From assembly GCF_000142905.1 (NCBI RefSeq), contig NW_013657648.1:202922-266921 (forward strand): a stretch of 64,000 bases of DNA, read 5' to 3'. Of the stretch, positions 1 through 64,000 are shown one piece after another (positions within the stretch are counted from its first letter, which is position 1; each line of letters opens with the position of its first letter). The notes under the pieces are model-generated. The model was given only the letters and a program-made list of their open reading frames with translations, did not search any database and was not told the DNA's origin. A program made the position numbers and the translations under genes. Origin of the DNA: Thecamonas trahens ATCC 50062. Its lineage: Eukaryota > Protista > Apusomonadida.

Positions 1-74
1 CCCCCCCCCCCCCACCTCATGCAGCACACACGTGCCGTGCCCGTGCTACCGTCCGACGTCGTCAGCACGATCGA

Positions 75-106
<32 letters not shown>

Positions 107-276
107 TGGGCATGATAGATGTGATGGGTAAGATGGATGTGATGATAGACATGATCCGATCCCCCCCCCCCCCCCCCTCCCCCTCCCCTCACACGCACGA
201 CTGGCCAAACTCGGCCACGTGGCAGGTTGAGCGGGCGGAGTGGTGGCACGCGGGGTCAGGGGAGCGGGCAGACAGT

Positions 277-342
277 CAGACAGAGACAGCGACAGAGACA
301 GCGACAGAGACAGCGACAGAGACAGTGACAGAGACAGAGACA
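277..342. repeat. Simple repeat (GAGACA/GCGACA hexamer array), with a (GA)n run at about 79-105
   Basis: Read directly. Confidence 0.85.
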
Positions 343-382
343 GACTCGACTTTGAGCAACGGGCTACAGGCAAAGAGTAGCA

Positions 383-1257
383 ATGGTGGCAGTGTTCGGC
401 ATTGAGACGGGCGACTGGGCGCAGGCATGGAGCAACCCGCGTGACTTTGTCTTCTCCCCCTCGACACCTCTGTACGACTGGCGGCTGTCGGTGGGGACCT
501 CGCTGGTGTATCTGGTTGTCATTGCTGTGGCGCATCGGCTGATGCGTGGCCGTCCGGCCATGTCCCTTCCGTGGATCTCCAACGCGCACAACCTGTTTCT
601 CTCGCTCTGGTCGCTCGTCATGCACGTCGGCCTTCTCTGGGCGCCTACGAGCGCTACGTGGTGACGGGCAAGTCGGTGTGGGAGGTCATCTGCGACCAGG
701 ATCCCGAGCCCATGACGGGCGTGCTGGCGTACTTTTGCTGGATGTACTACGTCTCCAAGTACTACGAGCTCTTTGACACTTTGCTCATGGTGGTCAAGCA
801 CAAGCCGCTCACCGTCTTGCACCTCTGGCACCACGCCGTCATCGGCCCCATGTCGCTCACTTGGCTCCGCGGCAACTGGGCCATCCACTGGTACGGCGCC
901 GCCGTCAACACCCTCATTCATGTCTTTATGTACTACTACTACTTTGCCTCCAAGGCCTATGGACATCGGCCGTGGTGGCGCGTGTACATCACCCAGGGCC
1001 AGATCACCCAGTTCTTCTCCGTCTTTTTCATGATCTGGGCCTACGTCTACTTTGACGTCCGTTCCGGCATCTCCATCGGCGCCCCGGCCCCCGGCGAGTT
1101 CCTGCCCTCACTCAACTACGATCGCGGCTGCGTCGGCCACCCGTGGACTATCGCCTTTGCCCAGTTTGTCAACATCACCTTCCTCGGCCTCTTCATCAAC
1201 TTTTACGTCCAGACGTACAAGCGCGGCAAGGCGGCCACAAAGGCCAAGTCATCGTGA
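383..1257 (+). CDS. GNS1/SUR4 (ELO) family fatty-acid elongase; apparent 1-nt frameshift at GGG 639-641
   Basis: ORF 383-664 (N-terminal TM, HNLFLSLWS) joins ORF 571-1257 (SKYYELFDT, HLWHH histidine box, NTLIHVFMYYYY, YITQGQITQF, LFINFYVQTY, C-terminal Lys-rich tail) if one G is added at tgggcgcc. Confidence 0.92.
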
Positions 1258-1317
1258 GCCCCGCGTCCTTCAGCATGCCCACGCTGGCGGCGGCTGGACT
1301 ATAAATGCTCCGCACCG

Positions 1318-2325
1318 TCATCCGGACCCGCGGTCGTTCATCAGCGGCGGCTCATCGCCGAGCTCGGCCTTCAGCTGCCGCCACAGCTCGTAGTCGATGT
1401 TGAGGATGGCCTGCCGCCGCGAAGCGCGCTCGCTCGCCTTGCCTCTATTGCCCGCTTGCATGCTCTTGACCATCGGAACCGACGTCTCGTCATCGACCCA
1501 GATGTGCAAGCTGCCCATCTTGGTCAGGAATGAGGTGTAGAACATGTTCTCTACAGTCTGTGCATACGAGGTCGGGTTGATGACGAGCTGGTAGAGTGAG
1601 ACCGGGCGGTCGAAATCGAGCAGCAGCTGAAGCATTTCCTGCATCGTTTCGTTGTCCTCACGGGTCTCCATCTGCACATCGGTATCCGGCCTCACCTGTT
1701 GCAACAGCTGCGGCTCGGCGGCGTCCATACGCTGCCGCGCCTCCGTTACCGTCCCGCGCGGCCTCCGCGCTACCCGCCGCCGGATCTGCGAGCCGGTACA
1801 GACCGGGCCGTACATCAGATCAAGCTTGGGCACCGTCCGCAGAAACTTGCCAAACGTCTCGCCCAGCCGCGCCATGTCCACCACCGTCCCAAACATCTTG
1901 CGGACCTCGGTGGCAAACGCCGCCGGATCCATGCGAGTAAAGTCTGTCCGTAGGTTCTCCACCTTGGCCCTGCCGACTCCAGCCAGCTCGCTCATGGCCT
2001 CGGCGTCGATGGCGCCCGTCCGTGGCTCCTTGATGCTGATGACCTCACTGAGCGCCCTTCCTCGCGCAAGCAACGTCACTAGCTTGGTGTTTCCGGGCGT
2101 CGACGCCTCGACCTTTGACTCGATGATGTCCTTGAGGTTCTTCTGTGTTTTCGACCGGATCCTGGCCTGTACCTTTGCCGTCTCCACCAGCCCATGCGGC
2201 CTTACCGCCGCCGGCCTGTCCTCGTCACCGTCGTCCTCACGCCCACGCTTCCGCTTGGTCTTGTTCTTCTGCTTGTGCTTCCGCCGCTCGCGCGGCTTCT
2301 CCTCTTCAGGCGCCATGCCCGACAT
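1318..2325 (-). CDS. NSE4: NSE4/EID kleisin subunit of the SMC5/6 complex
   Basis: C-terminal motif LVINPTSYAQTVENMFYTSFLTKMG...QAILNIDYELW typical of Nse4_C; EAM..DAE-type N-terminal region; start taken at MSGMAPEEEK. Confidence 0.85.
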   Translation of the reverse strand: MSGMAPEEEKPRERRKHKQKNKTKRKRGREDDGDEDRPAAVRPHGLVETAKVQARIRSKTQKNLKDIIESKVEASTPGNTKLVTLLARGRALSEVISIKEPRTGAIDAEAMSELAGVGRAKVENLRTDFTRMDPAAFATEVRKMFGTVVDMARLGETFGKFLRTVPKLDLMYGPVCTGSQIRRRVARRPRGTVTEARQRMDAAEPQLLQQVRPDTDVQMETREDNETMQEMLQLLLDFDRPVSLYQLVINPTSYAQTVENMFYTSFLTKMGSLHIWVDDETSVPMVKSMQAGNRGKASERASRRQAILNIDYELWRQLKAELGDEPPLMNDRGSG

Positions 2326-2639
2326 GGTTCGCGTGTTGTGCGTGTGTGCGGTGTGTGCGGTGTGTGTGTGTATGTGTGTGTGTGCGGAGGTATGCACGGT
2401 GTGTGGAGAGCTGTGTGGAGAGGCGGGAGGAGTAGTGCAAGGTGCCCTGTGGCGAGGGGGACGTCCGGCTCGGTGCCCCGAGTCGCCGTAGTGTGTGTGC
2501 CCTCACAAGAGGACCGATTCCACGACCTTTTTCCCCCCCCCGTCCCCCTCTACAAGACACTTGGTTGGCAGCAGGGAACAGATGGGATGGGATGGAAAGG
2601 GGGCAGAGGGACGAGGGAGTATTGGTTGTTGTTGTTCCT

Positions 2640-3107
2640 TTAGAACTTGGCAAACTGCTTGCCGCTCTTCTTGCCCGAGGACAGGACCTTGATGACGTTG
2701 AAGCGGACGGTCTTGGAGAGCGGGCGGCACTGGCCGACCACGACGCGATCACCCTCGTTGATACGGAAGCACGGCGAGACGTGGCAGGCTGTGTTCGTGT
2801 GGCGCTTCTCGAAACGGTTGTACTTCTTCACGTAGTGAAGGTAGTCGCGGCGGATGATGCACGTGCGGCGCATCTTGGTCGAGACCACGACGCCATCAAG
2901 GATGCGGCCGCGGATCGAGACGTTGCCGGTGAACGGGCACTTCTTGTCAATGTAGCTGCCCTCAATCGCCTCACGCGGCGTGACAAAGCCAAGGCCGATG
3001 TCCTTGACAAAGCGCTTGCCCGACTTGACGAGCTTGCCCTTGACGGTCTTGCCGAGGGTGATGTGCGGCTGCTTCTGGAACGCGCGCTCGGTCTGTTCAA
3101 CGCCCAT
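2640..3107 (-). CDS. RPS11: 40S ribosomal protein S11 (uS17)
   Basis: [77 protein letters not shown]. Confidence 0.98.
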
Positions 3108-3802
3108 ACATCCACTTGCATGAGTCTCCACCTCTCCGACCTCTGCCGCTCTCACTGGGCAGCACGCACTCGTGTGGGTGTGCGTGTGTGTGCATGGAAT
3201 CGAGGCGGACGGGGCCGCCATCAAGAAAAATCACTCGCTTCGCTGCCCGCCCACCCGCGAGCTGTGCCCCCCCTCCAACACCAAGCTATTGGCGAAGAGG
3301 AGCCACAGCCCAGCTAGAGCAGGCTCACGGCGAGTGCGGCAGCAAGCAGGGAAGCAGCTTGTGGTGTAGGCTGGCTGGAGCGGCCGGCTTCGTGGCGGTC
3401 CGGAGCAGCGGCAGACAAATTCCAACGATGGGATCTCCGTAGCAGACGACCAACACACGCAGCACCCCAGCCTCGCCTTAGCCACCACCACAGGCGAGCT
3501 TGGAGGCACACACACTTTGCGGTACACATGCAAGATACCATGCGCTACCTCGTGCTCTGGCCCTCCTTGCTCTGCTTGGACAGGGACGGTGGCTGCCGTG
3601 GCTCTCGACGCCCTCCAATTAACATACCTGGACTTCGAACTCGGCCATGATGGGAAAAGAGAAAGCTGTTGACGACTAATTCAGCTCGCGCAAATCCGCC
3701 CCTCGGATGTTTTTCACTTTGCCAAATCCCAAACCGAGTCGCTCCGTCGACCACTCGCCGACCGCCGCTCGCCGCGCCGCCGACGCTGTTGCTTTATCCG
3801 CT

Positions 3803-6057
3803 CTACGGCTCCGACTCGCTCTCAGCCTTACCCTTATCGCTGCTGGCGGTGGCGGCAGGACTCGCGAGGGCGGCAAACCGGCGGGCGGCTGCCTCGCCAG
3901 CGGGTGTCAGCGGCCGCTGCAGCGGCGGTGGCCGCGTCTTGCGCTTGGGCGTCACCGGGCGCGATGGCACGTCCGAGTGCGATGCGGTACCAGGCGCAGG
4001 GACGAGCGGGTGCTCGGGTGTGGAGACCGGAGCCGGCGGAGCGGGGCGTGACGGCGAAGGCATGGAGGCGTCGGGTGCAGATGCTGGCGAGCGCGACGAG
4101 GTCGGCGACAGAGAGAGCGTCTGCCTTTGCAGCTCGATCATGTGGGCCTGCAGCGCCTGCAGCTGGGTCTGGACCGCCTGCAGCGACTGGAGCTGCGCAA
4201 TCATGAGCGACATCTGCCGTGACTCGACCTCCTGGACCGGCGACGCAAAGTCGGCCGACGGTGTTGACGCCGGGGTTGGCGCTGCCACCGCGCTCGGCAT
4301 CGGCGACATCATCGGCGCCATCACCGGCGCCATTGTCGGCGCCATCAATGCCGGCGCCGACGGCGAGCCCCATCCAAACGCGGGGCTGCTGGCCGCCCGT
4401 CCGCCGGCAGGACTCCATGGCGAGGCCCGGTAGGCTGCTGCTCCCGTCGGCGTCATCAGGTGCGGCGAGAGCGGCGGCGGCGGCGGCGGAGGTGGCGGCC
4501 CGGCCAGCGCAGGATTGATACCCGCAGACGCCAGCGCCTGCCGCGCGGCGGCAGCAGCGGCAGCACCTGCCGCCGCCGCTGCCGCCTGCATCGGGCCACC
4601 GCTCGACGGAGCCGCGAACGGCGGCCGGGGCAGTGGAAGCGCCGACGGCGTCGGCGACCGCGGGCCGGCACCTGCAGAGCTGCCTGCGTCTGGAGCGTCG
4701 ACATTCGTTGTGGCATGAGACGCTTCGACTTCAGCCGGTGTCGAGCCTTCACCCGGCACAGCCGGTGGTTCGTCGGGCCGGGCAGCCGGCTCGGCAGCGG
4801 CGGCGGCGGCGAGCCGCTCCTCGCGCTGGCGCTGCATGTTGGCCATGGCGTTCTCGTCGAGCAGGTCGAGGCGGCAAGTCGGACACTGCTGGCGGCGCTC
4901 CATCCATGACCGGAGGCAGTCGTAGTGAAAGACGTGGCCGCACGGCAGCCGGTGACCCTCGTCGACGTCGACCCGGCAGACGGTGCACATGGCGTCCTCG
5001 CCGTCGAGATCAGCGGCGGTGACTGCCTCGAACCGCTCGGCCAGGTCACCAATGACCCGGCGGTAGTTGACAAACTCGACAACCTTGTTCTGGAACGCCC
5101 GCCACGACGAGAACAGCTCGGGCAGCATGTGGATCGGGAGCGAGTAGTAGTGCAGGACGACACAAAAGAAGGTGATGTAGGCAAAGAACCGCGCGCCAAC
5201 GCCAAGAACCTCCAGCACCAGCATGTACCACCCCTTGTTCTGCCATTGGCCCTCGACTCCGTGCAGATCCCACAAGTGCAGGCCGTACGTCGCCAGCATC
5301 TCCACCACCAGCACCAGCAGAATGAGGTACTCAAAGACAAAGAGGAGGACAAGCGACGGGCCCTTGTCGAGGACATGCGAGACGCCGTACGTCACTATCC
5401 CGGCGTCGGTACCCGCTAGAATCGTGAGCAAGCTGAACAGCCGGACGTGGAAGGTCAGCGCGAGGTTCGGCGTCTCGTTGACAAAGTGGACACGCTCCCT
5501 CGCCAGCCAATGGAAGATCCTGGCAGCGACGAGGACTGCGAGAGCGAGGCCAAACCGGAGCGAGAGCTCCGCTCTAAAGATCGTCAGTGCCAGCATGGTC
5601 TCCATCAGCGAGTACCTCAGCTTGTCCATCACCACCTCGGTCTCCCTTCTCCTCAGCGTGCCGAGAAACACCGACCGCAAACCCTGCGCCACTGTCCACA
5701 AGCACGCCAGTGCCATATTGCCAAGCACCTATAGCAGCCGCACACAGGGAAGACCCACCAGGTCATGTCAGTCACTTGTCCTGTCCCTTGCATGTTCGCC
5801 CTCTTTCCTCCCTCCCTCCCTCCCACCACGGCCGCCCAAGGCACCTGTTCCTGACGTCCACCCCCCCCCCCTCCCCCCCCATCCCCTCCCCTTCCTCACA
5901 CTCTCCACACAAGTCCATGGTCACGTACCAGGATGCAAGGAGGGGACTTTGTGATGTGGACCATGGTGGGGTAGAACTGCTCTCGTCTGTTGTACACGGC
6001 TGCCACCATGCCGGCGGTGACCACCGTCGACGCCGCAAAGTACGCCGCTGTTTTCAT
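3803..6057 (-). CDS. HRD1: HRD1/synoviolin-type ERAD E3 ubiquitin ligase; exons 6057-5929 and 5728-3803
   Basis: Exon 1 MKTAAY...REQFYPTMVHITKS; GTACGT...TAG phase-0 intron 5928-5729; TM region (FLGTLRRRE, FHWLARERV); RING-H2 CTVCR...LPCGHVFHYDCLRSWMERRQQCPTCR; Pro-rich tail. Confidence 0.93.
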
Positions 6058-6294
6058 GACGGCTCGAGTGGAGTGGTTGAGCCACTTGCGCACACTCTCT
6101 GCGCATCACGTGGCCGACTACTCATGATCCTACCCCCCCCCCCCCCCCCCCCCCCCCTTTCCCCCCCTCTCACACTCACCAATAGTATCCTTGCCCAGTC
6201 ACTTTCTCTCGTCGCCTGGCAAACTCGGGCATGAAGCGATCAAAGACGCGATTCCGAGGCCGTGGCGCTGCTGTGGCGCACTTGCCGCGCCCGC

Positions 6295-9200
6295 TCACCA
6301 GTCTTCGGCGGCGGCAGCATCACGGTTGGCGGCAGGACGGCTGCTCGAGGCATCCTCCTGGTACGGGTTGAGCTTGGACTCGAAGGAGTCCATCAGCTTG
6401 TCCTTGGCCGACCGGGTGTCGACCTTCTCGACGGTGGTGGGGACCCACTTGCGGACCGGCTTCTTGGTGGTCGGCGCAGCTTCGGAGAGGAGCGGCATGC
6501 CCTCGGGCCGCATGTCATGCAGCGGCGGGGCGCCGGGGACGGCATCGAGAAAGACGGCGGCGGTCGCCGCGGGCTCAAACCCAGGCACAGGAACAAAGAC
6601 GTCGTCCTGGAACAGCTCCTTGCGCGAGCGCGGGACCTTGAACGTGACGCTGGAGATGGCCGAGCCAGAGAGCTTGACAAACGAGGCAAACTCGCAGGCT
6701 GCAACGTCGACGCACGACTTAGGCAAGAGGGCCAGGCCCGACTGCGGGTTGGTTGCCGTGTACGGTGCAAGCTCATGGATGCCCTTCTCGTTGATCTCAA
6801 AGGTGTTGATCGAGCCGTCGCCCTTGCCGGCCAGGAACAGGACGCCGGTCTGCACGTCGTAGAACGGCAGTGCGAGGTTCGACGACGTCGTCAGCGGCTT
6901 GGTCGCCACAGGCGCGTCGAGCGCACGCATGTCCCACACCTTGATTTCGCGCTTGGAGCGCTCGCCAAAACCGACGGTTGCCAGCTTGTCGCCGGCGCCG
7001 AGCCAGACAAGCTTGAACGGCTTGACGCCGACGTGCGCGTCGGCAACCGACGCCACCACGCTGCCGTCGGCCCGTGGATCGTGCAGCCGCAGCTTCTTGT
7101 CGCGTGCGCTCGACGCAATCGTCGCTGAGTCGTACGCAAACGCCACTCCGGTAGGCTCGGCCTCAAAGCTGTCCATCGACACGAGGCACGCCTGCTGCTC
7201 CACGTCCCACAGCCGGACCGTCGAGTCAAACGAGCCGGTCGCCAGCAGGTTCTCCACATACGGCGCCCAGGTGAGCCACGTCACCCGGTGGCGGTGACCC
7301 TCCATCGTTGCCGACGCCTCGGTCAGCGGCGCGGCGAGGCCCGTCGACGGGATCTCCCACAGGCCCACACGCCCGTCGTCCGAGCCAGTAGCAAGGAGGT
7401 TGCCGTTGAACGGCGAAAAGTCAAAGGCGTTGAAGATCGACGACTGCGAGATGGTCGGCATGTCGACGTCGACGCGACCCACATGCGACCGCGGGAAGAC
7501 GCCGATGACGCCGCCCGCACCCTTCCACGGCACGGCCACCAGCGCGTCCGACGCCGCCACCATCGACGAGTCGACCGAAAAGTTGTCATTGATACGCAGC
7601 CCTGTCGTCCACAGCTCCTTCTTGGTCTCACTCCCCACAATGTGCCGGAACTTGGAGACTCGGACCACGTTCTTGGGCACCACAACCTCGCGCATGCCCT
7701 CGGGTGGCGCGTCCGGATCGCTCTCCTTCTCACTCTCGGCCGGCGCCTCCTCCTTCGCCTTGAGCGACCACGACGAGCGCTTGGCACCCCACTTGGAGCC
7801 CCCGCTTCCGCCCCCACCCCCGCTCCCGCCGGCGCCCCACTTGGAGCCTCCGCCTCCACTCCCTGCGCCCCACTTGCGCGCCACGGGAGCCCGCGCCGCC
7901 ACCGGCGGCGGCGTCTTGCCCGCCGAGTTAGTCTTGCCGCTCGACGTGCTCTTCATCGACGACGACGGCAGCGACGGCGTCGGCCGCTCGCCCTCGGGCT
8001 GGAGAGAGACAAGCGCCACGCTCCCGTTCGCGCCGCTCGCCCACTCGGGAGCTGTCGCGCCGGGCGTCGTTCCGCGGGTCTCTGGGTACAGCTCCGGGTG
8101 GAACTTGGCGTACGACTTGCGCGGGACCTTGTACGAGACCGGAACAACCGCACCAGCCGCCGTCAGCTTGAGAACCCGCGCCACCTCGCAGTCCCACACA
8201 TTGAGCACCCGCTTGGGCGCCAGCGCCAGGCCCGAAATCTGCTCGCGCGAGCCGACCGAGCCGGCCTCCAGCAGCTTGCCGCCGTCGTCCTCGTAGAACC
8301 GCAGCGCCACGTCGCCCTTGCCACCGAGGAACAACAACTTGGTGTCGGCGTCGTAGAGCGGCATCAGAATGCCCGACGACGAGTCCATCTTGGTCTTGGA
8401 AATCGGCGCGTCAAGCGAGCTGGCCATGTCGTAAACGCGCACCTCGCGCGACCGGTACTTGTCAAAGCCAGTCGTGACAAACCGCGACGAGTCGCCCATC
8501 CACGTCACCCGCGTCGCCTTGATCCCGTCATGGCCCGGTCCCGACGCCACCGGCCCGTCGGCACTCGCACGCAGATCGTACACGCGAACTGTCTTGTCCT
8601 TGGCGGTGACCACCAGCGTAGCACCGGCGTAGTCCCACGCCAGCGACTGCGGTTGGCACTCGATGCTAGGCGCAGCGCAGAGCTCGGCTTCGGCATTCAC
8701 GTCCCACACCTTGACCACGCCGTCAGCTGCCGCCGTTGCCAGCACGCCATCGGCCACCGGGTTGAACGCCAGTGCCTGGATTCGCTTCTGCGACGCCGAC
8801 CACGCGCTGGCCGTCTCGGACACCGACGCCTTGCCCTCGCCCAGTTCCCAGATCTTGACCGACCCGTCCTCCGCCGCAGTCACCAGCAGCGCGTCATGGA
8901 ACGGTGAAAAGTCCAGCGCTGAGATGTTACGCGAGTGCCCAGCCACGCCAGGCACGCCCTGGCCCGATCCGAACCGGCCCGACCCACCCACCGGCAGAAA
9001 CGAGATGCTCCGGGCTGACGAGCCACCAAAGGCCACATACTTGCCCGACGCCGCAACTTCGTTGCAATCACCCGCCAGGCTTGTCGTCCGCAGCTCCGAG
9101 TACCTGTTCCTCACGTTTGTGGCCGTGATGGCATGATGGCATGATGGTGTGGCGGCGTGGCGGCGGCGTGGCGTGAGTCAGTTTCTTGCGAAGAACGCTC

Positions 9201-9336
9201 CGCCCAGGTGCCACCCTCCTCCGCAGCCTATCCATACACCCTCGTTACTCTTCCCCAACCCTGCGTACCATTGCTCGTTGGGAAGCTCCTTGCCCTGGGC
9301 CAGGCGGAACACGGACCGGTTGTTGAACCGCGACAT
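6295..9336 (-). CDS. CORO7: Tandem coronin (coronin-7/POD-1 type); exons 9336-9269 and 9103-6295
   Basis: Two coronin WD40 propellers (DFSPFH, MPLYDADT..LFLGGKGD, VPRK; VRVSKFRH, PFYDVQTGVLFLAGKGDG, VPRSRKELFQDD); acidic C-terminus ending EDW; exon 1 MSRFNNRSVFR...EQW joined by GTACGC...CAG intron 9268-9104. Confidence 0.92.
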
Positions 9337-9603
9337 GTCGAGAGTTGTGTGCGGGTGTGAGTGACGGTCGAGTGCGAGCTTGTGGTGGTAGCCTCAACCG
9401 AGCCTGCCTGGCTGCCCCACGTTCTGCCTGACCCGACCGGCATATGTGCGGATGCCTGTGTGAGCGCGCGTGCGTGTGTGTGTGTGTGTGTAAATCAGCA
9501 ATCTCTCTCACACACTCTATCTCTCAGCCGAGCCTCAGTCACGTTATGCCCATCTATCGGGTTTGGATCCACATCTCTCTGTCTGGAGCACTCTCAGCCT
9601 TGC

Positions 9604-11823
9604 TTACGAGCTCGAGCTCGAGGCCGAGCCTGGGGCAGGCTTCGACGGGGTGTAGCGGGCCTGGGCCGAGGCGATGATGGCGCGGTACTTCTTGAGCTGG
9701 TTGAGATACTGCAGCTGACGCTTGGACTCGCGGCGGATCTTATGGCCCTTGAAGAGGTTGAGAGAGTAGTGGATGGCCTCGATGATGAGCGGGTTGAGCA
9801 TCTCGACGGCGAGCGAGCGGAACACGTCCGAGGTGGAGCGGTCGATGACAGCCCCAAAGTAGGCCGAGGTGAAGACTTGGCCATAGAGTGGGATGACAAG
9901 CGGCCACTTGGCCGAGTTGGTGAGCGCGCCCCAGAAGCCGAGCCCGGTCTCGGTTTTGGGCGAGCGGAGGAGCTCTGCGGTTTCCGCCATGAGAACCGGG
10001 TACGAGACGGTGGCGCGCTTCTCACGGGCAATCATGCCCTCGATGTGGGACGAGAGGCCATCCGAGTTGATCTCGGTCGAGATGCGCTTGACAAGGTAGC
10101 GGAAGAAGTGAAGGGCAAGGCGCGACTCGCGGCCGGTGCCGGCGTGGGCGGTGCGGTCGACAAACTCGAGGAGCTGATCGACGGTGGCGCGGCGGCAGCG
10201 GTCAACGAGGTGGGCGTCGCTGAGGACGGCATCGACCGAGTCCTCGAGCGCCTCCTGCCACACTGGGCGGGCACGGTTGGCGTTCTCCGGAAAGACGTAC
10301 TTGTAGAATGGAGCGAGCGCGCCGTCGATGAGGGCGTGGTCACCAAGCCGCGCCAGGGTGGCGTCGTCGATCTTGTCAGGTGTGCCAGTGCCAAAGACGA
10401 GGGCGCGCTCAAACTTGCCGCGGCGGTCGACAAAGTGGGACTCGGGCTCAAAGTCGACGTCGGTGAGAGCGCGACGGGCGGTCTTCTGCACATGCAGCTC
10501 GTCATTTGTCGGCTTGTAGGCCTCTGTGAGGCGGGCCGAGAGCTGCGGCGAAGCCAGCGGCGAAGGCGGGTCAGAGAACTCAAAGAACTTGTCCATAGCA
10601 TCAAACCAGGCATTGTGGACAATGTCACCGATGGTGTCGCGGACCTGGGCCTCAAACTCGAGGCGCTCCGGCGAGAGCGGCGAGAACTTGAGGACAAGCT
10701 TCTCGAGCTCGCGGGCAATGTTACGGAGATCGGTCTCGGCCGAGATGGCGAGGAGGAACTGCTCGTCCTTGGCCACGTCGTCGATATGTTGATCGAGCTC
10801 GGCGAGGATACGCGGAAAGTCGGCGGCTACCTTGTTGAGCTGCTCCTCCGAGAGAACCCGGCGGAGGGTGGGGATGCCGAGGCGGAGGTCACCGACATCG
10901 CGGAGCTTAGCCCTGCGGATAAAGGCTTCCTCGATGCGGAGCACATCGTCGAACGACTTGCCGTCCTCGAGCTCCTTCTGCGAGCGGCAGCGGACGCCGA
11001 CGTAGCCAAGGCCGAGCGGGTAGTCCTCGTTGCGGAGGATGGAGTGGATGTGCTTGCGCGACTTGATGAGGTCCATTTTGGTGAGGACTCCGAGTGAGCG
11101 GTCCATGTTGGCGTCGACAGCCTGTGCGTTCTTGATGCCCATCGACATGGCCACGTCGTCGGCGGCCGAGGCGACGGCAACAATGATGTTGTTCGGGTCG
11201 GAGATGTACTTTTGGCAGAGCGCGGCAATGCGCTCGGGGAGCTCGGGCGACTGCCCGGCACGGACAGCGTGGATGTAGCCCGGCAGGTCGATGAGCGAGA
11301 CGTTGTACACGTGCGGCGCGTAGATGGACATGGTGACCGGCAGCTCGGAAAACTCTTCGTCCTGGTTCTTCTCGCGGAGAATGGCCTCGACTTGCTCAAA
11401 GTCAAAGATCTTGCGGCCGTCGTCAAACTCAGCCCATGTCCCGGAGTCGGAGCGGAGCAAGTTGAGCTCGAGGGGGCGGGTGGTGCACATCGAGGTCGAC
11501 TTTGGGAGAAAGTCAAAGCCAGCCACAGCCTCGAGCACCGACGACTTGCCCGATGACTGGTTGCCGACGACGACGATCTTGGGCAGCTCGAGCTTGGCCT
11601 TTTCCTTGCCCAGCACCTTTTCCAGGCGGACCAGTGTCGGAATGACAGCCTCGGGATCGGTCTCGTTGTAGACGGCCTCCTTGGCCACACCCGCCGACTT
11701 CTTCTTGGTCCTCCGTGCGGCAAAGGTCCTCTGCCACCCGGCCGCTGCAGCGATGCCTGTCGCACCTGCGAGCATGGGCCGGGCTGCAGCGCGGAGTGAA
11801 TGGTGTCGGAATAGAGCCAGCAT
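9604..11823 (-). CDS. Dynamin-superfamily GTPase with N-terminal mitochondrial-type presequence (Mgm1/MidX-like)
   Basis: G1 LPKIVVVGNQSSGKSSVLE, G2 CTTRP, G3 DLPG, G4 TKMD, LGLGYVGV; Arg/Ala/Leu-rich acid-free N-terminus. Confidence 0.9.
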   Translation of the reverse strand: MLALFRHHSLRAAARPMLAGATGIAAAAGWQRTFAARRTKKKSAGVAKEAVYNETDPEAVIPTLVRLEKVLGKEKAKLELPKIVVVGNQSSGKSSVLEAVAGFDFLPKSTSMCTTRPLELNLLRSDSGTWAEFDDGRKIFDFEQVEAILREKNQDEEFSELPVTMSIYAPHVYNVSLIDLPGYIHAVRAGQSPELPERIAALCQKYISDPNNIIVAVASAADDVAMSMGIKNAQAVDANMDRSLGVLTKMDLIKSRKHIHSILRNEDYPLGLGYVGVRCRSQKELEDGKSFDDVLRIEEAFIRRAKLRDVGDLRLGIPTLRRVLSEEQLNKVAADFPRILAELDQHIDDVAKDEQFLLAISAETDLRNIARELEKLVLKFSPLSPERLEFEAQVRDTIGDIVHNAWFDAMDKFFEFSDPPSPLASPQLSARLTEAYKPTNDELHVQKTARRALTDVDFEPESHFVDRRGKFERALVFGTGTPDKIDDATLARLGDHALIDGALAPFYKYVFPENANRARPVWQEALEDSVDAVLSDAHLVDRCRRATVDQLLEFVDRTAHAGTGRESRLALHFFRYLVKRISTEINSDGLSSHIEGMIAREKRATVSYPVLMAETAELLRSPKTETGLGFWGALTNSAKWPLVIPLYGQVFTSAYFGAVIDRSTSDVFRSLAVEMLNPLIIEAIHYSLNLFKGHKIRRESKRQLQYLNQLKKYRAIIASAQARYTPSKPAPGSASSSSS

Positions 11824-12410
11824 ATTAATAGTTTTTTGGGGGGGGGAGAGAGAGAGGGAGGGTGAAGGGTGTGGGGTGGGGTGTGGGGTGTGGGGGTGTG
11901 GGGTGTGGGGAGAGGTGTGAAGGTTGTGGGTGCGCGGCTATGAGGGGGGGGGGGGGGGGGGGTGACAGGCGAGTGGAAGGAGAAATACTTTGGTTGCCGC
12001 GTCACGGGCGGAGACTGCGTTGCGGCGCGGTGTGACTGCGGGCACCAGGTCACTGGTTCAGTTTAACCGCATTCATTGAACCCAAGCTCTACCACTACAG
12101 AGGAAGAGCTAGCCCAGACAGGTTCTTGCGGGTCTTGGACGGCGGAAGAGGGAGAAGATCGTGGTCGTCAAGAGTGGACCGGCCAGCAGCAAGGGAAGCC
12201 AGGGCGTCGATCTCGTCCGAGAGTCGCTCGCGCTTGGACGGCGGCGACGACGAAGGGGAAGGTGAAGAGAGAGGGGAGTCGTGGACGTTGTCGAGGTGGT
12301 CTTCAGGCTGGGGAAGGAGCGGAGGTGCCGCGGCTGCGAGATTAGCGGCCACGAGATCAGCAGCCGTTAGGTCGGCGGCCACGAGGGGAGCGGTAGACAG
12401 CGCAAGCGGA

Positions 12411-13646
12411 TCAAAGGGAGCAGGCGGGGAGGGAGGAGAGAGCGGGCGAGCGGGGAAGCCTTGGGGAGGCGTTGCGCCGCCAGACGCCAGATTCAAACAG
12501 CTCGGTGCATGTGGTGCACGCGGTGCCATCATCAAGCTGAGTCATTGATAGGAGAGCGTGTTCGTGATGGAGGGAGATGGATTGTTCGTGCTTGCGACGC
12601 CCTTCGTTTCGCTTCCAGGGTGTGACCGCCTTGGTCACCCACGTGCACCCGGTGTGGGTGCACTGGCTCACGTCGGTGGCGCGCTTGATCATGGCGCCAT
12701 CGTCGGTCCAGACTCCAGTGCGGATCAGATCCTGACAAACGGAGCAAGACTTGCTATGGCGGCGAAAGTGGGCGTCGTGGAGGACCGAAGAGCGCTCGTG
12801 GCGCTCGAGCCGCTGGCGGAGCTCGTGTGGCGTGCGGTAGGCGGGGTGGTAGTCGCAGCCGATGTGGCGACAGCTGACAACTGCCGGCGGCAAAGGCGGC
12901 TTGCGCGGCGGGCGGGGAGAGGCCTTTGCGCCGGCCGCGGTTGCCGACGACGACTTTGCTGACTTTGCCGACTTTGCCGACTTTGCCGACTTTGCCGACG
13001 AGGCACGGTGGCGGGAGGTTTTGACTTGGCGCGGGCGGGCGTTGGCCGCCGACGGGCGGGTGGCTGGCTGGGGCTTGGCAGCCACCGGGCGACGAAAGCC
13101 GGAGGGAGAGGAAGAGGTGGTGGACGAGGATGGCGTCATTGGCATGGACGTCGTGGTCCGAGGTGGCGGAGCAGCGGTATGAGGTCGCACCGAGTGTTGA
13201 CTTGCAGGAGAGCGGTGTGGCGTGGGCGCAGCCAGGTGGCTCTTCCCTTGCGACATGGCAGCCAGAGCCCTTGAAAAGAGGAACGGGTTGAGTGGCTGTG
13301 GCACCATTCCGGGTGGCAGCGGCGAGGGAAAAACCAAGCCGGAGAGGGTAGGCACCATCGCGGGCAGACTGGGTGGCAAGTACGGGAGTGCCATTGGCAA
13401 GCTGCCGGGAAATACTGCGATTTGTTGCCCGTTCATAGGAGCACGGCCACCGGGGACCGGCATGATGGTCCCACGGTGTAGCCCTAGCTGCTCGCCGGCG
13501 ACACTCGAGCTGCTCCCGCCGCCGGCTTCACCTTTTCCGCTTCCTTGGTTCTTCCGTCCTCCTTGTTCGCCTTCCGCCTCCTCAACCGCACCACGCACCG
13601 GCATAGCTCCTATACCGGCAAGGTCGTGGGTTGGTGAAGTGACCAA
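12411..13646 (-). CDS. Uncharacterised Pro/Ser-rich protein with two copies of a Cys/His metal-binding module; both ends uncertain
   Basis: 411-aa ORF with internal duplication CxHxGC...HE.S..LHxxH...CxxC..L...GVW; ORF preceded by a possible acceptor (ccctag). Confidence 0.6.
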   Translation of the reverse strand: MVTSPTHDLAGIGAMPVRGAVEEAEGEQGGRKNQGSGKGEAGGGSSSSVAGEQLGLHRGTIMPVPGGRAPMNGQQIAVFPGSLPMALPYLPPSLPAMVPTLSGLVFPSPLPPGMVPQPLNPFLFSRALAAMSQGKSHLAAPTPHRSPASQHSVRPHTAAPPPRTTTSMPMTPSSSTTSSSPSGFRRPVAAKPQPATRPSAANARPRQVKTSRHRASSAKSAKSAKSAKSAKSSSATAAGAKASPRPPRKPPLPPAVVSCRHIGCDYHPAYRTPHELRQRLERHERSSVLHDAHFRRHSKSCSVCQDLIRTGVWTDDGAMIKRATDVSQCTHTGCTWVTKAVTPWKRNEGRRKHEQSISLHHEHALLSMTQLDDGTACTTCTELFESGVWRRNASPRLPRSPALSSLPACSL

Positions 13647-14329
13647 AGACTAGGGCCAATTCTCCTGCTTGTACAACACACGAGGCCGATGTGGGAATTG
13701 ATTGGTGGTGGAGCAAGGGCGGGGAGGGGGGGGGGGGAGGGGAGGGGGGGGGGAGGGGGGTGTCAGCGTGGGGTGTTCCGGGTCTCATGAAATTGGTCAT
13801 CCGGTGAAGCTCCGTGGATGGCATCATTGAAGCGACGGGGGTGACGGGTGGATCGTGAGAAGGCAGGGGTGGAAAGAGTGGGTATACCTGTGTGTGCCTG
13901 TCAAGGTTGTATGGGTAGCGGAGGTCGGGCTTGCGTGCGGGGCAGACGTAATGGTACTGAGGAGGGGCGGTAGGAGCCCGTATCGGTAAAAATTCTCCGC
14001 ATAAAAATGCTTGTACACTCCCCGCACCGGCCGCTTGCCGCCAATATTGGACGGCAAAACGTACCTGTCATCGGCCGTTGGCAGGAATGGTGTGGTGTGT
14101 GTGTGAATGCAAGGAATTTGATGGTGTGTGTGGGAGGGAGGGGGGGGGGATCGAGGATATAGTCAATGGATAGACGAGGCTTCGGCGTGATGGGTGATGG
14201 GTGGCGATCAGATCGGTGGTTTGCAGAGTGGTTTGCGCAGCCTGGGCGTGTGGGAGGGGCCGAGAGAGAGTGAGAGAGAGAGAGAGACGGCCACTCGACT
14301 TGCGGCGAGCAAGGCGCTACGTGCAAGCG

Positions 14330-15894
14330 ATGTCTGATGGTGTCCAGGTCAACGTAAGGAGGCGTGGCCAGGACGGCGCGGACAACGTGCGGAGGTGCGA
14401 GGCGGAAGGGTGTCAGGTGGTGGCACGCCGGCGGTGCGGGCGATGCAAGCGGGCGCGGTACTGCTCGCGCGAGTGCCAGGTAGCCGCATGGCCTGCGCAC
14501 AAGGCTGCAGGCTGCGGCCAGGCGACAAGATCGACGAACGCGGTCACAGCGACGGTGATGGAGGCGATGCGAGCGGTGATGGAGGCAGCGGTGATCCGCG
14601 GCATCCATCTGGACGGCGAGCCCGCGAGCGGGAGCCTCACGCTCTCACCCGAGCACCACCCCGCGGCGGCGCACGGACGCGGCGTGCTGGTGGGAGGGTG
14701 GGCGCCCCCTGGCGGCCAGGCTTGCGCGGGAGCCAGAGAGAGAGCTGCGACGGTGCGGTGCGGGCGGTAGTGGCGGTGGTGGCCGGCCTCGCGGCGGCGG
14801 TCCCACCGCTGGCGGCGGTCCGCGCCAAGCTGCGCCTCCGCGTCCGCGACTCGTCCTACTTTGCCCAGTGCGACCTTCAGTTCGCAGCGCTCGGCGTGCG
14901 GGCGCCGCGGATTGTGCGTCGGGCGCTTGGCTCGCCGGCGCGCCTCTTCGCGTATCTGGTCTATCCCGAGCCGTCGTCGGGCGAGGCCGAAGACGGAGCG
15001 GCAGCAGGCGACGCAGCGGTGAGCGTGACTGCCGGTCATCTTGAGGTGTGGGGCGTGAGCGGAAACGAGCTCTTTGACGAGCTCATTGCCGATGTAGTGG
15101 AAGCCCACGAGCCTGCGGCGTGCTGGACGGCCGCGACGAGCACGGCTGAGCTGCATCTGGCCTCGCTGAGCTCTGAAGACGCCAACCTGGCGCCACTGCT
15201 GGCGCCAGGCGCGTTTATCGACGGTGTCGTCGACGTTGTCGGCCGGCCGGTTGTTATGCTCCCGAGCCCGTCGATCTTGCTAGTGACCGGAAGCGAGAAC
15301 GAGGCTGGGCTGATGGCCATGCTGCAGTCTGTGGCATCCTTTCTGGGCGAGCTGGGCAAGCGGGCGCTTGTCGTCGCCTACGCCTGGCACGGCGAGTCCG
15401 GCGGCGGGTGGCTGCCGTGGGCGCCCGAGCCGCAGCTCGAGCCGTCCATCTCTGTCGTCTACACTGCGCTCACCGTCTCGTACATCAAGGCGCTGTACGA
15501 CGAGCAGAAGAGCCTCCTCGACACCATCCTCGACTACGAGCAGCCCGAGGCCAAGCCGATGGTGGCCACGCAGGTCCTTATGCGCGATCCGGACAACACC
15601 CGGTTCTTCACCTACTGCGTGTGGGCCAAGGGCGCCGAGGCGCTCTTACCCAAGACCGACATCATCATGTTTGCGCTGCCGGAGACGTTTCCACACGCCA
15701 TCATCGGCAAGGCAACATGGGACGACGTTGTCGCCGGCCTCGACGCCGACGCCTTTGAGCCCACCGAGTTTGATCCGCCGCGCTTCCGCCTCCTAGCCTC
15801 CTCCTTCCCGTCCGACGCCCAGCTCGCGGCCATCTGTCCCGAGTTTGCTGCCGCAACAGCCTCGGCGCCAGCCTCTGCCTCAGCGTCAGCCTGA
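14330..15894 (+). CDS. MYND zinc-finger protein fused to a large globular domain of unknown function; apparent frameshift near 14705
   Basis: CEAEGC..RRCGRCKRARYCSRECQVAAWPAHKAAGC (MYND) in ORF 14201-14770, continuing in the frame of ORF 14395-15894 if one C is added at ccccc 14705-14709. Confidence 0.75.
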
Positions 15895-16161
15895 GCCTCA
15901 GCGTCAGCCTCGCCTCGCAGCGATGGCCAAGCCAGTGAATGACGACCACGACTCCCATCTGCGACCAAATATGCCAGCGTCGCCGCCAACGCGACACACC
16001 GCTCAACGACAGGCGTGACGGGCACAAGCGGGCTGCACTCGACTTGGATGCTCCCAGCAGCATCCCACACAGTCCGTAGCACCGTCCAGCTCGCAGCCTC
16101 TCGGGCAGCAGCAGGCACAGCACTCGCAGCGTTGACAGGAAGAAGCGCAAGCGGCGAGAGG

Positions 16162-16905
16162 ATGGCTAGCGTGGCGGCGAGCAGCAGCGAGGGCAGACGC
16201 GGCGGAGCGTACCGTGCGGTGGCGGCGGCGGTAGCGGCAGCGGCCGAAACTGCCGGACGGAGCGAGGCTCCGCTGCTGGTGGCAGTGTCGAAGCGGTTCC
16301 CGGCCGAAGCTGTGCAGGAGGTGTATGACGCCGGAGCGCGAGTGTTTGGTGAGAACTACGTGCAGGAGCTGGTGGCCAAGGCCCCGGCCCTCCCGGACGA
16401 CATCGAGTGGCACTTTATCGGCTCGCTGCAGAGTAACAAGGCCAAGGCGCTGGTGGCCATCCCCAACCTGGCTGTTGTCCAGACGCTGCACTCGAACAAG
16501 CTCGCCAAGACGCTCAACAAGGCCGCGGCCGACGCCGACCGGACCCTCGACGTGTACATCCAGGTCAACACCTCGGGCGAGGAGAGCAAATCAGGCGTCG
16601 AGCCCGAGGCGGTCCTCGAGCTCGCCCGCTACGTGGCCGAGCAGTGCCCAGCGCTCAAGCTCGCCGGGCTGATGACGATCGGCTCGCGCGCAGCGTCGAT
16701 CAACGCCGCCGCCGGCGAGACCAACCCCGACTTTGAGGTTCTCGCCACAGCGGCGGCGGCCATCGGCGACGCCGGCCTCCGTGCCGCGGGCGACGCCCGC
16801 CCACTCGTCCTCTCCATGGGCATGTCGGCCGACTTTGAGCAAGCCATCCTGCAGGGTTCGACTTGTGTCCGTGTCGGCTCGGCCATCTTTGGCGCCCGGT
16901 CGTGA
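16162..16905 (+). CDS. PLPBP: PLP homeostasis protein (YggS/PROSC)
   Basis: LVAVSKR, FGENYVQE, WHFIGSLQSNK, QVNTSGEESKSG, GLMTIG, LSMGMSADFEQAI..GST.VRVGSAIFGAR. Confidence 0.97.
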   Translation: MASVAASSSEGRRGGAYRAVAAAVAAAAETAGRSEAPLLVAVSKRFPAEAVQEVYDAGARVFGENYVQELVAKAPALPDDIEWHFIGSLQSNKAKALVAIPNLAVVQTLHSNKLAKTLNKAAADADRTLDVYIQVNTSGEESKSGVEPEAVLELARYVAEQCPALKLAGLMTIGSRAASINAAAGETNPDFEVLATAAAAIGDAGLRAAGDARPLVLSMGMSADFEQAILQGSTCVRVGSAIFGARS

Positions 16906-16929
16906 GGCAGCCCGCACCGACCGGGGTGA

Positions 16930-17650
16930 CTACGCCGAGAGCGACGCCACCAGTGCGTCGAGATGGGCCACGAACTTGTCGCAGCCCTGGATCGGCTGCT
17001 CAAGCTCGTAAAACGGGTTCTTCAGCACAAAGTCCGCGTAGTACTCGTAGACCTGCGAGAGGAAGACATCGAGCGAGGCCTGCGACGGAGAGGCCGTGAC
17101 AAAGAACTTGGTCCCGGTCAGCGCTTGGAAGCAGCGGAGCTTGACCGTCGACGCCTCGATCTCCTCCACGCCCGATGAGCCTGCCACTGGCGCCACCTGT
17201 GCCGCAATAGCATGGATGCCGTGAAAAAACCCGCCGAGTCGCAGATGTTCGTTCACCATCAGCTTGTTGGCCTTGTAGTCCTCAAAGTCCTGCAGGAGGT
17301 GTGCATGTGGGGGTGGGTTAGTATGTGCCTGCTGTGCCTGCTCTCCTCCCTTGTGCCTGCTCTCCTCCCTTGTGCGCTCTCTCTCTCACACACACACACA
17401 CACTCTCTCTCTCTCTCTCTCCCTCCCTCCATTCCCTTCTCCTCCTTCTCCCGCTTCCCCTTCCCCCCCCCCCCCCCCCATTCCTTCCCCTAGCCACCTT
17501 CCCCCTCCTCCCCCCTCCCCCCTTCCTCCCACCCCCCCACCCACCCCACCCCCCCCCACCCCCACACCCCCACACCCCCACACCCCTTCTTACCTTCTGA
17601 TAAATGAGCCCACCAGCCTTGTTGATGATGTAGAACGAGAAGATAGGCAT
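16930..17650 (-). CDS. TRAPPC4: TRAPP complex subunit 4 (Trs23/synbindin); exons 17650-17594 and 17289-16930
   Basis: MPIFSFYIINKAGGLIYQK | GTAAGA...TGCAG | DFEDY...NEHLRLGGFFHG; FQALTGTKF, YEYYADFVLKNPFYELEQPI. Confidence 0.95.
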
Positions 17651-17784
17651 ACTCCACCCTCTCTTCACAACCACAAGAGCAGTGTATCCTAACCATCTCC
17701 CTGCTGAGGCGAAGGCGCTCATGATCACGATCACGACCACCTCGGTGACCATGATCATTCCAGCCATTCCTTCCCCCCCCCCCG

Positions 17785-18308
17785 NNNNNNNNNNNNNNNN
17801 NNNNNNNNNNNNNNNNNNNNNNNNNNNNNNNNNNNNNNNNNNNNNNNNNNNNNNNNNNNNNNNNNNNNNNNNNNNNNNNNNNNNNNNNNNNNNNNNNNNN
17901 NNNNNNNNNNNNNNNNNNNNNNNNNNNNNNNNNNNNNNNNNNNNNNNNNNNNNNNNNNNNNNNNNNNNNNNNNNNNNNNNNNNNNNNNNNNNNNNNNNNN
18001 NNNNNNNNNNNNNNNNNNNNNNNNNNNNNNNNNNNNNNNNNNNNNNNNNNNNNNNNNNNNNNNNNNNNNNNNNNNNNNNNNNNNNNNNNNNNNNNNNNNN
18101 NNNNNNNNNNNNNNNNNNNNNNNNNNNNNNNNNNNNNNNNNNNNNNNNNNNNNNNNNNNNNNNNNNNNNNNNNNNNNNNNNNNNNNNNNNNNNNNNNNNN
18201 NNNNNNNNNNNNNNNNNNNNNNNNNNNNNNNNNNNNNNNNNNNNNNNNNNNNNNNNNNNNNNNNNNNNNNNNNNNNNNNNNNNNNNNNNNNNNNNNNNNN
18301 NNNNNNNN
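17785..18308. other. Assembly gap
   Basis: N run flanked by poly-C tracts. Confidence 1.
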
Positions 18309-18565
18309 TTACCGTTCCCTTACCCGTCCCGTACCTTCCTTCCCCCCCTCCCCCCCCCCCCCACCCCCCACCCCAACCCCCACCCGCCACCCACCCTCAT
18401 CACGTCAGCCCACTTCACGCCCTCACACACACACACCCCACACGCTCATCACACACCACACGCCACACACTCCACGTCCACCACCCTCCCCACACTCTAC
18501 ACTAAGTCACCCACTCTGCCTCGAATCCCCCCTCACGCACCTCGTCCCGCATCGTGCCGTGGGTC

Positions 18566-21500
18566 ATGGCCTCCTCGTCGCGCTGGTCGTCTGGCTCGTG
18601 GTCGCCCAAGACGCCGCCGGAACCGATGGCTGGCATCAGTAGAGTCAAGATGGCGGAGAGGTCTAGCAGTGCATCTGGTCCAAGCTCACGCTCGCTGCCG
18701 CCTGCGTATACGGGTCATGCTGTTCAGGAGGGCTGGTCCGAGGGCAATCAGACGCTGGTGGGCGATGCGGCGACGGCGCTCAAGTACCTCTGGGCCGCCA
18801 CCCGCAAGGAGAAGCGCAACTGGATGGTCGGCGTCTTTACTGTGGCGCTGGTCGTCTTCTTTGTCACTGTCCTCCGCAACAATGTCGAACGCTCGCCACT
18901 CATCTTCTGGCGCCTGGCCGAGCTCTCGGCCGGCGAGACCGACGCCCTGCTCACGCCGACGAGCTCAGCCCGGAGTGCCCGCCCGGGCGAATCACCGCTG
19001 CTCGACCCGGCCATGTCTGACGGCGTGCCGTTGGTCAACTTCACCCACATACGGCAGCAGTGGGAGGAATTTCGCAATCTACACGGCGAGTCGGCCCTTG
19101 TCTCGTCGATTGTGCCGCGGTGGTACCTCCTCGGTCGCGTGCGCAACCGCGACGTGCCGACCCGAGTCTCGTCGGCCATCTTTGTTGTCTATGACTCGCA
19201 CAAGGAGCTGGCCGCCGGCATCGGCCGCAACTTTAACCACCGTGCATTGGGCGAGGCCGAGACCCATGTGTCGTCGCCGCTGCTGCGGACGCTTGGCCTC
19301 GGCGCCAACCGCGGCGACCGCATCCTGCTCTCGCTCGAGGCCGACCAGCTCCTCCCGCTACTCAACGTCGAGTCGGTCGGCTTTAATCTTGATCTTCTCG
19401 CGCAGCTGCTCAACAACCCGATCGGCCTCCTTGCTGGCGCTCCCGGCGTGGCTGTCGAGACCGGCGACGTTGATGTCGATGTCAACACAACGGTGAATAC
19501 CGGCGACACAGTCGACTTTGGGCAGAACACCCTGTTGCCGTTCCTCTCCGGGCTCGGCCTCAACACCTCGGTCCTCACGCCTCAAGTCCTCGACGGGCTG
19601 CTCGGCCCGGTCGCCAATCAGTCGGTCCCTGTGGCGGCGCAGCTTGCGGCTGCTGGCCTCCAGCTCTCGCTCGCCGACCTGGTGCCGGGACTAGATGTGC
19701 TCTCAGGCCTCGATACCGGCGCGACCTCACCCGACGGCGACAACTCGACCAACATCGGCCTCTCGTGGGACTATGCTGTCATCGACGACATCCAGTCGCC
19801 CGGCGGCAAGTTCCCGGACGCGCTCGGCAACGTTGTCCTCATTGACTCACATCAGTTTGAAAAGGTGCTGCTTGCCCAGATCCGCGAGCTCATCGCCAAC
19901 CCGCTGGTGGTCCTTGGCTTGCAGGCACTCGAGACCCAGGCCGGGCTCACCGTCCCCATCGTGGACACCATTACCGACTTTCTCGCAGACTTTCGCATGG
20001 AGGACTACGCGCTCACCGTGGCTGCCAACTACCGCGCGCGAGAGACGGCGTACGTCAAGACCACGGATGAGGGCCTCAAGACCGAGATGGCGTACTTTGC
20101 CAACGAGATCTACGGCCTCGTTGGCTACAACTCGTCAGTCGACATCGAACTGCCCATCTACCTCGCCCTCGAAGGCACTGAGATCATCCGGCTCTTCCTC
20201 GACCAAATCTTCAACTCGGTCGTCTTTGTCATCTCGCTCCTCTCTGCGCTGCTCATCTACTCGCTCATGCTCTCTAACGTGGAAGAGAAAACGTTCGAGT
20301 ACGGCATGCTCCGCGCGCTTGGCATGCGCCAGCACGCGCTCATCTTTCTGCTTGTTGTCCAAGCGCTCTCCTTTGCAATTCCTGGCATCATCATTGGATG
20401 GGCGGTGGCGTTTGTGGTCGACCTCATTCCGGCGTGGCTCATTGCGGAGTTCTCGGACACCGATGCGCGGTACGGGATCAACCCGACGCCACTCTACCTC
20501 TCGCTCGCCATCGGGCTCATTGTTCCGCTCCTCGCCAACTGGGTGCCCATCCGGCGGGCTCTCTCGTCGACGCTCCGCAACGCGCTCGACGTCTACCACC
20601 AGACCAACTCCGAGACGGTGGTCCGGGTCATCAAGCTCGAGTCGCTCGGTCTCTCGGGCTGGCAGACTGCGCTGGCCGTGACGCTTGTCGGCGTCGGCTT
20701 TGTCACCTACTACATGATCCCGTACGCGTTCACCTACAACGACTTTGGCCTCCTCCTCACCATCCTTAACGGCATCCTGCTCGGCATTGTGCTCGGCCTC
20801 GCCATGGTTGCCCAGGTCCTCCAGCCGTACACCGAGTGGGCCTTTCTCTGGAGCATGGTGTGGGGAACCGAGACTCGGCTCGCCCCGCTCATCCGCAAGA
20901 ACCTCGGCGGCCATCGGTCGCGCAACCGCAAGACCGCCCTCATGTTCACCACCTCGCTTGCCTTTCTCATCTTTGCCGGCTCGCTCTTTGCCCTACAGGA
21001 GGCGCTCATCAAGGACCTCATTGCCGGCTTCTTTGGATCGGACATTGCTGTCCTCTCGTTTGCCTGGGAGCACATGCTCAACGAAGACGCACTCCGCGAC
21101 TTTCTCGACGACAATCTAGGCACGCTCGTCGCCTCGTTCTCGTTTGGCACCCAGAGCATCGACCTCTCGGACCTCATGTCCAAGTCGCGAATGTCGTCCA
21201 TCGTCGACTTTCCACGCGTCTCGCAGCCCCTCCACGCCATCGACGCCAACTGGCTCCAGACCGCCTACACCAAGTACTACATACCGACCGAGGTCGCAGA
21301 AGGCTTTGACTACGCCCAAACATCCAACGGCAAGGACGACGTCGCGGCCTCGCTCTACACACACGCCGGTACCGCACGCCTCTCCATCGAGCCGGCCCGC
21401 ATCTCCGTCCCGCTCCCGCTCGGCTCTGGCTATGACAGCAACCGCGGTGCGGTGAACCGCTCGGCCGAGCTCGAACTCTCATACACCCAGTACTTTGACA

Positions 21501-22348
21501 CCATTGTCTCCGAGTCGCTCCGCGACCGGGTCTCGCTCGATGTCGACACGCCGCAAGCGCTCACCCTCCGCTACGATGTCTCCGAGTCGGCCACGGTCTC
21601 GTACAAGCGGCTGGGCAAGGCCCGGGCCATGGTCCGCAAGTTCCCAGGCTTTTTCGTGTCGTCGTACCGCCAGTTTGCACCGTTCAACCCCATCCTCATC
21701 CGGTTTGATCAGTATGCGGAGGCGCTCGAGCGGGCATACAATCTCACCTCGCTCCAGTCCAAGCTCCCGCAGCCGGAGCGCGGCGTCGCGCCCAAGGGCT
21801 CGCTCATTGTCCGCATGAGCACCGGCGCGTCGACCGAGGACCGCGAATCCATCGTCAACGGCATGCGTAACTTTATCCAGAACGACCTCATCCAAGTCAT
21901 CGACGTCGTCGAGCTGATCAAGTCGACGTCGATCGCCACCGAAATGCTCCAGCTCTTCTTCATCATTGTCTCGGTCATCACCTCGCTGCTCTGCTTCTTT
22001 GTCCTTTTCCTCTCGTTCACCGCCAATGTCAATGAGAACTCGTGGGAAATCGGCGTACTCCGCGCTCTCGGGCTCTCGTCGGCCCAGGCGCTGCGGGTGT
22101 ACATCTACGAGGCGCTCTCGCTCACGCTCGCCTCCATGGTCATGGGCACCATCATCGGCCTCCTCACCGCAGTCGCCCTCACGCTTCAGATGGGCCTCTT
22201 TACCGAGTCGCCGTTTGTCTTCCAGTTCCCGACGCTTCTCTTTTGCGTCGTCGTCGTCCTCTCCATCGGCGTCACACTCATTGGCTCGTGGCTCCCGGCC
22301 CGCTCCATCATGGGCAAGGAAATCGCCATCGTGCTCAAAGAGGCGTAG
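18566..22348 (+). CDS. Large FtsX/MacB-type (type VII ABC) permease with two FtsX TM domains
   Basis: Two repeats of TM + large soluble loop + three TMs with signature EEKTFEYGMLRALGM and ENSWEIGVLRALGL. Confidence 0.85.
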   Translation: MASSSRWSSGSWSPKTPPEPMAGISRVKMAERSSSASGPSSRSLPPAYTGHAVQEGWSEGNQTLVGDAATALKYLWAATRKEKRNWMVGVFTVALVVFFVTVLRNNVERSPLIFWRLAELSAGETDALLTPTSSARSARPGESPLLDPAMSDGVPLVNFTHIRQQWEEFRNLHGESALVSSIVPRWYLLGRVRNRDVPTRVSSAIFVVYDSHKELAAGIGRNFNHRALGEAETHVSSPLLRTLGLGANRGDRILLSLEADQLLPLLNVESVGFNLDLLAQLLNNPIGLLAGAPGVAVETGDVDVDVNTTVNTGDTVDFGQNTLLPFLSGLGLNTSVLTPQVLDGLLGPVANQSVPVAAQLAAAGLQLSLADLVPGLDVLSGLDTGATSPDGDNSTNIGLSWDYAVIDDIQSPGGKFPDALGNVVLIDSHQFEKVLLAQIRELIANPLVVLGLQALETQAGLTVPIVDTITDFLADFRMEDYALTVAANYRARETAYVKTTDEGLKTEMAYFANEIYGLVGYNSSVDIELPIYLALEGTEIIRLFLDQIFNSVVFVISLLSALLIYSLMLSNVEEKTFEYGMLRALGMRQHALIFLLVVQALSFAIPGIIIGWAVAFVVDLIPAWLIAEFSDTDARYGINPTPLYLSLAIGLIVPLLANWVPIRRALSSTLRNALDVYHQTNSETVVRVIKLESLGLSGWQTALAVTLVGVGFVTYYMIPYAFTYNDFGLLLTILNGILLGIVLGLAMVAQVLQPYTEWAFLWSMVWGTETRLAPLIRKNLGGHRSRNRKTALMFTTSLAFLIFAGSLFALQEALIKDLIAGFFGSDIAVLSFAWEHMLNEDALRDFLDDNLGTLVASFSFGTQSIDLSDLMSKSRMSSIVDFPRVSQPLHAIDANWLQTAYTKYYIPTEVAEGFDYAQTSNGKDDVAASLYTHAGTARLSIEPARISVPLPLGSGYDSNRGAVNRSAELELSYTQYFDTIVSESLRDRVSLDVDTPQALTLRYDVSESATVSYKRLGKARAMVRKFPGFFVSSYRQFAPFNPILIRFDQYAEALERAYNLTSLQSKLPQPERGVAPKGSLIVRMSTGASTEDRESIVNGMRNFIQNDLIQVIDVVELIKSTSIATEMLQLFFIIVSVITSLLCFFVLFLSFTANVNENSWEIGVLRALGLSSAQALRVYIYEALSLTLASMVMGTIIGLLTAVALTLQMGLFTESPFVFQFPTLLFCVVVVLSIGVTLIGSWLPARSIMGKEIAIVLKEA

Positions 22349-25040
22349 TCGCACCCCCGCCGGGGCTCAGTACCTCGGCTGACGGCTCATACCCCAGCAG
22401 CAGCCCGTACCGCGCCATGTCCTCTTCTAGTCCGCGCTGCATAAACTCGAGCGGCCCGCCAGGAACTATCCCCAACCCGGTCTCCGGCATGCTCTCTAGC
22501 GCGTCGTGGACAGGCGCCGGCGAGCCAACAGGCGGGAGCTTGGCTAGCGCGTTGAGTGCCGACGGGCTCGATGGTGACAGCGGCGCCAGCCGCGAGCCGT
22601 GCCGCCGCGCCACCGGCGAGAGTGGCGCTCTGCCTCCTCCGCTCACTGAACCTGGACTTGACGCGCTCGGCGAGCCTTGCCGCGCCATCGGGCTGGCCGG
22701 CGACGCAAGCGCCGCGTACCGAGCCCGCGACACAGATGCTGCTGATCGCGTCGCCCGCTCGGCGTGCTCTTTGCTCAGCTGCGAGCGGAGCGAGCGGAGC
22801 TGTGCCATTTGCGCCGACGAAGCCGCCGCCGCCTCGTCCTCCAGCATCCTGGTGCGCTGCGCGTCCTCCAACCGAGCCATAAGCAGCGGAGCACGGGTGT
22901 TAGGCCGCGGCATGGCCGGTGCGCCCGCCCGGGCATGTGCAGGCTGCGGACGCCGGTCAAGATTCATCGTCGCCCGGCCAGGGCGCCAGGGGTCGGCTAG
23001 CGCCGCGCCTGGCGCCCGCACCGCCGCCAGGGCCCGCCCGTTGGCCAGATTCGGACTTGCCATCAGTGGCGCCATCCGGTAGTCGGGCGAGGGCGAGCGG
23101 CTGGCTTGCTCGCGGGAGCGTGCATCTGCCGCAGCTTGCTCGCGCGCCGGCCGGCGGGCTGGCGGAACGGGAGATGGCGACGGCGACGGCGATGGCGATG
23201 GCGATGACGGAGCCGGGCGCCGCGCGGGCGGTTCTTGCTCGGCTGGCCGCTGTACAGTTGGCAGGTACGATGCGTCGCGCTGCTTTTCGCGCTGCAGGTC
23301 GGCAAGCTGGCGCTGGAGGCGTGCCGACTCGCGGGCTTCTGCGGCAGCCTCGGTCGCGGCCTCGGCCTCGCGGCGGGCCTTACGCTCCTCGATCTGGGCG
23401 CGGAGTGCAGCCTGGTGCTCGGTCTGGGCGTCGGCGCGGACCTGGGCCTTGTCAGCCGGATTGAGAGCCTCAAACTGGGCATACGACGATGGGCGTGCGG
23501 ACGGGGTGGCGGCGGCACCGGTCGCCTGCGTGTTGTTGCGGGGCATGTTCGGCGGCAGCGGCTCGCCGTGCGCGAGCGAGGTCGCAACTCGAGCGAGCTG
23601 CTTCTCCTCGACGTCGCGTTCGTACATCTCCTGTATTTCGGCCTGGATGCGAGCGAGATCACGCTGATCCTCCTCGCGGCGGCGGTCCTTCTCCAGCTCC
23701 TTGGCGAGGCGCTTCATCTCAATCTGCTGCAAGAGCTCGGCCTGCGACTCGCGCTCGCGCTGCCGGCGGCGGCGCTGGTCGTCGGTGTCATCAAAGGCGC
23801 CAGCGGTGGAGAACCGTGACGCCCGCATCGACTGCTCGCGGATCTCGGTCCTCAACAGTGAGGCCTTTTGCGAGGCATGGGCTTGCTCCGACTCGATGAG
23901 GCGAGCAAGGTGCGAGCTGGTGTCGGGAGCAGCCCGGCGCTCAGGCGAGGCATACCAGGCCGGCCGGCTCGGGCCGCCGGAGCCGGACGCTTCACCACGA
24001 GTGATAAGCGAGTCGGCGTTGCGGAGGTTGGAGACTACCTGGCCGGACGTGGTGTCACGGAGCGGCGAGCCGCCACCACCCTTGGTCGGCGAGCGCGAGG
24101 CGGCGGCGGCCGACGAAGCAAAGAGCGGTGGAACGCCACCGGCGTCGACACCGGCAAGCGTTACGCTTGACCGTCCGCGGAGCGGTGAGTGCCCACCTGA
24201 AGCGTCACCGGCAGACATGTACGAGTTGATGTCTGCCTCGAGGCGGGCATCGTCGGCCTGGAGGCGGCGAGCCTCGGCCTCCTTCCGCTGGCGGTTCTCC
24301 TCCATCTGCGCCTCCAGCGTGCGGCGGTAAGCAGCTTGCTTGGCCTTCTCCGCCGGCGAGCGCGGGAGCGACGAGATTCGCCGGTGGGCGCCGACAACAG
24401 CGTCCGCCCGCGCAGCATGGTCAGCGTCCATCGAGTTGTTGAGCGGCGAGAGCTCCGACTCGGTGTTGGAGGTCACATGGCCCGAAGTCCGTGAGCGGGC
24501 AGCCGAGGTGGCAAGCGGATCAAGCGAGGCCACCAGCTCCTGCCGCCGTCCGCGCTCACTGGGCGAGCCGAGTGCGCCCCGGTTTCGGCGGCCTACATCG
24601 TGACGATGGCCGACCCGGGCGAGCTGCTCGCCAAGCGAAGGCCGAACAGGCGATAGCGGGCCGGCAGGAGCCAGCGGCGGCCGGGTGCTGTCCGGTGCAC
24701 CAAAGAGCTTCCGCGAGACGACCTCGTGCTCGAGCTGGGCCTTCCTCGGGTTGAGCGCATCGACCGGATGGATCGCTCCGCCTCCCGCGGCCTTTTGGGC
24801 GCGCAGGGCACGTAGCGTGCGCGAGACAACAGCAGCCTCGTGCTCACGAACGTAGACAGAAGCAGCAGTGGAGCGGCCGCCCGAGCGGACAGCTTCTGGA
24901 GAGGTCCGTGCCGTCCGGATCTGCGCATCGAGCGCCGAGGCATAGGCTCGCGGGTTGGGCGGCGGGAGGGCCGACGACGGCGTGTTGGCGGACAATCGTG
25001 CGGCGACCACCCCATACCGCGGGGTATAGCCACGAGGCAT
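22335..25040 (-). CDS. Coiled-coil centrosomal/ciliary protein, CSPP1/CCDC66-like
   Basis: Three repeats of the Y/H...L..Q(M/I)EE(K/R)..(K/R)E type coil; GGGGSPLRDTTSGQVVSNL resembles the CSPP1 GGGGAPLRD..G.LI..L motif; start uncertain. Confidence 0.6.
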   Translation of the reverse strand: MPRGYTPRYGVVAARLSANTPSSALPPPNPRAYASALDAQIRTARTSPEAVRSGGRSTAASVYVREHEAAVVSRTLRALRAQKAAGGGAIHPVDALNPRKAQLEHEVVSRKLFGAPDSTRPPLAPAGPLSPVRPSLGEQLARVGHRHDVGRRNRGALGSPSERGRRQELVASLDPLATSAARSRTSGHVTSNTESELSPLNNSMDADHAARADAVVGAHRRISSLPRSPAEKAKQAAYRRTLEAQMEENRQRKEAEARRLQADDARLEADINSYMSAGDASGGHSPLRGRSSVTLAGVDAGGVPPLFASSAAAASRSPTKGGGGSPLRDTTSGQVVSNLRNADSLITRGEASGSGGPSRPAWYASPERRAAPDTSSHLARLIESEQAHASQKASLLRTEIREQSMRASRFSTAGAFDDTDDQRRRRQRERESQAELLQQIEMKRLAKELEKDRRREEDQRDLARIQAEIQEMYERDVEEKQLARVATSLAHGEPLPPNMPRNNTQATGAAATPSARPSSYAQFEALNPADKAQVRADAQTEHQAALRAQIEERKARREAEAATEAAAEARESARLQRQLADLQREKQRDASYLPTVQRPAEQEPPARRPAPSSPSPSPSPSPSPVPPARRPAREQAAADARSREQASRSPSPDYRMAPLMASPNLANGRALAAVRAPGAALADPWRPGRATMNLDRRPQPAHARAGAPAMPRPNTRAPLLMARLEDAQRTRMLEDEAAAASSAQMAQLRSLRSQLSKEHAERATRSAASVSRARYAALASPASPMARQGSPSASSPGSVSGGGRAPLSPVARRHGSRLAPLSPSSPSALNALAKLPPVGSPAPVHDALESMPETGLGIVPGGPLEFMQRGLEEDMARYGLLLGYEPSAEVLSPGGGATTPL

Positions 25041-25643
25041 AGAGCCAAGACGGATGTGAAGGTGGTGTTTGGGAGAGGGAGGGGAGGAGGGGAGGAGTGG
25101 CGCGCCAACGGACGGACGAATCATGTTGGAAGTTCGGGGAAGGGGGGGGGGGGGGGCATTGGCCACTCGTTGAACACATTGAACACATGGAATATTTGGG
25201 AATGGCATTGCTTGCAGTTGTATGTATGGGTAGAGGGGGGGGGGGGGGGGGGGATGATTTGCTGTACGTGTGTTTGTATGTATGTGTGTGAAGGTGGGAG
25301 AAGATCAAGTACCAGGTTCGACAATGGTGGTGATGGGCCGGCGTCCAACACGATCACACTCCCCAGCACCGCTTTGATCTCTCCAGACTGATCCGTGCCA
25401 GCTTTATGCTTGTGAGAGGATGGGCGGCGGGCGTGGATGAAGGACATACATGCCCGCCTACCTCCTGAGCCTGGCAAGCTCACCATCGACTGAATGACTT
25501 TGGACCGACTTTCGACACACGCACGCGCACGCACTTGACCACAACTCCACACACACACACACACACACACATACACACACACACATACACACACATACAC
25601 ACACACATACACACACGCACACATACTGCACCTTCTCGCTCAC

Positions 25644-27431
25644 ATGGACTACACAGCAACGTGGTCGCCCGAGGTGGTGAGCGGGGACGAGGCAGTGTAC
25701 CCACGGCGACTGACGGGCGACAACCTGGCGGCGCCCTTTGGCTTTGATGCCTCTGCCTCTGGCGTGGCTCCGTCGATGGCAGCTTCGGGTCCTCGTCTGT
25801 TTCGGACGGTCGGAGAGGAATCGAGTGCTGGCCTGCAAGCACTGAGTTCTGGCTCGCATACAGGACTTGTCCGTCGCGGCACGTCGACGCCATCGGCGAG
25901 CAGGCAGACCGAGTACAGCCTGTGGATGGTGGGGCCGATCAACCCGTATGCGTCATCGGGAGCGGCCGAGTACATGGCCTCGTCGCTGCGATCGGGCCTC
26001 TTCTCGTCGATCCCGGACTCGGATCGCCAGAGCGATGGCTTTGACGATCCCATTGCGGCGGCCAAGCCGCTGCTCCACTCGTGTGGCTCGGACGACTACG
26101 CCTCGCTGCACTCGCTCAACAGCGACATGCCGGCGGCGGCATGTGAGGCTGGCGGCATGTGCGAGAGTAGCCCGACGATCTCTATCCCGACGGCTGCGGC
26201 GCTGCTGGCGCAGACATGTCTGGGTGCGGGCGCGCTTGCCATTCCGTACGCGTTCATGACGACCGGACTCGGGCTGGGCATGGCGTTGATCGTCTTTGTA
26301 GGCATGCTTTCGGTCTTCTCCTTCCACATCCTCGGCGAGTCGCGCGACGCGTCGGGAGAGCACTCGTATCCGGACATTGCGTACTACTTTTACGGGACGC
26401 GGGCGCTGGTGGCGGTCCAGGCCTCGCTGCTCTGCGTCCTGCTTGGAGGCATCATCGCGTACGCCATTCTCATCGGCGACTCGCTGCATCCGGTTGTCGT
26501 GCACTACACCGACTACAACGGTGCCGCAGTGAGCGAGCACGCGCTCCTGGCGTACATGATGGTGCTCATCTTCCCGCTGACGCTGGCAACATCGTTGCGG
26601 CCGCTGAGGCATACAACGTACCTTGCGCTCGTCTGCCTCGTTTACTTGCTCTTTGTCATTGCGCTACGCTTTGGCCAGCAGGCGATGTCACGCGAGCTGA
26701 GCGTCAAGGTCATCCAACATAGCAATCACCCCAGCGCGGCGGCGGTCGCTGCTGCTGTGCCCAAGGAGCTGGTCATGGTCTCGGTCATCAATGGCTCGGT
26801 CCGGGTCCTCCTTGGCGTGCCGATCTTTATGGCAGCCTTTCTTGCTCAGTTTAACGTCGTTGCCGTCCGCGACAGCCTGGAGCGTCCGACGCCGGCCCGC
26901 TTTGCCGCTGTCTCGATCAGCGCGATCGCCGGGGCTGGCATCTTTTACTGCGGCTTTGGCCTCCTCGGCTACCTATCGTACGGGACCGAGGTCCGCGGTG
27001 ATCTCCTCAACAACTACTCGGCGTCGGACATCTACGTCAACCTCGGTCGTGTAGCCCTCACCGTTGTCCTCGCCTGCACCTACCCACTGGTCTTCCTCCC
27101 GCTCCGCGAGACAACGCTCGGGCTGATTGTTACCCACGTCTGGGCATCTGCGCCGGTTACCCGGCTCTGGTTCCGGATCATCGTCGTTCTTCTTCTCAAC
27201 GGTATCACCTACGGTGTCGCCTACCTCGCGCCAAACCTCTCTGCGGTCCTTGCGCTCGTCGGCGCCACATGCGGCAACCTCCTCGCCTTTATCCTCCCGG
27301 GCATGTTTGGCCTCAAAGCCTTTGCCACAGGTTCGGCCAAGCGCAAGGCCTCACTCGCTCTTGTTGTCTTTGGCGTAGTCATCGGCATCGCTGCCACTGC
27401 TGTCATCGCCGTCTATTGGAACGAAATGTGA
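25644..27431 (+). CDS. Amino-acid transporter, Aa_trans (SLC38/AVT-like) family
   Basis: CLGAGALAIPYAF, AFLAQFNV, FGLLGYLSYG, GDLLNNY, LVGATCG..LAFILPG; about 11 TM segments after a Ser-rich N-terminus. Confidence 0.92.
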   Translation: MDYTATWSPEVVSGDEAVYPRRLTGDNLAAPFGFDASASGVAPSMAASGPRLFRTVGEESSAGLQALSSGSHTGLVRRGTSTPSASRQTEYSLWMVGPINPYASSGAAEYMASSLRSGLFSSIPDSDRQSDGFDDPIAAAKPLLHSCGSDDYASLHSLNSDMPAAACEAGGMCESSPTISIPTAAALLAQTCLGAGALAIPYAFMTTGLGLGMALIVFVGMLSVFSFHILGESRDASGEHSYPDIAYYFYGTRALVAVQASLLCVLLGGIIAYAILIGDSLHPVVVHYTDYNGAAVSEHALLAYMMVLIFPLTLATSLRPLRHTTYLALVCLVYLLFVIALRFGQQAMSRELSVKVIQHSNHPSAAAVAAAVPKELVMVSVINGSVRVLLGVPIFMAAFLAQFNVVAVRDSLERPTPARFAAVSISAIAGAGIFYCGFGLLGYLSYGTEVRGDLLNNYSASDIYVNLGRVALTVVLACTYPLVFLPLRETTLGLIVTHVWASAPVTRLWFRIIVVLLLNGITYGVAYLAPNLSAVLALVGATCGNLLAFILPGMFGLKAFATGSAKRKASLALVVFGVVIGIAATAVIAVYWNEM

Positions 27432-27641
27432 CGGCCTCCTGTACAGCTGGCTCTGCTCCTGCTCCACCCCTGATCACCGCCTCCCTTTCCTCCCCTCTGA
27501 GTGCCCGAATCGTGCCCGATCCGCACCTTCCACCAAACGGCCACACCCCACCACCAGCACGCCCACACGCCCACACACACCACCACCACCACCACCACCA
27601 CCACCACCGCAACCACCACCACCACCGCAAGGCTGGAAAAG

Positions 27642-29978
27642 ATGGGAAACCAGGCGCTGTCCAAGTTTGCCTACACGGTGGAAGAGGTGGAATGGAGCGA
27701 CGGCGTGTGGAAGGTGGCGCCCGGACGGGCCAAGGCCGACGGCTCCGAGGTCACCGTCTTTATGGCCGACAAGCAAGGCGAAGCGAGCAGTGCTGTTGCT
27801 CTGGAGCTTGCCGAACGTGCTGCTCGGCGCCTGGCTGGTCTTCGCTATCCACACATGCTTGCCGTTGTCGAGGTCGTTGACTCGGCCTCGTCGCTCATCG
27901 TTGTCACTGAGCGCGTTCGCCCGCTTGCCGCCGTCCTCGGCGATGGCGATCTGCCGCCTGCCTGCAAGCTGATGGGCGTGTATGCGCTGGCATCGGCGCT
28001 CTCATTTATGCACGCCACCGCAGGCATGCTCCATGGCGGCATCGGCATCGACTCGGTCTTTGTCACGCCCGGCCTGGAGCTCCGCCTCGGCGGCCTGGCT
28101 TTCGCCACCCCACTCACTGATCCGTCCGAGCTGGGCGGAACCATGCAGCGGGCTTCTGCCGCGGGTTTTCTGCCATCGCTGGCGCCGTTCCGCGCGCCCG
28201 AGGTCCTGCGCGCCGAGTGGCGATCGGTCGGTACGCCTGCGGACGTCTTTGCCCTCGGCGGCATCATCGGGTGCATCTTTGCAGACCTGGCATCCGAGGT
28301 GGCGTCGTCAGACACGCTGCTGAGCGGCGAGGTAGTCCGCGCGCTGCCCCCAGCTCTCGCCAAAGTCCACCGGGCCATGCTTTCGGACGCGCCAGCGGCG
28401 CGGCCGACGGTGGCGCAGCTGGCGGCGCTGCCTGTGTTTGGCTCGGACCCGTTCGTGAGCCTCTCTCTGGCGCTCGACGAGCTGGCTGTGCAGGACGACC
28501 GGGCCAAGGCGCGGATCCTTGCGCGGCTCGACGCTGCGGTTGAGACTCTGCCGCTCGCGTTTTGCAAGTACAAAGCGGCGCCGGCGCTGGCACAGTCGAT
28601 CGAGTTTGGCGAGCCGTCGGCGGCAGTCCTCGCGCCGCTGGTCAAGATTGGCGGGCGACTGGACGAAGACGAGTTTGCCAAGCTCATTCTCCCGGCCGTC
28701 ATCAAGCTGTTCTCCGCCAACGACCGCGCAGTGAGGTCGTCCCTGCTGGAGAACCTCGGCTCCTTTGCCAAGCACCTGCCGGTGTCGGTGGTGAACTCCC
28801 AGATCTTTCCCGCCATTGAGAACGGGTTCATCGACCGATCGGCCCTGCTCCGCAAGCTTACGCTCAAGTCGTTGCTGCACCTGGTCGACAAGCTGAGCAC
28901 GAGCACGCTCGACTCCCGGGTGCTCAAGCACCTCGCGCGGCTGCAGCAGGACGAGACGCCGGGCATCCGCGCCAACACCACCATCTGCCTCGGCAAGATC
29001 GCCCCGCACCTCTCGCCTGGCATGCAGGCCAAGGCGCTCATTCCGGCGTTTACCCGCGCCATGCGGGACGACTTTGAGTGGTCACGTGTGGCCGGCGTCA
29101 AAGCCATGGTCGCCTCGCTCCCGCTCTTCGAGCCGACCATCCACGCCACCAAGATTCTGCCCTCGCTCGGTGTCCTCACTATCGACGGTGCAGCCAACGT
29201 CCGCAACGCTGCCTTTGCCGCCATCGACATTGTTGTCGCTAGCCTCAAGGACCACGCTGCAGGTTTGGACGCTGCCGCCGAGGCCTCGGCCGCCGCAGCA
29301 GCAGCCAACGGGGCAACTGCCATCGGCTCAGACCCGCAACCGTCGGGCTCGGGCTCGGGCTCCTCATGGTTCTCCTCGCTCAAGAGCATGGGCAAGAAGC
29401 TCGGCTCGCCAGCCCAGGTGAAGCAGGCTAAGCCCACTGCTCGCCCGGGAGCTGCCCGCCCAGCCGCTGCCCGCCCAGCCGCTGCCCGCCCAGCCGCTGC
29501 CCGCCCAGCCGCTGCCCGCCCAGCCGCTGCCCGCCCAGCCGCTGCCCGTCCGGCAGTTCAGTCGCAGCCCGCACCGTCACTCTCGCTCGCTGCGGCCACA
29601 GCCGCAGTCGACGATGACGACGACGGCGGTGGGTGGGGCGACTTGGAAGATGACGACGATGGATGGAACGCGTGGTCTGACGACGACGAAGCCGCCGCGC
29701 CGGTAGCCACCGCGAGCAAGGCTTCGGCCGTGGCAATGCCAGCGTCGGCGTCGGTCGCGGCAGCAGCACCAGCACCGGCACCGGCACCGGCACTGGCGCC
29801 AGCATCAGTCTCGCGATCGCTCTCGCTCTTTGACGCCATTGGAGCCGACAACGACGATGGCGACGACGATGACGACGACGGCGGCGGTGGATGGGACTGG
29901 GGAGACATGGATGACGATGACGACGATGACGACGACGACGGCCAGGCGATGCCGCCGATGGACCGCAAGCTCGACTGA
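27642..29978 (+). CDS. SCYL1: SCY1-like pseudokinase (SCYL1/Cex1 type)
   Basis: MGNQ myristoylation-type start; LRYPHML..VE, IVVTERVRPL, LRLGGL pseudokinase; HEAT region IKLF..NDRAVR..LL, IRANTTICLGKIA; acidic GW-D tail. Confidence 0.9.
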   Translation: MGNQALSKFAYTVEEVEWSDGVWKVAPGRAKADGSEVTVFMADKQGEASSAVALELAERAARRLAGLRYPHMLAVVEVVDSASSLIVVTERVRPLAAVLGDGDLPPACKLMGVYALASALSFMHATAGMLHGGIGIDSVFVTPGLELRLGGLAFATPLTDPSELGGTMQRASAAGFLPSLAPFRAPEVLRAEWRSVGTPADVFALGGIIGCIFADLASEVASSDTLLSGEVVRALPPALAKVHRAMLSDAPAARPTVAQLAALPVFGSDPFVSLSLALDELAVQDDRAKARILARLDAAVETLPLAFCKYKAAPALAQSIEFGEPSAAVLAPLVKIGGRLDEDEFAKLILPAVIKLFSANDRAVRSSLLENLGSFAKHLPVSVVNSQIFPAIENGFIDRSALLRKLTLKSLLHLVDKLSTSTLDSRVLKHLARLQQDETPGIRANTTICLGKIAPHLSPGMQAKALIPAFTRAMRDDFEWSRVAGVKAMVASLPLFEPTIHATKILPSLGVLTIDGAANVRNAAFAAIDIVVASLKDHAAGLDAAAEASAAAAAANGATAIGSDPQPSGSGSGSSWFSSLKSMGKKLGSPAQVKQAKPTARPGAARPAAARPAAARPAAARPAAARPAAARPAAARPAVQSQPAPSLSLAAATAAVDDDDDGGGWGDLEDDDDGWNAWSDDDEAAAPVATASKASAVAMPASASVAAAAPAPAPAPALAPASVSRSLSLFDAIGADNDDGDDDDDDGGGGWDWGDMDDDDDDDDDDGQAMPPMDRKLD
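29451..29551 (+). repeat. 15-bp coding minisatellite (GCTGCCCGCCCAGCC)n encoding (AARPA)n in SCYL1
   Basis: Six perfect copies plus a partial copy, read directly. Confidence 0.95.
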
Positions 29979-29989
29979 GGGTCACCCGC

Positions 29990-30357
29990 TCAGAGCGAGC
30001 CGACACGGTCGCGCGGAATGAGCCGCAGATCGCCGCCGTGCTTGAGGAAGACAGAGGCAGCAGACTGCGAGGGCAGGACGCCGACGCCGTCGTGGGTAAT
30101 GATGGCGGATGTGGCCGGCGGGACGCCAAACTGCTCCGCAGCGAACCGAGTGACAGCGGTAAACGGAGTCGACTCCTTGACCCGAAACACTTTGTACGGC
30201 AGCGACGGATCCGAGGTCAGCGTCACCTTGAACGACACCGTCTGCTCGGCCGGCTTGTCAGCGGATGCGGCCCTGTGGCAAGGATGGGTATGGGTGAGTG
30301 CAGGGTGGTCAGGAGAGGCACGTGGGGGGATGGAAGAGGACTACACATGGCGTACAT
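29990..30357 (-). CDS. UFM1: Ubiquitin-fold modifier 1; exons 30357-30356 (AT) and 30272-29990
   Basis: [64 protein letters not shown]; ATG rebuilt across a GTACGC...CAG intron. Confidence 0.95.
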
Positions 30358-30454
30358 GGTCGGTTGAAGAAGAAGGTGATACGAGAGGTGTGCTGGGGAT
30401 GGTCGAGAGCAGGAGAGGGAGAGAGAGGGGAGACGGGGGACCGTCTGTCCCTGA

Positions 30455-30599
30455 ATAACCGCATGTGAAATAATCGTTGAAAGATTAATCGCATATGACA
30501 TAATCGTTGAACGATTCACCGCATGTGACATAATCGTTGAACGATTAATCACATGTGAAATCATCGTTGAACGATTCACCGCATGTGAAATAATCGTTG
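30455..30599. repeat. AT-rich 30-bp tandem repeat, about 4.8 copies, with internal palindrome
   Basis: Unit approximately T(A/C)A(T/C)CGCATGTGA(A/C)ATAATCGTTGAACGAT; t(a/c)atcgttg recurs at 30471, 30501, 30531, 30561, 30591. Confidence 0.95.
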
Positions 30600-30724
30600 G
30601 CCACAGCAGAACGAATGGAAGACGCGCGCTCGTCACAATGCCGATCCTGCTGCCGGTATGCCAGAGGGCACCGCACAGAAAGAGCGTTACTCTCCACTCT
30701 CACCCGCACCAAGCACACAGGGTC

Positions 30725-32269
30725 ATGGGAGCCAACCAGGGCGTACGTGGACAGAGTGTTGGCTGGAGGGGATGGCCAAGGCGGCTGGAGTGGGGAGGGT
30801 CGCCTTGGGTGGGGGGAGGGGGAGGGGGGAGGAGGCCAAAGGGAAAAATGGGCGACAGGTCGCACTCGGAGCGGGTGGGGTGACGGAGGGGGATGGGGCA
30901 GGTGAGGAGGGGGAAGGGCATGGCTAACAGTCAAGGTGGTGTGTGTGGAGGGAGGTAGCGGCCGAATCAGGGAGGAAACAATGGGGATGGGGACAAGAAG
31001 GACGACGGGAAGAAGCGGTACCAGCCGCCGCCGCCGACGTCGATCGGCAAGAGGCGGAAGCGGCGGAAGGGCCCGGACGCGGCGTCTCGGCTGCCGACAG
31101 TGCGGCCGCAGAAGAAGTGCAAGCTAAGGCTGCTCAAGCTAGAGCGGGTGAAGGACTACTTGCTGCTGGAGGAGGAGTTCATCACCAACCAGGAGCGACT
31201 CAAGCCGGCGGAGAAGAAGAACGAGGAGGAGCGCGAGAAGGTGGAGGAGATCCGCGGTACGCCGCTCGGCGTGGGCTCGCTGGAGGAGGTCATCGACGAG
31301 AAGCACGCCATTGTGTCGTCGTCGGCCGGATCCGAGTACTATGTCAACATGATGTCGTTTGTCGACAAGGACGAACTCGAGCCCGGGGCATCCATCCTCC
31401 TCCACCACAAGACGCTCTCGGTGGTCGGCATTCTCTCGGACGAGGTGGATCCGATGGTGAGCGTGATGAAGGTCGACAAGGCGCCGACTGAGTCGTACGC
31501 CGACATTGGCGGTCTCGAGTCGCAGATCCAGGAGATCAAGGAGGCTGTCGAGCTCCCGCTCACCCGCCCTGAGCTGTACGAAGAGATCGGAATCAAGCCG
31601 CCTAAGGGCGTCATCCTGTACGGCGAGCCCGGAACCGGCAAGACGCTTCTCGCTCGCGCCGTGGCCAACCAGACCTCGGCAACCTTCCTCCGCGTCGTCG
31701 GCTCGGAGCTCATCCAGAAGTACCTCGGCGAGGGTCCCAAGCTCGTGCGCGAGCTCTTCCGTGTCGCCGAGGACAACGCGCCGTCCATCGTCTTTATCGA
31801 CGAGATCGACGCTGTCGGCTCCAAGCGCTACGACTCTACGTCCGGCGGCGAGAAGGAGATCCAGCGGACCATGCTCGAGCTGCTCAACCAGCTCGACGGG
31901 TTTGACGAGCGCGGTGACGTCAAGGTCATCATGGCCACCAACCGCATCAAGGCTCTCGACCCGGCCCTCATCCGCCCAGGCCGCATTGACCGCAAGATCG
32001 AGTTTACGCTTCCGTCCGCAAAGGTCCGCGCCTCCATCCTCGGCATCCAGACCCGCAACATGAACCTCGCCGACGATGTCGACCTTAACGTCATCGTCTC
32101 GTCGCGCGCAAAGATGTCCGGCGCCGACATCAAGGCCATCTGCACCGAGTCGGGCCTCCTTGCCCTTCGCGAGCGGCGCATGCGCGTCACCCAGGCAGAC
32201 TTTCTCAAGGCCATGGAGAACGTTCTCTACCGCAAGAAGGAGAACCTTCCCGAGGGCCTCTACCTCTAG
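30725..32269 (+). CDS. PSMC1: 26S proteasome AAA ATPase Rpt2; exon 1 30725-30742, exon 2 from 30959 (or 30971)
   Basis: MGANQG | GTACGT intron; [65 protein letters not shown]-terminal PEGLYL. Confidence 0.97.
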
Positions 32270-32402
32270 CCACAGCAGCAACTCCCAGCCTTTGGTCATG
32301 TAAAAGCAGAGGCGCCAGGCGTCGAGCCAAGCCAGGCCAGGCCAGACCGTGTTTGGCACCGCGGGCGAGCCACCAACACGGAACACTGCTCGCACTCGAA
32401 TC

Positions 32403-33619
32403 ATGGACGCCCGCCAGGCACTGCTTGAGGCCAAGGCCAAGTGGAGCCAGGTATGGCCGAAGACGGGGTGGAGGTGAGGGTGGGAAGGAGGGGGAAGGGG
32501 GGGAGGGGGGAGGGGAGGGGGGGGGAGGGGGGGGGGGACATTCGGGAGAGCCACACTCACTGCACACCGAGATGGGGGGAGGGGGGGGGGGGACTCGCGT
32601 ACGCAGCGGCTGCACAAGGCAGTGGAGGCGGATGCCTGGGGGCAGGTGGTGGAGGCCGCAGAGGGATATGCGGTGTAGGTGGCCAGGTGGCTGGGAGATG
32701 CAGGGGTGGCTGGACAGGGAGGTGCTCGTGTGGGCGAGAGGGCGGCATGGGAAAGGACTTATGGCTGTGGTGTTTGGAGTGGAAACAGGGCCGGAAAGCG
32801 GATTGTGCGGATGCAGGATGCGGCATGCGTGGATGTGCTATCGCGGGCAGTGCTGGGCAAGATCTATCTGTGCGTGCAGATGCGGATCAAGGCGCTGGGC
32901 ACGGATCCGACGGACGCTGGCGGCAGCGGCGGCGGCGGCGAAGCGAGCATCGAGGGAGAGTTCCCGCTGGCAGAGATGCAGGTGCTTGACGTGTATGTCA
33001 GCGGGCTTTTTGCAAACGGGCCAATCCGGCCTGGCGACGACGGCTTTCCGGTCGACATTGCGGCATATGAGGCTCAGCGGGTGGCAGCCGACGGCTCACG
33101 GGTGGCGTCGCGGCCGGTGAAGCGAGCCGAGGCGCCGGCTGGTGGCTTCTTGCTTCCCCCACCGGCGCCGTTTCCGGGCGGAGGAACGCAGGTCTCGATT
33201 TACCTGGACCGCATCGGCTTTGCGGACGCCGAGTCCTACCTCGAGCCGCGGATCACCATCACCGTGGTCGACGGACGCGGCAAGCTCCTCGAATCTGCGC
33301 AGGAGACGCCTGTAGCGGTCCGAAAGGATGCCAGCTACGTGTACTTTGGCGCACGCGTTGAAATCCAGAGCAACATCGAGACGCTGCCGCGTGACGCGGC
33401 TATCTTTTTGAGTTTAAGCACTACAAGCCCAAGAAGGCCAAGCTCTCGACGCGCGCGTTCTGTCTGCTCGAGCCCGACGAGCTTGGCGCTGACGGCGAGG
33501 AGCTCCTGCTGGAGATCTATAAGAAGCCCGCAGACTTTAAGCGAAAGAAGAAGCTGAAGCTCTTCTCGGACGCGCCACTGTTTCTCCATGTGCGACTGAC
33601 GCAACGTAGGGACAGCTGA
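32403..33619 (+). CDS. AIDA: AIDA (axin interactor, dorsalization-associated) homolog; multi-exon, apparent frameshift at TTTTT 33405-33409
   Basis: Exon 1 MDARQALLEAKAKWSQ|GTATGG; exon RLHKAVEADAWGQVVEAAEGY; LGKIYLCVQMRIKAL; Aida C2 domain IDRIG-like YLDRIGFADAESYLEPRITITV, and after adding one T AIFFEFKHYKPKK...EIYKKPADFKRKK. Confidence 0.88.
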
Positions 33620-33662
33620 GAGCGCAGCGCGACGCCAGCAAAGGAATGAACGCGTGGACAAC

Positions 33663-35039
33663 TCATCCGCCTGAACGGACCTCGGCAATCTTGGACTGGA
33701 CTCGCGCCCGCTCGTCAGGCGTGGAGGCGGCCTCGAGCTTGCGGCCGAGCGACTCGAGCAGGTCGAGCGACTTTTTGTACTCTTGCGCCTTGCCGTAGTC
33801 CTGCCGGTCCGACGCTTGGGTCATGGCCTTACGGAGCTTGTTACACGCCTTGCGAATAAAGGCGAGATCTTCGGCAATGGCCGGGTCCACGTTGCCGCGC
33901 GACGGCGGCGCACGGCCGGNNNNNNNNNNNNNNNNNNNNNNNNNNNNNNNNNNNNNNNNNNNNNNNNNNNNNNNNNNNNNNNNNNNNNNNNNNNNNNNNN
34001 NNNNNNNNNNNNNNNNNNNNNNNNNNNNNNNNNNNNNNNNNNNNNNNNNNNNNNNNNNNNNNNNNNNNNNNNNNNNNNNNNNNNNNNNNNNNNNNNNNNN
34101 NNNNNNNNNNNNNNNNNNNNNNNNNNNNNNNNNNNNNNNNNNNNNNNNNNNNNNNNNNNNNNNNNNNNNNNNNNNNNNNNNNNNNNNNNNNNNNNNNNNN
34201 NNNNNNNNNNNNNNNNNNNNNNNNNNNNNNNNNNNNNNNNNNNNNNNNNNNNNNNNNNNNNNNNNNNNNNNNNNNNNNNNNNNNNNNNNNNNNNNNNNNN
34301 NNNNNNNNNNNNNNNNNNNNNNNNNNNNNNNNNNNNNNNNNNNNNNNNNNNNNNNNNNNNNNNNNNNNNNNNNNNNNNNNNNNNNNNNNNNNNNNNNNNN
34401 NNNNNNNNNNNNNNNNNNNNNNNNNNNNNNNNNNNNNNNNNNNNNNNNNNNNNNNNNNNNNNNNNNNNNNNNNNNNNNNNNNNNNNNNNNNNNNNNNNNN
34501 NNNNNNNNNNNNNNNNNNNNNNNNNNNNNNNNNNNNNNNNNNNNNNNNNNNNNNNNNNNNNNNNNNNNNNNNNNNNNNNNNNNNNNNNNNNNNNNNNNNN
34601 NNNNNNNNNNNNNNNNNNNNNNNNNNNNNNNNNNNNNNNNNNNNNNNNNNNNNNNNNNNNNNNNNNNNNNNNNNNNNNNNNNNNNNNNNNNNNNNNNNNN
34701 NNNNNCGGTGGCGGCGGCCCACTGCGTCCACCACGCGACGGAGGAGGTGGAGGCCCACTGCGTCCACCACGCGACGGAGGAGGAGGTGGCGGCCCACCGC
34801 TGCCACCTCGTCCGGGCGGCGGCGGTGGAGGCGCCCCGCCGCCACTGCGACCTGGTGGGGGAGGCAGACCCCCACCTCGACCTCGACCTCGACCTCGACC
34901 CGGAGGTCCCCCTCGACTGGGAGGACCACCACGACCACGACCACCGCCACCACCACCACGGGTCGAGCGCAGCTGAGGGAAGCCACCAGCAAAGATACCA
35001 CCAGGAGCCGGACCACCACCACCACCACCACCACCACCA

Positions 35040-35083
<44 letters not shown>

Positions 35084-35568
35084 AACTACGCCACCACCAA
35101 CTACGTTTGGAAGAGAGAGTGTGTGGGTGTGTGTGTGTGTGAGTTCACAGAAGGGAGAAGAAGGGGAGGGGGGGGAGGGGGGGGGAGGGGGGCGAGGGGG
35201 CGAAGGGGGGCAGAAGGGGGGCGAGGGAGAGAGAGATAGAGAAAGAGTGAGAGAGAGGCAAGGAGGAAGGAAGGGGAGGAAGTAGAAGGGAGACTAAATG
35301 GGGGCCTGTGCTTGGCTATGGCCATGACCATGGGGGAGCAATGCAGGTGGCCATGGCTGTTTTTTTGGCGAATGACCGAATGGGCGAGGGTGTCGACCGA
35401 GCAGAGTGACAGAGGCCACACACGCCCATAGCCACCTCCCCCTACCCCCTACCCCTCCCCCCTTGACACACTTGAGCTAAACATACCCTTGGGTGCGGAT
35501 CTGTCATTCGTCTCTGCTTTCTTCAGCTTCTTGCCCTTTTGAATGGCAGAGAGCAACGAGCCGTTCAT
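33663..35568 (-). CDS. WIP/verprolin-like actin regulator (WH2 + Gly/Pro/Arg-rich), interrupted by an assembly gap; exon 1 35568-35487, exon 2 from 35100
   Basis: Exon 1 MNGSLLSAIQKGKKLKKAETNDRSAPK (WH2) with GTATGT donor; then poly-Gly, GGIFAGGFPQLRSTR (WIP second motif), PPPPSRGG repeats; beyond the gap the same PPSRG style leads into a helical C-terminus ending 33663. Confidence 0.8.
33920..34705. other. Assembly gap inside the WIP-like gene
   Basis: N run. Confidence 1.
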
Positions 35569-35994
35569 CCTGCTCGCTCCGGCCGACTGCGATCGTCCAG
35601 CCGTGCGTCAGAGAGCGGTGGCGATGGCTGTGCGCCTGGCGACCGCTGATGCTTGTGGTACTCGGAGATGCGGTTGCGCATGACTTTGCTGTCGTTGACT
35701 CGCCTGCTTTCCACCATAGTAGCTCTGCTGCACACTGAGCTATTCATACATCGCTATGGTCGGTGAAAGCATGCGCTTGCTTGTTCATTGGATCGATCGG
35801 CTGTTGCGCAGGCGAGTCAGGGGCGCCGTCAGGGACCGAGCCTGGCCGCAAGCCATCACATCACACGTGCCGCCACAGGCGGCGGCGTGGAGCAGTGGTG
35901 GCGATGGTAGATCGAGCGATGTGCGCATCGGCTGCGGGCGATGGCTTTGCGCGTCAGCAGCCGCTTTTCTCACGCCAAGGCTGGCCAGCGCCAG

Positions 35995-37242
35995 CTACAC
36001 GTCCGAGTCTCTTGATGACGACGAGCTGCCGTCAAGACCTGGAATGAGGTGGCCGACGGTTGATCTGAACGTGTCGACGACATCGTCGACAATGGGGAGT
36101 TCCTTGAGAGTATCAATAAGGCCGGCCACACCAGAGGTTGCCTTGGATATGCGATCAAAGACCTTGAGACCTTCTTCATGGGCGTCGTCGTCGGTGATGC
36201 CCGGTCCTCCGCCGCCAAACATGCCAAAGCAACCGCCGCCACCACCATTCGGCGGCTCGGCGTTGTCATCGTCGCGCTCGGGATTGGCGCCCGCCTCGCC
36301 ACCGAGCTCGTCGTCAACCTGGATTGCGGCCAGATCGCCCTCGCCACCGTTTTCGGGCGACTTGCCTGTGAGCGCGATGCACATGGCCTCGCGCTTGACA
36401 GCTGGCCAGTGCTGGTGGGTGATGTTCTCAAAGCCGCGGCGGATGGAGCGCGGGAGAAAGGCCTTGATCTTGGTGCAGACCAAGTACCGCACAAACTCGA
36501 TGCACTTGGCTAGGACAGCCTTGAAGCCGCCCTGGATAAAGGCGACCGCCCGCTGGAGGGCGGTCGAGACAAACGAGGTGAACCGGTCCTTGAGCGAGGT
36601 GATCGACGACCAAATCCGCTTGAGCATGTCGCCGACGTTGGCAAACTCGGCCAGCCGCGCCATCAGCTCATTTTTCTTGGCCACAGCCTCGGCCATCTTT
36701 GCCTTGGCCCGCTCCGCCATGTCGCGCAGGCCCGACATCTTGCTCTCCAGCTCGGCCCTGACCTTGGCCACAGCCGCCCGAATCCGCTCCTCCACCTCGT
36801 CCGCCCCGGCCTCGGCGTGATCTACTCCCCCTCCCCGTCCGCCGCCTCTCGTCAGTCAAACATCTTTCTCAGCTTTGTCCAGCTCCACCACGCTCCACGC
36901 CCTACCGTGCATCTTCACGCCTGACTGCACCACACCACGCCTGTCCGCGCCAAGTCACGCCACCTCCTGCACACCGCACACACAGAGAGAAAAGAGATAG
37001 AGAGTGGCAACACAGCTATGGCCACCATCACTACCGCAGCCAACACTTCCCCTACCCTTTCCCCACAACACACACCCCGCTCCACCCCTCCCCCTCCCCC
37101 CCGCTTCCCCGCTCCCGCCTCCGCTCCCCACTCTCCTCCCCCCCCTTCTTCCCACGGCCACCCCACCCAACCTACGCATCATGTCATCGAACCCGACACT
37201 TCCGTCGCCATCCGCATCAGCAAGACCCTTGAGAAAATCCAT
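35995..37242 (-). CDS. Uncharacterised helical protein with N-terminal EF-hand-like loop; exons 37242-37176, 36920-36906, 36821-35995
   Basis: DADGDGSVGFDD loop; two phase-1 GT-AG introns join in frame to ORF 35995-36795 (coiled-coil and amphipathic helices). Confidence 0.65.
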
Positions 37243-37728
37243 ATCTTTGTTCTTATCAACCTCGTCGAGAGCTGTCTACCCATACCCTTTCCCTTTCCCC
37301 CCCCCCCCTTCTCCTCGTGCCCATGCCCACCTCGCCCAACCTGATCGATCACCGCGTGGGTCTCGGGAGCAGCCCTCCCCACCTCCCCCACCCCCTGGTC
37401 AGTCCAGCCTGACCGATCTGGCCATATCGCCATGGACAAAGTCCAGTATGGTGGACCAACAGAAAATATTATATTAACCATCACATGGCATGGTACGCAT
37501 GCCGATAGCTGCTGTCATCACCCTGTCTGCGCCTTGCTTGGCTGCGGCAGGCCACCCCCCTTCCCTCAACCCCCCCCCCCACCACCACCACTCGCAGCTG
37601 ACCCCCAGCACCAGCACCAGCAAGCCAACAACAGTTCGCACCCACTCGCACTCCCACTACTCTATCTCTCCCTCTATCCCTCTCCACACACACACACGCA
37701 GTACAGTTTACACACGCTTGTAATTGCC

Positions 37729-38268
37729 ATGGCCAGACGGAAGCGGACAGCAAGGAGCAAGACGGGCAAGGCCGGAGGCAAGAAGGCGAGCGGACCGGCC
37801 GGAGGAGAGACAGGCGCCACTGGACAACCGCAGCCTGCCGGATCGACGCCGCAGGCACCGCGGGCGGGAGGCAGCCGCAAGCCACCGCCGATGACTTGGA
37901 CCGAGACGATGTACGCCGCCATCGGCGCAGCCGTCGTCCTCCTCCCACTCATCACCCTTGTGGCTGCTCTCGGCATCGGCATCCTGGTCCGCGACGGCTA
38001 CGCCACCTCGGTCCTCATTGCCGCGTTTGCCGGCTCGATGGGTCTCTTTATCGGCACCATTCTGCAGTGGAACAAGAACACAGGCGTCGGTACGGCAGGC
38101 GCCTGGGTCGTCATCCCCATCGCCGCCATGCTCTCGCTTCTCGTCTACTCGCATGCCATCTACCAGGATCTCGAACACTCCACCGCCCACTCCCTCGCCC
38201 TCTACAGCTCGGTTGCCTCGGTCGTCGCCGGCCTCATCGGAGGCATCTTTATCGCGCCCATGGCCTAA
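37729..38268 (+). CDS. Small four-TM membrane protein of unknown function
   Basis: Basic N-terminus followed by four hydrophobic segments; codon usage like neighbouring genes. Confidence 0.7.
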   Translation: MARRKRTARSKTGKAGGKKASGPAGGETGATGQPQPAGSTPQAPRAGGSRKPPPMTWTETMYAAIGAAVVLLPLITLVAALGIGILVRDGYATSVLIAAFAGSMGLFIGTILQWNKNTGVGTAGAWVVIPIAAMLSLLVYSHAIYQDLEHSTAHSLALYSSVASVVAGLIGGIFIAPMA

Positions 38269-38446
38269 ACGAATGCCGGACGCAAGGGGGGGAGAGAAGG
38301 GGGCAGCAGTTCCATCTCGCAAGCCCTCGCTCTTCCTCACCTCATCTTGCCACACATCAAAGCTACATAGATGATGGTCAACTCCGCGATCGGCAAACCC
38401 CCTCCCGCGCTACCCCCCACTACCCTGCTGCCGCCGCCGCCCAATA

Positions 38447-38793
38447 NNNNNNNNNNNNNNNNNNNNNNNNNNNNNNNNNNNNNNNNNNNNNNNNNNNNNN
38501 NNNNNNNNNNNNNNNNNNNNNNNNNNNNNNNNNNNNNNNNNNNNNNNNNNNNNNNNNNNNNNNNNNNNNNNNNNNNNNNNNNNNNNNNNNNNNNNNNNNN
38601 NNNNNNNNNNNNNNNNNNNNNNNNNNNNNNNNNNNNNNNNNNNNNNNNNNNNNNNNNNNNNNNNNNNNNNNNNNNNNNNNNNNNNNNNNNNNNNNNNNNN
38701 NNNNNNNNNNNNNNNNNNNNNNNNNNNNNNNNNNNNNNNNNNNNNNNNNNNNNNNNNNNNNNNNNNNNNNNNNNNNNNNNNNNNNNNNNNNNN
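38447..38793. other. Assembly gap
   Basis: N run. Confidence 1.
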
Positions 38794-39246
38794 ACCCCCC
38801 CCCCCCCCCAACCCACCCCTCCCCCCAACCCCCCCCAACCACTTTCCCCACACCTCACCCCACGACAAGCATGTCAGAGTACGCTTCCCTTCTCACACAC
38901 AAGCCCTCCCCTTCCCCCTTCCCCGTCCATCCCCCCCACCCCCCGGCCCCCACCCCCGCCCCCTGTTCTTCCACCTTGGTGTGTGGCCCCGGGTCGAAGG
39001 GTGGTGACCTTCTTCCTTTGGCGGTGATCAGGACGGACGAGTGACCATGGTGGACATAGTGAGGAGCAGGAATAGGTTCTGCTGGGTAGAAGGAAGGAAG
39101 ACCAGGAAGCGTGTAGAGTTTAGCGGCTTGTGGATCAGGGGCGGTGTGTCCAAGGCGAGTAGCGGTGAGAGGACGGCGTAGCGGGCTGGAGAAGGTCGAC
39201 CCAGCCTGTGCCTGGCAATTTTTTCCTTTCCTCGGCGACTCACAGG

Positions 39247-42200
39247 ATGGAGGCATGGGCTGGCCTCAGGGAGGGTGATAGCTATGACAAGGAGGTTTAC
39301 GACTGGGTGCCGCGAGCGCTGGGCGGCGTGCCGGCGAGCGAACTCAGTGAGCCTCTACAGGAAGCACTGCGGCTTGTGGGCGCGGTGCTCGACGGCGGGC
39401 TCCCAAGCGCGGAACACAGGCATGTCGGGACGAGCGTGCTGCCGGCCATGGTCAAGGCGCTGCTGCGGCGTTGCGATGTGGGAGGCGAGGACGTGCCGCA
39501 GGTGACGATGCTGATGGAGGATGCGATGCAGGCTGTGCTCCGCTACTCGGACTCCGGGGTGTATGAGCTGTGGGGCGAAGTTCTCGCACCGATCTTTGCC
39601 GAGGACGCGCCGTTCTACACGCTTGTGGGCTACGAGCGGTCGGATATGACTGTGTACCAGCTGACCGACGATGAGGCTAAGGCTGCAGCGCAGATTGAGG
39701 AGCGCAAGGCCTCGCGCGATGCGCAGGGCAATGTGTACGCGTTTGTGCCTGCCGCTGCGTGGGAGGCGCCTGCCGGCCTCATTTCCGCACTCAACGTGTT
39801 TGGCAAGATGGGCGGGTTTGACGGTGTGGTGCGGCACGTGGCCGGCGACGCGCCGCTGGACGCGATGCGGCACATGCTCGGACCGATTGCCGCCGTCCAG
39901 GCGTACTTGCTTCCGGACTTTCTCGAGGACTGGGTCCCGCGGCTTGTGCCTGCGCTGCAGACCAAGTTGATGGAGCTGAGCTCGGACGAGCTCAAAGTTG
40001 CGGACGAGTCGTGCATCGATGACCTCAAGCAGTGCATCCAGAGCCTGTACCTGGCGCTGCCGTCACACGGCAACGCGTCAGGCGGTGGGCGCACTGGCGG
40101 CGCGCTCGTCTCGCCGGCCAACAAGGTGCTTGAGGCGTTTACGCTCGATTTTGGGCTCAAGTGCCTCAAAGCGCCGATCCTTAAGCTCAAGCTCAAGGGT
40201 CTGGCCGACATCCGCGAGCTTGTTCGTCTCGCGGCCCACAAGGCCGAGTACATTTCCCGGCTCCGCGACTTGTCGGGCCAGGCTGCAGCGTACCTTGCCA
40301 ACAACCGCGAGGCCATGATGGCGTCGGCACAGCTGATGTACGTCGCCACTTCGGTGGACGATCTCCTCGCCTGGCTTCTGCAGCATGACATTGTCGATTT
40401 GCTCTACGGCTCGCTGGCCCATATGGAGGTCATGCGGCGCGGCTTTGAGTTTGTCAAGTTTCTGGCGAGCCAGGGCGTGCTCACCAAGGCCCACATTGAC
40501 CTCATCTGGGAGGCCGGCCAGGGCAAGCACGAGGCTGTCCAGAACATTGTGCTCTCAGCCTTTACCGACCTGGCACCGTCGCTCTCGCTTGAGCTCCTTG
40601 GCTACGTCTACCACGCCAAGGTTGCCACCGTTCCGCACGCCTCGTTCTCCTCGCACCTTATCCAACTCGTCCGCGCGCTCACCATGCACGCGCTCCTCAC
40701 CTCGTCCGCGCTCAAGACTACCGCCGACGTCAAGGCCGCCACTGCCGCAAGCGCCGCCAAGGCCGCGCAACTCGCACGCGACGAGGCCGCCGCCACACGC
40801 GCTGCCGCCGACCTTGCTACCGATACCACCAACGACTCTGCCGCCAAGGATCCGGTAGAGGCCCGCACCGCCGAGGCCATGGCCGCGCTCGCCGCCCAGG
40901 ACGCTGAAGCGCCCACCGCCACTGCTGGCGTCACCGACATCCACACCGCTGCGGCTGCGTCGTCGGACATGGCGATCGAGGCTGCCGCCGCCGCTTCTTC
41001 CGCGGCTGCTGCCGCCAAGGCTGCGCAGGAGCTTGCTGCCGCTGTGCCGGACTCGGACTATGGACTTCCGCTGCTGTGGGAGCTCTTGCAGGACGAGGCA
41101 CATCTGCCCGAGTCGCTCGCCGTCCAGGCGTCGACGGTCCTCTACGAGCTACTGGGCTGGCAGTGCGGACACGTCGAGCGGGCCGAGTACATGGAGCGTT
41201 GCATTGCCAACCTCCGCGAGCACAAGTCCATTTGCGCCACGCTCCAGCTCCTCCGCAAGATTGTGTCGACCTACTCGAGCGGCGCCGGGCGCGGAGCCGT
41301 GGGTGGCGGCGAGCAAGTGCCGGACTCGATGGCCTCGGTCGTGGCTTGGCTTGCTGAGGAGCATGCACTGCTGGACGTCTTCTTTGCCGACCTCGTCCAC
41401 TACAAGGCCGCCGCATCTGCGGCGGCGGTGGCTGCGCGGGCGAGCGGCGCCGATGACGACGCCATCAACCGCAGCAAGCTTTTTGGCGCCCAGGGCCACA
41501 TTGTGAATATTCGCGAGCGGCTGCAGTTTCTCAATACGGTGCTGACCATGTCGGATGTGGGGCTCAACCACGAGCAGGTCGACGCGCTGTGGGAAAGCCT
41601 GGTTGTCTCGCCGACAACCGTGCTCGAGCAGGAAGAGGCCTTCCGGTGGCTGGAGAACACGTGCGCGGTGCCCGAGTCGTTTTCGTACGAGCTGGTGCGT
41701 TACATTTTCGACGTCAAGGCGCGCGACCTCTCATTTGTCTCGATCACGCTCCAGGGCTACCGGTTCTACGAGTACTTTTTCCGCTACATCAACTGGAAGG
41801 AGAAGCGGTTTGAGCAGTCGGGCACCACACATTTTTCCGTCCTCTCGCTTCAGCTCATCGGCATCGATGGCCTGTGGCGGCTGGCGTGGGAGGCGCGCGA
41901 CGCCGAAGTCGGCGACGCTGCCTACAACATTCTCATCCGCCTCTACCAGGGCCTCGTTCCGTCGCTCCGGACCCACACCCAAGCCAAGCGTGAGGAGCTC
42001 ATCGAGCGCTGCATCGCTGCACTCTCGGCCGGCGCCGCCGTCCTCCTCGATGGAGACCGAGACGCCGACGCCGATGCCGACGCAACGCTCGCCGCCCAGC
42101 TGCGCATCTCGCGAGCGCTTGGCCTGCTCAAGCTCTACCTCGACGAGTTTGCTAGCATCAAGGGTGGTCCGTCGCCGCACGGCTCGCTTGATCGCTCGGC

Positions 42201-45200
42201 GCCGCTGGTGCTGTACGTCGATGTCGAGAGCGCGCGGCAAGCCGAGGCATCGGAAGGCGCGACGCTTGCGCCTACCGTCCTCGCCCGCCACAAGATCCTG
42301 GTCTCGCTCGACGACACGCTCGGTGACCTGCGGTGGCGGGTCGGCAAGCTCTTCTCGCCGACTGAGCCGCCGTACCTGGTTCAGCTCGCGCTCGACGGCG
42401 AGCTCTTCCCCGAGTCTGCCGATGGGCAGACGCTGCAGGCGCTGCGGCTTGGCCCGAGACCACGGTCACCGCCTTTAAGTACCGGTCGAGCGAGTTTGAC
42501 ATGGACTCGCTGGCAGACTCGGCCGAATTGCAGCAGGCCATTCTCGGCGAGTTCCCGGCGAGCATTCTGGCGCGCGAGCAGTACTTTGCGCAGCTCTTTG
42601 ACCTCCTCCGCCTCCCATCGACGTACGCGCGGCAGGTGTGGGACTTGCTCATGCAGCTTCCGACCAACGCGAGCCTTCTCAACGCACTCCTCACCTTTAC
42701 CACTGCTGACGATCCGATCGCCATGCTTGGCAACTTGCTCGACTCGAGCTCGACGTTCCAGCTGTACTACACGCTGCAGATTGTCGAGACGCTGCTGTAT
42801 GATGTTGCCGCTGCCGCTGCGGTCAGGGAGCAAGCTGCGGCACGGGAGGCCGCCGACGGCGTCGACGCGACCGCCGACACGGCTGCCACTGAGCACTCGG
42901 AGGTTACTGTGGCCGGTTCTGCTGGCGGCTCGCGTCCGCCGACGGCGTCGCTGTCGGTCGCTCAGCTGGCCGCCCGTGGGCAGGCTGCGGCGCAGTGGTG
43001 CGCTGAGTTTGTGGCCTGCGGCGGCGTCCACATTCTTGTCCGCGCTCTCCTCGAGAGTCCGCTGGTTGATCGTGCGTACTCGGGCGAGCGGCCAGGTGCA
43101 GCACAGCCGACGCTTGCGCTCCTGCTCAAGGTCGTCAACTACTTTGTTCTCGACCTCTCGCTCTACAACATGCATGTGGGCGATGTCGTTGGCACCTCGC
43201 TCGGCTCGGGAGCCAAGGAGCCGCTCCCGGACTGGGTCAACGTCGGCGAGCTGGTCGCCTTTCTCTGCAAGATCATGCACTCGGCAGCTGCGCCCGCAGC
43301 CGACTCGGGCCTGGAGCCGTCGGACAACGACGTGGACATTGTGACCGAGGCGACGTTGCTCGCGGTTGCGGTTGTCCTTGCCCAACCGGGCCAAGCGCTG
43401 CCGGCGTTCTACGCCTCGGCTGGCGTCCGGAGCTGGCTAGAGTGCCTCCTGCTAGCAACGCCATGTCGCCCGATCCGGGCCAAGGTGGCGTCGGGCGTGT
43501 TCCAGATTTGCTCGATGCTCACCTCGTTTGACGGCGGCGAGGCCGAGGCTGCGGCCGGGTGCGAACTTCCGCTGAGCGTCTTCCTCCCTGCCCTCATCGA
43601 CTTTCTGGCCACGCTTTCGGGTGCCGAGCATGCGCACTCGTCGGCGCAGCTCTTCAGTCTCTTCAACGACCTGCTGGCGCTTGGATGCGCCGGCGGGTGC
43701 GGGTACGACGCCTCGCAGTTTGAGGGCCTACTTGTGGAGCTGTGCGATGCCATCCGGTCGCGGCCGATGCTGGAGAAGCGTGGACGGCCCGAGTCGGACG
43801 ACACGCTCGGCGGGCTGTTGCGGCTGGCGTCGACGCTTGTGGGCGCGCGGAGCGAGTTTGCAGTGCTGGCGCGCGAGGCCGGTATGGTCACAGAAGTCTT
43901 CTGGCGAGTTCTCTTTGACATTCCAACGATGCACGATCACGGGCTGCTGGCGCCGCCCAAGGCCAAAACCGAGCTGACGCGGATTGCTGCGTTTATGTTC
44001 CTCACCCGACTGGCGGCCGGCTCGCCGGCGGTGTACTCGGGCTTGACGCAGATGCTGGCATCGGAGCTCGGTGAGCAGGCGGACCTGGCGTGGAACTGGA
44101 ACTTTGCGCCGGCGGCGTTTGAGAAGAGCCCGACCGGCTACGTCGGACTGGAGAACCTCGGTGCAACGTGCTACATGAACTCGCTCCTCCAGCAGCTGTA
44201 CCACATTCCACGAATCCGCAACGGGCTCCTTCCCCTGGCGCTGCCCGAGGCCGAGGCCGAGGCCGGCTCCGAGTCGATGCTCTACCAGCTGCAGGCGCTG
44301 TTCTCGTTCCTGCAAGAGTCTGAGCGCAAGTTCCTCAACACGCGCACGTTCTGCGACGCGTACCGCGACCCGTCGGGCCGGCCGATGGTGACGCACATCC
44401 AGATGGACGTCGACGAGTTTTACGTCTCGCTCGTCGATGTGCTCGAGTCCAAGCTCAAGGGCACGTGCGAGGAGCGGACGCTGCGGCAGACCTTTGGCGG
44501 TGTCATCTCGAACCAGATCATTTGCCGCGAGGCCAAGCACGTTTCGGAGCGACAGGAGGCGGCGTACACGCTCTCGCTCGGCATTCAGGGCAAGAAGGAC
44601 ATCCACGAGTCGCTGGACCTGTTCATCGAGGGCGACATGCTCGAGGGCGACAACAAGTACTTTTGCCAGGGCTGCAACAAAAGGTCGACGCGCTCAAGCG
44701 GTGCTGCATCGAAGCGCTGCCCAACACGCTCATGGTCCACCTCAAGCGGTTTGAGTTTGACTTTGAGCTCCTGCGGCGGATGAAGGTCAACTCGGTCTTT
44801 GAGTTCCCGCTCGACCTCAACCTCAAGGACTGGACCAAGGAGGGCATCGAGCTGCGCGAGGCACTGGAGAGCGCGCGCGAGGCCAACGAAGACCTCGACG
44901 CCATCCGTGCTTCGCTCGCGCACACGTTCCGGCCTGACGACTACTACCAGTACGAGCTCGCCGGCATCATCGTCCACATGGGCACCGCAGACTCGGGCCA
45001 CTACTACACCTTTGTCAAGGAGCGGACGGTCGACGGCGAGTGGTTCCGCTTCAACGACACCAACGTTGACCCGTTCAACCCGTCGGACATCCCAGTCGCT
45101 GCCTTTGGCGGCACCGAGTACACCACCTCGTGGGACCCGAACCTCCGCAAGAACGTCCCTCACGTCACTCAAAAGTCGTACTCGGCGTACATGCTCCTTT

Positions 45201-48200
45201 ACGAGCGGTCGGCCAAGTACGAGTGCGCCGAGCCTGTGATGGACAATGACGACGACGATGGCACCGCCGCCGCCGCCGCCAAGTCTGCTTCCCTCGACGT
45301 GGATCCGCTTGATGCCGAGGCGGCGGCGGCTGGCCTTGATCCGGTGGCGGTGGCGCGGGCCGCGGTGCAACCGCTGGAGCCGGCGCCGGTTCTCTCGCGC
45401 GACGAAGCGGCCGCACTTGTCCGCGACGACATTTTCCAAGAATGCTGGCAGCAGAACATGACGTTTCTCTCGCAGAAGAACGTGTTTGACCCCAACTTTT
45501 TCGAGTTTCTCTCGCAGCTGGTGCACATGGCGCAGGCCGACGACGCAGCGCCGGCAGACGTGGCGCGGGCGGCGCAGCTCGGGACCGTCTTTGTAGTCGA
45601 GGTCCTCCTCCACGCCAAGGACAAGGCGAGCCTCGGCAGCTGGATGGACGTCCTCACTGCACTCTACACCAAGCATCTGCCGTCGGCGCGGTGGTTCCTC
45701 GCCGAGCTTGTGGTGAACCCGCGATGGCGGGTGCAGATTCTGCTCCACTGCACGGTGCCCGAGGCGCGGCGCGCGCTGCGGGCGCTCATTGTGGCGGCGC
45801 TGGAGGCTGTGGCGAGCGATGAGTTGGAGCGCGGCGTGTTTGGAGCGCCGGGCGTGCCACCCGAACTGGTGGCGGAGCCGAACGCGTCGCGGCTGGCGCA
45901 GACCGAGGCCGACGAGGCGTATCTTGGCGCGGACATTGCCGGTGACGTGGCGCTCATGCCGCACGTGCAGGGCAGCGGTTCGCTGGCTGTCCGGTTCTTT
46001 GATGCGCTCCTCCTCCACATCGGCGAGCTGCCGATGCACTGGCGCCACTTTGAGCAGTACTTTGAGGTTCTTGCTGCGTTTGTGAGCCTCTCGCCTCTGG
46101 CTGCGGCGGCCGCTGCCGAGCGTGAGGTTGTGGGCCGGCTTGTCTCGTTCTTCCTCGAGGACCAGTCGCCGTTCCGCCCGCCGCCTCCCGACGGTGAGAA
46201 GGTCCGGCTCATGGGCGAAAAGTTCCGCCCGCCGGCGCTGGCGGCGATGGTGGAGACAATCGACGTGCTTGCAGGCTCTGTGGTGCTCGACGAGGTTGAC
46301 AGCGAGGATGCCATTGTTAATGCCGGCGGCGGCGACGAGCTGTACCTCTCGGACTTTTCGTACTCGATGCTGTTCAACGAGCAGTTTGTGACCAAGGCGC
46401 TGATGGACAACGTTGCGACACCGCAGATCTCCCAGCTGGTGGTGACGCTGTGCAAGGACTCGATTCCGCGGACCCGCAAGTACACGCAGATGCTGGTGAC
46501 CGGCCTCGCAGTGGTCGCGGCCGACGAGGTCGGGCCGTACTACACGCTGCTGGCGGCGATGGTGGCGATGGACGACTCAGTGCGTGCCGAGCGCGGCGAC
46601 ATTGTGATGTCGGGCCTTGTGGCGGCGATCGACTCGCAGCTGCCGATGATGCACAACGGTTACCTGCTCATCCGCGGGCTGGTGGCGCTGGCAAGCGCCG
46701 AGGCTGGGGTGCGGGGCTGGCTCGCCTCGCACCGCGACGAGTGGGTGGAGAGCTGGCTCATGGCTGCGCCGTACGAGGCGCAGCGGGCCGAGGCCGAGGC
46801 GCTCCTGCTGGTGACGTTGCCTGGCATTCGCGAGCAGCTTGTGGCTGGCTGGGTCGACGGCGGGTTCGACACGCGTCTGCCCGGCTCTGCGCGCGACCGC
46901 AACGGCTCGTACGACGAGGCGCTGCGGTCGGTCATCTACTCGATGGGCATGGACTCTGAAGATGGCGAAGTCGACTCGGCGGGCTTCTTCCATCCAGGCG
47001 GGGCGAGCGGTGAGCGAGGGCGGCGACTGGCGGCGCGGCCCAACGTGCAGCTCGAGGCGACCAAGCTAGACGCCGAAGCGTTTACTGCGGTGACAGAGAC
47101 TGTGGGCTACTTGCTGGGCCACCTGGAGACGGCGCGCAAGTACATGGCGGAGCACTCTGACCCGCTGACCAAGGATGGGGTTGCCATCGAGTCTGCGACC
47201 AAAAAGTACACCAAGCTTGTGGCGTTCTTTCGGGTCCTGCGGATGCTCATGCTCCGCGACGAGGACAAAGCGGCGGTGTTTGGGGTGTGGCCCGAGTTCT
47301 GGAAGCTCTTTTGTGACCTCGACGCACTCAACCAGGAGCTCGACGACAACAAGCGCGAGATGATTGAGTTCTGGGTGGCTGCTGCTGAAGGCTCGCCACA
47401 GCTGCTCGCTGCCATCGGCAGCGACGCCGAGGTGACGCGGCGGATGCTGGACATGTTCATCTCGCTGCGGCCACTGGAAAAGTTCCTGGTCTACAACCGG
47501 CGGTCGCTGCCATCATGGTACCGGCTGTTGTGGCTGGTGGCACGGGCGTCGGAGACCTTCCGCAATGCCATCATATTCCACCACAACTTTGAGTGGTCGA
47601 TCAAGAACCTGTACGTCGAGTCGTCGTCGTACGGGCCGGTGGCGTCTGCGCTCTTGTTGACGATCAAGGAGCTTGCCGGCGAGTCGCCGGCCTTCCGGAC
47701 CAAGCACATCCAAGCCACGCTCGAGTCTGGGCGGCTTGTGTCGAACGCGCGGCAGGTGCTGCGGCTGCTGCAGGTGCTCCTGGTGAGCGACGCCGACATG
47801 GCGCTCTTCTGCACCGGCGGCGGGCTGGCGCAGGTCGCCGAGTTTATCGAGACGCGGCGCGAGGCGTCGGCGTACATGGACGACAAGGCATTTACGCCCC
47901 TGGCGATGGCGGTGGGCTTGCTCGACCAGGTCATGACCTTCCTCGTCTCGCCGGACGCGTCGCAGACCGCGACGCTGGCTGGCAAGGCTGCAGCGACGGT
48001 GGCGGCCGAGTGGAAGACGCGGCACATGGTGCTCTCGCCGCTTGTGAGCGCGCTCTCGTCGTTCCGGCGCGAGGAGACGCGCAACGCGGTGTACTCGATT
48101 GCGCTCAAGGTGGCGGCGTTTGATCCCGAGCTCTGCGGCGAGGAGCTGGTGCAGATCCTGTACAACGAGCACGAGTCTGTGGGTGCGCGAGGCTCCGAGT

Positions 48201-49072
48201 CAGGCCTGCCGGGCTACACCTCGGACGGCGACGACGACTCGCTTGACGGGCATCCTGTGCAGTTTGATCGCGGCGGGCGGCTTCTCATCTCTGCGTCGGC
48301 AGGCAACTTTGTGCCGCCGGACGCAGACGCGGTGCGGCGGCTGGGCAAGCTGCCAGGCCCGCTGATGGTGCAGCTGACGTACCGCGAGACGCGCGACCTG
48401 CCGCTGCGGGCGCTCGTGGCGGCCTACTACCGGTTTGTGGGCGATGCGGTGCGGCAGGTGCTGGAGACGACGGCGTACACGCCGCGGATCCTGGCGTCGG
48501 GCGTGCGGTTGCTGGTAACGGCGGCAATGGAGACGTCGACGACGCCCGAACTGGTGGCGCCGCTAGCGGCGCAGCTGCTAGAGCTGTGGCGGGCCGAGCC
48601 TGAAGTGGCTGTCCACGTCCGAGCCGAGGTGCGGTTCGACGACTGGGCCGAGCTTGTCCTCACCTCACTGCAGGGCGTGTTGGTGGAGTCTAGCGCGCAT
48701 GCCCTCCTTGCTGCTGTCCTCCCGGTGGCGGCCCAGCGGTTTGCTGAGCTCCGGTTCTCGCGAATGATCAACACCATCGCCGACAAGCTGGTCAACCTCT
48801 GCGCCGACGTGCAGACGTATGTGCAGGCGCCCAAGAAGGCCAAGAACCTCGAGAGCGCCGGGCGCGAACTGCGCGCGGTCCTCCTTGCCCTCGGAGTCCT
48901 TTTTGAGACAAACCCGGTGATCCGCCCAACCTTCCTCGCCACGTGCACGGCCCAGGCTGAGGCGCAGACGCTCGTGGGCGAAGCGCGCGAGCTCGTCTGC
49001 CAGGCGCTGGGGCCCGAGCTGGGAGACGAGCTAGTGGTGATGCTCGAGCAGGTGGTCCTCGCTGACGAGTAA
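39247..49072 (+). CDS. Giant ubiquitin-specific protease of the USP9/USP24/USP34 (fat facets) group; two apparent frameshifts (42453-42455, 44679-44682)
   Basis: Cys box GYVGLENLGATCYMNSLLQQL, QMDVDEF, HLKRFEFD, His box HMGTADSGHYY, WFRFND, SAYMLLY; ARM-like N-terminus (NVFGKMGGFD, HIDLIW); three ORFs join by adding one C and one A. Confidence 0.92.
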
Positions 49073-49163
49073 AGTCTCGAGAGCTTGCTGGAGGAGGCGA
49101 ACCACGCTGAGTTGGACGTTGCTTTTCACTGTGAGGCGCGCGGTAGCGCAGAACACCGCTCGG

Positions 49164-50669
49164 CTAGGGCGAAGGGGCAGAGACTGGCTCGAGCAGGGCG
49201 AGCGCGTCGGTAAAGGCAGCGTCAAAAACGTCGTCGGAAAAGCGCATGACCGAGGCGCGGCCGGCAGCAGCGACAGCACGGGCCTCGGGCAGGTGCGCGT
49301 AGATGTAGACGAGCTGGTCGGCAAACTCGTCGAGCGAAGTGGCGAGGAAGCCGCGGCCGGCCGACGGCGGGCCGACAATGTCCATGAGCGGGCCACCGGT
49401 GCCGTGGGCAAGCGTGACGAGGCCGGCAGCCATATACTCGACTACGGCGATGCCAAAGTGCTCGTTCCACATGGTGTGGAGGCCGACGGTGGAGGCGCCG
49501 AGGGCAGCGACAAGATCGGGAAAGGCGACGTCGGTCCGGATGTCAACCGCGTCGGCAACGTCGAGCTCGGCGGCCAGGGAGTGGAGGGCGGCGACGCGAG
49601 CAGCGTCGTCGGCATTGCGAACCGAGCCGATGAGGACAAGCTTGGCCTGGGCCGGGAAGCCTGGCGTGGCGCGAGCGCGGGCAAAGGCGCGGACCTGCAG
49701 TAGGTGGTCCTTCTCGGGCCGGAACTGGCCCACCGAGACGATGTCCAGCGATCGCGACGGAGCGTCAGGCGGCGGGAGCTCCAGAAAGGTGGCGCAGTCG
49801 CACGGCGGGAAGACGGTGCGGAGCGCCGGCGAGGTCATGCCCCACAGCGCAGCGATGTGGCCGTGGGTCCATGAAGAGTTGACGGTGACCATGGTGGCGC
49901 GGCGGCCCATAAAGCCATAGAGCCAGGCAAAAGCCCGGTAGTAGGTGGCCTTGGCCGACGAGAGGGTGACCGAGGAGGCAACCAGCGACGAGTTGTTGTA
50001 CGAAGGCCGCTGAGCGACGACAGCGGCAAGCATGTCGGTAGAGATGGTCGGGTAGTGAACATAGGCGCCGACGACAGCGCCTCCGATCCAGGAAAAGACA
50101 GGATAAGTAAAAGCGTAGCCCATCGAGTCGATGACCACATGTGCCCTAGCACGGAAGAGTGCCTCCCCAGCCAGAACCATGGATCCGAGCGACTGCATGA
50201 GCATGGTGGGGCGGAGGAGTGCATGCGACTCGACAGCAGTCCGGGTGGCGAGAAAGACAAAGATCGGCTCCCGCGGCAGCTCCACCGCAAACCGATTGCG
50301 GGCCCGGGCAAGGATGTCCTCTGGCGGGATGCCCTCGTTACCCTGCGGGAGGAGGAGAGGTGTGATGAGTATGGGGTGGGGGGGGGGGGGGGACGGAGGG
50401 GAGGGAGGGAGGGAGGGAGGGAGGGAGGGATGGCGTACGGTGTAGATGAGGATGCGTGCGGATGGCCAGCGGGCCATGGCAGCCGCCACACCCTTCCACA
50501 GCACCCTCTCTCCGCCACCACCTGCGTTTGCGTAGGGATGGAAGAAGGCAATGGTGTGGGTGGCGGGCGAGGTGAGGGTGGCCACCACCTTGCACACCAC
50601 AACCATGCCCAGGATGACAAGCACCGTGTTGTACGTCCACCATACCAAACTGACGAGGAGGATGTACAT
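49164..50669 (-). CDS. ALG11: GDP-Man alpha-1,2-mannosyltransferase; exons 50669-50439 and 50342-49164
   Basis: FFHPYANAGGGGERVLW, YVHYPTISTDML, NSSWT, SVGQFRPEKDH, GLHTMWNEHFGIAVVEYMAAG; 96-nt GTACGC...CAG intron. Confidence 0.96.
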   Translation of the reverse strand: MYILLVSLVWWTYNTVLVILGMVVVCKVVATLTSPATHTIAFFHPYANAGGGGERVLWKGVAAAMARWPSARILIYTVRHPSLPPSLPPSPPSPPPPHPILITPLLLPQGNEGIPPEDILARARNRFAVELPREPIFVFLATRTAVESHALLRPTMLMQSLGSMVLAGEALFRARAHVVIDSMGYAFTYPVFSWIGGAVVGAYVHYPTISTDMLAAVVAQRPSYNNSSLVASSVTLSSAKATYYRAFAWLYGFMGRRATMVTVNSSWTHGHIAALWGMTSPALRTVFPPCDCATFLELPPPDAPSRSLDIVSVGQFRPEKDHLLQVRAFARARATPGFPAQAKLVLIGSVRNADDAARVAALHSLAAELDVADAVDIRTDVAFPDLVAALGASTVGLHTMWNEHFGIAVVEYMAAGLVTLAHGTGGPLMDIVGPPSAGRGFLATSLDEFADQLVYIYAHLPEARAVAAAGRASVMRFSDDVFDAAFTDALALLEPVSAPSP

Positions 50670-50995
50670 ACTGGGTGGGGCGGTGGGTGGTGGGTGGGCG
50701 GAGTGGGGTAGGGGAGTGGGTGTGGCGGGGTGTGGGGCGTGGTACGAGAGGGGGGGGGGAGGGGGGGGGGAGGGGGGGGGGGCTCGGCTCGGTTGGTGCC
50801 ACCGATTCGGTGGAAGGTGCGCGGGAAGGGGAGGAAAGGAGAGGGGTGATAGAGGTGGGTGGAGATGGAGTTTGATGTGGAAAAGGCGCGGCAATATGAG
50901 GCGGGATGTGCCGGGTTGAGCCAAGGCGATGGAACGAGAGGGAAGGGGAGGGGGGCGAGGGGATGACGATGACATTGATGGTGGCTCACTTGTGC

Positions 50996-51503
50996 TCAAG
51001 AGTCGCGGATGGCGCCAAGGCCCTCGATGAGGGTCTTGAAGTTGACCTGCCCGGTCTCATCCGGGTCGTACTCTTTCATGAGAGCCTCGATCTGGGCAGC
51101 GTCAAGAGCCTCGCCAAAGTCGGTCATGGCCCGAGCAAAGTCCTTGCGGGTCATGCAGTAGTCCCCCTGATCAAAGACCTTGAACTCGCTGAACACCTCC
51201 TCGGTCTTCTGCGCGCACTCTGCATTGTCGTAAAAGTAGTTCATCATGTCCTTGAACTGCGCCACGGAAAACGCGTCGCTGATGCCAAACTCCTTCAGAA
51301 TGGCCTTGGCCTCTGCGTTGGAGATGCTGCAACGGGGAGGAGAGATGGCATGAGTTGAGAGTGTGTGGGAGAAGGGGAGGGAAGGGGGGGGGGGGGGGGG
51401 GAGACGATGTGGGTACGTACATGTGGCGCAGGCAGCGGACGAGATCCACAAAGTTGCTCTTGGGCAGTGAGTTGTTGGCGTTGAGATCAAACAGCTGATA
51501 CAC
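50996..51503 (-). CDS. Calmodulin/myosin-light-chain-like EF-hand protein (5' end in or beyond the gap); exons 51503-51421 and 51326-50996
   Basis: VYQLFDLNANNSL, FSEFKVFD, MTDFGEALD..QIEALMKEYDPDETGQVNF; GTACGT...CAG intron. Confidence 0.8.
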
Positions 51504-51781
51504 CTGTATCACCACCACCGATACAGAGCAACAGCATAGATAGCGACAGAGTAAAGTGAACGGCGAGAGTGCGAGAGTGCAAAGAGAGCAGAGCAGAGCA
51601 GAGCAGAGCAGAGCGAAGGTGACGGAGGTATTAGCGGAGATGATGATCATGATGATCATGATGATCATGACCATGATCATGATCATGATCATGATGGATG
51701 AGAGGGAGAGGGGGGTGAGTAATAAGTAGAGTGCGTGAGAGGGCGAGGGAGGGGGAGGGGGGAGGGGGAGGGAAGGGGGGG

Positions 51782-52696
51782 NNNNNNNNNNNNNNNNNNN
51801 NNNNNNNNNNNNNNNNNNNNNNNNNNNNNNNNNNNNNNNNNNNNNNNNNNNNNNNNNNNNNNNNNNNNNNNNNNNNNNNNNNNNNNNNNNNNNNNNNNNN
51901 NNNNNNNNNNNNNNNNNNNNNNNNNNNNNNNNNNNNNNNNNNNNNNNNNNNNNNNNNNNNNNNNNNNNNNNNNNNNNNNNNNNNNNNNNNNNNNNNNNNN
52001 NNNNNNNNNNNNNNNNNNNNNNNNNNNNNNNNNNNNNNNNNNNNNNNNNNNNNNNNNNNNNNNNNNNNNNNNNNNNNNNNNNNNNNNNNNNNNNNNNNNN
52101 NNNNNNNNNNNNNNNNNNNNNNNNNNNNNNNNNNNNNNNNNNNNNNNNNNNNNNNNNNNNNNNNNNNNNNNNNNNNNNNNNNNNNNNNNNNNNNNNNNNN
52201 NNNNNNNNNNNNNNNNNNNNNNNNNNNNNNNNNNNNNNNNNNNNNNNNNNNNNNNNNNNNNNNNNNNNNNNNNNNNNNNNNNNNNNNNNNNNNNNNNNNN
52301 NNNNNNNNNNNNNNNNNNNNNNNNNNNNNNNNNNNNNNNNNNNNNNNNNNNNNNNNNNNNNNNNNNNNNNNNNNNNNNNNNNNNNNNNNNNNNNNNNNNN
52401 NNNNNNNNNNNNNNNNNNNNNNNNNNNNNNNNNNNNNNNNNNNNNNNNNNNNNNNNNNNNNNNNNNNNNNNNNNNNNNNNNNNNNNNNNNNNNNNNNNNN
52501 NNNNNNNNNNNNNNNNNNNNNNNNNNNNNNNNNNNNNNNNNNNNNNNNNNNNNNNNNNNNNNNNNNNNNNNNNNNNNNNNNNNNNNNNNNNNNNNNNNNN
52601 NNNNNNNNNNNNNNNNNNNNNNNNNNNNNNNNNNNNNNNNNNNNNNNNNNNNNNNNNNNNNNNNNNNNNNNNNNNNNNNNNNNNNNNNNNNNNNNN
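51782..52696. other. Assembly gap
   Basis: N run flanked by poly-G tracts. Confidence 1.
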
Positions 52697-52827
52697 GGGG
52701 GGGGGACGGACATGCTGCCCCCATAGCGACATAGTGGTTAAACACTTGACGCGCGACATAAGAGAAGGGGGGAAGGAAGGCACTTGCTTGCTGCATAGCC
52801 AAGGTAATAGGTGATACAGGGGGGCGT

Positions 52828-53806
52828 ATGGCCGACGTCAAACAGAGGCTGCCACGCAGGGCCACCGCGCCAAGCAACCGGCCACGGAGGGCAACGAGGT
52901 CTGCCAGGGTGACAGCAGCATACTCGCTGACTTTGAGTGAGAACAGGCGCTTGCATTCGGGATACCTGACAAAACAGGGCGGGTACGTGCTAGGGAGAGG
53001 GTGGTGGAAGGGCGGGGGGGGGCGGGGGGGGGGGGGGGGAGGGGGGAGGAGGAGGGTGGAGGGGCGACTCACGCGTGTCGGTGTCGCATGTGTGGTGGGG
53101 GCCGGAGCACAGCAAGTGGAAGACATGGAAGCTGCGATGGATGGTGCTTACGCCTGTGGCGCTGACGTATTATGTGAATGAGGAAGAGAAGAACGAGAAG
53201 GGGTCGATCCGGGTGGCCGACATCACGTACGTGGCCACCAATCTCGGTGAGAGGACAAACTGCATCGAGCTGGGCACCATCGGAAGGGCCTTCTTCCTCT
53301 CGGCAGAGTCGGCGGCAGACTATGAGGTCTGGCTCGGGTGGCTCAACTTGGTCTGCACTGTTCCGCCGGCGCCGGAGACTCATGTGGCGTGCTTCAAGCT
53401 CTTTCGCGAAGGCCTTGAGCAGGGCCACGCCGCCACCACCGATCGGTACAAGGATCCCGAGATGGACGTGCTCCACCCGTTTGACGCCCTCGTCGACATC
53501 GGCGTCCCTTCCCTCGCTGACATCCTCTTCCCGCCGATCTCGACCAAGGTTGAGGCGTCGGCGACGACGCTCGAGCTCCGCGATGCGCGGTTCTCGGTCA
53601 ACGGCTCGGTCTCCATGCGCCAGTGCCCAACCACTGGCGCCTGGCGCGTTGTCGCCGAGGACTGGACCCCGTCGATCCATGCGTTTATTGAGAGCAACGG
53701 CCTCAACGTTGACGCCTCGGGGCCGTCGACGCCCAATCGCTCGCCGTCGTCGTCATTCTCGCACGCCTCTCGCCCAGGCGACAACGACGACGACGATTCG
53801 TCGTGA
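52828..53806 (+). CDS. PH-domain protein; exons 52828-52982 and 53113-53806
   Basis: Splicing gives HSGYLTKQGGKWKTWKLRWMVL...LTYY...KGSI...FFLSAES...EVWL, a canonical PH domain; GTACGT...CAG intron. Confidence 0.88.
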
Positions 53807-53893
53807 CTGTCAGGACACTCTCCAACCCTGGCCCACTACCATACTGTAAATCGCAAGCGTATACTCGGCAGCGCCAACTCAGCTCCAGGTGCT

Positions 53894-53924
53894 GTTGGTC
53901 GATTGTGTTATTCTGCCCTCGCTG
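53894..53924 (-). promoter_or_regulatory. Conserved downstream element of the H2A 3' end (HDE-like)
   Basis: Minus strand CAGCGAGGGCAGAATAACACAATCGACCAAC; near-identical to 54768-54797 after H2B. Confidence 0.65.
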
Positions 53925-53930
53925 GAGAAC

Positions 53931-53963
53931 GGGGGTGCGCTCTAAGAAGAGCGCAGGTTGTTG
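53931..53963 (-). promoter_or_regulatory. Histone 3' UTR stem-loop (H2A)
   Basis: Minus strand CAACAACC-TGCGCTCT-TCTT-AGAGCGCA-CCCCC, about 60 nt after the stop. Confidence 0.85.
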
Positions 53964-54016
53964 TAGGACGTGTTAGGTCCAGAGCACGCGTGCGCGAGCC
54001 GAAAGGCGAAGCTTGC

Positions 54017-54152
54017 TTACTTCTTCTTCGACTTGTTGGGGAGGAGGACGGCGTGGATGTTGGGGAGGACACCACCCTGGGCGATCGAGACGTCCTTGAG
54101 CAGCATGTTGAGCTCCTCATCGTTGCGGATGGCGAGCTGGATGTGGCGCGGG
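54017..54152 (-). CDS. H2A: Histone H2A (3' part; remainder in gap)
   Basis: [44 protein letters not shown]. Confidence 0.96.
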
Positions 54153-54588
54153 NNNNNNNNNNNNNNNNNNNNNNNNNNNNNNNNNNNNNNNNNNNNNNNN
54201 NNNNNNNNNNNNNNNNNNNNNNNNNNNNNNNNNNNNNNNNNNNNNNNNNNNNNNNNNNNNNNNNNNNNNNNNNNNNNNNNNNNNNNNNNNNNNNNNNNNN
54301 NNNNNNNNNNNNNNNNNNNNNNNNNNNNNNNNNNNNNNNNNNNNNNNNNNNNNNNNNNNNNNNNNNNNNNNNNNNNNNNNNNNNNNNNNNNNNNNNNNNN
54401 NNNNNNNNNNNNNNNNNNNNNNNNNNNNNNNNNNNNNNNNNNNNNNNNNNNNNNNNNNNNNNNNNNNNNNNNNNNNNNNNNNNNNNNNNNNNNNNNNNNN
54501 NNNNNNNNNNNNNNNNNNNNNNNNNNNNNNNNNNNNNNNNNNNNNNNNNNNNNNNNNNNNNNNNNNNNNNNNNNNNNNNNNNNNNNNN
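54153..54588. other. Assembly gap between divergent H2A and H2B
   Basis: N run. Confidence 1.
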
Positions 54589-54675
54589 CGTCTCATCCTC
54601 CCCGGTGAGCTCGCCAAGCACGCCGTGTCCGAGGGCACCAAGGCCGTCACCAAGTACACCACCTCGACTGCCTAA
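54589..54675 (+). CDS. H2B: Histone H2B (3' part; remainder in gap)
   Basis: RLILPGELAKHAVSEGTKAVTKYTTSTA*. Confidence 0.96.
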   Translation, partial: RLILPGELAKHAVSEGTKAVTKYTTSTA

Positions 54676-54726
54676 GCGCCTCTCCTCGCCCGTCCGTGAG
54701 CATCTGCTCACAGGCAGGCAGCCAAC

Positions 54727-54759
54727 CAACAACCTGCGCTCTTATTAGAGCGCACCCCC
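54727..54759 (+). promoter_or_regulatory. Histone 3' UTR stem-loop (H2B)
   Basis: CAACAACC-TGCGCTCT-TATT-AGAGCGCA-CCCCC, about 60 nt after the stop; 32/33 identical to the H2A copy. Confidence 0.85.
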
Positions 54760-54767
54760 CTCCCTTG

Positions 54768-54797
54768 CAGTGAGGGCAGAATAACACATCGATCAAC
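54768..54797 (+). promoter_or_regulatory. Conserved downstream element of the H2B 3' end (HDE-like)
   Basis: CAGTGAGGGCAGAATAACACATCGATCAAC, matching the block downstream of H2A. Confidence 0.65.
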
Positions 54798-54827
54798 CGC
54801 CTGCTTGACCTGTCTACCTTGCCTGCC

Positions 54828-56042
54828 ATGTCTCCTCTCGCCCACCGCCACCACTGCTCTACTCTGGTCTGCCCACTCACCCACGCCATGAACGACGCGT
54901 ACCACCTCCCACACTGGCACAGCGTGCTGTGGGCGGCCGGAAAGACGCCTGCGGCGGTGACCATTCCGCTGTCGGTGCCCGAGGGTCGTGCCCTTGTGGC
55001 TGCGTACCGTGCGCGGGCGCTGTACGCGCGGGGCGCCGAGCCTCATCTTGACGGCCTTGCCGACCGCATCGATGCTGCCCTGGCGTCGATGGCATCAGAG
55101 CTTGGCTCTTCGCCCGCAGCCTTTGTCCGCCTCACAACTCGCTCGCCAAAGGACGCTGTCCTGCGCTCGCCCGCCCTGCAGGCCTGGCTCAACGAGGCCT
55201 TTCGCGAGGCTGCTGTTGTCTGCACCGATGCCGATGCCGACGCCGACGCCCGGCAGATCAATGCCGACACCATCGGATGGTACGCGGCCATGGTTGATGC
55301 CATGCGAATCGAGTCGGCGGCAACAGCGCTTGATCTACTTGTCGACTCGCATAGAGTGTTCACCGATGTGTCGCGGTGGCTGGCGGCCCGCGATGCCGGT
55401 CAGACGGATGGCGCCGGCGCTGGCATGGGTGTGGTAGTCCGAAACTGGCTTCCTATTGCGCCGGTCACCGAGTTTCGCGCTTTTGTCCGCCGCAACGTCC
55501 TTGTTGCTGTCTCGCAGTACATCGACGTGGTGTGCTTTCCAGAGTTGGCCGTGCCCGGCGCTGCCGATCTTGTCGGTCGGCGCGCCACGGCCGCAGTCAA
55601 CGACCTGCTGCCTCTGCTCGAGACTCTGTCCTTCCCGGACGACTCGGTCGTCCTCGATCTGGTCCTCCCTCTCGACGACGACGCTCAGGCCTTTGTCATC
55701 GAGTGCAATCCCTACACCGTCAAGACTGGGCCTGCACTCTTTGACTGGAAGCAAGACGCGCCGCTCCTCCTCGCCGACGATCCTGCTGCTGTTGTAGCAG
55801 CCGCTGGCGGGCCCGAGGTCCGGCTCATCACCTCACTTGCTCAGCGGCGGATGAAGGGCTTTATCAACCCGCGTGCGGACCATCTCGCCGTCCAGGTGGC
55901 CGCATCGCCGCCCTCGCCCTCGCCCCCACCTCAGCTTGCCATTCTCGCCATTGCAGGCCTCATCTCGCTTGCCTGTCTCGCCCTCGTCGCCTGGACCTTG
56001 CACTCGATGACCACTGATGCCCGATACTGGGTAGGCGTGTAG
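54828..56042 (+). CDS. CDC123/R2K-like ATP-grasp protein with C-terminal TM segment
   Basis: AFVRLTTRSPKDA, VVRNW, EFRAFV...VAVSQY, VVLD, IECNPY..TGPALFDW; hydrophobic tail LAILAIAGLISLACLALVAWTL. Confidence 0.82.
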   Translation: MSPLAHRHHCSTLVCPLTHAMNDAYHLPHWHSVLWAAGKTPAAVTIPLSVPEGRALVAAYRARALYARGAEPHLDGLADRIDAALASMASELGSSPAAFVRLTTRSPKDAVLRSPALQAWLNEAFREAAVVCTDADADADARQINADTIGWYAAMVDAMRIESAATALDLLVDSHRVFTDVSRWLAARDAGQTDGAGAGMGVVVRNWLPIAPVTEFRAFVRRNVLVAVSQYIDVVCFPELAVPGAADLVGRRATAAVNDLLPLLETLSFPDDSVVLDLVLPLDDDAQAFVIECNPYTVKTGPALFDWKQDAPLLLADDPAAVVAAAGGPEVRLITSLAQRRMKGFINPRADHLAVQVAASPPSPSPPPQLAILAIAGLISLACLALVAWTLHSMTTDARYWVGV

Positions 56043-56262
56043 CCTTTGCCATCGACCGCCCGCCATCCGCCGCGCCTTTGCCATGTCGAAGAGTTCTGCT
56101 ATCGCCCGCTGCTTCGATAAACAACTACGCCATCAACACGGTTGACGGTCACCCCTCTCTCCCACTTGGCCTCCGCCTCCCACGCCGTCAGCCTCCCACC
56201 GCCCCACCGCTGCCACTCCCCTCCCCCCTCCCCCCCCCCCTCCCCCCTCCACATACACGCAT

Positions 56263-57582
56263 ATGTCCCTCGCCACACAACGCCTGGCTGCGGCAAGCGC
56301 AACCCTCGACGCAGTGGTCCGTCATGTCGACGGAGCACTGGCCGAGGCCGACGCAGCCTTGCTGGCCTCGACCGCGAGCGAGAACGTTGCTCACTTTGGC
56401 CAGGCGGAAGCGGAAGCATCATCGACTGCACGGCCGTGGTTGTCGTCAGCACGAGCATCAGAATCATCCAGATCATCACCAGTCACGTACATCTCTTCGG
56501 CCACCCGTCATTTTGAAGCCGAAGATGCAGAGGCCGAACTGGCATCGGTACTGTCTCCGGACGCGCCCTCGGCTTCCTCGCCGCCACCATCCTCGCTCCC
56601 GGCAGCCTCGCCGCCCCCGCCTCGAGCGCCACATGACTCGCCAGGCGCACCGTCTCTGTCGCGCTCGCTCCCGCAGGCCGGAGATGTTTTCGATGTGGAC
56701 ATGCCGTCGTCGATGCGCCTGCTGCGCGAGTTTCACGCCGACCGCCTCCCACGCTCACCGTCGTCGCTCGCCGCTGCCTACCGTTCCTCCCACCCGCCAC
56801 TGCCCTCCAGTCCAGCGCACCTGGCCACAAGTCCGACTGCTAGCCGCCCGGGCCCGACGCCACCGGTTGCTGCGTCCGAGGCCCGTGTGAGTGTGCGCGA
56901 TGCGCTGGCTTCGGCTCGGTCGCGTCTCAATACTCTGGAGCTGCTCGCCAAGACTGCCGCGAGCCAAGCGCTTGCCGCACCGGCTCCGCCAGTCCCGCAC
57001 CGCCCGCCTGTCGAAGACTATGCTCCGCGGCGCGACGTCATGCCGCACATCGTCCCGGAGCCGCTGCCGCACTATCGGCTCGGTGGCACCTGCAGGATCA
57101 ACGTCGCACGGGCGCTCGATGCCGCCACCCGTCCGCTTCCAAGCTCGCGCTATGTAGCCACTCGTCCGTGGCGGCCGCAGTACTCGAGCTCCTTCCGACA
57201 TCCGGACGATCCGGTGCCGTCGTGGCGGCGCGAGGCGCAGACCATGGTCACCTCACGGCGGCTGCTCTCGTCTTCGATCCCGCTTGCCAGCCGGCCTCTC
57301 GGCGTGCCTTCAGACCCGCACCTCGGGTCAGACTCGTACCTCGGTCCGCGTCCGTCCGAGTACCTCTTCCGCCGCACCTTCCGCCGCTCGCCCTCGCCGA
57401 CCTCGCCCGAGTCGAACAAGGCTGTGCTAGCCCAGGTCGCCGACCTCGCCTCGAGGGTTGAGGCGCTTCACGCCTCGCTCAAACCGCCGCCATCGCCGCC
57501 ATCACCTGTCTCGTCCCGCCGTGATGGTAGTGCTACCCTTGCGTCGTCGCTGCTCTCTGTATCGCAGCTTCCGTCTTCGTAG
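56263..57582 (+). CDS. Hypothetical Pro/Ser/Ala-rich protein with short coiled segments
   Basis: 439-aa ATG-initiated ORF filling the intergenic space; no recognisable domain. Confidence 0.5.
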   Translation: MSLATQRLAAASATLDAVVRHVDGALAEADAALLASTASENVAHFGQAEAEASSTARPWLSSARASESSRSSPVTYISSATRHFEAEDAEAELASVLSPDAPSASSPPPSSLPAASPPPPRAPHDSPGAPSLSRSLPQAGDVFDVDMPSSMRLLREFHADRLPRSPSSLAAAYRSSHPPLPSSPAHLATSPTASRPGPTPPVAASEARVSVRDALASARSRLNTLELLAKTAASQALAAPAPPVPHRPPVEDYAPRRDVMPHIVPEPLPHYRLGGTCRINVARALDAATRPLPSSRYVATRPWRPQYSSSFRHPDDPVPSWRREAQTMVTSRRLLSSSIPLASRPLGVPSDPHLGSDSYLGPRPSEYLFRRTFRRSPSPTSPESNKAVLAQVADLASRVEALHASLKPPPSPPSPVSSRRDGSATLASSLLSVSQLPSS

Positions 57583-58169
57583 CTCTGCAGCGAGCGGCTT
57601 AGCTCGCTGCTGCCACGTGCCGTGACACGTGGCAACAATTTTAACATGCCCGACCTCACTGCCCACTCCGCAACTCCGCCTTCCCCGCCTCCCCTCCCTC
57701 TGCTCCCTCCTCCCTCATACCGGCATCTCCACCAACTGCTATCCTTGCCACATATCCCCAAGCTGATATCTTTCGTCCGGCGTTGCAGGAACTGAAAGGT
57801 GAGAGTTTGCCACACGCCGTTACAAGGTTGTCAAGATTACAAATTTGCTCACCTGCGGCTCACAGAACAACGTTTGCCGCTGACCCGGCACGGAAACACC
57901 CACCTGTCCAACCGAGTCACCCATACGCCACCCGCATCGCCCTCGTCTCCACGGAGCACCTCCCTTCCGACGTGTTGCGGTAGACGGGTAGACGTGCGGG
58001 TATCTACGTCCCTCACCCTACACAAAAACCACTCCGCACACACACACACACGCGCGCGCATACACAAAGTCTCTTTCTCCTCTCTCTCCCCACACACACC
58101 TATCCCGTCAGCTCTGGTCACGTATCGCCACCTCCTCTCGACTCGCCCTCAGCTGGCGCGACAATCGAT

Positions 58170-61100
58170 ATGGGACGACGGAGAAAGCGCTCGTCCAACA
58201 CAGTGGTACCATCTGGTGGGCTACTCACACATGCTGGCAAGAATGGCGAGCGGGCGGCGGGCATGCCTTTAAGGCCAGGGAATGGGCTGAATGGTAATCA
58301 AGGCTCGCTTGGCCATGGCCTGTCAGCCGCTGGCTATGCTGCCGCGGCCACGCGCGACCGCTCGAGCTCGGCTGCAAGCTCAAACCACTCAAAGTCATCG
58401 ACTGGCTCACACGTCATGTCATCTCTCCCAGGCTTTTCCACCGGCTCGGCCTTTGGCCATAGCCGTGGTGGTCCTGGTGGTCTTGGTGGCCCAGGTAGTC
58501 CTGGTGGTAGTCCTGCCGCAGGCCGCTACGGGCATGCTCGGGCGTACACCCAGGGCACCACGCCGGTGCCACGGATCCAGATCTGCGACTCGCTGTCGTC
58601 GAATCCGTCGAGACTTGCCGAACTAGTATCGGCTGGAGAGCTGGAGGTGGCCAACGGCAACTTGGCCTCGCTCGGCTCGACCGACCTCGGCTCGACCGAC
58701 CTCGCCCAAGCTTCGAACAGCCCACCAAGCGATTTGCGCGCTGGCGGTGGGTGGGATACCGGCGAGGTCAAGGAGGCGCGCCAGGCACTAGATTGGTTTG
58801 AGGCGGCCGAAAAGAGCGTGCCTGTCAAGATCGACACTGCATTTGGGCGGCCAATCCGTGAGTGGCTTCAGTCTCCGTGGACTCGCGCTATGCTCATCGG
58901 CCTCACTACGCTCATGATAATCCTTATCGGCCTCTTTGTTGTCCTTCTCATCTCATCGCACACCACCGACGCGTTCTTTCCCGCACTCGGCGCGCTCGCC
59001 ACACTCGCTCTAGGCGCGTACCTCATTGTTGCGCGACGAGCGTGGTCGCTCGCCATTGTCGTTCTCCTCTGCACCATCGGCGGCCTTGTCACCGTCTACC
59101 TCTACGTGCAAACGACTGGCTTCTCTCACAGCCACTTTCTCGCCGCTGCCGTCCTCATTTTCAGCGTTGTCCTTCATCTCGTCTCGCTTTGGGCTGCCAC
59201 AGCAATTGGCTCGTGTGGTGTAGTCGTGGCGATGGCCGCCACCGCATGGACGCCAACTCAGGGCACCGGCTCGGTGGCTTCCGCCTCACAGCTCACTCTC
59301 GCCGTTGTGCTCTGCGCCATCCAGCTCGGCACCAAGGTGTACTACGAGCGCGTGCTGGGCTCGGTCATTGCCAAGGCCAAGACCGCAGCTACCTTTGCTG
59401 AGTCGACTGAGGAGGCCATCATTCTCGCCCTCAAGGGCCGGGTCATCGCATGGTCGCCGACCGCGGGCCGCGTGTTTGGACCCAAGATTCGTCTCCTCGC
59501 CACCGTCCTCGGCCTCTTTGACCAGGCCTCGCACAACGACATCGAACGACTCTACCACAACGCCAACGAATCGCGCGTGCCGCGCAACGTCAATCCGGCC
59601 TTTGCGCGGCCGGTAGGCTTCGGCTCCAACTCGTCGTACATGTTCAACGCCACGCTTGCCACCCCGCGTGCCGCGGCTGCCGCCTCGGGCGAGCAGTTCC
59701 TCAACACCACTGCGTCTGTCGAGTCCTTCCTCTACGATATGCTCCACCTCGCCCGCGGCTGCAAAGTCTACGCCCGCGTCGCTAACGGCATTACCCTCCC
59801 AGCCACGCTGATGTGTAAGCAGGTAGTCCACGAGGGTCGCAAGGCCTCGCTCTTCATCCTCCGCTTTCGGCCATCCCAGCTTGGCCTCTCCGATGTCGGG
59901 ATCCAGGCCGGACGAGCCCAGCCTGAGTCGGTGCAGGGCGGCGGCTCGTTCTACCTCGGCGGGCCGACCATGGAAGCGTCGGGCCTCACCGCACGCACCA
60001 TGTCCGAAGTCTCGGTCTCCAACTCAGGTATCGGCATCACTGGGCTGCCGGCATTGTCGCACGCCGGAAGCTCGGGCCCGATCGACTCGTCGAAGCTGCA
60101 GTTGACGCCGTCGCAGACGCCACAGCGGACCGCCGAGCAGGCCAAGTCGCTCTGGATTTCATCTATCTCGCACGAGTTCCGCACTCCCCTCAATGCCATC
60201 TTTGGTATGGTTCAGATCCTCCGCGAGTCGTCGTCGTTCACCGCCCAAGAGCTCGAGTACTTCAACATCATCACTCATGCCTCGCACACCCTCCTCGGCC
60301 TCGTTAACGATCTCCTCGACTTTTCCAAGATCGAGTCCGGCAAGCTCCAGATCGAGTCGGTAGAGTTTAATCTCCGCCAACTCGCCACAAAGTGCCTACA
60401 CTACGTCTCGGCCACCGCAGTCTCCAAGGGCGTCGAGCTCCTCACCAACATCTCCAACTATCTGCCCGAGACCGTCATCGGTGATCCCAAGCGCGTGCAC
60501 CAGGTCATGCTCAACTTCCTCTCCAACGCCATCAAGTTTACCGAAGACGGCCAGATCGTCATCGAAATTCAGGTCCTCGAGTCGTCGCCCGAGACCCTCT
60601 CAGTCTGCGTCTCGGTCAAGGACTCGGGCATCGGCATCCAGGCCTCCAAGATGACCCAGCTCTTCCAGGCCTTTTCCCAGCTCGACCGTTCAGTAGCTCG
60701 CAACTATGGTGGGACCGGTCTTGGCCTCGCCATCTGCAGGCAGCTCGTCAATCTCATGGGCGGCTCCATCGGCGCAGACTCGAAAGAGCGCAAGGGTTCC
60801 AACTTTTGGTTCACTCTTGCCCTCAAGCTTCCGCCGTCGACTCACTACCCGCTCCGCAAGGTATTCTCCGTTGCAAAGTCGGCAAACCAGCACGTCCTAC
60901 TCTGCTACGCCAACAAGGCAGTCACCACCTCGATCTCGGACGCGCTCCGCTCGTGGGGCTTTACCGTCACCTCGGTCACCACACTCCGCACCGCCATCTC
61001 GCTGGTCGCCTCGGAGCCGAAGCGCTTTTGCTTCTTCATTCTCGACGCAAACGCGCTCTCGCTCAAGCGCGTGGCGACAAAGTACAACAGCCTACCATCG

Positions 61101-63938
61101 CCGCCGCCGCTGCTGGTCATCACGGCCCAGGGCCAGTTCACCACGCACCAGATCAACGCTATCACCAAGGTCCCCGTCATGTACAAGCCGCTTGAAGAGG
61201 TCACCCTCTTCCGCACCCTTGTCAACCAGCTCCGTCTCCGCCCGACTGGAACCTTTACCGGCACCGCGTCGGATGCAAACGAGATGGCTATTGTTGGCGC
61301 CTCGCCGTCGATCGGTCTAGGCTCGCACCTTCACCAGGACGGCTCCGAGGCTTGGTACGAGTCAGTCCTCAACTCTTCTGGCACCTCGGGCAACGTCCGC
61401 GGCACTTCGTCGCGCCCGCCCCTTCCAAAGGCCACCAACTACTCGTCATCACAGCGGGGCGGCTCGAGTTCGGCTCTCTCGGTCGCAGGCAAGTCATCGT
61501 CCGCCGAAATGCGCCTTGCTCTCGCGCTCGTGGATGACAACGCCGTCAACAACATGATTATGGCACGGTTCCTCGTCTCAGTCGGCGTACCAAAGCCGTG
61601 CATCCAGTCGTTTACCTCGGGTGAGGCCTTCCTTGCTGCTGCCCGCGAGACCCTCTTCTCCATTGTCTTTTGCGACATGCAGATGCCCGACGGCCTGTCG
61701 GGCTTTGAGACCCTGACTCAGCTCCGCACTCTCGAGTGCGATCTGAGTCTGGAGCCGGCCGCCGTCGTCGCGCTCACCGGCATGGACCCTGACGAGATTC
61801 GGGACTCCCTCGAGCCGCTAGTCGTCCTTGACATCATTGTCAAGCCCATCAACATCGATCGCGTCCGCGACGTTTACCACCGCTGCGAGGCTGCGGTCTC
61901 GTTTCGCCCTACTCTCACCGCCTCGACATCGACCCTGCACTCGGACGCAAGGTCATCGCGCTACACCGACTCTCGCCAAGGCGTGAGCAATTCGCGCGGC
62001 CCGCGCGAGGCTGGCCTCTCCACCGCAACCTCCTCCCGCGCCATCGCTGCCCATGCCGCCACAGCTTCCAGCAGCGACAGCAGCGACAGCAGCGACAGCA
62101 GCGACGACTCGGGATCGACCCTTCATTCAGCCAGGACCGCGGTCAAGGCGGCAGCTCACCTCTCCGGAAGCTCGTCTTTGTCCAACGACTCTTTGTCGCC
62201 TTCATCATCGGTGTCACCTCCGCCGCCGTCGGCCAGCAACACCTCATCAAGTTTCGCAGTCAACAAGCGCTCGCCTAAGCGGCACGGCAGCGCTTCGACC
62301 GGGACCGGAACCAAGAGTGATGTTTCCGGCGCTGGCCTCTCGTCTGCCGAAGCCAGCCATGGCGACAATGGTGGCGACTCTGGCTCGCCAAAGACGGCCA
62401 ACAGCGCCGCGCGCGGCACGGCCAAGGGCAAGGCCAAGAGCAAGGCCAAGCGCAAGGTGAGAAAGGCGAAGGAAGTCAGGAAAGGCCAGAAGCGCCACAA
62501 GCGCCGCACAAGCAAGATGAAGCGTGTTCGGGTGCGGAAGCAAAGCGTCTGCTCCCGCTCTTCCCGCTCAGGCTCTGTATCGTGCTCCAAAGCTACTACC
62601 TCGGGTGTCAAGGCCGTAGCAAAGCGCAAGAGCCGGCTGGCCGGATGCCGCCACCATCGCACATCGTCAGCCTCGCCTCCGCGATCGACGTCGGACTCGT
62701 CAGTTACCGTCGAGTCGCCGCAGGTTATGTTTGCCACTGGCGCGCAACGCGCCTCTGCCAACAAGTCAGCAGAAGGCAAGCAGCAAGTTGCTCTCGACTC
62801 GTCACCTGCAACCTCGCTCGCAGGGTCGTCACAGGCATCGTCGTTGGCGTCGCCTTCTGGTGACTTTAAGAGGCGGTCCGGGCGGTCGTTCACCGTCTCG
62901 AACCCGAATGCCATCACGGCAGCGCTCAAGATCATGAGCTCAAACGGGAACTCGCTCGCCGAACTCTCCGAACCGGGCTCGTCCAACAGCTCGCAGCACA
63001 GGGAGCGGATCAAGTCCAAGTACGATCGGAAGCGCAAGGGCACGACGCCGTCCCTCTCGATCCTCCCGCGTGGGCAAGGCTCGTCCCAGCTCATCACGCC
63101 ACGCAACTCGCAACAGAGCAACACCATCCTGGTCGTTGACGACAACGGACTCAACAGACTTGTCCTCTCCAAGCTCGTCCGAATGGCCGGCTTTGAGGTT
63201 GAACTGGCCAAGGACGGTCAGGAGGCCGTCGACAAATGGCAGGCCCACGGCTACGTCGCCATTCTCATGGACTGTGTCATGCCAGTCCTGGATGGCTACG
63301 AGGCAACCCAGCAGATCCGGCAGCGCGAGGCTGTTCGGCCGTTCCAAACCCACGTGCCCATCATCGCTGTCACGGCCAACGCCCTCAAGGGTGATCGCGC
63401 CGTCTGCCTCGAGGCCGGCATGGACGAATATGTGACCAAGCCGGTCATCAAAGACGAGCTCATGTCCAAACTGGCCTCGTTCGGCGTTGTCCCTGCCAGT
63501 CGTGAGACTGCGCCAAAGGCGCCAGGCAGCTCTCCGCCCACGCTCCCCAACGCCTCGCCCTCGGATGACTCGGTTGACGCCGAAGGCTCGTCGTCCGGTC
63601 GCCCGGCGTGGCCACCCAAAAACGCGTACTGGCTCGTCCCGTCCAACCACGCCCGGCGCCAGTCGGTTTCGGTCGAGATCCTGCCACACTCGCTCTCAGG
63701 CTCGTCTGATGGCGACGAGCGCTCGGTTCAGACCCAGAAGCTTGCTGCCCAGCGCTCCGTCCTTGTCCGCGCCGTAGGCAACGATGCCGCAGCCGCCAGC
63801 AGCGGCCGGCGCTCCACCATTTCCGCCGCCACGGAAGAAGAGGTCTTCCTCCAACGCCACCACGACGCGTACGAAGAGGTCCAGGGCCGGTCGCGGCTCC
63901 AGCACCACACTCTCATGATGCTCCACGAAGGCAGCTAA
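58170..63938 (+). CDS. Membrane hybrid histidine kinase (TM region, PAS-like, HisKA, HATPase, receiver domains)
   Basis: H-box SHEFRTPLNAI, LVNDLLDFSKIESGK, N-box QVMLNFLSNAIKFT, DSGIG, GGTGLGLAI; receivers VDDN...FCDMQMP and VDDN...LMDCVMPVLDGYE; about six TM segments. Confidence 0.95.
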   Translation: MGRRRKRSSNTVVPSGGLLTHAGKNGERAAGMPLRPGNGLNGNQGSLGHGLSAAGYAAAATRDRSSSAASSNHSKSSTGSHVMSSLPGFSTGSAFGHSRGGPGGLGGPGSPGGSPAAGRYGHARAYTQGTTPVPRIQICDSLSSNPSRLAELVSAGELEVANGNLASLGSTDLGSTDLAQASNSPPSDLRAGGGWDTGEVKEARQALDWFEAAEKSVPVKIDTAFGRPIREWLQSPWTRAMLIGLTTLMIILIGLFVVLLISSHTTDAFFPALGALATLALGAYLIVARRAWSLAIVVLLCTIGGLVTVYLYVQTTGFSHSHFLAAAVLIFSVVLHLVSLWAATAIGSCGVVVAMAATAWTPTQGTGSVASASQLTLAVVLCAIQLGTKVYYERVLGSVIAKAKTAATFAESTEEAIILALKGRVIAWSPTAGRVFGPKIRLLATVLGLFDQASHNDIERLYHNANESRVPRNVNPAFARPVGFGSNSSYMFNATLATPRAAAAASGEQFLNTTASVESFLYDMLHLARGCKVYARVANGITLPATLMCKQVVHEGRKASLFILRFRPSQLGLSDVGIQAGRAQPESVQGGGSFYLGGPTMEASGLTARTMSEVSVSNSGIGITGLPALSHAGSSGPIDSSKLQLTPSQTPQRTAEQAKSLWISSISHEFRTPLNAIFGMVQILRESSSFTAQELEYFNIITHASHTLLGLVNDLLDFSKIESGKLQIESVEFNLRQLATKCLHYVSATAVSKGVELLTNISNYLPETVIGDPKRVHQVMLNFLSNAIKFTEDGQIVIEIQVLESSPETLSVCVSVKDSGIGIQASKMTQLFQAFSQLDRSVARNYGGTGLGLAICRQLVNLMGGSIGADSKERKGSNFWFTLALKLPPSTHYPLRKVFSVAKSANQHVLLCYANKAVTTSISDALRSWGFTVTSVTTLRTAISLVASEPKRFCFFILDANALSLKRVATKYNSLPSPPPLLVITAQGQFTTHQINAITKVPVMYKPLEEVTLFRTLVNQLRLRPTGTFTGTASDANEMAIVGASPSIGLGSHLHQDGSEAWYESVLNSSGTSGNVRGTSSRPPLPKATNYSSSQRGGSSSALSVAGKSSSAEMRLALALVDDNAVNNMIMARFLVSVGVPKPCIQSFTSGEAFLAAARETLFSIVFCDMQMPDGLSGFETLTQLRTLECDLSLEPAAVVALTGMDPDEIRDSLEPLVVLDIIVKPINIDRVRDVYHRCEAAVSFRPTLTASTSTLHSDARSSRYTDSRQGVSNSRGPREAGLSTATSSRAIAAHAATASSSDSSDSSDSSDDSGSTLHSARTAVKAAAHLSGSSSLSNDSLSPSSSVSPPPPSASNTSSSFAVNKRSPKRHGSASTGTGTKSDVSGAGLSSAEASHGDNGGDSGSPKTANSAARGTAKGKAKSKAKRKVRKAKEVRKGQKRHKRRTSKMKRVRVRKQSVCSRSSRSGSVSCSKATTSGVKAVAKRKSRLAGCRHHRTSSASPPRSTSDSSVTVESPQVMFATGAQRASANKSAEGKQQVALDSSPATSLAGSSQASSLASPSGDFKRRSGRSFTVSNPNAITAALKIMSSNGNSLAELSEPGSSNSSQHRERIKSKYDRKRKGTTPSLSILPRGQGSSQLITPRNSQQSNTILVVDDNGLNRLVLSKLVRMAGFEVELAKDGQEAVDKWQAHGYVAILMDCVMPVLDGYEATQQIRQREAVRPFQTHVPIIAVTANALKGDRAVCLEAGMDEYVTKPVIKDELMSKLASFGVVPASRETAPKAPGSSPPTLPNASPSDDSVDAEGSSSGRPAWPPKNAYWLVPSNHARRQSVSVEILPHSLSGSSDGDERSVQTQKLAAQRSVLVRAVGNDAAAASSGRRSTISAATEEEVFLQRHHDAYEEVQGRSRLQHHTLMMLHEGS

Positions 63939-64000
63939 CCGCAGTCCTCCCTGCCACTTGGCTCACTTTATTCCAGATGATCATAGTTGGCAAGCGCGGC

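Follow-up and report, generated by a model that had tools for sequence, protein, structure and literature searches.

The divergent H2A/H2B gene pair found in a 64,000-nucleotide stretch of the Thecamonas trahens genome (hereafter the window) raises the question of whether the histone mRNAs of this protist acquire their 3' ends through a two-part signal comparable to that of animal histone genes. An earlier note on this DNA had described two separate conserved blocks behind both genes, a shared hairpin about 60 nt past each stop and a second block further downstream, and had suggested that a U7-like guide RNA or an analogous factor might act on the latter. In the window H2A is encoded on the reverse strand and H2B on the forward strand (Table 1). 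Their hairpins, TGCGCTCT-TCTT-AGAGCGCA and TGCGCTCT-TATT-AGAGCGCA respectively, both lie between an upstream CAACAACC and a downstream CCCCC, and over the block made up of this 5' flank, the 8-bp stem with its 4-nt loop and the C tract the two genes are identical at 32/33 positions. The stem starts 62 nt past the stop codon in H2A and 59 nt past it in H2B, and the hairpin pattern had 0 matches in any shuffle of the window. With RNAfold the H2A hairpin is predicted to lie within the minimum-free-energy fold (-20.8 kcal/mol, z -3.6), and the corresponding values for the H2B hairpin are -20.8 kcal/mol and z -2.65. Beyond the hairpin both genes carry GAGGGCAGAATAACAC (16/16 identical), located at 53905-53920 on the reverse strand and at 54772-54787 on the forward strand, which is separated from the stem by a spacer of 15 nt in H2A and 17 nt in H2B and continues as (A)ATCGA(C/T)CAAC in both; no shuffle of the window reached 2 matches to this block. 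The UTR preceding the hairpin and the spacer following it are unalignable between the two genes. The description of two discrete conserved blocks in the earlier note is thus borne out in its coordinates, identities and distances, as well as by the shuffles.

Table 1. Features of the H2A/H2B locus; positions are those of the window
Feature	Position	Strand	Remark
H2A coding sequence, 3' part	54018..54152	-	stop codon 54018-54020, up to assembly gap
H2A stem-loop 5' flank CAACAACC, A/C-rich	53956..53963	-	
H2A histone stem-loop, 8-bp stem TGCGCTCT/AGAGCGCA, loop UCUU	53936..53955	-	exact pattern match
H2A 3' flank CCCCC	53931..53935	-	cleavage zone that would be expected if processing is animal-like
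H2A downstream (HDE-like) block GAGGGCAGAATAACACAATCGACCAAC	53894..53920	-	
Assembly gap (N run), covering 5' parts of H2A and H2B and shared promoter	54153..54588		
H2B coding sequence, 3' part	54589..54675	+	stop codon 54673-54675
H2B stem-loop 5' flank CAACAACC	54727..54734	+	
H2B histone stem-loop, same 8-bp stem as H2A, loop UAUU	54735..54754	+	
H2B 3' flank CCCCC	54755..54759	+	
H2B downstream (HDE-like) block GAGGGCAGAATAACACATCGATCAAC	54772..54797	+	

The edges of the N run that interrupts this pair align without gaps to the paralogous pairs of contigs C9 and C14, which are intact, with 258/259 and 222/224 identical positions in the comparison with C9, and the 3' coding part of H2A is identical to the intact copies on both contigs. 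In both paralogous pairs the corresponding edges are 787 bp apart, as opposed to 436 N in the window, which indicates that the gap length in the window is too small by about 351 bp. Judging from these paralogues, the true length of the gap is probably about 787 bp and the gene pair in the window is probably intact. Neither of the two 3' signals touches the gap. The H2A gene contains an intron, situated after approximately codon 14.

To establish the distribution of the two blocks, the genome (28.7 Mb in 131 contigs, 64% G+C, with the window at positions 202922-266921 of contig C32) was searched for both. The exact hairpin and the exact 16-mer of the downstream block each occur seven times, always paired with one another and all in the flanks of H2A or H2B genes, namely those of three H2A/H2B pairs (C9, C14 and C32) and of one lone H2A (C14). 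All remaining matches to the block have 2 mismatches and their number equals the control count, which, together with the confinement of the exact block to histone flanks, argues that it is no dispersed repeat. One of these 2-mismatch matches follows a stop codon by chance and the other lies just upstream of an apparent gene start. Alignment of the other histone 3' flanks recovered a diverged form of the same arrangement. The two H3 genes show ACAACC-TGGTTCT-TTTT-AGAACCA-CCCCC followed by GGGAAACAGAATGAAC, with the downstream element GGGAAACAGAATGAACGC beginning 10-11 nt past the C tract, and the four H4 genes show AACAACC-TGTGTTCT-TTTC-AGAACACA-CCAC followed by GGGCAGCAAATGAAG, with 12 nt between CCAC and GGGCAGCAAATGAAGAAAC. 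The downstream block of H3 and H4 is related to that of H2A and H2B and reads GGG..CAG..AAUGAA, and ACAACC in the 5' flank of the stem-loop is common to H2A, H2B, H3 and H4. Across the core histone genes the stem starts 53-62 nt past the stop, between flanks of ACAACC and CCCCC or CCAC, and the block has its GGG 15-19 nt and its A-rich core 23-25 nt past the stem in every class. An intron-containing H3 variant (on contig C40) has a weaker signal about 210 nt past its stop, consisting of GGTTCTT-TCTC-AAGAACC, CCCCC, 9 nt and AATGAACAATCGA, and no such signal was present within 200 nt of an H2A.X-like gene and a lone H2B copy; all other H2A/H2B copies have the block. The signal is restricted to the multi-copy core histone genes and its spacing is fixed.

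Comparison of the stems across classes by eye revealed paired changes from C-G to U-A at two positions, with one pair fewer in H3. In the inner 6-bp stem the second pair, G-C, is kept in H2A/H2B, H3 and H4 (likewise read by eye and not with a covariation tool), and the loops UCUU, UAUU, UUUU and UUUC have U at positions 1 and 3 throughout. Animal SLBP requires a G-C second pair of the stem. The Rfam histone stem-loop model RF00032 gave 21.8 and 21.0 bits on the H3 hairpins, below its gathering score of 34, and no match at E<=1 on the H2A/H2B hairpins. On the antisense strand of both of the latter the bacterial nhaA-I riboswitch scored 20.7 and 23.2 bits, also below its gathering score (37), which we attribute to the chance likeness of a GC hairpin. 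The loop pattern, the G-C second pair, the compensatory stems, the position past the stop and the SLBP encoded in the genome (see below) uphold the original reading of the hairpin as histone-type, and it is almost certainly an SLBP-site histone stem-loop.

The same arrangement is found beyond T. trahens. Among ocean-metagenome contigs encoding an identical H4 protein, two have exactly the T. trahens flank and five represent a relative; one further H4 contig has no hairpin in its short flank. The H4 flank of the relative comprises TGTGTCC-TTTT-GGACACA, CACC, 12 nt (11 nt in one of the five contigs) and then AAGCAAGATTAAACCAAAGAAC. Its stem is compensated by a change from U-A to C-G, its A-rich core, AUUAAA, lies 23 nt from the stem end, and its block (AAGCAAGAUUAAAC) is related but not identical to the T. 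trahens block. A comparable query with exon 2 of H2A retrieved metagenomic relatives of only 74-81% identity, most of which have the ordinary animal layout of a 6-bp stem and an AAAGAG-type element about 11-14 nt on. The RNA runs containing the histone mRNAs are mostly marine metatranscriptomes, along with two of one organism, at about 0.2-0.29 of words. A dynamin encoded elsewhere in the window has an amoebozoan protein as its nearest named match, with 42% identity.

These comparisons bear on the null reading, namely that the downstream block is functionless and has hitchhiked in the duplication or gene conversion of a shared histone 3' module. In the H2B copies, and in three of the four H4 copies, near-identity within the class does indeed extend far past the block, as such a process would leave it. 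However, the 3' UTRs of H2A and H2B are non-homologous and yet share two discrete blocks across unrelated sequence, and H3, H4 and a different species have a related element at the same distance in diverged sequence, so that we find this explanation hardly credible.

The trans-acting proteins of an animal-type system, which the earlier note had proposed to look for, were recovered in part. A single SLBP RNA-binding domain (PF15247) is encoded in the genome, with a score of 91.2 bits in the genome search and 86.8 bits for the open reading frame (L050:958-2034). We found 13 loci coding for proteins with the LSM fold, 12 of which were identified by eye as SmD2, SmD3, SmE, SmF, SmG and Lsm1, 2, 3, 5, 6, 7 and 8. 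The 13th, on contig C42 (ORF L075:982-1680), has a long N-terminal extension, and its closest PDB matches are human LSm11 chains taken from structures of the U7 snRNP (E 8e-9), whereas Lsm3 gave 6e-5 and SmD2 3e-3. The alignment with the LSm11 chains spans an N-terminal stretch in addition to the Sm fold. A metagenome protein identical to this ORF has precomputed assignments to PF28412, which is LSM11_N (FLASH-binding) according to the Atlas, and to PF01423, and is placed there beside LSM11 clusters. By these sequence criteria the ORF clearly encodes an orthologue of Lsm11 that includes the N-terminal FLASH-binding region. Lsm10 was absent among the 13 LSM loci, in a list that is incomplete since SmB, SmD1 and Lsm4 were likewise undetected. 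The presence of genes for SLBP and for an Lsm11 with the FLASH-binding region makes a U7-type particle plausible.

Based on these observations we propose that hairpin and downstream block together make up a histone pre-mRNA 3' processing signal of the replication-dependent type, each contributing one half. The hairpin would be bound by the SLBP encoded in the genome, and the downstream block (GGGCAG-AAU(G)AAC, with its core 23-25 nt past the stem) would represent a histone downstream element (HDE) that would position a U7-type, Lsm11-containing snRNP or a factor standing in for it. Cleavage by shared factors would then take place between the hairpin and the block, with the cut probably falling within the CCCCC tract or immediately past it. 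The combination of histone stem-loops, a second element at a fixed distance, SLBP and Lsm11 makes processing of the animal type (U7-like) likely; the more specific reading, in which an SLBP stem-loop is coupled to an HDE-type element of an Lsm11/U7-type system, we place at about an even chance. Binding of a guide RNA to the downstream block, the position of cleavage and the missing poly(A) tail are those parts of the model that we infer.

The sequence of the A-rich core suggests a different role for the downstream block, that of a histone-specific poly(A) signal consisting of an AAUAAA-variant hexamer and its context, whereby the stem-loop would stay internal to an mRNA cleaved and polyadenylated just downstream. 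The core reads AAUAAC in H2A/H2B and AAUGAA in H3 and H4 as well as in the H3 variant with an intron, and the relative has AUUAAA. Each of the three is one substitution away from AAUAAA, which is the weightiest argument in favour of this alternative. Histone genes of Physarum combine a stem-loop and an HDE with a PAS such as AAUGAA (PMC8600027), and a 2026 preprint describes stem-loop and poly(A) features that coexist (bioRxiv 10.64898/2026.10.14.759114). Polyadenylation could accordingly be the only pathway or serve as a backup to stem-loop processing, as in proposals for Physarum and early-diverging fungi. Nevertheless, AAUAAA and its single-substitution variants are not enriched behind ordinary genes: 37 high-GC3 stop flanks of non-histone genes, each 400 nt long, contained 15 of them where 16.5 were expected. 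For the A[AU]U[AG]AN family the figures were 5 observed and 6.6 expected in a small sample of 16 genes with secure stops, 12 of which had none. This implies that the block is histone-specific rather than a general signal of the organism, and it would be unusual for the general poly(A) machinery to read it. We also found no enrichment of TGTAA as a general poly(A) signal. Neither the fixed distance of 23-25 nt between stem and core nor the conservation of GGGCAG 5' of the hexamer would be expected of an independent poly(A) signal. Moreover, the H2A paralogues diverge a few bases past AATCGA, about 10 nt at most beyond the block, which leaves no shared cleavage-site context there. The presence of Lsm11, which to our knowledge has no role outside the U7 snRNP, also speaks against a poly(A) signal. 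The core is, however, always a single step from AAUAAA, and in view of the small flank samples we regard this alternative as weakened and unlikely but deserving serious attention.

A further possibility is that the downstream block works without a guide RNA, either as a protein-binding site or as the 3' arm of a second hairpin in which its GGG pairs with the CCCCC tract, gating the cleavage site or pausing or terminating RNA polymerase II. Immediately behind the stem-loop RNAfold predicts such an additional hairpin for H2A (CCC/GGG and an inner stem), H2B (CCCUC/GAGGG) and H3 (CCCGU/AUGGG) in spite of their differing spacers, and a comparable masking structure opened by SLBP is described for the human H4-12 pre-mRNA (PMC1635294). 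However, neither H4 nor the related species has a convincing second hairpin in these predictions, those that are predicted are short, with z-scores near zero for H3 and H4, and the CCCCC/GGG pairing accounts for the GGG but not for the conserved CAG-AAU(G)AAC. Guide-free action of the block as a whole therefore appears quite unlikely to us, and the modelled second hairpin may instead be an added structural layer upon the proposed two-part signal.

If the downstream block is an HDE of the U7 type, a complementary small RNA is to be expected. The Rfam U7 model (RF00066) detected nothing in the genome at E<=10. U1 was found in the genome by Rfam with 52 bits, but U2, U4 and U5 were missed just as U7 was, and U2 also by a pattern search, which makes the negative result for U7 a weak one; U7 is furthermore known to evade homology search (PMC5054213). 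Searches combining an antisense stretch with an Sm-like site yielded matches that were only at chance level or located in coding or promoter regions, and a local duplex scan of about 270 kb (about 1% of the genome) gave nothing convincing. Several individual candidates for the guide were considered and set aside. One at C31:103249 (ATTCTGCC-AATTTGTCCAG) lies inside an ORF of 607 aa, one on C10 (L082) corresponds to a gene's 5' end, and one at C63:31609 on the reverse strand (GUUCUGCCC-AAUUUUUUCG) is without a 3' hairpin. Another at C70:17225 has 14 Watson-Crick pairs and one G-U among 16 positions to the H2A/H2B block, with no significant fold and with counts equal to the control. A weak lead is provided by C43:172526-172590 on the reverse strand, which contains AAUUUGUCAAG and a 6-bp hairpin and forms 13 pairs (5 of them G-U) with the H2A block; however, it overlaps the final codons of a gene in antisense orientation, its pairing with H3 and H4 is poor, and hits of this kind are expected by chance. 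The earlier proposal of a U7-like guide or analogous factor thus has the histone-specific block at a fixed distance, SLBP and Lsm11 on its side, while the complementary small RNA was not found in what was a weak search. We know of no U7 snRNA experimentally shown outside animals. That T. trahens has a true U7-type guide RNA pairing with GGGCAG-AAU(G)AAC is a tentative suggestion, against which the balance currently inclines. If it is correct, RNA-guided cleavage of histone mRNAs would be older than animals, and a near-AAUAAA target at a fixed distance would hint that the HDE arose from a poly(A) signal. The near-AAUAAA core may in any case bear on the relation between stem-loop processing and polyadenylation.

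The T. trahens signal resembles that of animals (RF00032/RF00066) in its 4-nt loop with U at positions 1 and 3, its G-C second pair, its A/C-rich flanks, the start of its stem 53-62 nt past the stop and the A/G-rich second element that follows at a short, constant distance. Here too the signal belongs to all four core histone classes and not to the variants examined, apart from the weaker form in the H3 variant, and SLBP and Lsm11 are encoded. It differs from the animal signal in having a stem of 7-8 bp rather than 6, such that RF00032 reaches merely 21-22 bits on H3 and does not match H2A/H2B, and in having a core of AAU(G)AAC after GGGCAG, instead of AAAGAG, about 8 nt farther out. Unlike the animal case, the H2A gene of T. 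trahens has an intron, and U7 RNA was not found in a genome search that also missed U2, U4 and U5.

Other lineages offer closer parallels in some respects. The earlier note had worked from the view that the U7 machinery is confined to animals. This is outdated, since LSm10 and LSm11 are reported from Physarum (PMC8600027) and, in the 2026 preprint, from a wide range of protists and algae (bioRxiv 10.64898/2026.10.14.759114). That preprint also reports SLBP, stem-loops and homologues of LSM10, LSM11 and FLASH as widespread outside animals, as well as a predicted U7-like RNA in Rozella. Its survey of eukaryotes scored HDEs only as AAA/AAGA motifs, and its searched text has no mention of apusomonads. 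In Chlamydomonas and Volvox, histone 3' palindromes and non-polyadenylated mRNAs with 3' hairpins have been described (Fabry et al. 1995, as cited in PMC5054213); this is a different lineage, likened to T. trahens by description and not by sequence. Physarum polycephalum combines a stem-loop and a purine-rich downstream element with PAS-like hexamers, AAUGAA among them, and possesses SLBP, LSm10 and LSm11; U7 was not found in this organism either (PMC8600027). LSm10 went undetected in the incomplete LSM list of T. trahens, in contrast to its presence in Physarum. The HDE of Physarum was called merely as a purine-rich stretch, whereas the T. trahens element is conserved in sequence across histone classes, at a fixed distance and in two species. 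Given the similar inventories reported for Physarum in 2021 and in the 2026 preprint, T. trahens represents a well-defined new case and not a new type of system. As such it provides a clean target, with a sequence-defined element shared by four histone classes at one distance, its recurrence in a second species, and an Lsm11 with a FLASH-binding region.

In the H2A, H2B and H3 flanks, the CCCCC tract that follows the stem-loop is predicted to pair with GGG in the downstream block, forming a second small hairpin that is common to these genes despite their differing spacers. No convincing second hairpin was predicted in H4 or in the ocean-metagenome relative known from its H4 gene. The antisense strands of both histone hairpins in the window gave sub-threshold matches to the model of the bacterial nhaA-I riboswitch (20.7 and 23.2 bits, against a gathering score of 37), a resemblance which we attribute to chance. 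The 3' end of H2A faces that of an ORF (window 53075-53806), immediately upstream of which lies a long G-rich run (window 53000-53045, GGGGGGGGCGGGGGGGGGGGGGGGAGGGGGGAGG). Elsewhere in the assembly, a perfect 9-bp hairpin, AATGAATGG-TGA-CCATTCATT, was observed on the minus strand of a locus on contig C10 (L082 ~1470-1500, C10:342849 region); it immediately precedes what is probably a short first exon, ATGGCGGCGGCGACCGAAG/GTAAGT.

The earlier note had suggested that a U7-like guide RNA, or an analogous factor, may be used. A U7-like arrangement was found on contig C43. It is antisense to the final codons of a plus-strand gene, 5 of its 13 paired positions with the H2A block are G-U, and its pairing with H3 and H4 is poor. 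The arrangement is probably a chance occurrence.

Among the histone variants, the intron-containing H3 on contig C40 carries a degenerate stem-loop, GGTTCTT-TCTC-AAGAACC, about 210 nt past the stop, followed by CCCCC, 9 nt and AATGAACAATCGA, which is similar to AATAACACAATCGA of the H2A block. A relic and an alternative site of processing are both possible readings of this signal. The lone H2B copy (C28:309510-309692, L030) shows no stem-loop within 200 nt past its stop; a (CCCAAA)n run lies about 170 nt past it. A CenH3-like H3 variant (L020, C57:191925-192257), whose N-terminal extension is long and basic, has a canonical H3 gene about 340 bp downstream on the same strand.

Coordinates of the features (G000, whole assembly; C-numbers, contigs; L-numbers, loci)
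Feature	Location	Strand	Remark
U7-like arrangement	G000:C43:172526-172590	-	order GUUCUGUUCUUGUUC, AAUUUGUCAAG, hairpin GUGGCC...GGCCAC
Predicted second hairpin	window 53921-53935	-	H2A
Predicted second hairpin	window 54755-54776	+	H2B
Predicted second hairpin	L018 ~1961-1976		H3
nhaA-I sub-threshold match	window 53933-53980	+	antisense of hairpin
nhaA-I sub-threshold match	window 54713-54757	-	antisense of hairpin
Degenerate stem-loop, intron-containing H3 variant	L021:894-975	-	C40
H2A with stem-loop, C9 copy	L024:1381-1845		same gene as window 54018-54152 plus gap

The N run between H2A and H2B (window 54153-54588) is 436 long, and the same edges are 787 bp apart in both intact paralogous pairs; by this comparison the assembled gap is evidently too short by ~351 bp. 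In the C9 copy the stem-loop-bearing H2A begins with a short exon 1, MAGKGGKGKGGRGG, followed by a GT...AG intron, and the start is likewise missing from the open frame of H2B. To our knowledge introns are absent from animal replication-dependent histone genes, unlike this H2A, which combines a stem-loop with an intron.
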